Shown here: positions 1 to 64,000 of the stretch, in pieces | Layout of the letters: each line of letters opens with the position of its first letter | Numbering within the stretch: the stretch's first letter is position 1 | Origin: Dicyema japonicum | Taxonomy: Eukaryota; Animalia; Dicyemida | Direction: 5' to 3' | NCBI GenBank assembly: GCA_011109175.1 | Contig: RDEW01000013.1 | Coordinates: forward strand, 494,558-558,557 | DNA: 64,000 nt | Position numbers and translations under genes: made by a program | The notes under the pieces: generated by a model | Told to the model about the DNA's origin: nothing | Seen by the model: only the letters and a program-made list of their open reading frames with translations | The model's database searches: none

Positions 1-99
1 TGTTCTCCAGCCTCCTCAGGCAGGTTCAATTCTGGTTGCTGAAACAACTACGAGAGCGCCTTGTCCAATTGAACCCTCTGTCCATATGGCATCTCCGGG

Positions 100-850
100 C
101 TCTGCCTCCTATACTCCAGTGTCAGGCTCCACTTAATACAGTGGGTCCGCTTTAATACAGTGGACTATAGATAGGCCTGGAGATTCCTATCTACCCCTAA
201 CTGCTTCAGATAACTCTTGTGGTACTTTGTTGCAATTCCTTCCCACGTCATTACTATTGAATAACGAGGACCTCGCAACAAAGCATCTGACCCATCTCGT
301 TTGTAAGCAATTCATTCTTCTTTTTTTCTCAACCTCAATAGTCTGCAAACGGTGTTGAGACGTAATGACAACTTCTATGATAAGGGCTTGGCCAGACTCT
401 TTGTCGTGTACCACAATGTCCGGCTTATTGTGCTTGACTAGCACCGAGGTACAGATAACACTGTCTACCTTAATTTGGACCCTGGTATTATCTGCTACAG
501 ATTGCACCTTATGAGTCCCCAACTTTCTGGTGTGGCGAATACCATATTTATTGCATAGTAGAAGATGAAGACTCCTCACTACCTCGTTATGCCTCCACAC
601 ATAGTCGTGGCAGAGCATGGATCCACACGAGTGGCTAAATAATCAACCGACATTCTCCTTGACTTACAATGGGGATATGTATTTGTTGATTGACCTCAAA
701 AAATATTGCGGTCTTTCATATACGTGTACAGCGCCTCTGATCGAGGTGAGTTGTCACCGTATTTTAGCCATATTGTCGACGACTTATGGTCGACATGTGG
801 GTTGTGCAATGCTCTGAGGAGGACCTTATGAAGGCTATTTAAGTTGATCT
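100..850 (-). mobile_element. R4/Dong-like non-LTR retrotransposon fragment (zinc knuckle + restriction-like endonuclease)
   Basis: ORF 187..618: RHNEVV...KPDIVVHDK...LIIEV...EKK (RLE PD-(D/E)xK signature). The upstream minus frame reads WLKYGDNSPRSEALYTYMKDRNIF and a CCHC-like region. Confidence 0.85.
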
Positions 851-1079
851 TTTCCATCAAATTATTATATTGTAATCTTTAAAAAGACAGAAAATAGAAA
901 AAATATATCATAACAGAGTTATATATTCGACATTATAAATTCATATAATTTTTGCATGCCAAAATGCATCCACGGAGAATCTTTCCAAATCATATAACAT
1001 TAATTGAAGTCCAATCCAAGGCAGTAGTAAAAGAATATTTATGGAAATTGGCTTAATCTAACCGAAAAACAAATATCCC

Positions 1080-2480
1080 ACAACCACAGCACAGAGGAGG
1101 ACTGCAATTTCAGAATTGTGAATATAACCAAAAAAAGGACCTGTCAGAGCATAAAAGAACACAAGGACAAAAGATGGCTGCATCTAGTTAACCACCTCGA
1201 CAGGAAAAGTACATCCCGACATTTCTGGAAAACTCTTAAACAAGTCAAGTCGGAGCTGGATGATGCAGACGGAACCGGAAAGTTTTCTCCTGAACACTTA
1301 TGCCACCTACATCCTAACACCCTTATGAAACATTACGCTGGAATTAGCTTCAAACCATTCTCGAAACACCTGGACATTAAGGTGCGTGCCCATATATCGA
1401 AGAAGGAACCTTACCACGAACTATTCACAGATGACCAAGTCTTGGATGTGATCACCAGATTAAAGAGCTCACGGGCGTGCGGGCCTGACAAAGTATCTTC
1501 TATTCACCTAAAACACCTAAGCCACTACGCAATTGGCTACCTCACGCATATATACAACCTGTCCATTAACTATAATATTATTCCCAAGATTTGGATGAAT
1601 TCTATCATCAGACCGATATTGAAGGCTGGGAAACCAGAGACAGAACCTGCCTCTTACAGGCCTATTTCCGTTACCAGCACACTGTCAAAAATTATGGAGA
1701 AACTTGTATTATCAGTCATATTCCGTATCTCCCACGTCCTATATTTCAACATGGTTTCCTCCGCGGTAGGTCCACCGCTACATACTTGGCAACCCTATCG
1801 CAGTTCATTGCCGACGGTTTTAACACCCATCTCCCGCCTCACAAACGCACAATCTTGGATTCTATTGACATCAACTACGCCTTTGACACTGTCCTTGGAG
1901 TCAAGTACGACAGTCTACTCAATTTCAACTCCCACGCAAAAGACATGATTACCAGGGGCCTCCAGAAAATTAACGTTTTACGCGCCCTTGTCCGGAGGAC
2001 CACGAGGAACATGGACTTTTCCGTTTCTACCCTCTACCAACAAACAATCGCGCCTGCCGTTGAGTATGCCTCCGTTGCATGGAGATTCGCGCTATCGGAG
2101 TCTATGGTCCAAAGAGTCAACTCGATACACCGGAAAACAATCAGTATGCTTTGCCCACGTAATGGATCAACAGTCGACCCACTACTCATGGAAGCTAAGA
2201 TCCGTAGTGTGGCTCCGGATTTCTTCGCATCTGTGAGGAAAATGGAAATCCGCTTCGCCTGATCCTTTCCATGGCAAGAGAAAACCGATTGGATAAGAAA
2301 TTCCCCTCCCTGATCGGATTCCTCTGCAAGACCGAGAGAAGGCTCTTCCGGAAAGTAGTGGGGACGATGGAAGATCACAGACGTCGAATGGCACAATTGA
2401 TTGCGAGGACTGGGATCACCTAACTGTTTGACTCTTTTGTCTTTCTTTCTCGGTGTTCCCGGGTTATTAAAATAAATAAA
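1080..2480 (+). mobile_element. Ingi/Vingi-like (I-group) LINE, 5'-truncated and internally deleted, 3' end intact
   Basis: RT motifs ACGPDKVS, KAGKPETEPASYRPISVTS, QHGFLRGRSTAT, IDINYAFD. C-terminus ...MAQLIARTGIT*, followed by a 3' hairpin and an A/TAA tail. Confidence 0.8.
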
Positions 2481-2772
2481 TTAAAAAAAGTAAACCGAGT
2501 GAGGCATCAGAAAGTTCCTGGTCAGATGAGATAATTCGTAGTTGATCGATTATTTTTGAATTCATGCTGGAACGGTTGATTAGAAGATTTTTCCAGACTT
2601 TACAAGGGCGAGCTTCTCTAAGAATTTGGACGCTAAAAAACTGCACTAATACGGAGAGTTGTAACTTTCATCTTCGATCCATGTATAAAGTCCTGTTAAG
2701 TGTTGGATCGAGTCCTCTGACGTTGAAAGTTGCAATTGTATAGAATAGACAGACTGAAAATAAGATAAAGAC

Positions 2773-3112
2773 ATTTATTTTTTTTATTTTATCAACCCCG
2801 GATACACAGAGAAAGAAGTTAAATTAAACAACTAATTAGTGTATCCAGTTTCCACTTCTACAGAAAGAGTTCATCCGGAATCAACATAAAAGGTAAAAGA
2901 CGTCCATAGTTGCAGTTGTGGAAACCCCTCCAGTGGAGTGGGAGAGAGCAAATGATCCTTTTTACAGAGCAAATGCCAGGCACTGGGCGCCACCTAGACA
3001 GGTGAATCACATGACGCCACTCTAATAGGAAAAGAGAAGAGAAACAGACAAACAAACATAAAACTTAGACTAATTAGCCACGCAGCACCACATGGCGCCA
3101 GGCGGCGTAAGC
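2773..3112 (-). mobile_element. Short non-autonomous Vingi-like element (5' hairpin + pseudoknot + 3' hairpin + A-rich tail), copy 1
   Basis: Colinear and highly similar to 41593-41920. Contains the GGCGTCA/TGGCGCC and TGATTC/GGATCA pseudoknot (2953-3018) and a GGATACAC/GTGTATCC terminal stem. Confidence 0.8.
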
Positions 3113-3264
3113 AATTTAATAATAATAAGAGACATGTCAACCACTCAATCAACACTAATAAAAGAAATAATTATTTTTTAAGATATGTTAATTTAATTTT
3201 TCGTCTCAGAAATTATTAAATAATTCATATAATTAAAAAACTTTTAGTTTCCTAGGGAATAATA

Positions 3265-5500
3265 ATGCCAAAAGGAAAAAAGCAATTAGACATATTATCA
3301 AAGACTGATGGATTAAATGATAATTCAGACACTCAAAGAGACGTTAATGATATGGAACAGGATTATGAAAACACTATTGATGAGAGTCCTCCGTTGATAT
3401 CCTTACTTATTAAAGAGTATTATGATTTTAAAATGTAGTTATATAGGGTTTGAAGATGGACTTTTGGATGGATTTGGTAAAGTCTACTATACTGATGGGC
3501 ATATTTATGAAGTAAAATCAAGTGAAATGTTTAGGGAACGTTTGTGAATGGACAAATGGATGGAAAGGGAATTATATTTTGGCCTGATGGAGTTAAATAT
3601 GAAGTTTGACTATTAAAATCATATTTAGGGCGATTTTTGTATGAACGAAATAACTGGGATTGGAAAGTACACGTGGCCAAATGGAAAGTAGTTAATTAAT
3701 ATTATTTAGTTTTTATGAAGGGGAAGTCATTGGAGGTGTGAGAAATGGAAATGGAAAATTTACGTATTCAAACGGATCATTTTACATTGGAGATTGGGTT
3801 AAGGGAAAAAAACACGGATTTGGATATTTTAAAGATGTGGACCAAAGTTATGAGGGAATGTGGACCAATGATTTGCCGAATGGATACGGAATTAGACAGT
3901 ACTCTAATAGAGATACTTATGAAGGAATCTTTGTTCGTGGAATTCGTCATGGAAAAGGAAAAATGAACTGGAAAACCTTAAAACAATCATATATCGGAGA
4001 TTGGAAGTTTAATCACAAGGTTAGATTTAGTTTGACGACAAAAAGACTGGGAGAGGTACTTACACGTGGTATATCGAAAATACAAACAGATTGCCATCTC
4101 ACAATGAATACATTGGGGATTTGATTGATGACAAAAAACATGGTGATGGGACATTTTATTATGCCGACGGAGCTATTTTTGAGGGAAAATTCTATAACGA
4201 CAAAAAACATGGAAAAGTTTATTTTTATTTTTTTATTGAAGGGACGACTTACATTTAAAAATGGACGATATTTTGAAGGAAATTTTTGGGAAGATCAACT
4301 ATGTCATATTTCTCTCATTCCTTCGGATCTCGTTGGTGAAATCTCTGAAAAGGTTGTGAGTTCTAAAAATCCGCTTCCTGTCGGTTATATGTACAATTTG
4401 AGTTTGTAGTAAATTCCTATATCAAAAATATAGATAATCTCAACCAAGTAATTTCTGTTTATGTAAATATTCCAATTTTAAAAGAATTAACACCTTCAAT
4501 TTTTGAGAATTTCCCTTCTGTTATTTATTTTTCATAGTTTTAGATTATCAAGATTATCAACCTTCATCTTAACTTCTTCCGAAATGTTTTCCAACAATAT
4601 GGTGGATTAGCGGTGGATAAAGAAAATATTAGATTTGTTATATACAATTATCAATTCTGGCAAATAATGAAAGACTGTATATTTGATGATGTTGACTATT
4701 CCGTGGCTGATTTAGCATTTCTACTTTCCATGTCGGGCAGCAGTATTTTTGACCCAAATGAAAAGATTCTATTTGAAACTTTTATTTCTTATATTATAAT
4801 TCTGGCTCAGAAAATCATACAATCGCATGATCCTGCAATTCGTTTCAAAATATTGGTAGAATCAAAAATGATTCCCAATGCGGTTAAACCTCATAAAGGT
4901 AATTGAATTATGTAAATATAAGGGATAATCTTCCAGGAACGGAAAATGACTGGAAAAGTATTTCAACACTTTGAGAGGACTTACAATATTTATAAAGAAC
5001 ATTTAATAAAAGTTAAATTATTGCTTTATTTCAGAATAATCGGTTTTGTACGTGGAGAGATTTATTGTTGTTGATTAATGTAAAATTAAAATAATTTAAG
5101 GATTTTCGGATATTTACTAATCACTGTTCATGTCTCCATGTTTTATCATTAATGGCAGAGATTGATTCACATTTGGTTGATGAGTTCAACCACTACTCTT
5201 TGGAGAGGACAGTTTTTGTTATATTTATTTTAGTTAACATTTTTGGACTTTTTTGAATGTCTTGTCCTTTTGTCTAAAGTTTACGTGACGGACCAAATGC
5301 TTTTAAATTCACGTCATGTTTCTCAAATTGAAAATAATATTGAGTCTAATAATGAAGAAAAGGCCATTTTAGAAATTCAAAAGGATGATTTGAAGAGATT
5401 CACCGATTGGACACACCAGCTAAATTATTTCTTTGTTGACATCTTTTATCCTCGTGCAGAGGCTTTATCAAAAATTAAACTGATTTCAAGAAATTTATAA
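3265..5500 (+). CDS. RSPH10B: Radial spoke head protein 10B-like MORN-repeat protein (many 21-26 nt introns)
   Basis: Spliced reading PPLISLLIKDYIG...YEGTFVNGQMDGKG...YEGEVIGGVRNGNG (MORN repeats). C-terminal FLDFFECLVLLSKVYVT and WTHQLNYFF match the RSPH10B family. Example intron 3417-3438 (22 nt). Confidence 0.85.
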
Positions 5501-6064
5501 TACATTAATATAAATTAATAAATATTAACTATTTCCTTTTAAAATTGAATCGGAAAAGTATATCCATAATCTCTTGATCAGAGTCCTCAGCACTAAAGAA
5601 ACTGGCCACTTTTATGGTTCAATCGTCATATATAGATGAATACTGACAGATTTATTTTGTTATTTGCTAGCCACAGGCGTACAATCTTTGGTAACCCCTA
5701 GCAAAAACAGTCATAGGTAATCCAAGGAGGGAAGGCAAGGGAGAACGTCTGCTTGTGACAACCAAATTAATCCCCCAATAATACATTGCAGGCTTACGTC
5801 AGTTTCTGTAGAGAGGTGAAAAAAATAGGTCCTCTCTCTTCAAGGTTCTACCGAATAGGTCCTACCGTCACGGATACGTAACTCCTATCGTCAAATAATC
5901 TTCAAAATCGCATTTTAACTATAATATAAAAATCAAAATTTCGATTTTTTATCTAGAAACTCGCCCACGTGGTTCCTTTATTTAACTGGGATGAATTTAC
6001 CGGCGATGAATTTACCGGTTACCAATTGTGAGACCGTTGATCTAATTATAAAATAATAATTTAA

Positions 6065-6670
6065 TAAAGGATCTACTTAAAAGCCTTAAAAAGCCTTATG
6101 AGCATTGGAAATCCCCACATCGACCTTAACTCGTCGACATGTTATCCAAATTAAGTCGTATCCGACCTTTGGAGATCTCATGAGCCAATTTGGAGTAGCC
6201 TTGATATAGGCATTCCCGTGAAGTCTTTTACCGTGGATAGCCACTGAGTCCTCGGTCGACCAAGTCTTCTCTTCCCAGTAATATTGCTCAGCATAATGGT
6301 TCTTTCCAGTAAATCAGAGCGGACAACATGCCCAAAGAACGCCAATCTGTGTTTTACGATTCTTCCTTCTAGCGAAATGTCCGTCTCCACCCGTTTGAGT
6401 ACATCGGTGTTTGTTATTTTGGAAGTCCAAGGGATTCTTAGTAAACTCCTCCAGCACCAAAGTTCAAAAGCATAAGTCGACAACATGGCTATAATGTGGT
6501 GACAACTCACCTCGATAGAAGTGTTATACACGTATATGCAAGACCCAATATTTTTTGGGGGTCGATCAACAAATACATGTCACAATTGTATGTCAAAGAG
6601 GATTTCGGCTTATCATATAGCCACTCAGTGCGAATCCATGCTCTGCCAAGATTATGTGTGGAGGCATAAT
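6065..6670 (+). mobile_element. R4/Dong-like fragment interrupted by an RTE insertion
   Basis: Homologous (inverted) to 590-850; split at GTCGACA by 6140-6472. Confidence 0.75.
6140..6472 (-). mobile_element. RTE-BovB-like 3' fragment
   Basis: AFELWCWRSLLRIPWTSKITN...FFGHVVRS...GRPRTQW; closely similar to 12972-13340. Confidence 0.9.
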
Positions 6671-6890
6671 ATCGCTGCTGTAAATTCCGGCTGAAGGTTC
6701 CACACATCTTGATTCTCTTGCTTGACGAGTGACGCCGTCATCAGTGAACATCTCACTGCGGAACCTGATCGTCTACAAAAGGACTCACACCGACAAAAAG
6801 AACAGAAACAAGTGAAAAGCATTCCTTGGTTCTTTCTAATCGATTAGTTACGATAACCTCTTTACTTAAAATAAAATGTTTGTCCTGTCT
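6670..6890 (+). mobile_element. tRNA-derived SINE, truncated copy
   Basis: Shares the core CTTGACGAGTGACGCCGTCATCAGTGAACATCTCACTGCGGAA and downstream body with 6935-7250, 30452-30710 and 34215-34530. Confidence 0.75.
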
Positions 6891-6897
6891 CAAATAA

Positions 6898-8135
6898 AAT
6901 GCTTCACGAAATAAGGCTCTAAATGAATTAATAATAACAGCCTTTTTCACGGAGCCGTGGTATTAGCTCCGCATAGGCAGGACACACACTATATTTAAAT
7001 AAAGAACAGTTAATTTTAACTAATCGTAGAACCAAGGAATGATCTTCACTTTTATTTTCTTTTTCTTGTGTGTGGGTCCTTTCTAGATAATCCATTTCCG
7101 CAGTGAGATTCGACTGATGACGGCGTCACTCGTCAAGCCTTTTTAGCATCGTAGATGCGTAGAACCTTCCACCAAGTGAACAGCAGCGAGATTCGAACCC
7201 GTAACCTAAGCCACTTAAGACCGACACCTAACCACTATGCCACCCGGCTTTAATGAAGAAAAGGCCATCAAAGACTCACACCGACAAAAAGAAAAAATGA
7301 ATTAATGAAATTTTTTAAATGAATTAATGAAAAAATTAAAAAAATTGAACAATGCAGAATTTGTAAATATTATTATAACTTTTTTAAAATAAATTGCTAA
7401 ATCTTTACGACCTAGTGGTGTTAAAACGATACCGACAAAGTCAAAGCTGAGCTATTAACGACTCCCTACCTAAGAAGAAACCGTTATGGGCTTCATATAG
7501 ATGCTTATAATCATTTCCTTAGCGAAAAAAAGTCATTATCACAAAAATAAGTCACTTGTTTCTACGCAGCGTGATGTTCGGTGGAAAATGTTTAACGATC
7601 GCATCTATTAATTCATCGAAGAAGTTTTCCAAATGGCTCACATGACTTCTCCACAAAAATTATACAAAATAACTCGGAGTATTTAATACCTGGAAAATAT
7701 GAACCCATGAAGTGACGCGCGGTACCTTTTTGTCTTTAGTGATTAACTTTGAGGTGCACATAGGCAGAGCATTAAAATTTGGCGTTGAATAACCTATTTC
7801 TAAGAATATACTAGTTAGAATTACCCTTCCATTTGTCAGTGTGTATCACTGATCCCGGTGCGATATTTCGCTGTATAGCCGCTGCTAGAGTTCTTTTCAA
7901 CCGATCAGGAACCATCTCTAGGAAACAGAATGTGGTATTTCGTAGTCCTTCAGTTTTGAATATTTTTGTATAACAACTATATCAATCATCCCCATAAGCC
8001 GGTAAAAAATTCAAAATTTTATTTAAAAAAATTTATAATAATATTTACAAATTCGGCATTGTTCATTTTTTATTTTTAGATCTAATATTCAAAAAAATTC
8101 ATTAATTCATTTAGAGCCTTATTTCGTGAAGCATG
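6898..8135. mobile_element. Non-autonomous DNA transposon with long TIRs (Tc1/mariner-like), carrying a SINE and LINE remnants
   Basis: ATGCTTCACGAAATAAGGCTCTAAATGAATTAAT at 6899-6932 is the reverse complement of 8101-8134. The inverted match resumes at 7345-7385 vs 8028-8068. TA lies at the right flank. Confidence 0.7.
6935..7250 (-). mobile_element. tRNA-derived SINE, near full length, with RTE-like tail
   Basis: Head GCCGGGTGGCATAGTGGTTAG (A box) ... GGTTCGAATC (B box). Tail ATGCGGAGCTAATACCACGGCTCCGTGAAAAAGGC resembles the RTE 3' end. Confidence 0.85.
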
Positions 8136-8414
8136 TATTGAAAAAGAATCGAATTATCTAATAATAGAGACTTTATCAAATAATAAATCATTTCTAAAAG
8201 ATAATCTGTCAAACGTTATAAACTAAATATTTATTATCCTAATTTGTTACTATGTAACATGATATAAAATGATTTTGTTTATTAAATAATGTAGTCATAG
8301 TGATATACAAAGGGTTTAAATAAAGTCTTAACTATTAATTTAAATATGATTTTTAAAATATCAATTAATAATTTAAAAATAAAAAATATAATTTAAAAAT
8401 TTTAATCGTGGGTG

Positions 8415-9716
8415 ATGTCCCCGTTTGTTATGAAATTGACTCAAGTCTATCACTCTCATAAAAAGAGCCATTCTATAAAAAGGACGCATTCAAATGTATG
8501 CTTACGTTAATTTCAGGATAACCCATATAATGAAAGCATGTTTGTAAGTCAAAGTACTTGCAGATCAGTAAGATTAGAAATTGGAATAAGAAAGTTTAAC
8601 CACGATTGTCAGAAAGTATGATATATTATTTATTAAAGGGAATTGATTATTTACTAAAAAAGGGAAAGTTAACTGATGATGAATCTGTTGCTTCATTTCT
8701 ATTTGAGAATTATCAATTCCTATCAAAAGTTTCTATTGGCAAGTTTATTGCTAAAAAGTAATATTTTAATTAATATAAGTGATTCATTTAATATATCAGT
8801 CCTCGATAAGTTTAGTTCGTTGTTTGATTTTGCTAATGTCAACATATTGGATGCTCTAAGGTATATATAATCCTTAATGATAGAAAATATTTATATACAT
8901 TTGTTATCCCTGGAGAGTCACAACAAATCAATAGGATTATTGAAAGTTTTTCTAAATATTATCAAATTCAAAATAGTCCCAAATTCTGTGATTCTGGTTT
9001 ATTATTTATAAATTTATAGAATTGTGTTATTCCCTTGCATTCTCATTAATAATACTAAATACAGCTCTACACAATCATAATGTTAAAGTTAAACCCACGT
9101 GTGATCAGTTTGTTAATAGTATCAAGAGAATTGATGAATCTAATAATCTTACTGTTTCTCTTCTCACAGTTTTGTTATTATTTAATAATAGGATTTGTTC
9201 AAAGATATAAAACGTGACCCCTTTTATTACCCCGACCAGGATATACCCATTCCCAGACCTATTGCGATTGTAAAGGAAGGCTGGTTATTAAAATATTGTA
9301 TTAATATTAAATATTTGTATAGCTAATAGAATTTTAAAGTCATTTTCATGCCGGTGGTTTGTTTTGTCTGATGGATATTTATATTACTTTCTCAAATCCA
9401 CTGATAAGGATCCAGCTGCTATTATTCATTTGAGGAATGTTACCATTAATGTTGACCCATCCATTCCAAACTGTTTTGAAATAACTTCAATAAAACCATT
9501 CTTCCTCAAAGTCTACAAACAAATTAATAATGGAAGTATTATCGCAAAGTCTACGAGGAGATCATATAAATTAAAAGCATATAGTGAAATGGATATGCAC
9601 GAATGGGCCACAAATATTATGTTTTTATTTTAATTATTTTTAGTAAGTTCGTTAATACACAAATTGTTTTCTCTAAGAAATTTAGTGATGGAAGAGATTA
9701 TTATACAGTATTATAA
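8415..9716 (+). CDS. Cytohesin-like Arf GEF (Sec7 + PH domains)
   Basis: Spliced: IGIRKFN...GIDYL...FDFANVNILDALR...FVIPGESQQINRII (glutamic finger), CYSLAFSLIILNTALHNHNVK. PH domain VKEGWLLK...RWFVLSDGYLYYF. Introns 21-25 nt; start codon inferred. Confidence 0.85.
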
Positions 9717-9757
9717 TATATTTTCTATTTAATAAATAACAGATAATATTAGCCAAG

Positions 9758-11115
9758 TCATAAACTGCTAAAACAAAGACACGAATTAGTGCCTCCAAAT
9801 CCAAATGAGTTCTTTAGTCCATATCTTTTATCACAATAAGTTTGCTTCCATATTTGACTCTCATTGGCTGCATAATTAAGATCAAATCCATCATCAAGTT
9901 TATCAATATTAATAGAAGGTGGAATAATCCCTCTCTTACAAGCCATCAATGCCAATACTAATTCAGCACTTCCTGCAGCTCCGAGCATGTGACCAATCGC
10001 ACCCTTTTGAGAGGAAACTTGCAATTTCATTGAATGGGAACCAAATAATTTTTTGATAGCTCCATTTTCAATCTGATCTCCTAGTGGTGTTGATGTGGCA
10101 TGACAGTTTACATAACCAATTTGTTCAGGCATCACATTTCTTTCACCAAGAGCATATTTCATAGCCATAAATCCACCAGAAGAATCTGGATTGGGGGATG
10201 TAATATGATAAGCATCTCCTGATGCTCCATATCCTAATATTTCACCATATAATTGAGCTCTTCTATTAACAGCGTGTTCATACTCTTCAAGGACAACAAC
10301 TCCAGCACCTTCTGCTATGACAAATCCATCTCTTGACATATCAAAGGGTCTGGAGGCTTTATGAGGATTATCATTATATTTAGTGGAGAGTGCTTTTACT
10401 CTGCTAAACCCTGTCATTGTTATGGGATCTACTGGAGACTCTGTAGCTCCACAGACCATAACATTAGCCATCCCATTTGTAATGTATCGATATGCCGTGC
10501 CAATACTGTGGACTCCAGTAGCACATGCAGTGGAATAAGCCATATTTGGTCCCTACAATATATAATCGTTATACCCTCAATTTATATTTAATAGAAGCAA
10601 ATCCAGAAGTTATATTTATTATTACTTTTGGAATAAAGTGGGGGGATAACTTTCTATAACCCCCATCTTCAAAGGATGATCGAGAGGATAGAATTTCACT
10701 TATTATAGACATTGAAGACCCAATTGATATACCTTAATATTATTATTTTAATCACCTGAATAGCTCATCTGTTCTTCATTTTCAGGATTCCAATTTGCAT
10801 CTTCAAGAGCATCCTTAATGGCTTTCATTCCAAACAAAGTAGCATCGCTATAGTATCGAGTTTCACCGACTGGTCCAACAGAGGAAATGTCTAAATTACC
10901 TTCTTCTGATCCACGCGGAACAACTCCTGCAACCCGGCTGGTCAGACTAGAAAATTCTCACATAAACTCAGATTATTACTTTCTCCCGTTAATTGACTTA
11001 TTCCACACTTACCTGCTAACACCTTGGACCACACTGTTTGTAAATTATCCCCAAGACAGCAAACAATTCCCAATCCAGTTACAACAACACGCCTTCCACC
11101 GGAAAGTCTGTTCAT
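9758..11115 (-). CDS. OXSM: 3-oxoacyl-ACP synthase, mitochondrial (KAS II/FabF type)
   Basis: RRVVVTGLGIV N-terminus; catalytic STACATG, CHATSTPLGD, KGAIGHMLGAAG; terminal NSFGFGGTN. Three short introns in the 5' part. Confidence 0.93.
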
Positions 11116-11171
11116 TTTAATATTATATATTTTAATTTTTGTATAAAATTTAAAGGAATTTTAAAATAAAT
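11116..11171. promoter_or_regulatory. Putative bidirectional promoter between OXSM and UBA3
   Basis: Only 56 bp of AT-rich DNA separates the two divergent ATGs. Confidence 0.6.
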
Positions 11172-12295
11172 ATGAGTAGTGATTCTCATGTCAGTGATTT
11201 TCTTTCAAAATTTCAAAGCTGCATGAAATTTACCACAAAAATTACTGATTTTATAGGAAAATGTAAGGTCCTCATACTTGGAGCAGGGGGGTTGGGATGT
11301 GAACTCCTAAAAAACTTTGTAAAATAAAAATTATTATTTAAGGTTTTAAGTGGATTTACGGATATTCATATTATTGACATGGACATTGTCGAATTGTCTA
11401 ATCTGAACAGACAGTTTTTATTCAGGTGAACACTGTCTTAACTCAAGGGAGGAAGATATCGGTAAACCCAAGGCATTTGTTGCAAGTAAATTTATTTCTT
11501 CAAAATTTCCCAATGTTGTGATTAATCACTATTTTAATAAGATTACAGATTTTGATGAAATATATTACTCACGTAATTATAATTAATGATATTTAGAATT
11601 CCACATTATTTCGTGTGGACTTGACTCTCTCTCCTCCCGTCTATGGATAAATTATATTTTAAGCAATATTGGAGGTAATCAAGTTCTCGTTGATGGAGGA
11701 GTTGAAGGATTACAAGGATCTGTTAATAGTGTACGTTATGGAATAACTCCTTGTTTTAACTGTTTTACTGATTTGTATCCTCCATCAGTAAAACTATTTG
11801 TATATTAAGGTCCAATATCCTTTATGTACAATTGCATCAATGCCTCGTTTACCTGAACACTGCATTGAATATGTCTCCTCCATTCTTTGGCAACGAAATC
11901 ACCCCTTTGGACGTATTTTACTGTTTATATTTATAGATGGGGTTGAACATGACTATCACATAAAAGACCATGTGGATTGGATTTACAAAGAGTCGCAATC
12001 ACGTGCAAATTCATTCGACATAGAAGGTGTGACATATTCACTAACATTGAGTATAACACTATTAACTATGTAGGCGTATTAAAGGGTATTATTCCCTCAC
12101 TTGCTGCTACCAATTCAGTAATAGCAGGTTTTTGGCTTTTTATTAGTAGGACTGTGTGTGTTTGAGGTTATCAGGATAATATCAGGATTCACTCATGCTA
12201 ACTACAACAACCTATATATCCAACAGATTGAGGGTATAAACTTAATTTGCCACAACATTAAGAAAAAGGATCATTGTGAATTTTGTGATTTATAG
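11172..12295 (+). CDS. UBA3: NEDD8-activating enzyme E1 catalytic subunit (ends after the Zn-binding CxxC)
   Basis: [32 protein letters not shown], catalytic [42 protein letters not shown]. Short introns. Confidence 0.9.
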
Positions 12296-12352
12296 TTTTT
12301 ATTGTTTTTACTTTTTTATCAAAATTTTGAGTTTAGCACTAAATTGGATTTC

Positions 12353-12660
12353 ATGTGGGGGAAACTGCATACATTCGTAGCAAACTGACACAACCTTTCT
12401 AGAAACTACCAAATACTTTGCTTAGTAATGGCCTGTTCTTTAATCAGGTGTGGTGATGTTGAACTTAACCCTGCACTAAAGTCAACATAACAAAATTTAA
12501 CTATACTCCATCTGAATTGACTTTACTACCTAACTTCCATCCATTCTGTGGATATTGCCATATTTAAAAAGGCAGATTACATCAGTCAAACACCACACTT
12601 CATGGGTTACTCTGTTATTCGTTCTGACTGCGCCTTTAGTAGACTGGGGTGTGTCACTTG
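12353..12660 (+). mobile_element. Decayed 5' end of an APE-type LINE with a 2A-like peptide
   Basis: Frame from ATG 12353: MWG...LIRCGDVELNPAL (one internal stop), then APE N-terminal relics LTILHLN, VDIAI, PHFMGYSVIRSD. Confidence 0.7.
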
Positions 12661-12687
12661 ATAAGCTTCCGCTTTTGTTAGTTACTT

Positions 12688-12825
12688 TATTATTATTGCA
12701 TCGGGATTAATTGGTTACGAGAAAAAGAATGGCTCATTTAACTAAGTGATCGCAGATTTATAAAGGGGAGGTTGAAATCAGTGAGACGGGCATCCGCTCG
12801 GAGAGTTGAACATCCAAGAGTCAAA
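12688..12825 (-). mobile_element. Vingi-like 3' end remnant
   Basis: GATCACTTAGTTAAATGAG...pyrimidine loop...TAATAATAAA tail, as in 63093-63170. Confidence 0.55.
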
Positions 12826-12827
12826 TA

Positions 12828-15130
12828 CAGTAAACTCCCTTAAATTGGCGCAAATTTGTTCCTGAACTATTTGTGGCCAATTTGAGAATTTGGCCAATAT
12901 AAGAATTTGAAACACCTGGGTATTTCATTTTTTGAAATCATAACTGGCTTTAATATATTGGTTATATTTATGTATGTTGTCCAATTAAGTCGTGTCCGAC
13001 CCTTGGAGATCTCATGAACTAGTTTCCTCCACTCTCCCCGATCCGTCGCAATTTGGAGTAGCCTTGATATAGGCACTCCCGTGATGTCATCCACCATGGA
13101 TAGCCACCAAGTCCTCGATCGACCAGGTCTTCTATTCCCAGTAATATTGCTTAGCATAATGGTTCTTTCCAGGGAATCAGAGCGGACAACATGCCCAAAG
13201 AACGCCAATCTGTGTTTTACGATTTTTCCTTTTAACGAAATATCCGTCTCCATCCGTTTGAGTACATCGGTGTTTGTTATTTTGGAAGTCCAAGGGATTC
13301 TTAGTAACCTCCTCCTACACCACAGCTCAAAAGCATCAATTTTTCGTCTATCCGCCTTTTTCAGTATCCATGATTCTGCGCCGTATAGAAAAGCCGAGAA
13401 CACGATTGCATTAACCAGTCTGTATTTGGTCCTTAAGCAAATATCTTTGCTTTTCCAAATTCTATTCATTCTCTGGAAGGGATGGTAATTCGCCTCTTGA
13501 TTTCCAAGCCTCCGTCACCATTCCGATTAATTAGACATCCCAGAAAGACAACATTATCGCAACTCTCTATTTTCTCATTCCCAATTTTTAGTTCCATTAT
13601 TCCATTATTAGCAATAGTCATAATTTTGGTCTTCTTGATATTTAGCAATAAACCAAAGACGGCGCTCTCTTCTCTGAATCTTAGAATCAACTCCCTGAGG
13701 TCATCCTCTGTTTCAGCCGGTAAGGTTGTATCGTCAGCATAGCGCAAATTATTGATGTTCCTGCCTCCAATTTTAATCCCGTTATTTGATACATTATCCA
13801 ATTTAGTCATGATCATTTCGGCATAAATATTGAATAGGAGATAATAAGCATCCATGTCTTACTCCTTTACAAATTTTGAACCAATCGGTATCTCCATACA
13901 CTGTTCTAACAGTAGCTTCTTGATCCTTATAAAGAGATTTGATAAGCAATATCAGATGGGGATCGAATCCAAAATCTTTTAAAACAGACCACAGCTTGTA
14001 AACGGAATCAAAAGCTTTCCGATAGTCAATGAAGCACATGTATGCACTCTTATGTGATTCATGGGCTTTCTCCATAATCCACCGGACATTTGCTATATGG
14101 TCACGTGTGCGTCGTCCCTTCCTGAATCCTGGTTGGATATCTGGTAGAATCATTTTGGCATTTGGCATTAGCCGATGTTGCATTATCTTTATAAGTATTT
14201 TGCTGACGTGGGGAATTAAGGCTATTGTACGATAGTTTGAACAGTCCTTGCTATCCCCTTTTTTTCGGTATTGGAATAAATATAGATCTTTTCCACTCAC
14301 GTGGCCAAATACCAGTTTCCCAAATTTTTTGACATAGACTGGTGATGACTGTCACCGGTATATCCTTCAACAATTCGCTTGAGATGTTGTCAATCCCCGG
14401 TGCCTTGTTCCTCGTTAATTGCTGTGTAGCCCACACGCATTCTTCCTCAAGGATTTTATGCCCCTCACCCAACGTTGCTTCATCAACACATATGGGTGGA
14501 CACACAGTTTCTGAATATATCCGTTCCGTATATTCTCTCCAACGATTTCGGATGTTCTGTTAGCTTAGCAATTCAACACCTTCCTTGTCCTTGATTTTGC
14601 CCATCATTTTCATATTTATACATAACATAATTGAAACCTGATCTTTGAATTTTTTATATCCCCAAATCGTGTTTTGCATATGCTCTTGGACGGAATCATT
14701 ATATAATAAAGTCGATTTGCTTGTCTTTGTCGAAGGAATAAATTTTTAGATGTTTTTAATATGGACTCAAGGGAATTAAGGAATATTATTTACTGTTTTC
14801 TTGAAATTCGAATATTAAATAAATCAGAAAATCTGTGAGTGATTATTCTATTCTCGTCTCAATATCTCAAAATTTCGATTTCTTGGAAACAATTAAGCCT
14901 TGACGATTAGCTTTCGAACACGTGGTAAAAAATTTTAGTCTGAAATTTTGATTTTTTAAATAAAATAATTGAAAAAGATTAATAAAAATAAATTTATGTT
15001 TTTAATAATGTGTGGGCAATTTGAGGATTGGCCAATTCCTTAGGAAAATTGGCTTTTTTGAAACCCTGACGTGAACTTTTAGCCATAAATTGGTCAATTT
15101 AGGGGTTGGCCAATTAGAGGGACTTTACTG
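12828..15130. mobile_element. Tigger/pogo-like (Tc1/mariner) non-autonomous element with a nested RTE
   Basis: TIRs CAGTAAACTCCCTTAAATTGGC / CAGTAAAGTCCCTCTAATTGGC, TA on both flanks, subterminal TTGGCCAAT repeats. Confidence 0.85.
12972..14611 (-). mobile_element. RTE-BovB-like LINE, 5'-truncated, frameshifted RT
   Basis: KAPGIDNI, NYRTIALIPH, FIDYRKAFDSV, KIGGRNINNLRYADDTTL. BovB-like terminus GGTCGGACACGACT with an ACAT tail. TSD ATATTTAT at 12964-12971 and 14612-14619. Confidence 0.92.
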
Positions 15131-15561
15131 TATATGTATCAATGTATTTGTCGAAGCCTTTCTAATCGGAGAGGTCAATTTGTGCTTTTAACTTCAAGAG
15201 GATCGGGTTATGGTCCCTAATCGTGTTGTATTCGATAGATCAGTTAATTAGTGGAGCCAACGATAGAAACGTTATAGAAAGGTCAGGGAATGATGGTTTA
15301 TCACTCAACATGTACTCTATAAAATGTTTATCTTTTTATATGATAATAATATAATTGTCAAAAATATTATAGAATATCAATCCATAGTGAGCATTCTAAA
15401 TGGTGAACCTGTACAGACATGGTCGATTATACCTCAAAGACGAAAAATTTGAAAAACACAGACTAGTTGTTTGGATTGACAAGACATCTTGCAAAGTTAA
15501 TGGATGAAGAATCAACTAAAAACTGGGAAAATTTATTAAACGAAGCACCTTTACATACAAC

Positions 15562-15747
15562 CAGAGCTGCGGAGTCGGAGTCGAGGGTTTTTTGTATAGT
15601 TGGAGTCGGAGTCAATGATAAAACAGTCGACTCCGATTCTTTTTGTTATTCTTACAACGTCTGAATTTTTTATATAATAACCGGAGTCGAAGAAATAATA
15701 TTTGAGGAGTTGGAATCGTGCTATATTTTACCGACTCCACAGCCCTG
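15562..15747. mobile_element. hAT-type MITE
   Basis: TIRs CAGAGCTGCGGAGTCGG / CCGACTCCACAGCCCTG, internal GGAGTC repeats, degenerate 8-bp TSD CATACAAC/CAAATAAC. Confidence 0.8.
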
Positions 15748-16329
15748 CAAATAACACCACAATTCATTCCTCCATAAATGAAACTCCATTTATAAAACTG
15801 AGGGGTTTCATGAATAAACACAGTCATTCGTGAATATAAAAGTTCATTATTTTTAATTTCATAGAAAATTAGAGTTCGGATGATGCTTTTCCACGATCAT
15901 CTGAGGATATTGACATGTTTCAGATGTTTCAGGTATTTATTGTGTAAAGTTTTCTTGAAAACTTAGATTAGATCATTTTGATCTTAATTTTTCAATTCTG
16001 AATTCAGTCTATTTTAAGCGTATGAACAAAAGAATGAACGTTAATCAATCAAAGTATGATTTTTTCTATTGGAAATGAGGTATTTTTAGTGAATAAATTT
16101 AGATACGAGTTTTAAAGGATTATGGGACAAATCCATCGCTAAAGTTGAGCAGATTTGAATCTCCATATGAAGAGCCAAGTAAAATTACTCAAATTTTGTC
16201 AAACAACCGAATAGAGGTTTATTTAATTTTTTATCACAGATTAAGGCAGGATCAGGAGAATTGAAAATAGTCAACATGAGTCGAGTCAAGAAAATATAGA
16301 CTTTTAAAAAATAAATTTTTTGATTAAAA

Positions 16330-16446
16330 ATCAGTTGAGGTATACCATCCAGGCATAAGGAGTCTGGATGGGAAAGAGCAAATGGTTCTTTTTGTTGTAT
16401 TACTACACTGAGCACCACCACAAAAAGGGAACCACATGACGCCACG
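16330..16446 (-). ncRNA. Isolated copy of the Vingi-like 5' pseudoknot module
   Basis: GGCGTCA-TG-TGGTTC-N11-TGGTGCT-CAGTG...AAAAA-GAACCA-TTTGCTC, then hairpin CCATCCAG/CTGGATGG. Confidence 0.65.
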
Positions 16447-17049
16447 TTTCATAATTTTTTTTAATCTTGATGTCTATTGACAGGTGACATGTCTATTGAC
16501 AGGTGAAATGTAACCAGCATTGGATGGGTAACCCTGGCGGGACGCGACATATTAAGACATCAACATAATGTCTTCTTGCCATGTTCATCAGCTCAATGAT
16601 CTTGTTCTTAAATAGCCTTGGGTACAATTCTGTTGGAGGATATAAAAATTTCTGATATTTTTTTAAACACAACCAAAACGATAGACCATGACATTTTCTG
16701 TGAAGGGCCGGTTTCCATTTAGAACTTTCCTTTAGTATTCAATTAGAAGATAAGGCCTAATTAGATGTAGGACTAAAACTCTTGAAATGCATAATGAACT
16801 AAATTTTTGAAGATTACAAATTTCCAAACTAAAAGAAAACAAACCAAGTCATTAACAGAACAGGACTAATAGTTTTAGTTACGGAAGATTAAGAATTGAT
16901 GTCAACCTTGATAACATAATTAAAAATGCAGTCAACTGCTCTGTTATCTAAATTAAAAAACTGGGATTAAAGCAGTTATTATATATTTCTAAAAACTGAC
17001 ATTATCTCTTTGGTGTAGAAACAATCAACTATTATTCTTTATGAAATCA

Positions 17050-17640
17050 ATTTTCTGATTTTAAAAGTAACTTTTCGGTTGCTAAAACGACCCCTATCGT
17101 TTGGATTGGAAGGGATGAGGAATATCAGTCGAGACAGTCATAATAATTTTTCTTTAGGGATTTTCATAGTAACAGGGATGGTCTGGGTTGTAAGTTTGGG
17201 AGAGAAATTGCGAGCTGTCATTTCATAATTTTCTGAAATGGAAAGGATTTTTGATTCTCAGTAAAGATGATCAATAGAGGGATTGATTTGAGACATCCAG
17301 TAATTGTTCTGAGCGCGAGGGAGGCAAAAGTTGACTAACAGAGACATGGTAAATTTTGGTTCGAATGAATTGTTTATGATGGTTGTCTTATTTGCTATAC
17401 CCGAAACAATGGCAGCACTATGTTTATTTTTTGAGAAGCCTTTGTAAAGTGTTCCTCCACATGTTTTGAGAAAGATAGTAGTTGGTCGAAAATGACTCCA
17501 AGTATTTTGAGATGTTTCGTAACTGGAAGTGATTCTCAATGAATTGTTATAATAGGTTGAAAAGCAGCGGTTTGATGTGAATACAGTGACTGCAGATTTC
17601 AATAAATTTGGAGAAATATGAATTACGCAAACCACTTTTC
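17050..17640 (-). mobile_element. Degraded Vingi-like RT C-terminal region
   Basis: Relic frames KILGVIFDQLLSFSKHVEE and ASLALRTITGCLKS. Confidence 0.7.
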
Positions 17641-17659
17641 AGGAGATCAATAATATGAC

Positions 17660-17879
17660 TTATTATTATTAAACGCACGTTCACAGAACCAAAGAATGTT
17701 ATATTAACTAAGGTACCTTTTGTGCAACACGATTTAAGATCCTTTCACTAGGCGTCTCCGCAGCCTCTGTCCACTGCATGTGATCGTAGGTCTTCTAGGT
17801 CATCTGTACATTCGAGTTTCTTTCCAATTAGTTTGAGAGTTCTGTTGAGGCCACAGGGAGAGTGAACCTCGGCTTTCTT
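17660..17879 (-). mobile_element. RTE-clade 3' end with (TAA)n tail
   Basis: PRFTLPVASTELSN, then tail TTGGTTCTGTGAACGTGCGTT(TAA)n. Confidence 0.6.
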
Positions 17880-17891
17880 ATCACTTTTCTT

Positions 17892-18069
17892 ATTATTATT
17901 AAGACACTTTGACGAAAGCAATAATGTTTATACATGTGCAACACTCAAAACAATATTTAGTGTTAATCTATTCCAGTTTCGTTAGTTCTTTAAAGGAACT
18001 TCCCAAGTCCCAGCGTTGTATAGTAGGACTGGTTTCACAAAGACGTTGTAGAGCCTGCATCTGATGTCA
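17892..18069 (-). mobile_element. Internally deleted RTE insertion with 12-bp TSD
   Basis: TSD ATCACTTTTCTT at 17880-17891 and 18070-18081. Body = DIRCRLYNVFVKPVLLYNAGTWGSSFKEL joined to the 3' tail of the 43 kb RTE family. Confidence 0.85.
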
Positions 18070-18197
18070 ATCACTTTTCTTGTTTTAATAAAAATCATTA
18101 ACTTAGTAGTGTTTCTGATAATTAAATAAGAGTATATAAAAATCTATTAAAAAATTAATAAATTAAAATATAAATTAAAATTATTCACGTTGTTAGT

Positions 18198-21489
<3,292 letters not shown>

Positions 21490-21538
21490 TTTCTTGTGTT
21501 CTTGTTACGGATTTTCTTTTTTAATCAACTCTCTAAGG

Positions 21539-22412
21539 AAGTGATTCTCAACCTTTAGGAACCCTTTTAGGCTAATTTATTTTTTGCGGAACCTTTCCAA
21601 TTCAATTATTACAATATTCAATTGATGTTAGATTTGCTGATATTACTTCGAATAAATTTTGAACCCAGTCGTCATCAAATTTATCTGGAAAATATTTCAC
21701 AATGTTGTCATCCAAAATTGTTAAATGATATTTGATGTCATTAAGTAATGCATCGTCCAATACGCATTCTTATTCATCAAATACAAACGGCAATGTTATT
21801 TTTATTTACGAGTGACCGCCAAAATTCAATTTTCCGATTTAAGGCCATTACTTTATCGTTGAAATTAAAATAAAGTTAATATTTTCCTTGTAGCAATAAT
21901 GTAAATTTATTCAGTTTATCATAAATCAATTCTCTGTAAACGAAGATTGTTTTCCAAATTTTTGTAAATTGGATAATTTTGGTTTTTGAAATACACAACA
22001 GGCTCGTTTCCGAAAACGTTCTAATACCCCACGTGACAACCATCTTATTTCTTTATGGATGATCTTTTTTGAACATGGTTTTATGAGATTTTCGGCAATT
22101 ATATGTACCTCTTCACAACGTTCAACAAAATAACTCACCTGTTTAATTATTATTATGTACTTCATAAGATGCTCTAGTCCATTTTAAGTTGTCGTCTTTA
22201 GCAAAATTAAAAATTTCCAACTTGCGTAGATGCATTCAATATTTTTTTGAATTCCATGCAATTATTGTTTCTCATTAAAAATCTTATAAAAATAAACAAG
22301 ATATAAGCGTGGATGTTTAATATATTTTAATAATTGAAAACTATTATTAAATAATTTATAATAAATTTCGCGGAAACCTGGAGTTCTCAGGAACCTAAAT
22401 TGGGAACTACTG
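21539..22412 (-). mobile_element. hAT Buster/Charlie-type deletion derivative
   Basis: 8-bp TSD CTCTAAGG/CTCTAAGC with central TA. TIR-like AGTGATTCTCAA / TTGGGAACTACTG. Transposase relics IAENLIKPC and HKEIRWLSRG. Confidence 0.85.
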
Positions 22413-22559
22413 CTCTAAGCGATTTATTTTCATACTTTTAGGATTTGACTTTGTTTGGAATATAATAATAAAATATATATGTTTTAGTTTGAAAGAATGA
22501 AGCTAATTTCAGGGGCCTTCTTGGGAAATCAGATAACAAGATTAGCATGATGGAGGCAT

Positions 22560-23975
22560 GACAGTCGTCTCTGGGGCTGGATGATGTCAAGAGAAATCTT
22601 ATTGTCGAAAACCATAATGTTTGTGATCATGCTTTCCCAACCAATTTGTGTTCTCTTTCAGCCATCATCGAAGATTTCACTTGTCTCTCTGAAGCTAGAA
22701 GGATGTCTGGAATAGTTTATGTTGCGAAACATAGATTTGGGAGGATCCCTAGAGGTGGATGGGGCCTTATCCTTAATCAGCTCAATGCGAAATATTCGAA
22801 GAGTTCATTTCTGTGTCAGCTGAAAAAGATGGTCAAACAAATAAAATTTCAGAAAGTTTCTAGAACTTAAGTTCCAAATTAAGTCAATCCCGAGGGATTC
22901 TTGAAAACCAACACCCAAAATTCAGATTAAGTATATCAGAGTTAATATCCTGTTGGGACTAAATTCTGCTATTTATTATATTACGTAAGATGACCCTCCT
23001 CAAGATGAGATAACCTATATTATTTACGCAGTGTGCATATATGGCTTTAACTGCCAAGGTTAAGCCGCAGAGTACGTGGTTGGAGATCGTGAGAAGATCT
23101 CAAATCTGTCAGCAGAACTAGAACTTGTCAATCGATTTTCCAGACAGGCTCTCCCTGTGTGTGAAAAACAAATGGTTATGGAAGTTATTTTTGGCTATAA
23201 ATACAGAAGCGCGTAAAAGGGCGAGCTTGACAAGATTGAAGCTTTACTATGTGACCTGATCAGAATTAAGAAAAAGCAAATAGCTTTACATTATTTGAAG
23301 AAGGACTTCTATAAGGACAACTGTTGTTTGAATTAAATCTAAGAAGATTTTATCGAACCTATTAGCCAGCAATACGTTATACGGTTTCGATGATGAGGAG
23401 TGTATATCATTTCCGGGAATGAGTGTGGTCTAAAAGAAATGAGATGCCTGTATCATATGACTGTGTTGGTAAAGTAAATACTGGTGTCGAGGGCATGTTG
23501 TCAGATTTCACGAATAAATTTATCTTGGATGTTATTAAATGGCTCCCTGACTGGAAGGTGTGTGGATGGGATCTTTATTAAGAAAGTGGAATCTACATGG
23601 TTTTTTAAGTACTGAGATTAATTGGATTATTAATGGGAATATATGCCTGAAATTTGGTTTATACTGAAATAATTTATTTAATGCATAAAAAAGATGATTG
23701 TTACGTTTTATTACGTGCAATTAACTTGTTTAATGCCAAAATTACAGATTTTGTGAATCGTTTGGTCTATTATCAGACAATCAGCTGGAGACTAGGAAAC
23801 ATTGCCATGGCGCTAAGACGCCATTTATTTTGCTTGGTTTGGTATGAGGAAGACCTTTGATTCTGTCGACCATGAATTTTTATTTTATGTATTGGACTGT
23901 TCTGAAACACCTCACTGGATTGTTAACTTAGTAAAGACCATAGTCAAGAAGTGGATTGCAAATCTTCAATTTTTG
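22560..23975 (+). mobile_element. Heavily degraded R4/Dong-like LINE
   Basis: N-terminal AKHRFGRIPRGGW (also at the window end); RT relics WLPDWKVCG and TFDSVDHEFL...PHWIV similar to the 40 kb R4 copy. Confidence 0.7.
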
Positions 23976-23979
23976 ACTG

Positions 23980-25140
23980 TAAATCTCAGTCAATTTATTT
24001 CGATATTTATTTATTATGTGAATAATTTTACTGAAAATTGATTCACATAAATTTTCCCAAACATTGAGTTTATAAGCATTTGTAAGTATATTCGGATATT
24101 TTTCTTTTGGAAGTAAACTATAAAATTCCATCAAATTATCAATCTTGAGAACTGAGGTAAACATCTGATTGAAGATCTATCAATTCCAATTGGGATGATG
24201 GTAGAGCATTCTTAGGATTTATATTAAAAGGTCCTGCAAAAATTTTCATTGATGGCAAAATTTCATCAAAATTCTTAAAATAAACATAATCTAAACAAGC
24301 CTTAGAGCTTTTTTCAAATTCTACAATAAGGTGATAAAGGCAGTATATTTTTAAAATGAACCGCTGGCTTTATTTTCGCTTAAAAGAGTGAAATGGTCGT
24401 ATTTTTGAGTGCTATTTGATCTCTCCAAAGATTTAACATAAAAGAAGCAATTGATCCATACAGTTGATGACAAAATTTGTATTGCCCCTGTAGTTCACAA
24501 TTCAACGAGGATAAAATGATAGATCGACCCAAAAAAGCTGAATCGGCAATCCACTCCTTGCTGTTCAACATGATATTTGTGGTCTTTAACAAATTATCTT
24601 ATTGAGGGAGTAGTTCATAAAATATACGTTTTATTCGAACTTTAAGCCACAAGGAACGACTAAACCATCGAACTGTGGTATGATAAAGCACATCACTATG
24701 GACTGTGTCAATTTACATTAATATTTTTTAAATCTCCTGTGATTGAGAAATTTACCACGTTCACAATAGACAACACCGTACTTATTACGTTTGCATTTTA
24801 GGTGACTTTGCTATAATATTCTCCTGATGTATGAGACAATGCTGCCAATATATAGGATCAAGATTTTTTTCAAGTCTCCATTCAGAAATAAGTCACTAAA
24901 CCCTTTATTACGACCAATCATATTGACCCCCCATGAGTACAAATAGAAATTAATTTCGAAGGATCAATGTCAAATTCTTTAATACTTTCAAGGAATTTGT
25001 TAAGCACATCAATTCCTATTGTAAAGCCTTTTAATGAACGAAGAAAAAAAAATTCTTCATAAATTTTAAAATCCGAAGTGACACCTCTTGTGCATATTAT
25101 TTTTATAGGCACGTACGTGATGCCAAGATCATGACAAAGA
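23980..25140 (-). mobile_element. hAT (SPIN/GTF2IRD2-like) transposase remnant
   Basis: RGVTSDFKIYEEF, KLISICTHGG (TDG motif decayed), YHTTVRW, LNCELQGQ, FYSLLPKEKYPN, CESIFS. Confidence 0.75.
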
Positions 25141-25149
25141 ATTTGCAAC

Positions 25150-28100
25150 ACGAAAGGTAATTAACATCACCCATCTTTTTCGATCCATTGCCGTAGCATA
25201 TCTAGACCATCCCCATCTTAAAGGCACTTAATCTTCCTGAGATCTTCATCTAGGATTACCGGCAGTGTTGTCCTCGGCCGGCCACGGAAACGCGAAGCCT
25301 CTAAAATAAAATACTCCTACATTGCTATGTTGGTAGGAGTCTCCATCGTGTCGAGTAAGTGTCCAAACAGCCTCCATCTTGAATCAGTAATATCACATGA
25401 TATTGGCTCAGTTCCAGTTCTTTTGTATAAGATTTCGGACTGGAAGAAAGAAGTGCTCGGAGATGATTTCTGTGGAAAGAATTCAACTTTTTGAGTTTCT
25501 GCTTTGTACATGCCTATGTACCGGCATTATATAATAGGATTGGCCTCACTAAGGCATTGTATAGTCTCATTCGAGTTTTAGTGTCAAGCCCTTTTTGCAG
25601 AAGCCAAGTCTTCTTCATTTTGTTGAATGCGACGTTAGATAGTGTCTTTATTCTTGTTATATCTTCGGTGACACCGAGATGGGATCCTATTTTTTGATCT
25701 GCGTCAGTGCTCCTAGGTCCTTTCCTTACTTCTTTTTAGCTCCGTGATTTCGGTTTTGTTTGTGTTTACTTTTAATGACCATTCAGCCATTTTGTCATGC
25801 ATTTTCTCAAAAAGTGTAATTAACTCTTTTGTCATTCGAAATAAAGTCCACGTCATCCGCATATGCTATTATGCTCTTTCCTTCTCCGATATGAGGCTTC
25901 AAGTCTCGTAGAACTGCCTTCAGATAAATAATAAACAAATCTGGGATAATGGATTTCCTTGAGGGGTACCAATTGTCGTTTCAAATGTCTTCGATAAAGC
26001 TTTCCTAGTCCTGATCATCAAACTTGTGTCCTTCAAGAGTGTCCTGACCATCCTAATCGTTGAGCCGTCCAAGAAGTGCTCCAGTATTTGCAGAACTTGT
26101 TCCTGTTGACGTAATCAAAGGCCTTTGACATATCAATCCCATATTGGTTGTCGTTATTTTAAATTTTTGAACAGTCGCACTTCTCCATTTGTGGCTCCGA
26201 ATAACATCTGAGTTAATCTCCCTTTGCGGAAGCCACTTTGATAAGCCGACAGGTACGAGTCTAGGCGTCCCTCAATTCTTTGAAGCGAAATATTGGATAG
26301 TATCTTCTGCAATGTGTTGGTTAAGACCACTGGTCTTAAGTTCTCAACTTTCCCCGCTTTTTTGTTTGGTTTCTTTACTGGTCCTTCTCTAAGTAGCAAG
26401 GTGGTTCCTTTACTATACGTTTCGTTTAGAATCCAGGCAATTATCTTGTATAGTTTTTGCGTTCCATATTTAAAAATTAACTATATAAGCCATCTGAACC
26501 GGGACTCTATTGTCTTTCACTTTGAAACTTGCTGTCATCACTTCTTCCAAAGTTATTTCTTCGTCTAATTTTCCCTGATCCGTGTTAATTGTGAGTTTTT
26601 TTGCTATTTTTGATACGAATTGTGCTTCAAAATAGTCCGCTATAAGTTCTGTAACTTCTTGTTGGTTAGCAATATGTTTTCCTTCTTCATCTCGTAAAGT
26701 CAGTGTTTTCCTTAGTAGTTTTCTGATTTACCCGACAGCTTCATAAAACTTTGCATTGTATTATTATTATTACCCCCAGGATCACTGGGTCAAAAAGAAA
26801 GAAATAAAAGTTCTCATCTAACTAAGTGATCCCAGACCGACAAAGGAGAGGATGAGTCCGGCGGGGTCAAAAGTCCTGAACAGCCCTTCTCATTGGACAT
26901 GACATCGGCTCAAAATTTCTGTATGATTGTAGATATTTCGATAGTGTATGGAATAGAGGGCAGCTCCGTAAACTAGCCTCTTTTAAGAGTTTCCTTTGTA
27001 ATTAGATTAAGAAATTTTCAATGGGCTGGATTTTGTTTTCTGGTCCAATTAACCTTATTGCAGTCTCCTCGATTGCGGATAGTTTCAATGAGGAGGATCG
27101 TGAAATCTGCATTGCCCATGAAGGACTTGCATACGTCATCGTTGGTCAGATAAATTGTTCATAAATCGTGGCAAGGACACCTGTTTGGTTTTTAAGTGTT
27201 TTTGAGAGCATTTTTAAAATTCTCATTTTCTTCAGAGCAGAAGTTACTTTGTTTATAACATGTCGGATAAAGGTGAGTCCCTGATCAAAGGTAACTCCCA
27301 GAATCTTCGGTGTTTTGTTGATAGGAATAGCCTCGTTCTTCATAAAGATTTTTGGTTCGTTACATAGCTGTCTTTTGTAAGTGGTAAACAGCGTGAAAGA
27401 GGACTTTATTGCTGATGTGTCGAGTCTCCGCTTCGAAAGCCATAGTTCCAGCTTTTCAAGCATTTGTTGAGCGGACTGAGTCGCTGATTCTGTCCTTGAA
27501 GGCAAGAATGATATCGTCGGCATAGGAGAGGATTAGGCAGTTTTCATTACAGGTTTGTGGCATGTCGTTTATTTAGATATTGAAGAGTTGGGGTGATAGT
27601 GGGGAGCCTTGAGGGACTCCATTTGGGAAGTAACGAGATCTTAATGTTGTTTCAGAGTACTTGTGCTCGTCTTCCATTTAAGAAATTCCAAGCCAAAGTT
27701 TCAAGTTCGAATGAATGTTGGTTTCAAATATTTTTGTTGTAAGGAGTTTCCTAAGGACTGAGTCGAACGCTTTTGTGATCTCCACGGATAGAATCCGTGT
27801 TGGGTCGGAGGTATTGAGATTGAGTCTTGTATTTTTTCCAAAACAAGCCTTTCAAGTATCTTTGAGACCGGACTTAGGATAGATATTGGGCGGTAGGAAG
27901 ATGGTTCATCTTTTGGTTTGTTGGGTTTTTAAATAGGTCTGATTAGAGACTTCTTCCATATTTCAGGGATTGTATTTGTGTTAATGGATAGGTTGAAGAT
28001 ATAGGCTAATAGTTCCAGGGTTCGATGGCCTAGGTGCTTCAGTTCACATGTGGTTATGTTGTCTGGTCCTTTGGCCTCTGAGTTGTTGGCTTTGGGTATG

Positions 28101-30305
28101 GCTCTGCGAACATCCTGACTAGTAAATAGGGTCCAGTCATCGGAGCGTTTCGGTTCAATTTTTTTCAGGAATACTTGGTGTTCTTTTGAAAACTTCTTTG
28201 TTTTAGATAGACGCATAATATTTTTCAGAGTGTCTGGTTTTATGTAGACTTCGACTTTTCTCTCTGGGGAGGATCTTTTGATGTTCTTGATCCACTTCCA
28301 CACTATCTGCATTGGGGGGTTTTGCAGAGAGCCTTTGATAGTCTCGTCCATCTATTTGAATTTTCTTCCTTTATGTTGTTGTCGATCTCTTTGTTCAATT
28401 TTTGTATTTTTTTAATGTTCTCTTCTGTTGGCGATTTTACCATCTTTAGATTATTTCGTTCTCTGATCAGATGTTTCGTCGTTGTGTTGAAAAGTTTTGA
28501 TAATGTAGGTTGTCTCCCCATATGAATGTACTTCCTTTTCGCAGCGTTTATGGTTGTGAACTATTTACTAATTGTTCGACGGAGGGAGGAGTGGGAAAAT
28601 TTAATAGTCCAATACAATTATCGACGTAATCCTTAAATCTTTTCCAATTCGCAAGGCTGTAATTAGTTATCTTTGGACATTGTCCTTTTATCCGTTACCT
28701 CGTTTTGACCTCCAAAAATATTGGATTGTGGTCACTCCTGGGGTTATATTTCACTGACCAGTAAATAAGAGGGGTCAAGGACGGTGATGACAGTGAGATG
28801 TTCGCATTGAAGTCACCACAGATAATCACATCCTTCAGTGATGCGAGTGGAGTGAGTCTGGAAGCACTGGACGAGCAGAAACTCAACGGTGGGAGATATG
28901 CGTTGACAAGTATTATTGATAGTCTTGGGAATCCTACTTTGGTAACCAAAAGTCGAGATTTCCACATCCTTTAAGCATAGTGTAGGCACTGTTAGTTAAG
29001 TTCTCAAACGGAATGCCGCGAAAAACCCCCACCAAGTTTGCAAATTCTGTTACGGCGAATTACTGTGAATCCCGGAAATACTGGTGTTGAGTTCTTCGTG
29101 AAAAATTAGACTCTTGAATTAGCAACATGTCGATGTGATTTTCTTTCACAAATGTCCGAAGTTCGAGTATCTTGTTCTTGATTTCATTTACGTTGAGTTG
29201 GACTATTCTGACTGGTCCAGGGTTTGCCTTAATGTTTCCGAAGCGGCGCAGGTCTTCCTTATTAGTCCACCTGTGAAGATAGAGGAAAAAGTGGTTCTTT
29301 TTTTCTAATGCCACCGCGTCGTCGGCGAGCCACATGACATTTTTTTACTTCGCATTGTTTTTAATGCCTTCGATTTTCTATATTTTAGTTATTGTTTCGT
29401 TCTTTAATATTTAACGTGCAGCTTTTCTTATTTTCTAATTGATGACTGTTCTTTCCTTTGTACTGCTGTTTCGTATTTTTGTCATCTGTATTTATACATT
29501 TTTGCTGATTAGCAAAGAGTTTCAAAGCGGTTCTTTCTTCAGTGGGTGTGTTAGTTACATAGTCCTCTTTTAGATATATATCCACAGCAAACATGGTCTT
29601 ATGTTTGACCAAGGTCCAATTTGCGGTGCCAAATCTATTGATATTTCTTCCAATCCCTCATCCAGGTATTTTCTAAATTCCTTTCCCTGGATAGTATTGT
29701 TCTTTAGGTGGTCTATAACGTATCCCTTCCCCCGAAGTTTTGTGTGTCCATTGCACTTTCTTTTCATCTCTTGCAAACCCATAAGTTTCTTTAAGGACAT
29801 TTTGGCAATAACCATCTTGTGATCGTTGTCAATTATAGACCCTCCATAAGCACGGGCATCAGTGACAATACCGTAGTCTTTTTGTCTGCAAATAATGCGC
29901 AATGCTTCCGTCAGACTTGGTTCTATTGCCTGACCAAATTGTCCTGTGTTTTGCCGAGTGCATAAATGCCGGGTTACAAAGGAATAGGTTATTTTCCTTG
30001 ACAAAAACTGGCTAACAAGGTTCTTGCAATGTTTTTTTTCCTCTTCCATGTCTTCCAATGAATGATTTTTCAATAGTGATTCGATTTCCAACTTTTGCAT
30101 TAAGATCACCAAATTGGAATATGAATACAACTCTGGGATTTGGGGAATCTCTAAACGGGAAATGGACCTCTTTGATCCATCCACTATGTGGAGCATATGC
30201 GTTAATAATAGTAAGATAACTTTTCGGAAAATTATGATCGTCCAATGCTATTTGTAAAATCCCAATCCTTTCATTGATAGTCCAGTGACAGTATATGTGC
30301 TTGAC
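25150..30305 (-). mobile_element. RTE-clade LINE (APE+RT, degraded) split by a full-length Vingi-like insertion
   Basis: APE: INAYAPH, GDLNAKVG, DNDHKMV. RT: ENLRPVVL, QSGFRKGR, GTPQG, YADD, WRLFGH. The reading continues across the TSD at 26748-26759 / 29347-29358. Confidence 0.88.
26760..29346 (-). mobile_element. Full-length (both ends intact) Ingi/Vingi-like LINE: 5' pseudoknot with ATG, 2A-like peptide, APE, RT, 3' hairpin, (TAA)n
   Basis: 12-bp TSD ACTTTGCATTGT / ACTTCGCATTGT. ORF start MWL...FGNIKANPGP-VRIVQLN...LIQES, then ICGDFNA, SDHNPI, AKGPDNI, SYRPIS, GVPQGSPLSP, SYADD, PKILGVTFD. No ORF1 and no RNase H visible. Confidence 0.9.
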
Positions 30306-30312
30306 TAGGTAA

Positions 30313-30395
30313 ATTAACTGTTCTTTACTTAAATAAAGTGTGTGTCCTGCCTATGCGGAGCTATAAATACTATGGCTCTCGTGAAAAGGCTTTAA
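30313..30395 (+). mobile_element. SINE 3' tail fragment
   Basis: AACTGTTCTTTACTTAAATAAAGTGTGTGTCCTGCCTATGCGGAGCTATAAATACTATGGCTCTCGTGAAAAGGC. Confidence 0.75.
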
Positions 30396-30404
30396 AAAAA
30401 GTAT

Positions 30405-30451
30405 CTCGCGAATCCTTTGGGGGTCTGCGGATCACAGGTTGAGAACCACTG
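30405..30451. mobile_element. Solo Buster/Charlie hAT terminus
   Basis: CACAGGTTGAGAACCACTG followed by an NNNTANNN site (ATTTAAGT). Confidence 0.65.
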
Positions 30452-30710
30452 ATTTAAGTAAAGAACAATTAATTTTAACTAATCGTAGAACCAAGGAATT
30501 ATCTTCACATCTTTTTTTCTTTTTCTTGTGTGTGGGTCCTTTCTAGACAATCCAGTTCCGCAGTGAATATCCACTAATGACGGCGTCACTTGTCAAACCC
30601 TTTTAGCATCATAGATGCGTGGAACCTTCCACCATGTGAACAGTAGCGAAAATCGAACCTGTAACCTAAGTCACTTTAGCCCAACATCTAACCATTATGC
30701 CATTCGGCTA
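30452..30710 (-). mobile_element. tRNA-derived SINE copy
   Basis: Colinear with 6990-7250; A/B box-like head TGGCATAATGG...GGTTCGATT. Confidence 0.85.
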
Positions 30711-30849
30711 TGAATAGTTAGTCTATTTAAAAAATATTGACGTCTATAATATATCGAGTTTTTATTGTTTGACTCTATGAAATAAATAAAAAATATAATT
30801 AAAATAATTAATTAACACGGCCATCCATCCAAAGGATTTAAACCCATCA

Positions 30850-31456
30850 GATCTGATAGAGTCACTGATATAGATGTTTTGATGAGATGTTAACCAGAAA
30901 CATGGAAACTCTCATTTTTGGCAATAATCATTGCAATTTTATAAGATGTAATTAGTCCTCCTAAATATAATTTAAAATAACAACAACTAATGTTTCTTTC
31001 ATTACTATTTGTAAAAACAGTTTCAATCGTTTTTTGTTTACGAAAAGAATCCTTTAATTATTCAAAATACTCTAATGGTTTATATTTTTATCCAATGTTT
31101 TCTCCTAAGACGATCCAACAATTTGGACAGTTTCATTGCATCATTTGATAATGACTTATTACACAGTAAACAATATGGTCTTTTATCAAAAGAATTTTTG
31201 ATAAATCCAAATGCCAAATATTCATTTTTATATTGACGAATTTTTAATGTAGAAGGACGACTCATACACGAACAAAAACAAGCATAGTAATTTTAAAAAT
31301 TTTAAAGAACAAAGGTTTACCACTTTAAAAATAAACTAACTTAATTTAAAATGAAAAAAAATTAAATATATTAAATTTATTTTCGACCCCTCACGATCGA
31401 TCTGGATTGATTTTAGACCCCTGGGGGTCGAATCGACCACAGGTTGAGAACCGCTG
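30850..31456 (-). mobile_element. Buster/Charlie hAT 5' portion (BED finger)
   Basis: TIR CAGCGGTTCTCAACC ending at 31456 next to CTCTAAAG. ORF RQYKNEYLAFGF...PYCLLCNKSLSNDAMKLSKL. Confidence 0.85.
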
Positions 31457-31499
31457 CTCTAAAGCATGCTAATTGAACACAAACACGGGATGAAGGTTT

Positions 31500-32125
31500 C
31501 TGATTAAGAGTACACCTTTGCTATGTCTCAACTTGTGGAACTGGACAACAAATCAGTTAACAAAACTGGTCAATTCATCTCAGTAGGCCTGAATATCTCA
31601 AAATCACACGAGAAAACCGTGCTGATCTCTGGATCAAGAGAAAGTTTTTGACTCAGTATCCCGGAAGATCCTTACGGCAAAAATTTTTATTTCGTGATTG
31701 CAGTGAATCCTGGATCCTCTCCTTTCACTCACTCATCAGTGGACCTGGTAACCGTGAGAACCTAAAAGAAAATTGGAATTCTCAAAGTTTTTACGCTCTT
31801 TTAGTATCTTCCTGCCCATCATTAGAGCTTCTATACAAACAATTTGTTCTACCGAGTATCGAATACGCCTGTGTTGCATGGATTGCACAGAGCAAGCTGG
31901 AAGTGTTACAAAATAGATGTCTCAGAATATTATTGAGATCGTCAAAAGACGTCCAATTCGTTACTACGGAGTAAACTAAACGCCACCGGGCTTCCCTTAA
32001 GATGGCAAAGTCCACTAACCATCGGCTCGGGCCGGACATCAAAAAAGGACTGGTATGGACACCTGGATCACTTAAATATACGATAACTACTATCCTCTTT
32101 TTCGTGATTTCGGGGTTAAAAAATT
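31500..32125 (+). mobile_element. Vingi-like 3' portion
   Basis: LLYKQFVLPSIEYACVAW...LEVLQNRCLRIL; terminal GGATCACTTAA...GTGATTTCGGGG hairpin. Confidence 0.75.
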
Positions 32126-32596
32126 AAACTGACAGCTCGACTCTGCCAAACATTGGAAATTAAAGAAATACTCAGGAATCGGAAATCGGTTTCGATTTGT
32201 TCCAATCTCCTTTGATATTAGTAAACGATTCATCAATGAAATTTGTAATGGAATTGTGACGCGACTCCGAAATCCCCGTGAACTAAGATAGATATTAAAA
32301 TCACTTGGAGCTTGATTTGTATCAATTGCTTAAATATTGAGTTACAAAACTTATGTGCATTTAATTGGATACTAATCATTTAATTAAAATCCATAATTAT
32401 TTTCCTTTGTCCAATTTATTTTTTAAGGATGTGCATTCTTCTCTTTGGAGTTTTGTTGGGAATGTTATATTTGAGGCCACATTTATCAATAATTCCATCT
32501 GTTTATTATACATAAAAGTACTCATTCACTTGTTATCTCAATATGCTCTCCTTTAATTATATAAATTTGTAGTAATTTTCATTATCAGATTCAAGA

Positions 32597-33524
32597 ATGA
32601 TTATAATAGTTTTATTACTGAATTTTATGAAAACAGGTTATTTTACTATTAATTTGGAGAAAGCCATGAAATGCGATGGAAATGCCGAATGGACAAGTGC
32701 TACTACTATCATTCAACTCCCTTAAATTATGAGAATGCAAAGTCTTTCTGTGAAAGCTATGGAATGAATTTGGTTACAATCACAAACGAGGAAGAAAATA
32801 ATTTAATTCACGGTACTATTACTAGTAATTGACAGGGATTGTTGAGAATATTAATATAAACGTGTGGATTAACTACAATTCAGTTATTTCACTAATTAAA
32901 TTATAGGGCGGATACTCAAGCTGGCAAGAACACCAAGTTAACAGTGATGGCTGCACAGTCATGAATGAATGTGCTAAATGGGAAAATATTGATTGCATCA
33001 AATCAAGAGCAACTATTTGCCAAGTTCCGAGTATATTCTTTGATGTATGTTTTAGGGGAGAGAGTTGTGTGCAACTGTTTAGGCTCCACCTCAGGATATT
33101 GTTACTTGTATTTCAAGAATGGAACGGGGGTAAGTACCTCATCCAATAGATGTACTCAAATTTCCTCAACATTGTTGGTTGTGGAGAATGAGGCAGAGAA
33201 CAACTTCATTTATGGTACTAATGATTATTATTATGATACTTTTATGGCATCAACCACGGAAAATGTAATTTTGGGAATTCAAAATGTAAACAATAATTAC
33301 GTCTCCTTGACCAATAAACAAACTGTTAGCTTTTTGCATTAATTACAGTCATATTTCAATTGGGGACGGTATGAGCCAATATACTACAAATGTGCTGAGA
33401 TTAAAAAATGTGGGTATTGGAGATCTGTGGAGTGTAGTGAGAGACGCGATTACATTTGCAAAATCGAAGGTATAATATTACTAATATAGCCACCTACGGT
33501 GAATTATGCAATGCACATCAATGA
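32597..33524 (+). CDS. Secreted protein with two tandem C-type lectin-like domains
   Basis: Signal-like MIIIVLLLNFMKTES. CTLD1: KCYYY...AKSFCESYGMNLVTITNEEEN...VWI...C...KWENIDC...IC. CTLD2: YCYLYF...CTQISSTLLVVENEAEN...LGI...YFNWGRYEP...CAEI...WRSVEC...YICK. Introns 20-25 nt. Confidence 0.85.
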
Positions 33525-33597
33525 TTAATAAAACTAATAATATTAATAAACTAATTTCCTTCATTAAATTAATATTTTCTAATAAAATTAGTTTATT

Positions 33598-34082
33598 TTA
33601 AAAATCATCTTCATTCTTTTGCATTCTCTATTAATATTTTCAATATAAATACTTTTTTAAGAGTTATCCTTTCATTGTCCCACAAATACATTACATTACT
33701 TGTAATTTTGTCATTTTTATATTGCTTAAAATAATTTGTCTTTAATACTTTTTTCTACTATATTAAATATAAACTTACTAAAATAGAACAATGATTAGTC
33801 GATATATACAAATTTGATTCATCATTTAAGTTAGTTATGGAAGATCGTTTCAATTCAATGTTATTTGCCCAATATTTTGTACAATCGAATAAAACAATAT
33901 CTCCTTGGTTTACCCGTTCTATTCCACTTAAAATAATAATAAACTAAACTTTAAATGAGATTTTTTAAACTTATAAGTACATCCATAATCTAAGCTGTAA
34001 TGTCATATTATACTTTATACCATTTAATACAACCAAATTTACCAATATTATTATAAAACATTACACAACCTAATACTTTCAT
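33598..34082 (-). CDS. Small divergent cold-shock-domain (OB-fold) protein with a basic tail
   Basis: Spliced MKVLGCVMFYNNIGKFGCIK...YKFKKSHLNGIERVNQGDIVLFDCTKYWANNIEL follows the CSD pattern G.V.(W/F)(F/Y)N...FG.I...F..S.I.G...L..G..V.F...A.NV. Four short GT-AG introns give an open frame to TAA at 33598. Confidence 0.6.
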
Positions 34083-34214
34083 TAATTTAAATTAATTAAT
34101 TAAATAACAAATTATTGACTCAATAACTTATAACAACTCTTTTAATATTACCACTTCTACTTCATCTTCGCCAACTGTTGACTGAATGATGGAAGTTACT
34201 GACCGTCACAAAAC

Positions 34215-34530
34215 TTTCGCTCCTCTTTATCCTCGGTTGACAGACAAGAGGCCTGAAAGTCCCTAGTTCAAATCCTGATGCTGTACATTCGGATGAAGAC
34301 TCCACGCATTTTAATGCTCTGACTTGATGAGTTACGACGTCATCAGTGAACATTTCACTCCGAAATCGGATTGTCTACATACATAAACCCAATAAAAAGA
34401 AAAAAAGAAGTAAAGAGCATTTGTTGGCTCTCCCTCATAGATTAGTTATAATAACTGTTCTTTACTTAAATAAAGTGCGTATCCTGCCTGAGCGAAGTTA
34501 TAGATAATATGCCTCCACGTATAAGTGCAG
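34215..34530 (+). mobile_element. Diverged tRNA-derived SINE copy
   Basis: B-box-like AGTTCAAATCC, core GACGTCATCAGTGAACATTTCACTCC, tail AACTGTTCTTTACTTAAATAAAGTG. Confidence 0.7.
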
Positions 34531-34759
34531 TTCAGTTAATCCTCATATGAACATCAGACAGGACCTCGGGTCTGTTTCTGCATAAAACACTATTCCTCCA
34601 AACTTGCTGAATTACAAGCGATTCAAAATGTCTTAATCTGTGGTGATCTGAATGTCAAAGATCCGCTTTGACTAACTGGTCAAGAATACAATGATAGGAG
34701 TAGTAGGTCAATTTTCCCAATAAAATGCCATTTTCTTCAGTGAAGGGTCAATTTTCATT

Positions 34760-36400
34760 AATCAGAATGGTGATCGTGATTCGCTCAAATAACCAACAGC
34801 GCTCACGAGGGTTCCGTGTAAAATCCGATAGACGACTTAGAACGAACAAAAAATCATTAAATAGAACCGTGTACCTTGGCAATTTCATCTCTCGGTCATC
34901 TTAGTGGCAGAACAGGCTCCAGATGTACTCAGGAGAAGGTTGCATGGGGCAAACATGTCGTTGCAGGTGACGTCTCAAACAAGAGGTTTCCCGGCTTCAA
35001 AGTGAAAGATTTTATCCTATCTGGTTGTTTTCCGCCACACCTGCAAAGACCGACTGGTTTGAGCATGGAGAGGTGTCCGGCGGCGTCTAAAGCTTGTTCA
35101 AGGCCATGTATTCTTTTTGCAGAAAAGAGGGTGTAGGTCAAAACAGTCGATCTGATCTCCACACGGATGTGCAACAGAGACTTTTAATCCCAGTCGTAAT
35201 GAGATCCCAATACGGACGCATTCATCATCCAGGAAGGTACCCAAAACTCCACTGGGAATTGCTTTGAGCCAGGTACCGCTCTCGGAAGACTCCCTCGACA
35301 ACAAACAGGCACAGCGATGTTGGCTAGATGACACTACCAAATCTTCGAAAGAATTCCGGCATATATCACCGTCCAGGCTCCACTGATAGAACGGGAAAGG
35401 CATGAAAAGCTGATAAATACGACTCCAGGCTTCACGAGCATGGCCAGAGTCCTGGCCAATATAGAATTCAGAAAGGAAGTTTAAATCTTCTTGACAAGGG
35501 CATACAAGCCATTAGCGACGAGAGATATACAGGGAAAGAAACGTCTAAAGGGTTGCGAATTCCAAGCCTTTTGAGTTTCACTGGCAGTGTGGCTTGCTTC
35601 CATGAGTAATCCTCGAACCGGACGTTAAAGATATGCTGTAGAACGGAAGATCTCGTCAATCTGTTCGAGTTGATCACACTGAGTAAAATATGGAACAGTC
35701 ATCAGAACATGTGCAAGTCTCTGTACGTTGAGACTGTTTTTCAGGATGTTTGGTGATTTTCTCTGTTGCAAGACAAAACAATGGGATCCAATGAGATTTT
35801 CCTGTATACGAAGGAATTAAGTAGTCGCAAAAAGTAAGAACGAAGGTAGGCTGTATGACTGATCTAAAAATTCGAAAATATTAGGGTATCTCTCAATACA
35901 CGCCTCCAGGATATTGTCCCTCCTTAGACTATTGAAGACATTCTTGTTCCTCCCATAAAAGAACGAATGTTGGTCCTCGTGGTGGTAGGAAAGACTCCTT
36001 TCCGTGACCATCTCGATCCAGTTCCAGTGCAGAAGGCGCAAAACTGAATAAACGCACCCAATCTCGTACTTCGTTAGTCCGGGGGCATCTTCGATCGTTT
36101 TGGAAAGGACTTCCGCAGCTTTAGGTCGTATGGCCCTGAGAATCCTCACAAGGATATTCCGCGAAAAACGTAACTCAGATATGAGGCGTAAGAATGTTTC
36201 TTGGTAATTAACGGAAGAGTTAACAGTGGCGCGCGCACGGGAAACCTCTCTGCATAGACCGAGACACGACTGGCAGTGTCATACTCCAAGCAAGCTCGCT
36301 GCGGCTTGGGATAGCTTGATACACCCGAAATAGGAGAAATCTTTACAAGCAGAGCAAGAGATATTACGCTTCCGAGTTTTGACTAGCCGACAGGATGACA
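34760..36400 (-). mobile_element. CRE-clade RLE non-LTR retrotransposon, degraded
   Basis: NVFNSLRRD, WKQATLPVKLKRLGIR, SGTWLKAIPSGVLGTFLDD...LRLG, KPVGLCRCGGKQPD. Confidence 0.85.
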
Positions 36401-37805
36401 AATCTCAGATGGCTTGGCCGGTAAATTATTCCTCGAAGTGGGAACATTCTTTTTAGGTGCTTTTCTCACAACAGTCATAATATATAAAATATTTAACACG
36501 TGTAAGAATACTAATCCTCGTTATTACACATTGAAAAACATCAAAATTTACATTAAGAGAACTATATTGGTCATTGAAGACAGATTTTGTGTTCTTATCT
36601 GGTTTCCAAATTTTTAACTTATTTGTAAAACTATATTTTCTGAAACTATTTACCTGAGTCTGATTTCTTTTAATAATGAAACCACATAGAAGTATTCTTG
36701 CTATTAATTTCGCTTCAACCGCAGTCCTGGAAGTTGCCTGATAAACTTTGCTGTGCTAGGGCAGAGCATATTAAAGATATGTTTGTTTGACTTGGAAGCA
36801 GATCACTGACCTGTTGAACTGTATTAGATCGCTTGTTTCACGGTTAAGAAAAAAATATTGGAGAATGGAGCTGGCTTATTGAGAATCTTCGTGGAAAATG
36901 GGTTTTCAGTTCTGATACTGGCCAGCCTTTAATGAAAAGAACTTTTTGTAATTATTAAATGTTTGTGTAGTTAAAAAAATTCTTTATCAAAGTTTATCTA
37001 ATTACTATGCTGCTTAGTGCAGTATTGAATGAGCTACTGAGAAGCTCAAAAAATTTCGAAAAGAAAGAAATTTTAATAAAAAATTAATGTAAAAAATAAC
37101 CTAATCATGTTTTATAATAAATAAAAAACTACTTTGTGGATTTATAAATTTTCCGATAGTTATATTACAAAAACAGAAATTTCCATGTATGGAAAATGCA
37201 AAGAAGAATTTTATGTCCAAATTAAGATAGTTAAATCATTTCCCCGAGGTGGAAGGAAACCCACACAGAAGATTCCTTATAAGTTGCTTAAAAAGGATGT
37301 TCTTACTACATTAAATGCAGTGATATCAAATTATGTGTCATCATCCCCGCCAACGGACATGAATGAGATTACTGACATTGTTTATGCTGCACAATGCGCA
37401 TATGAAAATTTGACAAAGAAGCAATCAGTAAAAAGCTGTTGGAGGGAAAACGTGGAGAAGAGAATTTCAAAAATCAAAGAAAATTGTGCCTTAGTCTATG
37501 GGTGTACTGGGAAGCAGTCAAGGGAAGAAAAGGAGAAAACGCTAATGTTTTATGCTCGTTTGGATACAAGAAATCAAAGAAGGGAAAACTGAAAAAGAAC
37601 TCTACCCTAACTGAAAACAAATCAAGATCGTGGAGAAAAAAATCTCAATTCGTGAATCAAGAAAATCCTTTAGACGAGATAATTTTTGTTTTGAGCTGAA
37701 CAAGATGAGGTTTTATCGGAGGCTCAACGATGACGTCAATAATAGTGATTGTAAAGTTACAGAAAATGAGTGCGTGTCATTTTGGAATGATGTATGGGAA
37801 AAAGA

Positions 37806-40104
37806 GGTTCCCATTCAAAACGGCCTCCATTCAAAATGGCCTCCAATAAAATTTCTCAGGTTTTGGATACGTTCATCAATAGACATCACGAGATATTTTA
37901 CCAAGGTCCTCGACATCTTTAGGTAAAAGAGTCATCTTTTTATATCTTATAAAAATTGATTTTTCCAAGGTCCTCGACATCTTTAGGTAAAAAAGTCATC
38001 TTTTTTAAATCTTATAAAAATTGATTTTAAGGGGTCCTATGGGTAAGTGGAACAATTTACCAAGGTCCTCGACATCTTTAGGTGAAAAAGTCATCTTTTT
38101 GAAATCTTATAAAAATTGATTTTAACAGGTCCTATGGGTAAGTGGAACAATTTACCAAGGTCCTCGACATCTTTAGGTAAACATTTATTTTTTTTAAATA
38201 TTTTTATTTAAATTTAAAATGAAAGATTTATTTTCAAAAGGAAAAATAGAAAATAATTATAAATGTAATACATCACTCACGGCCTGCGAACCTTTGGTCA
38301 GGAGGATTCTACACTCCCCACCCGAATTCTCAACTGACCAAGAGATAATCCACGCACGAGAAGCCTGGAATGCCACCAACCTCCCCCTGCCTCCTTCCCA
38401 AGATCGCCAGCGAAACCTGGACAACTTATTATGCTGGAAATCATTTGGACTCCTACTAGAATCTGCCAATCAGCACCGACGCGCTTGTTTGCTTTCGGGG
38501 GCTTCCCCTAAGAGCGGAGCTTGGCTAAACGCCATCCCCAATGGAGCTTTGGGCACTTTTCTGGATGATGAATCCGTTAGAACTGGTATCTCTCTGCGGC
38601 TGGGACTAAAAGTATGTGTACCTCACCCGTGCCGATGTGGCATCCTAATAGACTGCTATGGCCTGCACCCTCTCGCCTGCAGGAGGAGCGCGGCAGATCC
38701 CCAAGGCACAAGGCTCTGAATGAAATTGTCAGGCGAGCTATGGATACTGCTGGATACTCGGCCATTCTTGAACCGGTCGGGTTATGCAGAAGTGACGGGA
38801 AACGACCGGACGGGATGACCATATTTCCATTTGAGGTCGGGAAACCACTGGTTTGGGATGTGACATGTACAGACACGTTCGCCCAGAAAAATCTTCACGA
38901 GAGTGCTACAAGGGCCTGTTCAGCATCCGTAAAGGCGGAGAAGGCCAAACTCGTTAAATACGTCGACCTTCCCGATGATGTCAAATTTGTTCCCCTTGCT
39001 ATGGAGACTTCCGGATCCTACTCCCCCTCTACACTCGAGTTTTTCGGACGTCTTGGAAACCGGATCACCTCATGCACTGGAGATCTCCGCGAACGCCGCT
39101 GGCTATTTGAGCGAATTTCGCTCGCAATTTTGAGAGGGAACAGCCACGCGGTGAGGGCGGCAACTACCTGACTTCTATTGTTTAAAATTTAAAATAAAAT
39201 TTATTTTAAAAAAAAAATGTTATAGAATATATATTCAATTTAATTGAATATCGGATCCAAGTTAAGTAACATTTGTTCTTAAACAAATCTCAATGTATTC
39301 TCAGATAAAGCGATATATTTAGTTTTTCTAAGAATTCTCCATTTCGTAATCTTAAGAATTTTATCATTATGCTTTCTTCTTTTATCAATTTCTTAACAAA
39401 ATTTCTTGGAATCTTGTTTAGTGTCCAAATGTACTTCTAAAAACGTTGTGCCAGCCTCCAATTGAGATATGGACCTTGGAAAAAATGTTCCATTACCCAT
39501 CGGACCCGTTAAAATCAATTTTTATAAGATTTAAAAAAATGACTCTTTTACCTAAAGATGTCGAGGACCTTAGCAAAATGTTCCACTTACCCATAGGACC
39601 CGTTAAAATCAATTTTTATAAGATTTAAAAAAGATGATTTTTTACCTAAAGATGTCGAGGACCTTAGCAAAATGTTCTACTTACTCATAGGACCCGTTAA
39701 AATCAATTTTTATAAGATTTAAAAAAGATGACTATTTTACCTAAAGATGTCGAGGACCTTGGTAAAATCAATTTTTATAAGATTTAAAAAAGATGATTTT
39801 TTACCTAAAGATGTCGAGGACCTTAGCAAAATGTTCCACTTACCCATAGGACCCGTTAAAATCAATTTTTATAAGATTTAAAAAAGATGATTTTTTACCT
39901 AAAGATGTCGAGGACCTTGGTAAAATCAATTTTTATAAGATTTAAAAAAGATGAATTTTTTACCTAAAGATGTCGTTTCGCTAAAATCTCGTGATGTTTA
40001 TTAATGAACTTATCCAAAACCTGAAAAAATTAATTGGAGGCCATTTTGAATGGAGTCCGTTTTGAATGGAGGCCATTTTGAAAGAGGCCATTTTGAATGG
40101 ACAC
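37806..40104. mobile_element. Mutator-like foldback element with long TIRs built of tandem subrepeats
   Basis: 9-bp TSD GGAAAAAGA at 37797-37805 and 40105-40113. Terminal 16-nt GGCCATTTTGAATGGA repeats. Inverted arrays of ~60/85-bp units containing AAGGTCCTCGACATCTTTAGGT (37890-38180 vs 39470-39980). Confidence 0.88.
38270..39220 (+). mobile_element. CRE-clade 3' fragment (CCHC + RLE) with poly(A), inside the foldback element
   Basis: SGAWLNAIP...CRCG...DCYGLHPLAC...RHKALNEIV...DGKRPDG...WDVTCTDT...FVPLAMETSG...ISLAILRGN; A-tail near 39208-39217. Confidence 0.92.
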
Positions 40105-41592
40105 GGAAAAAGATCATCATTATTCTCACAGAAATATTGTTGGGAGGCGAATAACAGGAGTAGAGGAATTACCGTTAGATATGACAGTTGAGTTCGTTAA
40201 GAACATTATTCATTATACGCCGAATTGGAAGAGCTCTGGCTGTGATAAAGTATATGGATTTTTTTGTCAAGAAATTTAATTCTCTTCATAGTTATCTGAG
40301 TGGAGAGATTATCAAGATATTGAGTGGTAAATATTGCCCGGAAGAATGGTTCTATACTGGGATTACGTACCTCATTCCGAAAAAAGAAGACTACTGTTCT
40401 CCGAATGACTTAGGCCAATTATATGGGTGCCTATATTGTACAAACTTGTCACAAAATGTGTGTGCAAAAGATGACAGAAAGGTGCAAAAGAGCAGGCTTT
40501 AATAAATCATTGTGTTAATGCTGAACATGGAAATAACTTATTCACAACATGGATTGATGTGAAGAAGACTTTCGATTAAGTCAATCATGAATTTTTGTGT
40601 CGGGTTCTTTATAACTCTGGAGTTCCTGAATGGGTTGTGAAGTTCATCAAGAATCTAATAAGCAAGTGGAATGTTATTTGAACCTTAACAAAAAAATTGG
40701 AAAGATCAAAGTCGGAAGAGGAATCTTGCAAGGAGACTCACTCTCTCCCCAGCTGTTTACTCTGGTAATGGACCCACTAAGCCGAATATTAAATATAAAA
40801 TTCCCAAAGATATGTTTGATCAGAGTGATCCGTCTATTGTGACATATGCGACCAACCATTTTCTTTTTATTGACGACCTGAAAATAATTACCGAATATGA
40901 AGATGCTACTCTAAAAATGATGGAGGATATTGGTGAATATCTGGGTGTTGTTGGCATTAAAAGAAACTGTGAAAAGTGTGCAACTAATCTGAAATGTGCC
41001 AAAGATACATGTTATCTACATGGTTGTGCTGGCGAATTCGAAATTAAACGCTGTAAACTTGTTTAAAGCGATAAATGAATACGCACTTTCGCTATTTTAT
41101 TATTATATGGGCTTATCGGCATGAACCACGTGAATTCGAAGCTATTGATTTAGAAATCCGGCGTATACTCTCTAACTTACAAGTGCATTTAAAACATTCT
41201 AACAAAGAAAGATTATATCTCAGCAGAAATAGTTTTGGAAGAGGATTAACCTCAATTTTTGATAAGATTGAATGCATGTTATTTCAAATTTTGACCGACC
41301 TTGAAAGGATATCTTCCATCTGTCTTTGAAGGGAAGGAATCTTGCAGGTCCTAAAACAAAGAAAAACAAATATGACCACTATCGCAAGAATTATTGCACT
41401 CAAATACACTGAAATTATAAAGGAATATCAAAAGAATTATTCGGAGAAGACTAATCAGAATTGCTTCATTCAACTATATGTGTTTTGATACGAATGTGGA
41501 AATCAATGGATCAACTAAATGGTTTACTGGGGGAAACAATAGTCCAAGGTGATTTAATAGAAAAATATAATGATTATTTTTTTTCTTTTTTA

Positions 41593-41920
41593 TAGCCGCG
41601 TGGCGCCATGTGGTGCTTCGTGGCTAATTGATTGAAGTTTCTGTTTTGTTCGTCTGTTCCTCCTCTCTCTTCCTATTAGAGTGGCGTCATGTGATCCACC
41701 TGTCTAGGTGGCGCCCAGTGCCAGGCCGGCACGAAAAAGGATCATTTGCTCTCCCCCACTCCACTGGAGGGGTTTCCACAACTGCAACCATGGACGTCTT
41801 TTACCCTTTATGCTGATTTCGGATGGACTCTATCTGTAGAAGTGGAAACTGGATACATTTAATTAGTTGTTTACTTTAACTTCTTTCTCGGTGTATCCGG
41901 GGTTAATAAATAAAATAAAT
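41593..41920 (+). mobile_element. Short non-autonomous Vingi-like element, copy 2
   Basis: 5' hairpin TAGCCGCG/CGTGGCTA, pseudoknot 41683-41744, 3' stem CTGGATACATT/GGTGTATCCGG, GGGG, TAAA tail. Confidence 0.8.
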
Positions 41921-42214
41921 ATAGATTAGTCATTCATTGACAGGTTGATGACATGTTTGACAGATGTCAAAGTCGCTTTCTGCGCTCGCGACATTTTTGC
42001 GTCTCAAATTCTTTTTCACCTTCAAAATTTGCTAACAATACTTTTTAACAGTTATACCATTTCAGTCGCTCTCTTTGCAAATCCGCAAACAAGACCGTGT
42101 CTTTTACAATTATTCACAAGAATTTCTTTTACAAAGTTATTTATTATTTTTGACTTGGTAAGTGGATCGATTGATATTGGGCTAATTTTATCCAACTTCC
42201 TCAACAAGTAACAA

Positions 42215-44520
42215 TTTATTTTTATTTATTTAAAAACCAAGAATCACCGACAAAACAAAAGAAGGTACCAGCCGTCAGATGATCCTGCCCCCTTGAGCAG
42301 CCATCTTTCCTCGGTGTTCCTCCCGAGTGCCTACACATTTCCTGTATGGACGAATCACTTTTCGGAAGTTTAGGGGTTTTGGCTGAGCTCCCGTTCTCCT
42401 CACGAGTTCCTCGAACGGGGTTGGTTTTAATGACGAGTAAGAAAATCTTTGTAGGGTTTTCGTTATTGTCTCTTGGAAGGAGTTTAATTTCTTTAGGTTG
42501 GTGTGGGATATGTTAGTACCCCATGCCGCGCAGCAGTAACTGATTGACGGAAGTATATGTCGGAAGTAGAGATGATCTACTGTTGGGTGGAACCATCTCT
42601 TGTAGTATCCAAGTAGTGTTTTTACAAAGTTTAATTTTATGTTGCTCACATGTTTTCTGAGGTGATTAATGGGTCATATGTGACCCCAGAGCGCAACAAC
42701 CGTGTTGGGAATAGATCTCTCCAGAGCTTTCGACTCAATAAACAGACAGAAACTGATGAATGTGTTGAGCTAATATTGGATGAATCGTCGGTTAGGATAT
42801 TCAGACTACTACTTGCGAACACAAGACTATCTGTGAGGACAGAAGGAGCAACTTCCCGTAGTTTCAAAACAACGATTGGGACATCCCAGGGTGATTCCCT
42901 CTCCCCTTTACTATTCACCATATACCTTGAATCTGCACTCCGCGACCTCCGTAAATGCTATATAGGAGACATAGAAGAGACATCTTATGCGGATGATGTG
43001 GATTTTGTATCACGGGATGTGACCGCACTCCAACACCTGCTAGAAAATGCACCTGCNTGTGGATTTTGTATCACGGGATGTGACCGCACTCCAACACCTG
43101 CTAGAAAATGCACCTGCGGAGCTTGAGAAATGGTTTCTCAGCGTAAATGTTAACAAAACTGAAATTACGGAAATCAAAAGAGAAGACGATATTACTCATG
43201 AAAGATGGAGACGTACTAATAAGCTCGGCTCTCTACTAGGAGACGCTGAAGATGTACTAAGGAGGAAAACATTGGCAAATGCGGCAATGGCTAAACTGAA
43301 GAAAAGATGGCTAAGGGCCAAAGGACTTGGAGTTGACATCAAATGCAGGCTTTACAACGCGTTTGTGAAACCGATCATACTGTATAACGCTGGGACATGG
43401 GGAAGTTCCTTCAAAGAACTATCAAAACTGGATTCGTTCCATAGAAGGCAACTAAGAAGCTTACTCGGAATGGAGTGGCCACGTAGAATATCAACCACTG
43501 GTATCTACAACAAGAGTATGTGTTCTTATATCAGCAAGGATGTGATAGATGCCGGGTGGAGGCTATTTGGGCATGTACTAAGAATGAACCTGGACGCACC
43601 CGCTAACAAAGCGATGGAAGATTACTTTGACAGATGCGAAAAACCCTTCCGCGGACGACCTAGATCGACACTTCCGACAGCCCTAAACAAAGACTTAAAT
43701 CGTGTGAGAAAAAATCTAAAGACGGGAGACACCTGGACGAATTGAGATCACTCGCATTCGACAGAGGAAGATGGAAAAGACTAACTATAAATATTGTTTC
43801 TTTGAGTGTTGCACATGCGGAACTATAATCATTATGGCTTTCGTGAAAGTGCTTTAATAATAAATAATAATGTGACCCCAGTATTTTGGTTGAATTTGTG
43901 GAAGGGATTGTTATTCCATTTAGGGTCAATGAAGGCGCCGAGTTAATCAATCTTTTATTGGAAGTAAAGATCATAGAGCACGACTTTTTGGGACTTGTGC
44001 GTAGTTGGTTCCTCGTAGACCAACAGTTCAGGTTATCCAGTGAGTCTTGTAAGCGGGTACCCGCTGTGTGGATGCACTGGTCTCTTGTTCCCAGGATTAA
44101 GTCGTCGGCGTAAGCAAAGAATAAGGTATCGTCGCAGCTGTAGGAAGGCACGCCGCTCAAGAATAGGTTGAATAGAATGGGAGAGAGGGGGATCCCTGGG
44201 GGACCCTGTTCGGTAGAAATTTAGTGACTGAAGATGTGGAGTGGGAGATTACTCTTCCTCTTTGTCCGTTGAGGAAGTTAGCGAGCCAAATTTTCAGGTT
44301 GTTCAGAATGTTAGAGCTATAAATCTTCCTAGTGAGCAGTTTCCTCGGTATTGAATCAAAAGTCTTCTGTATGTCAATGGAACACATAATGGTCTTTTGA
44401 TATGGAGGTTTGCGTTGAAGGCCTTCCTTGATGAATTTTGTCAGGCAAGTAAGGTGAGTAGTTGTGAAACGAGCTTTCTTAAATCCATGTTGGAAGGATA
44501 CGTCTGGAAGGTAATGTTAA
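42215..44520 (-). mobile_element. Vingi-like LINE RT and 3' end, interrupted by an RTE
   Basis: QHGFKKARFTTT, IDIQKTFDSI, VPQGSP, AYADDL, TKILGVTYD (across the insertion), RPYRKCVGTREEHR. Confidence 0.85.
42690..43869 (+). mobile_element. RTE-clade LINE, 5'-truncated, 12-bp TSD
   Basis: TSD ATGTGACCCCAG at 42678-42689 and 43870-43881. GTSQGDSLSPLLF, YADD, KLGSLLG, WRLFGHVLR; tail GGCTTTCGTGAAAGTGCTT(TAA)n. Confidence 0.92.
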
Positions 44521-44869
44521 ATCTGATCGATAATGAATTTATCCAGGATTAATTCACTACAATTACATCTGGAAGTATTCCTATAAGGACAAAAGAAGCT
44601 CTGTTTGTTTCTTATAATTGCTCCCTTTAGTGCGGCAAATAAGAAATCTACGCTTTTGAAAAATCCTTTAATCTTTAATAAAAGTGCATTAGGCATGTAA
44701 CGTGGAACATTAAGAAAGTTACCTACTTTGCGACGTCTGATAGTAATTAAATAAATTTTTTTCCTTTTCTTAAGAATAGGTGATTGATCAATTAGAGTGC
44801 AAGAAACCAATATGATGATTCTCCTAATTATAGGGTTTCCTGATTATTAACGTCACTTTCCCGATCAAT

Positions 44870-45115
44870 AGCATTATTCAAGTGAAGGCAGCAAACCTAC
44901 TAAGGAAATAGTCCCCTGTGGAGATCCTGCCCAGAAACCTAAAAAATATGATAGGGGCGACTGGAACAGTGCCCCTGCGAAGGACTTGAGTATGCGGACC
45001 CCGTCCATATCGGAAATGCGCAGGAACGCAGTCGGAACACCGAGAAAAGATACGGAGACTGTTGAGGGAGGCTGGGATCACCAGAATTTTGTTTTCTGGT
45101 TCAGTAATAATAATA
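44870..45115 (+). mobile_element. Vingi-like 3' end fragment
   Basis: HREKIRRLLREAGIT; homologous to 48160-48250 and 42270-42360; TAA tail. Confidence 0.7.
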
Positions 45116-45639
45116 GCGTTACTAAATTTTTAGGGGTAAAAACAAACTTATTTTTTAATTATCTCCGTGGTGAATAAATTCTCAATTGGATTTAGAATGG
45201 CGAGTAAGAGGTAATGTAACATGGAGATTGTCCGTAAAATGATGAATACATGCATTATCAAAGATATCGGGTATTCAATTCCCTTTTCATAACAAAGATT
45301 TTTTAAGGATTCCATAAAATTAGGCATTTATGCAATTTCTGGTTCTGATGACCCCAACAGGAATATAGGTAGAAAATCCTGAAATATTTCATTGTCGTCT
45401 TGGTCTTTAGGATGTAGAAAATCCAACATCATAATGAGTTTAGGGTGTTCTTTTATTCAAAAATATATATACCCTCATCCCATGTTAATGATTAAAAGTT
45501 TACTTGATAAACGAATCTTTTTTTATCGGAAATCCTATTAACATAAAAAGGAGTCAGCTATTTTTTGAGTCAGCTGCTTTAAGAAATGTTTTGCAATGTA
45601 TTTTTTGAGTCAGCCGCTTTAAGAAATGTTTTGCAACAT

Positions 45640-47500
45640 GAATTCTCAATTTTAAGAGAATCAAGAAGTTTCTGCAGCCTGCCTTCAAGAAACAAAAGTA
45701 AAAAAAGAGACTTGAAGTCATGGGACCATACAGAGTTATACTGCTAGAACCAGAATGCAAACATTATGGACAGGGATTTGCTATTCATCGACGTTATACC
45801 AATACGATTCACAGATGCTGGAGAATAAGTGACAGGATCTCTGTCATTCAATTTAAGTTGGAAAAAACGATGATTATCGTTATCAACGCATATACCCTAT
45901 GGGCTTAGCAATGAAATGTCCAGATGAAGTTGAAAACTTCTACATGGAACTCGCAAAGACCATGGACCATATCCGCGCTTTCCCTCGTTTTCCCACGCAA
46001 TAGTTGGAACACGTAGTACGGACGAAAGCTTCATTGGAACTCATAGTGGAAGGAAGAGAAATTCTAGTGGTACTGCACTCGCAGGATTCTGCTGTGCATT
46101 TGACCTCTTTTTTTGCAACATGGTGTTCAAACACCCCGTAAGGCACATGACGACATGGGTCGGACAGAGAACAAATTAGAATAGTAGTTCCGCTTTACAA
46201 TTAATTTAAGTACATGCTTATGGACTCGGGATCTTATGGACGCACTATTGTATTGAGTAAAGCGGTTATCTCTTGCTTTAAACTAGGAAAAAATCAATGA
46301 GTGATCACGAGGAAATAAAACAAACACAACTCTGGAAGATTGGCGATAAAAAGTCTGAACACAAATAGCGTCACCCGCAAGAGATTCGCTGATAAAGTGG
46401 ACGTCTTCGTCTCAAAATTGGACATGAGATACAAAATGTCCAAATAAGAAAGCACTATTGAATAAAAAAGAACTCTATCCTGCAGAAAATAAAGAAAAGA
46501 GTACGCTTGCTCTATGAAAGGACACTTGAACAGTATGCAGAGGAAATTGAGGAAATTAATTTTGGCCCAAAAATGTTCAGAGCAATCCGGCTTTTAAACA
46601 GAGTGGATAAACCTAAAAGATTGATTGTGAATGACAAGAATAGAAGACGAATACTAGACAAAAAATAAATTGCAGAGAATATTGCTGATCACTTTGAATC
46701 GCTCTTCATGAGTGACGATGAACGCATAACTCAATTTGTCGGACACCCCAGATCTTTGACTAAGTTAATTACGATGGTGGAGATACAAACGGCTCTGCAA
46801 AACCTGAACAACAGGATCGGTATCAACGGGGAACTTCTTAAACATTCGCCGCCCTCACTAGTCTATCAACTATGCAGCATGCTAAACGATCTTTTTATAA
46901 AACACATGCCTGTCCTACTAGGGCAGGGAAATCTGACACCTATACAGATACCTGGGAAGCCGGTTAGATCTGTAGAAAATCTCAGGCCTATAATCCTTCT
47001 AACAACTCTACGGAAACTACTATCTCTGATCGTTCTGGAAAGGATTTTTTCCTAATATTGACGAATATCTGTCTCTGGGTAAAAGTGGATTCAGAAGAGG
47101 AAGGTCCAAGGCCGATGTGGTATATAAGGATATTTGCTATGACGGAAAGATTCCAGAAGACTGTTCACATAGTATTGATCTCTCCCCGAGCGTTCGATAC
47201 TGTTCGCAGAAAGAAACTAATTTTGTTACTTGGTAAGTTGCTGGACGAAGGCAGTCAACGGATGATCCGGGTCCTACTTGCGGTTACTGAAATACAAGTC
47301 TGGGTCGGTACAGAGCAATCCCGTAAATTTGAGACACATATTGGCACTCCTCAAAGAGATCTATCTGGAAAAAGCATAAAAGTGTGTTTATTCGCACGTT
47401 TCAACATCCATAAAGGTGCGTTTATAAAATGCATTTATTCTGCCTATTTTGCTGTAAAACTCGGGAACGTGGGATTTGAATCAAACTTGTACCGGTATTT
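45640..47500 (+). mobile_element. RTE-clade LINE, heavily degraded (APE+RT)
   Basis: ACLQETK, YGQGFAI...ISDRISV, INAY, ENLRPIILL, RAFDTV, IGTPQ. Confidence 0.8.
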
Positions 47501-48084
47501 TCTATGAAATGGATATAATTATCGATGATTTTAAAAAATATTGATTTAATAAATTCTTAAACGTTTTCTGTATTCGATTATTTTTTTGGCATTGCTTTTT
47601 TGGCATGGGCTTATTTTCGGAAAACACCGGTACATTACAGGCTTCTGCTTCAGATGATAGGTGGAGAAGTATGTTCCACTTCTTCCATTTTCATCACACG
47701 TCCTACCATCGCGGACATCATTTCATTCTTCGGCAGGAGATTTTTCATAATGTAATCATTACCAGAGGATTTGATCAGGGAGAAGGTAGGAAAATCCCTT
47801 TCAACTACTGTGTCGTGCCAGAAGGACTCGTCGCCTCATGGTTGGATCTGTTTGACGAGAATTGAACTTGGCTGTAAAGTCCATCTTTTGGATTCAAACC
47901 CACGACGTTCAGATCCGATCAAGGCCCAGAGTTGCCATAATAATAAATCCAAACAAGAATTAACTTGTATTGTAATATTTTTTTTATTTAATAATAATTT
48001 TTATTTTATAGTAAAGAAAATAGAGTAAATACGACCAACTCAAGATTTTACTTGTCGTAGTTTTAGGTCCCATCTAGTTTCTTG

Positions 48085-48305
48085 GACACATCTAAACCCT
48101 ACACCTTTTGAGTAACTAGTGAAGAAAACCGGAGCCTTGCTACCCTCCAAAAAAGTTAGAAACCCCCGCCCAATCCGGAAATGCGTTAGAACCCGGGAAG
48201 GACACCGAGCAAGAATGAGATGGCTACTCAAGGCGGCCGGAATCACCTGACGGCTATGTAGTTATTTAATTTGTCGGTGATTTTTGTTTTTTAATAATAA
48301 TAAAT
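48085..48305 (+). mobile_element. Vingi-like 3' end fragment
   Basis: HRARMRWLLKAAGIT*; stem GGAATCACC/GGTGATTTT; (TAA)n. Confidence 0.75.
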
Positions 48306-48309
48306 ATAG

Positions 48310-48480
48310 CTACTGCCCTGACTGCTTGGCTATTCCCTCTCAGGGTCTCAGGATGGCGAGCGAGATTCGCTCAAATAGCCAGCAGCGCTCACGAGGGTCT
48401 CCTGATAGTGTAGCTAACCGATTCCCTTGACGACTCAAGAATTACTGCTTCGCAGGCGCAATGGAACCAAACGTCTCAAC
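48310..48480 (-). mobile_element. CRE-clade 3' remnant
   Basis: GDPRERCWLFERISLAILRP, homologous to 39075-39150. Confidence 0.7.
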
Positions 48481-48591
48481 TAAATTAAAAAAATAATTGT
48501 TTAAATTTTGAGTGATATTAAAAAATAAAAAAAAATAATTGTTTTAAATAATAATTGAGTGATATTATATTTCGTTATTAGTGTTAAGGGA

Positions 48592-49074
48592 ATGAGACGT
48601 TATGAATTGTTGAAGTATTTAAATATATTATGTTTAGTCTCGATGTCCATCAGAAACTGGAAGAGATGGAAGCTAAGTTAAGACAGAAGGATGCTATTTT
48701 GGGTAGGATGGAGGAGACAATTATACTGAATAAACAATCATATTCTACAGAATTGAATACAATTATGTGGAATTACAATGTACTTCAGGATCGATACGAC
48801 AGGTAACTTTCTTTATATTAAAATCAGAATAACTGATAGTTACTCCCATTTACAGAAATTATGTGATTCCCTCGAGAGTCGCCTTATGGATGCTAAAAAA
48901 ATAAATGAAAAACCAGTATTTACCATAAATGTTCAACCATCAACACCACCGGAAGAAATTCAACATACGAAGCAGCAAACCACATTAAAATTAAAACGTT
49001 TTGGAATGCTCCCTGTTTCCCCTTTTTCCTACGGTGGCTTTATCACTCGTTCTGTCGAATTTTTTGAAGGATAA
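48592..49074 (+). CDS. Hypothetical small coiled-coil protein (2 short introns)
   Basis: Two GT-AG introns of 23 and 25 nt give an open frame MRRYELLNLDVHQKLEEMEAKLRQKD...LQKLCDSLESRL...FFEG*; family not recognised. Confidence 0.65.
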
Positions 49075-49828
49075 TATTTTTTTATATAATGAAATGCCTT
49101 GGTAGCTATGTCAATTTTTTATGTTTTGATTATAATTTGGAAATAATAGTTTTATTATTACAAGGCCATTATTAATTTACAACATTTTCTGACAGATATA
49201 AACTTGAGAAGCCAGTTCTCTATACAACAATCACGTTGAATTTAAACCTGCCTTCATATTCGACTTTACCTTTTCTTTGGTGGATAATGCGTTTACAACA
49301 AGAAAAGGAGGCATGGTGTCTATGGGTAATAACGGTTCCACCGCATTGCTAGTTTGACACATTTTCAGTTCAAATCGGATAGAAATCCTGACTGGGGTGT
49401 CTAGGTGGGACCTAAAACTACGACAGGTAAAATCTTGATAAAAGTACCGCTTCGGTCGTATTTCTTAACGATCATAACGGTATTGATTGTAGTTCTTAAG
49501 TAGTTTCTCAAATTTATTTTCGCGCATATTATATTTCAGGTGTATTGTATTTCGTAATCACTGTGAGTTGGAAATCCTCAATGTTAGCTTTTCACATTTT
49601 TTGGCTCTGTAGAGGTGCTCTTTAGAGTCAACCTAAAAGAGAAGGTGTGATGTTTTCTTCATAATAGATGAGTGATTTCTTTTTCCCTTTCCCAATGGGT
49701 ATAATGAAGTGGGAGTAATCAGACTCAATTTTCTAAGTTATCTAAAGAAACTAACTTAATACAATCGTATGAGGGTTCTGTGGCCAAAATACAGGCCATT
49801 TTGAGAATCATGCTATTCTAACACGTTT

Positions 49829-49982
49829 ATTTATTTAACCTCAAGACCACCAGGAAAGATAGGTCAAAACTAACTAATTAGATGATACCAGCTTCCAACA
49901 ACATCCGAACTCTCTTCATTTGGTCTTCTTGTGATCCAAACGCATTCAGGAAGCGTTTCTCTTCCTTCTGCAAAGGAATTCA
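49829..49982 (-). mobile_element. 154-bp 5'-truncated Vingi-like insertion with 14-bp TSD
   Basis: TSD ATTCTAACACGTTT at 49815-49828 and 49983-49996; ...RVRMLLEAGII* then terminal hairpin and TAAA tail. Confidence 0.8.
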
Positions 49983-50105
49983 ATTCTAACACGTTTGGTG
50001 AATCGAACCAAAGACCATTGTTATTTAAATTTATTTTTATTAACAACGAATTGACAAGATTTATTATCTAAGTTAAGTTGCTTGGTTGAGCTGGTGGCGT
50101 GGCTC

Positions 50106-50995
50106 TTTTTTTACCCCAAGATCACCGGATTATTATATTATAAAGCACAACGTCTTGCCATTGGAAATGACAAAACCAGTGCAGTACCAAACATTAATTT
50201 TTAGTTAATTTTCTCCACTTTCCACGATCCTGAGCCAAATCCCTCAAGTAGTCCAGGTAGTCCACATCTCCCGTAGTTAGAGATAATCCTATTCTCTTCA
50301 GGTCTTCATTCAGTGTCGTGTCCAGTGATGCTCTCGGACGTCCTCGGAACTTCACCCCCTCGGTTTGGAAGTATTCCTCCATGGCAACATTAGCTGGAGT
50401 TTCAATATTTCCCCGTAGGTTGTGTCCAAATAGGCTCCAACGAAATTCCATGATGTCTAGTGAAATCGGTTTAGAAGACGTAACAGAGTATAGTTCTTGA
50501 CTTCTTGTTCTCATACGGTCCCAGCACGAATGAATCTTCCGTAGTTGTCCCCGATGGAAGGAGTTTAGTTTTTCAATGTCATCACCGGATTAGAAAAAGT
50601 TAAAAGTTAACTAACAACTAAGTGATCACGGTTTTCCGGGTTCTGGCTCTCGTTCGGGGTCCTCGAATATCCAATAGAATTGGTAGAAACGGGGACGGTT
50701 TCATTCTTCATAGATTCCCCGCTTTTTCTAGATAGTCAGATATAGAGAGTGAAAGCGGACAGCCGGTTTTCATTGCCCAGTGTAGAAATGACTTCACTCT
50801 CCTCCTTAGGTGTTCTTTAACATTCAGTACGTTATCCACAGTTTTCTTATTTATTATTTTCAAGGCAGCAAGTTGTGCGGCTTCTAATTTTTGAGATAAC
50901 GATTCAAAAATCATCGAGCTCCAGGAAAGACATGTGTATTTGATTACTGGCAGTATGTATTGTCTGTAAATTTTCTGTAGTAATAAAATGTTGCG
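50106..50995 (-). mobile_element. Vingi-like 3' region split by an RTE inserted in its terminal hairpin
   Basis: YRQYILPVIKYTCLSW, KLEAAQLAALKII; hairpin GATCAC...GTGATCTTGGGG interrupted at 50133-50580. Confidence 0.8.
50133..50580 (-). mobile_element. RTE-clade 3' fragment with 12-bp TSD
   Basis: TSD ATCACCGGATTA at 50121-50132 and 50581-50592; NSFHRGQLR, RWSLFGH, FRGRPR. Confidence 0.88.
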
Positions 50996-50999
50996 GCTG

Positions 51000-52830
51000 C
51001 GTGGCTCTGGTACACATGTCTAAAAAACACTCATTATACAATCGAGAAGATGAACAGACAACATTCACGGGAAATTATTACATTTTATTAAAAGATGAGG
51101 AATACCTAAAGGACAATTCAAGGATGTTTGCTGCTTTACGGCTGCTGTGGACAAAGAAAGGACAAAATGTCTTTCAAATCAAAGACAAAGAAGTAAAATT
51201 CGTGGGTAACCTAAAAAAACCGAATTAATTGCATGTCACGTTGAAATGTTGCTGAATACAGACAATGAAGAATTTCCCCCTTTCCAGAAAGAACCGAGGG
51301 CATTAATGAATGCCATCACAGTGGAAGAATTTGAATCAGCTCTAAGTAAACTGAAAAATAACAAGATTGCTGGGCCAGATAACATAAGCCCTGAGCTTTT
51401 AAAGTATGGGCCAAACAAACTTAGTGACACAATTGCAAAAATCCTAAATGAAATCTTTGAAACTAATACCGATATAGAACTTGGAAATGGATTATTGATA
51501 CCCATATGAAAACCAAACAAAGCAAAAAGACTAGTAGAAAATCTCCGCCCAATCATACTTCTGAACTCGACATTTAGTGCTGGCAAACATAGCACTAAGT
51601 CGAGTAAAGGGTGTGGTGGATACCCATCAGCAAGTCAAAGTGGGTTCCGATGGTAGATCTACAGCGGACATTGTATAGAGCCATAGATGGCGCTGTGCAA
51701 CGCATCAAAGATTTGAGAGCGCAACGACCGTGTTGGGAATTCATCTCTCCAGAGATTTTGACTCAATAAACAGACAGAAACTGATAAATGTGCTTGAGCA
51801 AATATTGGATGAATCGTCGATTGGATAATCAGACTTCTACTTCGAACACAAGATTATCTATGAGGACAGAAAGAACTTCCCGCAGATTCAAAACAACAAA
51901 TGGGACACCACAGGGTGATTCCTTTTCCCCTTTACTATTCACCATATATCTTGAATATGCACTCAGCGATATCCGTAAATGCTATATAGGAGACATAGAA
52001 GAGATATCTCATGCGGATGATGTGGACTTTGTATCACAGGACGCGACCGCACTCCAACAACTACTCGAAAAATCCACCTGCGGAGCTTGAGAAATGGTTT
52101 CTCAGCGTAACTGTAAACAAAAATGAAATTACTGAAATCAAATAAGATGATGTTGCTCACGAAAGATGGCGATGTACTAATAAGCTCGGCTCTCTACCAG
52201 GAGACGCTGAAGATGTACTAATGAGGAAAACACTGGCAAATGCAGCAATGGCTAAACTGAGGAAAGGATGGCTAAGAGCCAAAGGACTTGGAATTGACAT
52301 CAGATGCAGGCTTTACAACTCTTTTGTGAAACCAATCTTACTATACAACGCTGGGACTTGGGGAAGTTTTTTCAACGAACTAACAAAACTGAATTCGTTC
52401 CATAGAAGGCAACTAAGAAGCTTGCTCAGAATGGAGTGGTTACGTAGAATATCATCCAGTGGTGTTTACAACAAGTTTATGTGTTCGTACATCAGCAAGA
52501 ATGTGATGGATGCCCGGTGAAGGCTATTTGGACATGTATTAATGAACTCGGATGCACCCGTTAACAAAGCGATGGAAGATTACTTTGACAGTTGCGACAA
52601 ACCCTTCCGAGGAAGACCAAAAACCACATTGCCGATTGTCTTAAACAAAGATCTAAACCAGGTAAAAAAGCTCAAAACTGGGCAAGACCTAAACGAATTA
52701 AGATCGCTTGCATTCGACAGAGGAAAATGGAGAAGATTAACGCTAAATATTGTTTTAAGTGTTGTACATGCGGAAGGGGGGGGGATATAAACATTATGGC
52801 TTTCGTGAAAGTGCCTTAATAATAATAATT
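51000..52830 (+). mobile_element. RTE-clade LINE, 5'-truncated, same family as 42690-43869
   Basis: KIAGPDNISPELLK, ENLRPIIL, GTPQGDSFSP, HADD; tail GGCTTTCGTGAAAGTGCC(TAA)n. Confidence 0.9.
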
Positions 52831-54930
52831 AAGTGATCCCGGTGTAAATACCAGACCCTCCCATCTGGTTATTTTTCGAGTCCAGAATTAATCAGCACAA
52901 AAGGAAATGTTTATTTCCTATCTCATATAAGAATAGCTTGATGTCCGCCCCGAGGGGATGTTCAGGAGACTTTGCCAGGGAATCATATAATTTTACTTTT
53001 GACGTTATCCGTATCCCTTTTCGTGATGGAGTAAACGTCGTTACACGTGACTTTTCTGGTAATACTTTTAGGCGGTTCTTCAAGAACCAAAGGTTTAATG
53101 TCTTTTGCACGGACCGTGTTGCCTCCTAGACTCTTCGATGTTTCACTGCAATCACGAGATCATCCGCGTACGATAAAAGAATTGCATTTTTAGTAGTTAG
53201 GGAAGGGTGGTCACTGAGAAACATGTTGAATAGCGCTATGACAACGGTGATTCTTTTGGAATTTTAATTGGAAGGTATAGCGGTTTTTATTTTTGGTTGT
53301 TTGTCACCACTTGACCATTCGACCGTTGATGACTATACCATGACTTGAATTTATGATGGGTCGACGTCATAAAAATTTGCCGTATAAACCTTCCGAATAC
53401 TGAGTCAAAAGCCTTCTCTACATCCACTGAGACTAGCACGGTTTCTCGTGGATCTGGAGTATTCAGACTATCCGAGATGAATCGGACCAGTTTTATTAAA
53501 AGGGTTGTTGTCGAACGTTCTCTGCAGAATTCGTGAGAAAAGATGGTAGAGTTACGAAAGGAAGAATCTTGAGAAGGACTAGTTTTTCCAAAACCCATGA
53601 CAACGCACAGATGATGGATACCCTAACCCTAGATGGTTTGTTTTTCTTCAGGATAGGGTGTATCAGTGATTTTTTTCCATATTAACGGAATCTTTTTTTT
53701 GTTTAGATTGAAAATTTTTGTTATTGCGGCTGTCGCGATGGTCCCAGGTGCTTCAGTTCAAGAAAGGAAATGTCATCTAAACCGCGGGACGACGAGTTAT
53801 TAATTTTCCTGATTACTGAATGCACCATTGACGGGTCGAAGAAAGTCATGTTGGGACATTTGTTCCTTCAACTATGGCCTGAATTTCCAAGTCCTTTGAA
53901 TATGGTTTATGATTAATATTCACATAGTACTCATAATGTCAATGGAATTTTGACATGGCTTTTGACGTCCAAATAAATGTGGAAAGTACTTCTTGTTCCT
54001 CCTTATTAATTTGCATAATACAGTGGAGGAAATATTATTCATAGCTTTTGTGAGCACGGCTTCCCAACGTTTTTTGTCGTGTTCTGTGATGTTCCGAGTG
54101 ATTTTTTAATCAGTTTTGATATCCTTTCAGTTATGTCCACTGATTGTCTTTTAAATTTCTCCAGATTATTTCTCGTTTGGATTAGTGCTCGTGTTTCAAC
54201 ATCAATTGGATGTGGTGGAAGTTAAGGGCGACCCATCGGAATGAATCTTTAGCGAGCTCAGAGAATAATCTCGTTAAGGTATTGTAAGCGGCGTCGATAG
54301 AGCTGAAATCCTATATCCGAAAAGCGTGAAGATGTAGCTCAATAAAATATGTGATAGAGGGTCATGTTGCCTTTGAGAAATTAACATTAGTTTTCGGAGT
54401 GTTTTTTGTGAGATCCTCATAGAGAATTGGCTACGGTCAGTATGTAACATCCCATGAAATGAAAGACGCAAGAGGGTGAAATAAAGGCTTCACTTTTGCG
54501 GGAAGAAGTCCTTGTGTGTTTGCTTGTATTATTGAAAATGGTCTGGTCGTCAAAACTGTCGGATATGAGGGCTCCCTGTTCATCCAGTTGTTGGTCATCA
54601 TACCATTGAGAACTCTTCAGGTTTAGATCACCGCCAATTAGGGTGTTTTCAAATCGGGTGAATCGTGTGAGTTCGGGGCGGTAGCCGCTGGGGCATGACG
54701 GTGGAAGGGATATGTACATATTGACAATTGTCAATAAGAGAGAAGGTAGGTAGATTCTTGAATTAGTTGTTCCAGAGTTCGTCTTGAAAGAAGGTGTCCG
54801 GGATGTCATCCGAAATATTGCTGGCCAGTATATGCTTCCTGACTAGCGTAATAAGGCCTCTTCCTTTTCCATGACCTCTGTCTCGCCTGAAAACGGAGTA
54901 TCCCGAAATGTTGGGGCAAGATAAATTATA
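52830..54930 (-). mobile_element. Vingi-like LINE (APE to 3' end), degraded
   Basis: GYSVFRRDR, NMYIS, IGGDLN, ERSTTT, VDVEKAFDSV, SYADD; ends GGGATCACTTAATT abutting the RTE tail. Confidence 0.82.
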
Positions 54931-55029
54931 AATTATTATATTTTTATGCAATTATTTTAATTAAATATTAAATTTGTTTTTGGTGTCTTATGGATTCTTG
55001 TTTGTTACAAATATTAATATATAGTTACA

Positions 55030-55354
55030 ATGCCCACTATTCCTCGTCATGACAAAGATTCTTCTACTAACTCACAAACTAACCCATTTTCTGATTCTAG
55101 AATGAGTTTGAGTAATACTCATAATATGCTAAAATATAGATCGTTCTCAATTTAATAAGAATCCTCGTAATCAATATCAATCGTATTCAACGAGGGAATA
55201 TTTGCACAAAACAGTGGTTCCTATTCTAATTCAATCAATGATGTCCCTCTGTAAGCAAAGGTATTTTATTTTACTATTTAGGCCGGACGATCCTATTGAT
55301 TTCATCATCGATTACCTCAAAAGGAACAAGCAAGGCTTTAGATATTCAATATAA
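55030..55354 (+). CDS. DPY30: Dpy-30 protein (COMPASS subunit)
   Basis: STREYLHKTVVPILIQSMMSLCKQRPDDPIDFIIDYLKRNK matches the Dpy-30 motif; introns 28 and 21 nt. Confidence 0.8.
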
Positions 55355-55482
55355 TTGATTCTTGTCCTTTTTATTATGGTGTCAATTTATCAGCTTAATA
55401 AGGTCACATTTAGTGTTGTTAAGCTTGGCGTCAATAATCCAATCAGTTTCTTAGTTATATACTAAGAGAATAAACAATTAAT

Positions 55483-57894
55483 TCATTTTGTAAAATAAAA
55501 GTCATTCAAATCGAGACGAAAAGCCAGAAAGTCAAGATCATCTCTGATCATAAGAGAGGATAAGAAAACTTTAACTTTATCCTATAATAATTGTTACTAA
55601 AAACCTGAAAAGTATTGAGGTAGACATCAAATTTCGATTTATAGTCAATAATATGAATATTAAACTTATTTGAAGTGATAAACTAAGGTAAATAGAATGA
55701 ATACATTATATTGATTAAATGCTTCATTTATGAGAATATCCAATTGAGTTTGAAAATTAATAATAATGTCGAAAATGTTAATTAATTCATTCATCATATT
55801 CTATATATAATAAAATAAAAACCAAAGAAGAATCGTCAACAAAGGAACCAACGAGAATATTTTGAATGAAAACCTGATGTGCCCTTGTTAAATCTCCCAT
55901 TTCTGTAGCAGTATTAAGTTTATGTACCAAAACATCCCAAGAACACATAAGAACCTCAAAACTCAAGTAAAATTGTATTTGTTGGACAAATGTAGTCATA
56001 CTGGAGACAGTCATAAAACAAACCATCAAAATAGATCTCATTTCTTCTATAATCAATTCAAAGAGGTACCAGATAATTTCATAAACCGTCTCGAATTGTG
56101 CATTAATTTTAACCACGTGGATGATAAAGTATATTCAATCCTCTTAAAACGCCAAAGAAAATTAAAAGCTCTCAAATAAAGTAACATTGATTGTCGACTT
56201 ATTACAGTAGTGATTGGACGAGGTAAGTCATAGTCGAGACAGAATATGTCCCAGCCTGTCTCATTGTTTGTCCATTGAAGAAGTTTGACGGAAAGACGTT
56301 GCATAATTATTTCTGATTCAAATTGAGCATTTGTTCCACGAACAGCTGTATCGAGAATAATATTTAATGTATGTTTTTGCTGGAATTTAGCTGGTTTTGA
56401 AAGTTCAGGTCTACAATTCAATAAATAATTACTCCAAAATGTCCATTAAATGTCGTACAAAATCACCCTGTGAGAGTAATATATATTTTCTGATGGCTGA
56501 AATATGCTCAATAAAATTATGAACATTGAGAAATGCTGTAATAACATGTTTATTGGCCAGATTATGTATTTTTATTAATTTAAATTCAAATTCTTCATTA
56601 CAGAAAGGCATGATATATGCTAACGTAAATAAAAATGATACAATCTGAAGAAAGTCCCGAAATAAGTCCAAGGAATTCTGTAGATTTAGACAATTTTGAT
56701 CCTTTAATATAACTTAGAAAACTAATACAACGACCAATTGATAAAATCTAATATAATTTAACAAATACCATTTCAGCCTGTTTCAAACTTATTATGCATG
56801 GAATCATAGGCTTTCTAAGAGAATACTTAATAGTCCATTGATCTTCCACAGTTTCAGTTATAAAAAATTCAAAATAAGGATCATTTACAGTTCCTGTTTT
56901 GATAAAAGTAATAATAAATTCCATCAAAGGTTCCATAGTGAGTTTTAGGAGTCTCTCGGAGAGTTTAATAAAATTCGGATTGCCAGTTGAACTCCAGAAC
57001 TCATGTACAGAGGATATAAGTTCACCTCCTTTCTTATCTAAAGATAAAAAAACCAATGACCTTTGCAATACTCACAAATTATAACCATCCAATTGAGGGT
57101 TCTTCTCATGTCATATAACCACACTTCTATTTTAGTCAATGTAAAGTCGTCATTAAGAACACGTGATGAGAGAGAAGAACACAAGGAATAAAATTCATTC
57201 AATTCTTGTTGAAGGGAATATTGAAATGCCTTATAATTAACTAACACTACCTGAAATACCAAAGTCTTTGGCACCTCAAAAGGTCGATACCCAGCCACTT
57301 CTTCTACCTTTCTCAACAACCAACCAATCTCTTTCAGTCTATAAATTCTGTCAGCCAAAGGTTGAGGCAACTGAAATAACAACCACATAAACATTATCAA
57401 CAGAATAGTCAGAATTTGTATTCAACACTAAATTTAGTGGATTAGGGATTATGGAATTGTCACTATATTTGTATTTAGGAGTATTTTTTGTAATCATATA
57501 TCTTCCAGTAGGGATTAAATGTACGTCATTTAGTTTGGGTGACTCATTACGTGAAATAATGTATAAAAATGATATAGTTTTTGCTGAAAGGTCACATTTA
57601 TATTGTCTAATTCTTCCGAGAACATTAAATAAATGGATCATTTTAATAGAGTTGTTATTTCGTTTTAACAGTTCCAAAATCCTCAAATCTTCGACCTCTT
57701 CAAAACGACCCGTTTTAGTTCTAAAATATATAAAATATAGTCATATTTAAAGTATAAGTACGCTTACTCAATCAAGCTTGTAATTATGTATTTTACTAGG
57801 CTTTGAGAAGAACCTATAATAAAGACAAAGTAATACCATCATAAGTCGGAACTATTTGATTGCATAAAAGTTTGCACAATTCGTTAAAATTCAT
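55483..57894 (-). CDS. TUBGCP3: Gamma-tubulin complex component 3
   Basis: RLKEIGWLLRKV, LQQELNEFY, KKGGELISSV...TGNP, DPYFEFFI, AIRKYILLSQGDFVRHLMD, TGWDIFCLDY, FNFLWRFKRIEY, LAFRLDLNDFY. Confidence 0.9.
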
Positions 57895-58010
57895 TTATCG
57901 AAACAATGAATAAACAAACCACCAGATTACAATAATAGCGGCATTTAAAAAATAATTTATATTTTATTAATTTAATAAATTATTGTTTCCTTAGTTTTTA
58001 TTAATAATAT
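57895..58010. promoter_or_regulatory. Putative bidirectional promoter TUBGCP3/CEP44
   Basis: 116 bp between divergent ATGs. Confidence 0.55.
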
Positions 58011-58853
58011 ATGAAAACGGGTGATTTGAAGAATACAATTATAAAGTTTGATAAACAACTAAGGAGAATACAATTTCCTTATGACCCTGATTATAAATCG
58101 TAGATTATCTAATACATGTAGATTAATCATTGGTTGTCCTACTGTCTTTTTGAAAATATATAATTACATATTCGTAGAATACAGTAAAGAAGTATGTCAA
58201 GAACTACTATTAAGAGATTATGAACTCGTGGGAAAGTCTGATTTCAGATTTATGGACGTCGTTTATAAAGTATTTAAATTTTAAAATTTAGTGTTTGATG
58301 CAAATATTTGGTTATAAACCTATTATTACGAGACAACAATTTTTTTCCAAAATGTTTATTGAGAATAAAATAATAATGTGTACTGAAGTAATAAGATTGG
58401 TTGAACAATTTGACCAAAAATTATCCAAAACAAAATCAAATTATATTTTTAATAAGAAAACAAAGAAAAGTAAACAAATTTTGAATTCTAATAACGTTTC
58501 AATTTTAATATAATATAGCCTTGTCTTGATGAATCGAGAATTTTATTGCTTGAGCGTCAAATTAAGTCACTTGAGGGAAATTCTCAAATTTTAGAAAACA
58601 TAAAATCTCGCATTGATATTTTGGAAAGTCGTATAAACCATTTAGAAGAAAATAAGCATAATGTAAAATTATAATACTAAATAATATAGGAAATAAGATT
58701 AGAATATAACGGAATGACAAAAAATGTTAGGAATGAGATTATTAAAATTAATGATGGCAATTCATATAATAAATATAGAAATATTGAACAAATGTAATTA
58801 TTTTTTATAATACAAGATTGGATGACATTGAAGACAATATAAATAAAAATTAG
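58011..58853 (+). CDS. CEP44: Centrosomal protein of 44 kDa
   Basis: MKTGDLKN...LIIGCPTVFL...ELVGKSDFRFMDVVYK...FGYKPIITRQQF...FIENKI matches the CEP44 N-terminal domain; C-terminal coiled coil. Confidence 0.9.
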
Positions 58854-58949
58854 TTAACATTCAAGGTTAATTATTTGCTTTAAAATTACATTTTTCGATT
58901 GAACTAGAATTGTTGTTGGTTATTATGTCAAAAATATATCTTTAATAGG

Positions 58950-59440
58950 GTGTATTCCGCTTTAATATCTCTGCATGGAATTATAGAAAAAAAACTTTAT
59001 GTTGGTTAAACATAGCAAAATAGTGAGAGACACAATAGCAAGTTGGTGTTGCATATGTGAAATTCGTTGAACGTGCTGTGTGAACTATAGCAAGCCTACA
59101 ACACAGGCCAACCCTGTCACTCTATGCAAACCCCAAAACAAAATAAAAATTATTACGACAACCAGTGATCTGTCTTAAATGCTATCCTCCATCCCTTTCA
59201 GGCCCAATGACAGGAGTTGTCTGAAGCAGATACACGATTTTGTTTCTATGAAAACCATCCGAAGACTCAATGAGAATAAAATATTACACCAACCCCCTTT
59301 TCCAATAAACCAATCAGAATCCTCACTTCCGAAATACATCCGGGTAAATATGGCTCGTCTACGATGCGATCACCACCCCCATCTCTACCGACGTAAAATA
59401 TCTTCTGTCCACTTTTCAACCTTTAAGAGTGTCCATAAGG
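58950..59440 (+). mobile_element. Ingi/Vingi-like C-terminal region fragment
   Basis: KQIHD...ENKILHQPPFPINQSESSLPKYIRVNMARLRCDHHPHL, typical of the I-group post-RT region. Confidence 0.7.
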
Positions 59441-59799
59441 ACCCGGAGTCCATTTAGCAAATATTCTTTAGATGAAATATACGTATTCCGTCTGGACCTT
59501 TTGTGAAAGAGTTCCGCCGGATTCTTTATCAAGGCACGTATCTCCAAGTCTATTTTGATTAGGAAAATACTTTATGACGGAGGGGGATTAAGTTTGCGGC
59601 TACGATTTGATTTATCCATATTGATCTAAAAATACAGCTGTAATGGGCCATAGGGTCGTCTGCTTGTTTTTGAAATGATTTGGTATGATTATAATTCATC
59701 ACTAAGATAACTGATGAAAACATTAAAAAGTTCTGTTGTCAAGCCCTTTTATTTCATAATACAATATTTTTCAAAATCAAAATCTTTGTTTGTTCCACA

Positions 59800-60810
59800 T
59801 GCGTGGGAAATTTTATGTAAAGTCCGTCTGACCAAATGAATGTTCCAAAATTCGGTCAGTTGGTCTGATCGTTCATACTCAAGACAAACTTCATCCACCA
59901 CGAGAATGCAGTTGGAGATCGTTCAGTTAAAACTGTGTTGATTGCTAATTGAGTCCGACTCCACTCCGTTATATACCGCGTCTCACATTTATGAGGTCGA
60001 TGATCTCTTGGTTTAGAGTGGTTTTTCTCCAGGGATGCATGCCTTTGGAACGTATTTTCGATCTCGGTGAGTATGCATTTGTTGAAGTGTTCGATTGAGG
60101 AATCAACCAAATGGAAATTTTTGAATGACAACTCCGTAAACACTGTTCAATTTTTTGTTCTAATTTTAACCACTGGGTGCGTCTGTTCAGTTTTGCGTCT
60201 TCCGCACTGGATTTAATCGAGATGGTAGTAGAAAAGAATTTCTAACTCTCGCCATGATGAGACCTAATCATCTGAAAGACCTAACTTCTTTTTTTATTGG
60301 AAATCCAGGACTTCTTACGAATTCAATTATTCCAAATATTCTGTCTGGATTATTTCCAGAAGTGGTCCGCCAACTTGATAGCCTTCGATCAGAAGGTCAG
60401 CTGAGTACGACCGATTGTGGTTGGGTTTGTCTTTAGGAGGTTGGCTGCCAAGATTGCCTCCCGATATTCTATCCCTGGATGAAAGCCCCATTGTTCCTTG
60501 CTGAGAAATTTCGTGATTCGATATGACGCGTAAGTCTTTTATAAATCAGCCTCTCCATAATTTTTGAAACTGAGTTTATGACTAAAAGGTTTATAATCCA
60601 AGGGATCCGTCCTCGATTTTCCAGGTTTTGGGATCATCCGAATAGTGGAATCCTTCCAAGCTTGCGGTACATATCCCATATTGAGACTTGCTCCAAATAG
60701 GTAATGGAGGACTTTAAATAGAGGACCTTCCTTAAATAGTTTAACCGTATCCCGTCAAATCCAGGAGCTTTATCTCGGCACTCCATAATGGTTAGTTTCA
60801 CCTCTTCATT
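59800..60810 (-). mobile_element. Degraded APE-type LINE RT remnant
   Basis: KAPGFDGI, PKPGKSRTDP and QWGFHPG relics. Confidence 0.55.
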
Positions 60811-60860
60811 AGTAATAATTAGAACAATCAGAAAATTAAAATAAGCCCTTTTCTATAATA

Positions 60861-61002
60861 ATCCTTAAAGTTCTTGATTATTCACGCATCCATTGGTTGA
60901 AAATGAACAGTTGTGTTTTTTGAAGGAATAAAATTTGAATGTTTTCAAAAAAAATTCGTTAAAACGTGGCTTGGAGCGTGAATAATCAAGAACTTTAAAG
61001 AT
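60861..61002. mobile_element. Small MITE-like palindrome
   Basis: TTAAAGTTCTTGATTATTCACGC / GCGTGAATAATCAAGAACTTTAA inverted repeats of ~30 bp. Confidence 0.7.
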
Positions 61003-61139
61003 CAATCAGTAAAAAGAACTTTTTCCGTAACATTTTAATTCATCACTAAGATAACTGATGAAAACATTAAAAAGTTCTGTTGTCAAGCCTTTTTATTTCA
61101 TAGTACAATATTTTTCAAAATCAAAATCTTTTAAACATC

Positions 61140-62830
61140 TTGATCTTTTACTAAGGTTTAATTTTTATTGTTCCAGTTGCATTAGTACAGAACTATAGTG
61201 ATCCTCATTTTTGATTGCTTTATGCCTTTTCTATCTTTAGATGAAATTGTCGAGGCTAGAGTACGTCGAAGTGATCTCTATGGAACGAGTCTAGATTGTG
61301 ATTGTCCGTATCAGAAAGTCCTCATTTTCCGGCATTGTAAAAGAGAATAGGCTTCATCAGTGAATTGTATTAACGTATCCGTGTTTGTCTACTTAATCCT
61401 TTACGCTTTAGCCAGTTTTCCTTAGGCTGCGTAGTGCACTGTTTGCATGTGTTTTCCGCATAATTACGTCTTGTTCATCTCCCAATAACGATCCGAGTTT
61501 CTTTACTTTTCTCCAATGTTCATCCAGCTTGGATTTTTGTTTGACTAGTTCAGTAAATTCTGTTTTCTCCACATTTACATTGAATAACCACTCGGCAAGT
61601 TTATTTTGCATCACCTCCAATAGGCTTTTCAGATAATTCATTACGAGAGAAATGAAATCCACGTCATCCGCATAAGCCACCACATCGATTTTTGCTTCAT
61701 AGTATGATCTTAGCTCCCTCAATGCAGCTTCCAGGTATATAACAAATAGTATGGGAGATAACGGATCCCCTTGAGGCGTCCCAATGGCTTAGAGCACTTG
61801 TCCTGTACCCTGAATGTTTGTCGCGTTTTTTAACTTTTGAATAGTGGAGCAACGCCATCTATGGCTCCACATAATGTCAGAAGTCTTCCTTCCTTCTCGA
61901 AAGCCACTGTAGATCTCGGATAAAAATTGTTCCGTACGAGGCTTTAAAGACAGGCTTGTCGCACTTCTGCAGGAGTTATTTCCATTTCCAATTTTTTGGG
62001 ATGAACAGTAAGTGCTGCAATTCTGTTGCTGTCTGACTTAAACAATTTCTTGAAGTGACAATTAATTCTGCAGCTTCTGCAGAGTCTGCTATCCGTCTGC
62101 CGTTTTCGTCGTTCATGATTAGAGGTTGTCTGCGTTTGCGCCCACGGAGTAATCTGATCCGCCTCATAGTACCTTCCATTGTCCTTCAGATCTTCAAGTG
62201 CCTTGATCTGTTCCTCAGTCTCATTCCTTGACATAGTGGAAACGTACTTTCTGATTTTCTTCTTGATATTTGTTCTTTCACGACTAAGCTCCTTTTTGAT
62301 ATGCTTGTCTTCAGTGTTTAAGTATTGAAGCCAATAGATTTTTTGCGTTAAGGTCGCCAGCGATGACCGTTATCGACAAGTGTAAAAGTTCAGAGTAAAC
62401 TTCAGAGAGACAGGAGTAGAACTGGTCTATCTCAGTAGGGTCTTTTCTAATCCATCTACTGTGGGGTGCGTACACGTTTATGATGGATAGTAAACTTTTA
62501 GATGGGCAGAGCTTGTTCATATAAAATCTGAAGTACGCAAATTCGGTCGTTTATGCTCCAATAGCCGTGAATCATTGGTCTCAGCTCTTTCTTTATCACA
62601 AATCCTTGGCCAAAGTGTCCTCTATCACTTCGAAATGAAATGATAGCCCAATATTTCCTCTTCTAGCCCATAGTGCAGTTTTGTTTCCTGCAAGCATCCA
62701 ACTGTAACTTCGTATTTTATCAGATCGTCGCATAGTGCTGTTGTCTTCCATAACTGTGTGAGCCCTCTGACATTAGATGTGAGTAGCAAGAAAGATGAAT
62801 CCACGAGTTTCCTGTAATTTTCAGACATAT
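61140..62830 (-). mobile_element. RTE-clade LINE with multiple deletions
   Basis: LTSNVRGL, GCLQETK, INVYAPH, AGDLNAK, GTPQGDPLSP, AYADDVDFI, KKLGSLLG. Confidence 0.85.
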
Positions 62831-62959
62831 TGTAAAAAGCCACTTCACCAGCTCAACCAAAAAAAGATTCCATATAAGTTGCTTAAAAAGGATTTCCTTA
62901 CTACATTATGTGGCAGGGAATCCAGAAGGCCACAGAAAGAACACAAATTAACCTGGGTA

Positions 62960-63170
62960 GGCTTAATGGCCGGATAATGGAAAACCGGCTCGTAATGAAT
63001 GCAGAGAAGTCGTCTAAGTTATTATTTACCTCTGACTCAGAAGAGCTGTTCAGGATTCTCGACCCCGCCGGACTCGTCCTCACCTTTGTCGGTCTGGGAT
63101 CACTTAGTTAGATGAGAACTTTTATTTCTTTCTCTTTGACCCAGTGATCCTGGGGGTAATAATAATAATA
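62960..63170 (+). mobile_element. Vingi-like 3' end, same subfamily as 26760-26900
   Basis: GACCCCGCCGGACTC...GGGATCACTTAGTTAGATGAGAACTTTTATTTC...CCAGTGATCCTGGGGG(TAA)n, nearly identical to the 26.8 kb terminus. Confidence 0.85.
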
Positions 63171-63698
63171 TACCTCTGACAAAAGATTGGGAAGGAAAAC
63201 AGTCACCTTGAAGTTAAACAAGGTCGGTATCCCTTTCAACAGATGTCAAAGGATCTTGGGTGTGACAATTGATATGCATCTGACACCACACGTAGAAAAC
63301 ATTCTATTGTGTCGCGAGCGCTGAGCGTGATGACAGGTGCCAACATCTGTAATGTTAATTGAAAATTAATCAATACTCGCAATCCACGCAGCAGGCTTCC
63401 TCAACTGACATTTGTTTAATTGTTAAAAAATTATTCTTCGTTAAAAAAAATAAATAAAATAAAATAAAAAATCAATAATATTTTTTACTTTATTGACCTT
63501 AAAAATTAAATTTTGACCTTTTTTGACATTACCCAAAATTGTTTACTTTTTTTGACTTAAAAAAAATTAAAATTTAATCAATAGTATAATTTTTTCTATT
63601 TTTATAAATTATTATATTCCGATATAAAGATTAATTCTATGATAATATTAATAATTATTATTACTTATTTATGATTTGAATTTTTTGTTGTTGTGGGC

Positions 63699-64000
63699 AT
63701 GGCTGTTTCTTGTAAGAAAAGAAGAAAAGATGTTTCAATCGACCTATCTACGAAAGTTACTAAAAGAAAAAACAAAAGAAACGTAGAGAATGTGGTCGAA
63801 GACTTGTCCAAGACCCAAAAAGTTGTCAATACTGATCTTAAAGAACATCTTCTCTCACTGCAATGCGTAGTCGACAAAGTTCACACTGTGGACAAGAGAC
63901 AATGGGCTGTGGAAGTAGTTGAAGCTACAAAATCCAGATTTAAGAGAATGCCCCGTGGTGGTTGGCCTCTGATTACGAATGCTTTTAACCAAAGATTCGG
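63699..64000 (+). mobile_element. Start of an R4/Dong-like ORF (runs off the window)
   Basis: Open from ATG 63699 to the window end; ATKSRFKRMPRGGWPLI resembles VAKHRFGRIPRGGWGLI at 22.7 kb, which precedes R4 RT relics. Confidence 0.6.

Follow-up and report, generated by a model that had tools for sequence, protein, structure and literature searches.

A double pseudoknot with HDV-like helix order carries the start codon of 2A-encoding LINEs and recurs in SINEs of Dicyema japonicum

Introduction

A decayed LINE in Dicyema japonicum raises the question of what an HDV-like RNA fold does at the 5′-end of a retrotransposon when the start codon lies inside the fold and a 2A-like peptide follows in the same frame. 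The element is located in a 64,000-nucleotide stretch of contig RDEW01000013.1 (assembly GCA_011109175.1, positions 494,558 to 558,557), which was analysed as a whole and is hereafter called the window. To our knowledge, the two features, an HDV-like ribozyme at the 5′-end of a LINE and a 2A peptide at its N-terminus, have been described separately, and jointly only in the trypanosome element L1Tc. A first-pass annotation of the window had interpreted the LINE start as either a non-canonical ribozyme or a former ribozyme fold reused for translation initiation or RT recognition, with 2A discarding the peptide that is read through the structure. In the analysis reported here, the fold, the AUG position, the 2A frame and the absent ribozyme core stood, whereas the claimed TSD was not found and a class-wide loss of the J4/2 cytosine was not clearly supported.

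Results

The LINE 5′-end is a covarying double pseudoknot

The module at the start of the window LINE forms a nested double pseudoknot, and its helices follow one another as in HDV-like ribozymes, P1-P2-P3-P1′-[P4]-P2′. The P1/P2 layout agrees with that proposed earlier and is read on the minus strand, with P1, the AUG, P2, P3, P1′, an A-rich linker and P2′ following each other (Table 1); in the family of this copy, family A, P2 contains a single C.A mismatch. The window LINE is a decayed copy, and RNase H is absent from the Pfam matches in the decayed copies of the window, in which endonuclease (APE) and RVT_1 fragments are present. A repeat of the 5′ flank, which the claimed TSD would require, was not found within 9 kb downstream with mismatches allowed; the 5′-end is set instead by about 28 family A copies with unrelated flanks, which begin exactly at the base of P1.

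Table 1. Positions of the module, its reading frame and related elements in the window
Feature	Position	Strand	Remark
Double-pseudoknot module, family A LINE	29292-29341	-	without P4
P1 5′ strand, AATGTCA	29341-29335	-	
J1/2, TG	29334-29333	-	
P2 5′ strand, TGGCTC	29332-29327	-	
P3 5′ strand, GCC	29326-29324	-	
L3, GACGACGC	29323-29316	-	
P3 3′ strand, GGT	29315-29313	-	
P1 3′ strand, GGCATT	29312-29307	-	pairing block given as 29313/29312-29307
A-rich linker, AG + A7	29306-29298	-	
P2 3′ strand, GAACCA	29297-29292	-	
ATG1, element bases 2-4 inside P1	29338-29340	-	out of frame in this copy
ATG2, last P1 base + J1/2	29333-29335	-	common to all families; in frame with 2A and endonuclease here (9-nt linker)
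Open frame from ATG2, 91 codons	29060-29335	-	leader, 2A and endonuclease start; ended by a stop codon
Decayed 2A motif, GNIKANPGP	29213-29239	-	GDVEANPGP in other family A copies
Endonuclease fragment, Exo_endo_phos_2	28695-28967	-	Pfam E 1.5e-4, under the Pfam cut-off
Reverse-transcriptase fragment, RVT_1	26154-26399	-	Pfam E 7e-4, under the Pfam cut-off
Module, second LINE family (type 2, older subfamily)	16383-16443	-	P1 GGCGTCA/TGGTGCT, P2 TGGTTC/GAACCA, P4 hairpin
RT fragments downstream of that module	13466-14300		type 2 LINE
Module inside SINE-like element	41683-41744	+	P2 TGATCC/GGATCA, P4 GTGCC/GGCAC, J4/2 CGAAAAA
SINE-like element around that module	about 41593-41920		~350 bp
Second SINE-type module copy	2953-3018	-	P4 broken by an insertion

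The recurrence of this layout at three further places in the window was confirmed, one in a second LINE family and two of SINE type (Table 1); in the plus-strand SINE module the ATG is followed directly by TGA. Genome-wide (67.5 Mb), the loose pattern GTCATGTG-N25-85-AAAAGRAYCA gave 850 matches and its reversed control none, and GTCATGTG is invariant across all families, non-coding SINEs included. The module occupies the first 50-80 bases of several octopus-type LINEs and is also present in their short SINE parasites. A covariance-model search of the whole genome, scored for 150 of roughly 36,000 candidates, found only near copies of the seed among those 150.

Base pairing was then compared between sequence types. 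Cells of P1, P2 and P3 were paired in 93.4% of cases, as against 34-58% when the partners were slid, and seven pairs of these helices changed on both sides, with a covariation score reached by none of 500 shuffles; raw copy numbers overstate this support, given that the members of a family are clonal. P1 was recovered de novo by RNAalifold, each of eight sequence types has a P4 helix of its own, and a hairpin 3′ of the module covaries too. By inspection, no P1 register was found that absorbs the conserved upstream 'CGT'. All five HDV helices (P1, P1.1, P2, P3 and P4) can be drawn, and four of the five covary. The HDV topology with preserved pairing that had been claimed is thus borne out by compensatory changes in P1/P2/P3 and by a type-specific P4.

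The start codon lies in the fold and opens a leader that ends in 2A

The AUG was located within the fold as claimed, its site being J1/2 in all families and, for a second AUG of family A, P1 itself. The length of the A-run toggles the in-frame start of family A between the two, ATG1 being the in-frame start where the linker measures 10 nt (14 of the 27 copies read), and ATG1 or ATG2 reaches 2A in frame in 20 of the 27. Because the AUG sits in J1/2 or at RNA bases 2-4, the 5′ leader measures merely 1-15 nt. The frame claimed to run from the ATG at 29335 through GNIKANPGP into the endonuclease is indeed open, for 91 codons; the 2A motif, for which two G>A changes had been proposed, differs from its own family consensus GDVEANPGP by three. 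In four families, A, T2, T3 and T5, young copies included, the ATG of the fold opens a frame that runs through a leader of 41-63 aa and a canonical 2A (GD[VI]ExNPGP) into the endonuclease. The 2A of the young copies reads GDVEANPGP (A), GDIEQNPGP (T2), GDVEQNPGP (T3) and GDIELN.. (T5).

The double pseudoknot and the downstream hairpin fit within the first ~40 codons. Over leader codons 1-40, pS was 0.22 as against 0.68 in the endonuclease (p 4e-6), and in a second comparison 0.37 as against 0.82 (p 7e-6); this 2-3 fold lower synonymous change in the leader indicates selection on the nucleotides. Between the T2 and T3 leaders, pN was about equal to pS. The suppression at synonymous sites lends support to the earlier idea that 2A removes a peptide whose sequence is set by the RNA structure.

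Protein word-index searches across species gave a sole match, the Octopus sinensis gene model LOC115229065, which starts at the ATG of the fold, has this module too, its P4 bearing a compensatory change, and encodes the 2A GDVEQNPGP. An exhaustive search with a leader plus 2A profile likewise matched the leader solely in LOC115229065, all remaining matches being 2A-only or unrelated repeats. A metagenome 2A LINE (L092), starting with CGTCATGG, was dropped as a module candidate, as P1 could not be drawn in it.

Core sequence and insertion anatomy bear on self-cleavage

Rfam gave no match at the gathering score in the window and no HDV-type match at E<=10 for family A, the SINE type and T3, and the canonical L3/P1.1 signature is absent, as had been claimed. 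L3 is unconserved across families (GACGACGC, TGTCTA, TTTTGT, GTTTCT, GTTTTT and TTGTCT), the bases 3′ of P1′ vary by family (CA, CGG, AA or TG), and a P1.1 of 1-2 bp can be drawn in most families at a position that is not fixed. The J4/2 cytosine is absent from the window copy and from all family A copies, which read TT(T/A)G-A7-8. The proposed lack of a catalytic C therefore holds for family A but not clearly for the P4-bearing families, nearly all of which place a C 1-4 nt ahead of the A-run; this C may pair as the last P4 pair in some of them, and in the SINE type the stretch is C-G-A-A, matching HDV J4/2. G1.U or G1-C is frequent at the base of P1.

Sequence upstream of P1 is inherited in several groups. 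T2 copies keep TT(TT)CTCGT, giving a 7-9 nt leader, T3 copies keep (T)TAGCGT, giving a 6-7 nt leader (30 copies), and a SINE head of ~105 nt upstream of the module is kept in 15 of 15 aligned copies; this head had no tRNA match and no Rfam match. The expected cut site thus coincides with the inherited 5′-end in family A, but not in T2, T3 or the SINE. Insertion anatomy of this kind leans away from a cut at the base of P1, and self-cleavage of the module appears doubtful. The sequencing runs on record for this organism number four, come from one study and are stored as contigs with their kind unrecorded, none being listed as RNA.

Discussion

With slightly better than even confidence, we interpret the module as a 5′ RNA element of single-ORF 2A LINEs and of SINEs derived from them, whose HDV-like fold may now act chiefly as a cis element that cleaves poorly or not at all. 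The fold would descend from, or have converged on, the HDV-like ribozyme found at the 5′-end of Ingi-clade elements (L1Tc Pr77/L1TcRz), and it may position the AUG for scanning-free initiation, bind the element's own protein, or both. The SINEs would derive from 2A LINEs carrying the module, and they may have copied it because of the initiation role or the protein binding, either of which would suffice. The leader peptide would be a by-product of translating the structure, and the 2A placed right after it would free the endonuclease-RT protein from the leader. Precedents exist for the parts of this scheme: the R2 protein binds the pseudoknot at the 5′-end of its element, and HDV-like ribozymes behave IRES-like (PMC6765202); in L1Tc, Pr77/L1TcRz is followed by 2A (PMC3185411, PMC5814959); and the 2A of Ingi-1_AC of Aplysia is highly active in ribosome skipping (PMC3708506). 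A more specific form of the scheme, offered as a rather unlikely conjecture, would make the module a minimal 5′-terminal ribosome-docking device on an HDV scaffold, in which catalysis was lost or never needed, the AUG is presented without scanning, 2A was recruited against retention of the leader, and SINEs keep AUG-UGA for the same ribosome or LINE protein.

That the module is instead an active HDV-like ribozyme with a non-canonical core, which, by cutting at the base of P1, shortens transcripts that stem from read-through or a promoter and afterwards aids translation of the uncapped RNA, as reported for R2, RTE and L1Tc, we regard as the less probable case, though a serious one. The drawable and largely covarying set of HDV helices, the C before the A-run of nearly all P4-bearing families and the start of family A at the base of P1, like that of ribozyme-headed LINEs, speak for it, as do the wide core variation and loss of P4 that HDV-like ribozymes tolerate (PMC3774820) and the active ribozyme followed by 2A in L1Tc of a related clade (PMC3185411). 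It is opposed by the family A linker without a C, by the unconserved L3 and P1.1, by the missing Rfam match, and by the 5-105 nt that T2, T3 and the SINEs inherit ahead of the cut site; moreover, an R2 ribozyme with C-to-A and G-to-A changes at conserved active-site positions was inactive in vitro (PMC3774820). Against a non-cleaving module, in turn, it counts that retrotransposition templates could be the uncleaved RNAs and translated ones the cleaved. The double-pseudoknot topology is also, as far as we know, found so far mainly in self-cleaving ribozymes, which weighs on the same side.

A dominant constraint at the DNA level, with the first 20-80 bp serving as an internal promoter like L1Tc Pr77 and the RNA fold being secondary, seems improbable. 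The motif GTCATGTG includes CATGTG, which we take to be an E-box, and the CGT-GCGTCA part presumably resembles half a CRE. The invariance of GTCATGTG in every family including the non-coding SINEs, a second GGCGCCATGTGG at the start of the SINE head and the sharp 5′-ends of full-length copies, 0-9 nt upstream of P1, would suit such a promoter, and Pr77 itself is both promoter and ribozyme (PMC3185411, PMC4748587). Compensatory double changes in P1/P2/P3 and wholly different P4 helices are, however, unexpected from protein-DNA recognition, so that a promoter role is compatible with the fold yet fails to explain it. Chance likeness, or common ancestry without structure, draws on the inflation of raw support by clonal copies, and we give it almost no weight in view of at least eight sequence types with compensatory changes between them and of the slid and reversed controls.

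Among the closest known counterparts of the module are those of Trypanosoma cruzi L1Tc and the ingi clade, which share an HDV-like double pseudoknot in the first ~77 nt of a single-ORF APE-type LINE (PMC3185411, PMC4035085, PMC5814959) and a 2A just downstream, in frame with the endonuclease (PMC3185411, PMC5814959). The non-autonomous NARTc and SIDER bear the same 5′ hallmark, sometimes internal or duplicated, as do the SINEs here. In contrast to L1Tc, the host is metazoan (cephalopod-type), the AUG lies inside the fold behind its very short leader, L3 and P1.1 are unconserved, one family has neither P4 nor the C, and most families retain bases upstream of P1. With R2-type ribozymes (PMC6765202; PMC3774820), the module shares the helix order, a P1 that is 6-7 bp long, a P4 that varies or is missing and the location at a LINE 5′-end; for both, proposed functions include translation initiation and binding of the protein that the element encodes. 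The R2-type core keeps the catalytic C and four other fixed positions, which are not preserved here. Unlike the R2 fold, the present one is translated and matches no Rfam model.

On the protein side, the 2A of non-LTR ORF2, including Aplysia Ingi-1_AC (Odon et al. 2013, PMC3708506), shares D[V/I]ExNPGP, a position immediately ahead of the endonuclease and 40-80 aa into the protein, and its occurrence in single-ORF mollusc elements. Neither that study nor the companion review (PMC3894237) draws a link between 2A and a 5′ RNA structure, and the word 'ribozyme' is absent from both; in their surveys, Vingi elements lacked a 2A. SINEs and bipartite non-autonomous LINEs that reuse Vingi or RTE 5′-ends (Kojima 2018, PMC5786205) likewise have a ~70 nt LINE 5′ piece in mid-SINE and a LINE 3′ tail at the end; the reused piece here differs in being a covarying double pseudoknot. 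A ribozyme within a SINE would, as Kojima pointed out, cut off the SINE head (PMC5786205).

Collectively, this animal genome unites an HDV-like fold with a 2A in hundreds of copies that belong to several diverged families. These families supply natural covariation data together with a series of core variants, some having P4 and the C, some lacking both, and some lying inside SINEs. The module thereby offers a route to asking whether the HDV fold has a non-catalytic role in translation start or protein binding, for what reason 2A is located where it is in single-ORF LINEs, and which part of a LINE 5′-end SINEs must copy.

Layout and covariation of the predicted pseudoknot

The decayed LINE in the window opens with a module whose strand order corresponds to a predicted HDV-type double pseudoknot, in which P4 is absent and P1′ is joined to P2′ by an A-rich linker. 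The same layout with different helices recurs at three other places, as the first-pass annotation had described; the TSD that it placed around the LINE was not found for the window copy.

Features of the window and of one metagenome contig (window positions unless stated)
Feature	Position or loci	Strand	Sequence or description
Family-A LINE, module (RNA sense)	start ~29341, module end 29292	-	AATGTCA-TG-TGGCTC-GCC-GACGACGC-GGT-GGCATT-AG-AAAAAAA-GAACCA
P1, window copy		-	AATGTC(A)/GGCATT
P2, window copy		-	TGGCTC/GAACCA, one C.A mismatch
P3, window copy		-	GCC/GGT
A-run	29298-29306; family A, L002-L030	-	7 or 8 bases
Hairpin 3′ of P2′	~29255-29290; e.g. L036, L049, L091	-	CCATCCAG/CTGGATGG, TCCGAAG/CTTCGGA, CCAG/CTGG
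Same layout, other helices	16443-16383	-	
Same layout, other helices	41683-41744	+	
Same layout, other helices	3018-2953	-	
SINE-like element, ~350 bp (loci L034-L059)	41593-41920	+	
SINE-like element, ~350 bp	~2820-3125	-	
CATGTG, taken as an E-box	within 29331-29338	-	
CATGTG, taken as an E-box	within 41686-41693	+	
Short direct repeat	16465-16510	+	tgtctattgacaggtga, twice; just beyond 5′ end of type-2 LINE
Open frame, 261 aa	9758-10543	-	beta-ketoacyl synthase N-terminal (E 7e-22) and C-terminal (4e-35) domains; probable exon of a gene for a fatty-acid or polyketide synthase
LINE ORF, ENA metagenome contig L092	130-410 of contig		PHD-like zinc finger; 2A LAGDVEENPGP; start ...CGTCATGG

A loose module pattern (GTCATGTG-N25-85-AAAAGRAYCA) gave 850 matches in the searchable 67.5 Mb of the genome and 0 in the reversed control, and the matches sorted into at least eight sequence types. 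Using a covariance model built from P1 and P3 only, 52 matches from 43 sources were aligned. Pairing was preserved despite changed sequence, as had been proposed: P1, P2 and P3 were 93.4% paired, versus 34-58% with the 3′ partners slid by 1-3 columns, 7 of the 15 pairs were changed on both sides, and none of 500 column shuffles reached the observed covariation score. P2 was 95.8% paired although it lies outside the model's structure, and alternated among TGGTTC/GAACCA, TGATCC/GGATCA and TGGTCT/GGACCA; compensated changes at two or three outer P1 positions set family A, the LINE family of the window copy, apart from the other families. Since copies are clonal within a type, the independent evidence lies in between-type differences, not in copy number. 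P4 was indeed optional, being absent from family A and represented in each of eight other types, between P1′ and the A-run, by a hairpin whose sequence is unrelated to the others (GTGCC/GGCAC, GTGTA/TACAC, GGATATAGT/ACTATATCT, GATACA/TGTATC, CTGTGGA/TTCACAG, GGGTGCA/TGCACCT, GGGC/GCCC and TTGTGAA/TTCACAA). An extra hairpin ~10 nt 3′ of P2′, inside the leader coding region, was paired in each family while its sequence varied.

Start codon, reading frame and constraint on the leader

The GTCATGTG motif was kept in every module type. With P3 counted as 3 bp, as in HDV, its A ends the P1 strand and is left unpaired, and the AUG is J1/2, so that the earlier placement of the AUG within the fold applies to all types; family A has an additional ATG inside P1 (element bases 2-4), five bases upstream of the shared one. 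Translation from the shared ATG gave MWLADDVVAFEKKNHTFPYLHGWTNKEGLRRCGDVEANPGP in family A, MWFTFCGG...LLLSGDIEQNPGP in LINE family T2 and MWFTVSGG...LLTSGDVEQNPGP in T3, each running into the endonuclease, and ...LLLSGDIELN, then broken, in T5; leader peptides of the families read comprised 41-63 residues. In the SINE type, TGA directly follows the ATG. The linker length in family A sets the in-frame ATG: a 10-nt linker puts the upstream ATG in frame with 2A (14 copies) and a 9-nt linker the shared ATG (6 copies, including the window copy), so that 20 of 27 copies examined reach 2A in frame from one or the other, with a 5′ untranslated part of just 1-6 nt. One base in the A-run thus toggles the choice between the overlapping ATGs (ATGTCATG), and its two lengths could reflect RT slippage or two subfamilies. 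The window 2A reads GNIKANPGP as annotated, with three G>A changes relative to its own family rather than two; identity between the window copy and the other family-A copies is ~84%, as against ~91% among those copies.

The cross-species comparison consisted of one sequence, an Octopus sinensis copy. Its NCBI gene model (LOC115229065, 377 aa) starts at the module's shared ATG, and at the DNA level it has a T3-like module whose P4 shows a compensated change. P1 was also sought in contig L092 and could not be drawn; the start of its LINE may be distantly related to the module or resemble it by coincidence.

Constraint in the leader acts at nucleotides, not on the leader peptide. In the T3 versus O. 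sinensis comparison, pS was 0.22 over leader codons 1-40 and 0.68 in the endonuclease (Fisher p 4e-6), and in T2 versus T3 0.37 and 0.82, respectively (p 7e-6), with a T2-T3 leader pN of 0.33, about equal to pS. Such values are expected when an RNA or DNA element dictates the leader sequence and translation is a by-product, which would explain why a 2A sits precisely there.

SINE-like elements carrying the fold

The SINE-like element comprises a ~105-nt head, the pseudoknot, and a tail ending in a hairpin plus TAATAAATAAAA. The head opens with a 13-bp hairpin (GCCGCGTGGCGCC/GGTGCTTCGTGGC, loop ATGT) containing a second GGCGCCATGTGG, and showed no match to tRNA or Rfam families; another SINE type (L042, L053) joins the same head to a different pseudoknot. 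That SINEs copy the fold along with the LINE 3′ hairpin suggests a role in trans-mobilisation, which the fold would serve via protein binding or ribosome docking. At loci L043/L044 and L076, two modules stand head to head within ~100-220 bp (SINE type facing LINE type 2; type 2 facing a type 7-like copy), which suggests that one element inserted into, or next to, the 5′ end of another.

Self-cleavage, promoter or non-cleaving RNA element

Several features favour cutting. The module has the topology of HDV-like ribozymes, and L1Tc, of the related Ingi clade, carries an active one in its first 77 nt with 2A behind it (PMC3185411, PMC5814959). G1.U or G1-C is common at the base of P1, a C lies 1-4 nt ahead of the A-run in nearly all P4-bearing families, the SINE type has C-G-A-A-A-A-A, resembling the C-G-A-A of HDV, and family-A copies with unrelated flanks start at (A)AATGTCA, the base of P1. 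An active non-canonical HDV-like ribozyme is nevertheless rather doubtful. No Rfam family reached threshold within the window, and HDV-type Rfam models gave no match at E<=10 to family A, the SINE type or T3. The reported loss of the HDV signature holds for L3 and the would-be P1.1 bases, which vary from family to family, and for family A, none of whose copies has a P4 or a linker C, but less clearly for the P4-bearing families, nearly all of which have a C before the A-run; the P4/C absence is a family-A trait, not decay of the window copy alone. In R2 ribozymes, by contrast, four positions are kept besides the catalytic C (PMC3774820). Moreover, inherited 5′ ends are off the cut site in families other than A: TT(TT)CTCGT precedes GGCGTCA at the start of young T2 copies, (T)TAGCGT or a one-base variant precedes GCGTCA in nearly all of 30 T3 copies, TTTAGCGC precedes P1 in the O. 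sinensis copy, and ~105 bases upstream of the SINE module are conserved in 15/15 aligned copies. Because an RNA cut at the P1 base could not transmit them, these bases argue against cutting, a point made in general terms by Kojima for SINEs reusing LINE 5′ ends (PMC5786205).

It is improbable that the module is mainly a DNA promoter. In all copies GTCATGTG contains what we take to be an E-box, CATGTG, while TCATGTG presumably resembles the MITF/TFE 'M-box' and CGTCA a half CRE; this likeness might reflect an internal promoter overlapping the fold, and a promoter role may well exist alongside the fold, as in Pr77 of Trypanosoma cruzi L1Tc, which is both a promoter and an HDV-like ribozyme.

We lean slightly towards a non-cleaving cis element, namely a 5′ RNA element that acts in cis, is built on an HDV scaffold and would at present serve mainly a purpose other than defining the 5′ end. 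The AUG would lie 1-15 nt from the RNA end within a stable pseudoknot and, by what is established about eukaryotic initiation, is therefore unlikely to be served by ordinary scanning. For the HDV-like ribozymes of R2 and L1Tc a role in promoting initiation has been reported, and the 5′ pseudoknot of R2 is a binding site for the R2 protein (PMC6765202).

The closest known system is Pr77/L1TcRz with its L1Tc2A peptide. The 2A position agrees with Odon et al. (2013), who reported an active 2A in Aplysia Ingi-1_AC and none in Vingi, with RNA structure unmentioned (PMC3708506). New here are a cephalopod-type host, an AUG within the fold of a nearly leaderless RNA, a natural family without P4 and without the C, and a measured reduction in synonymous change across the leader.
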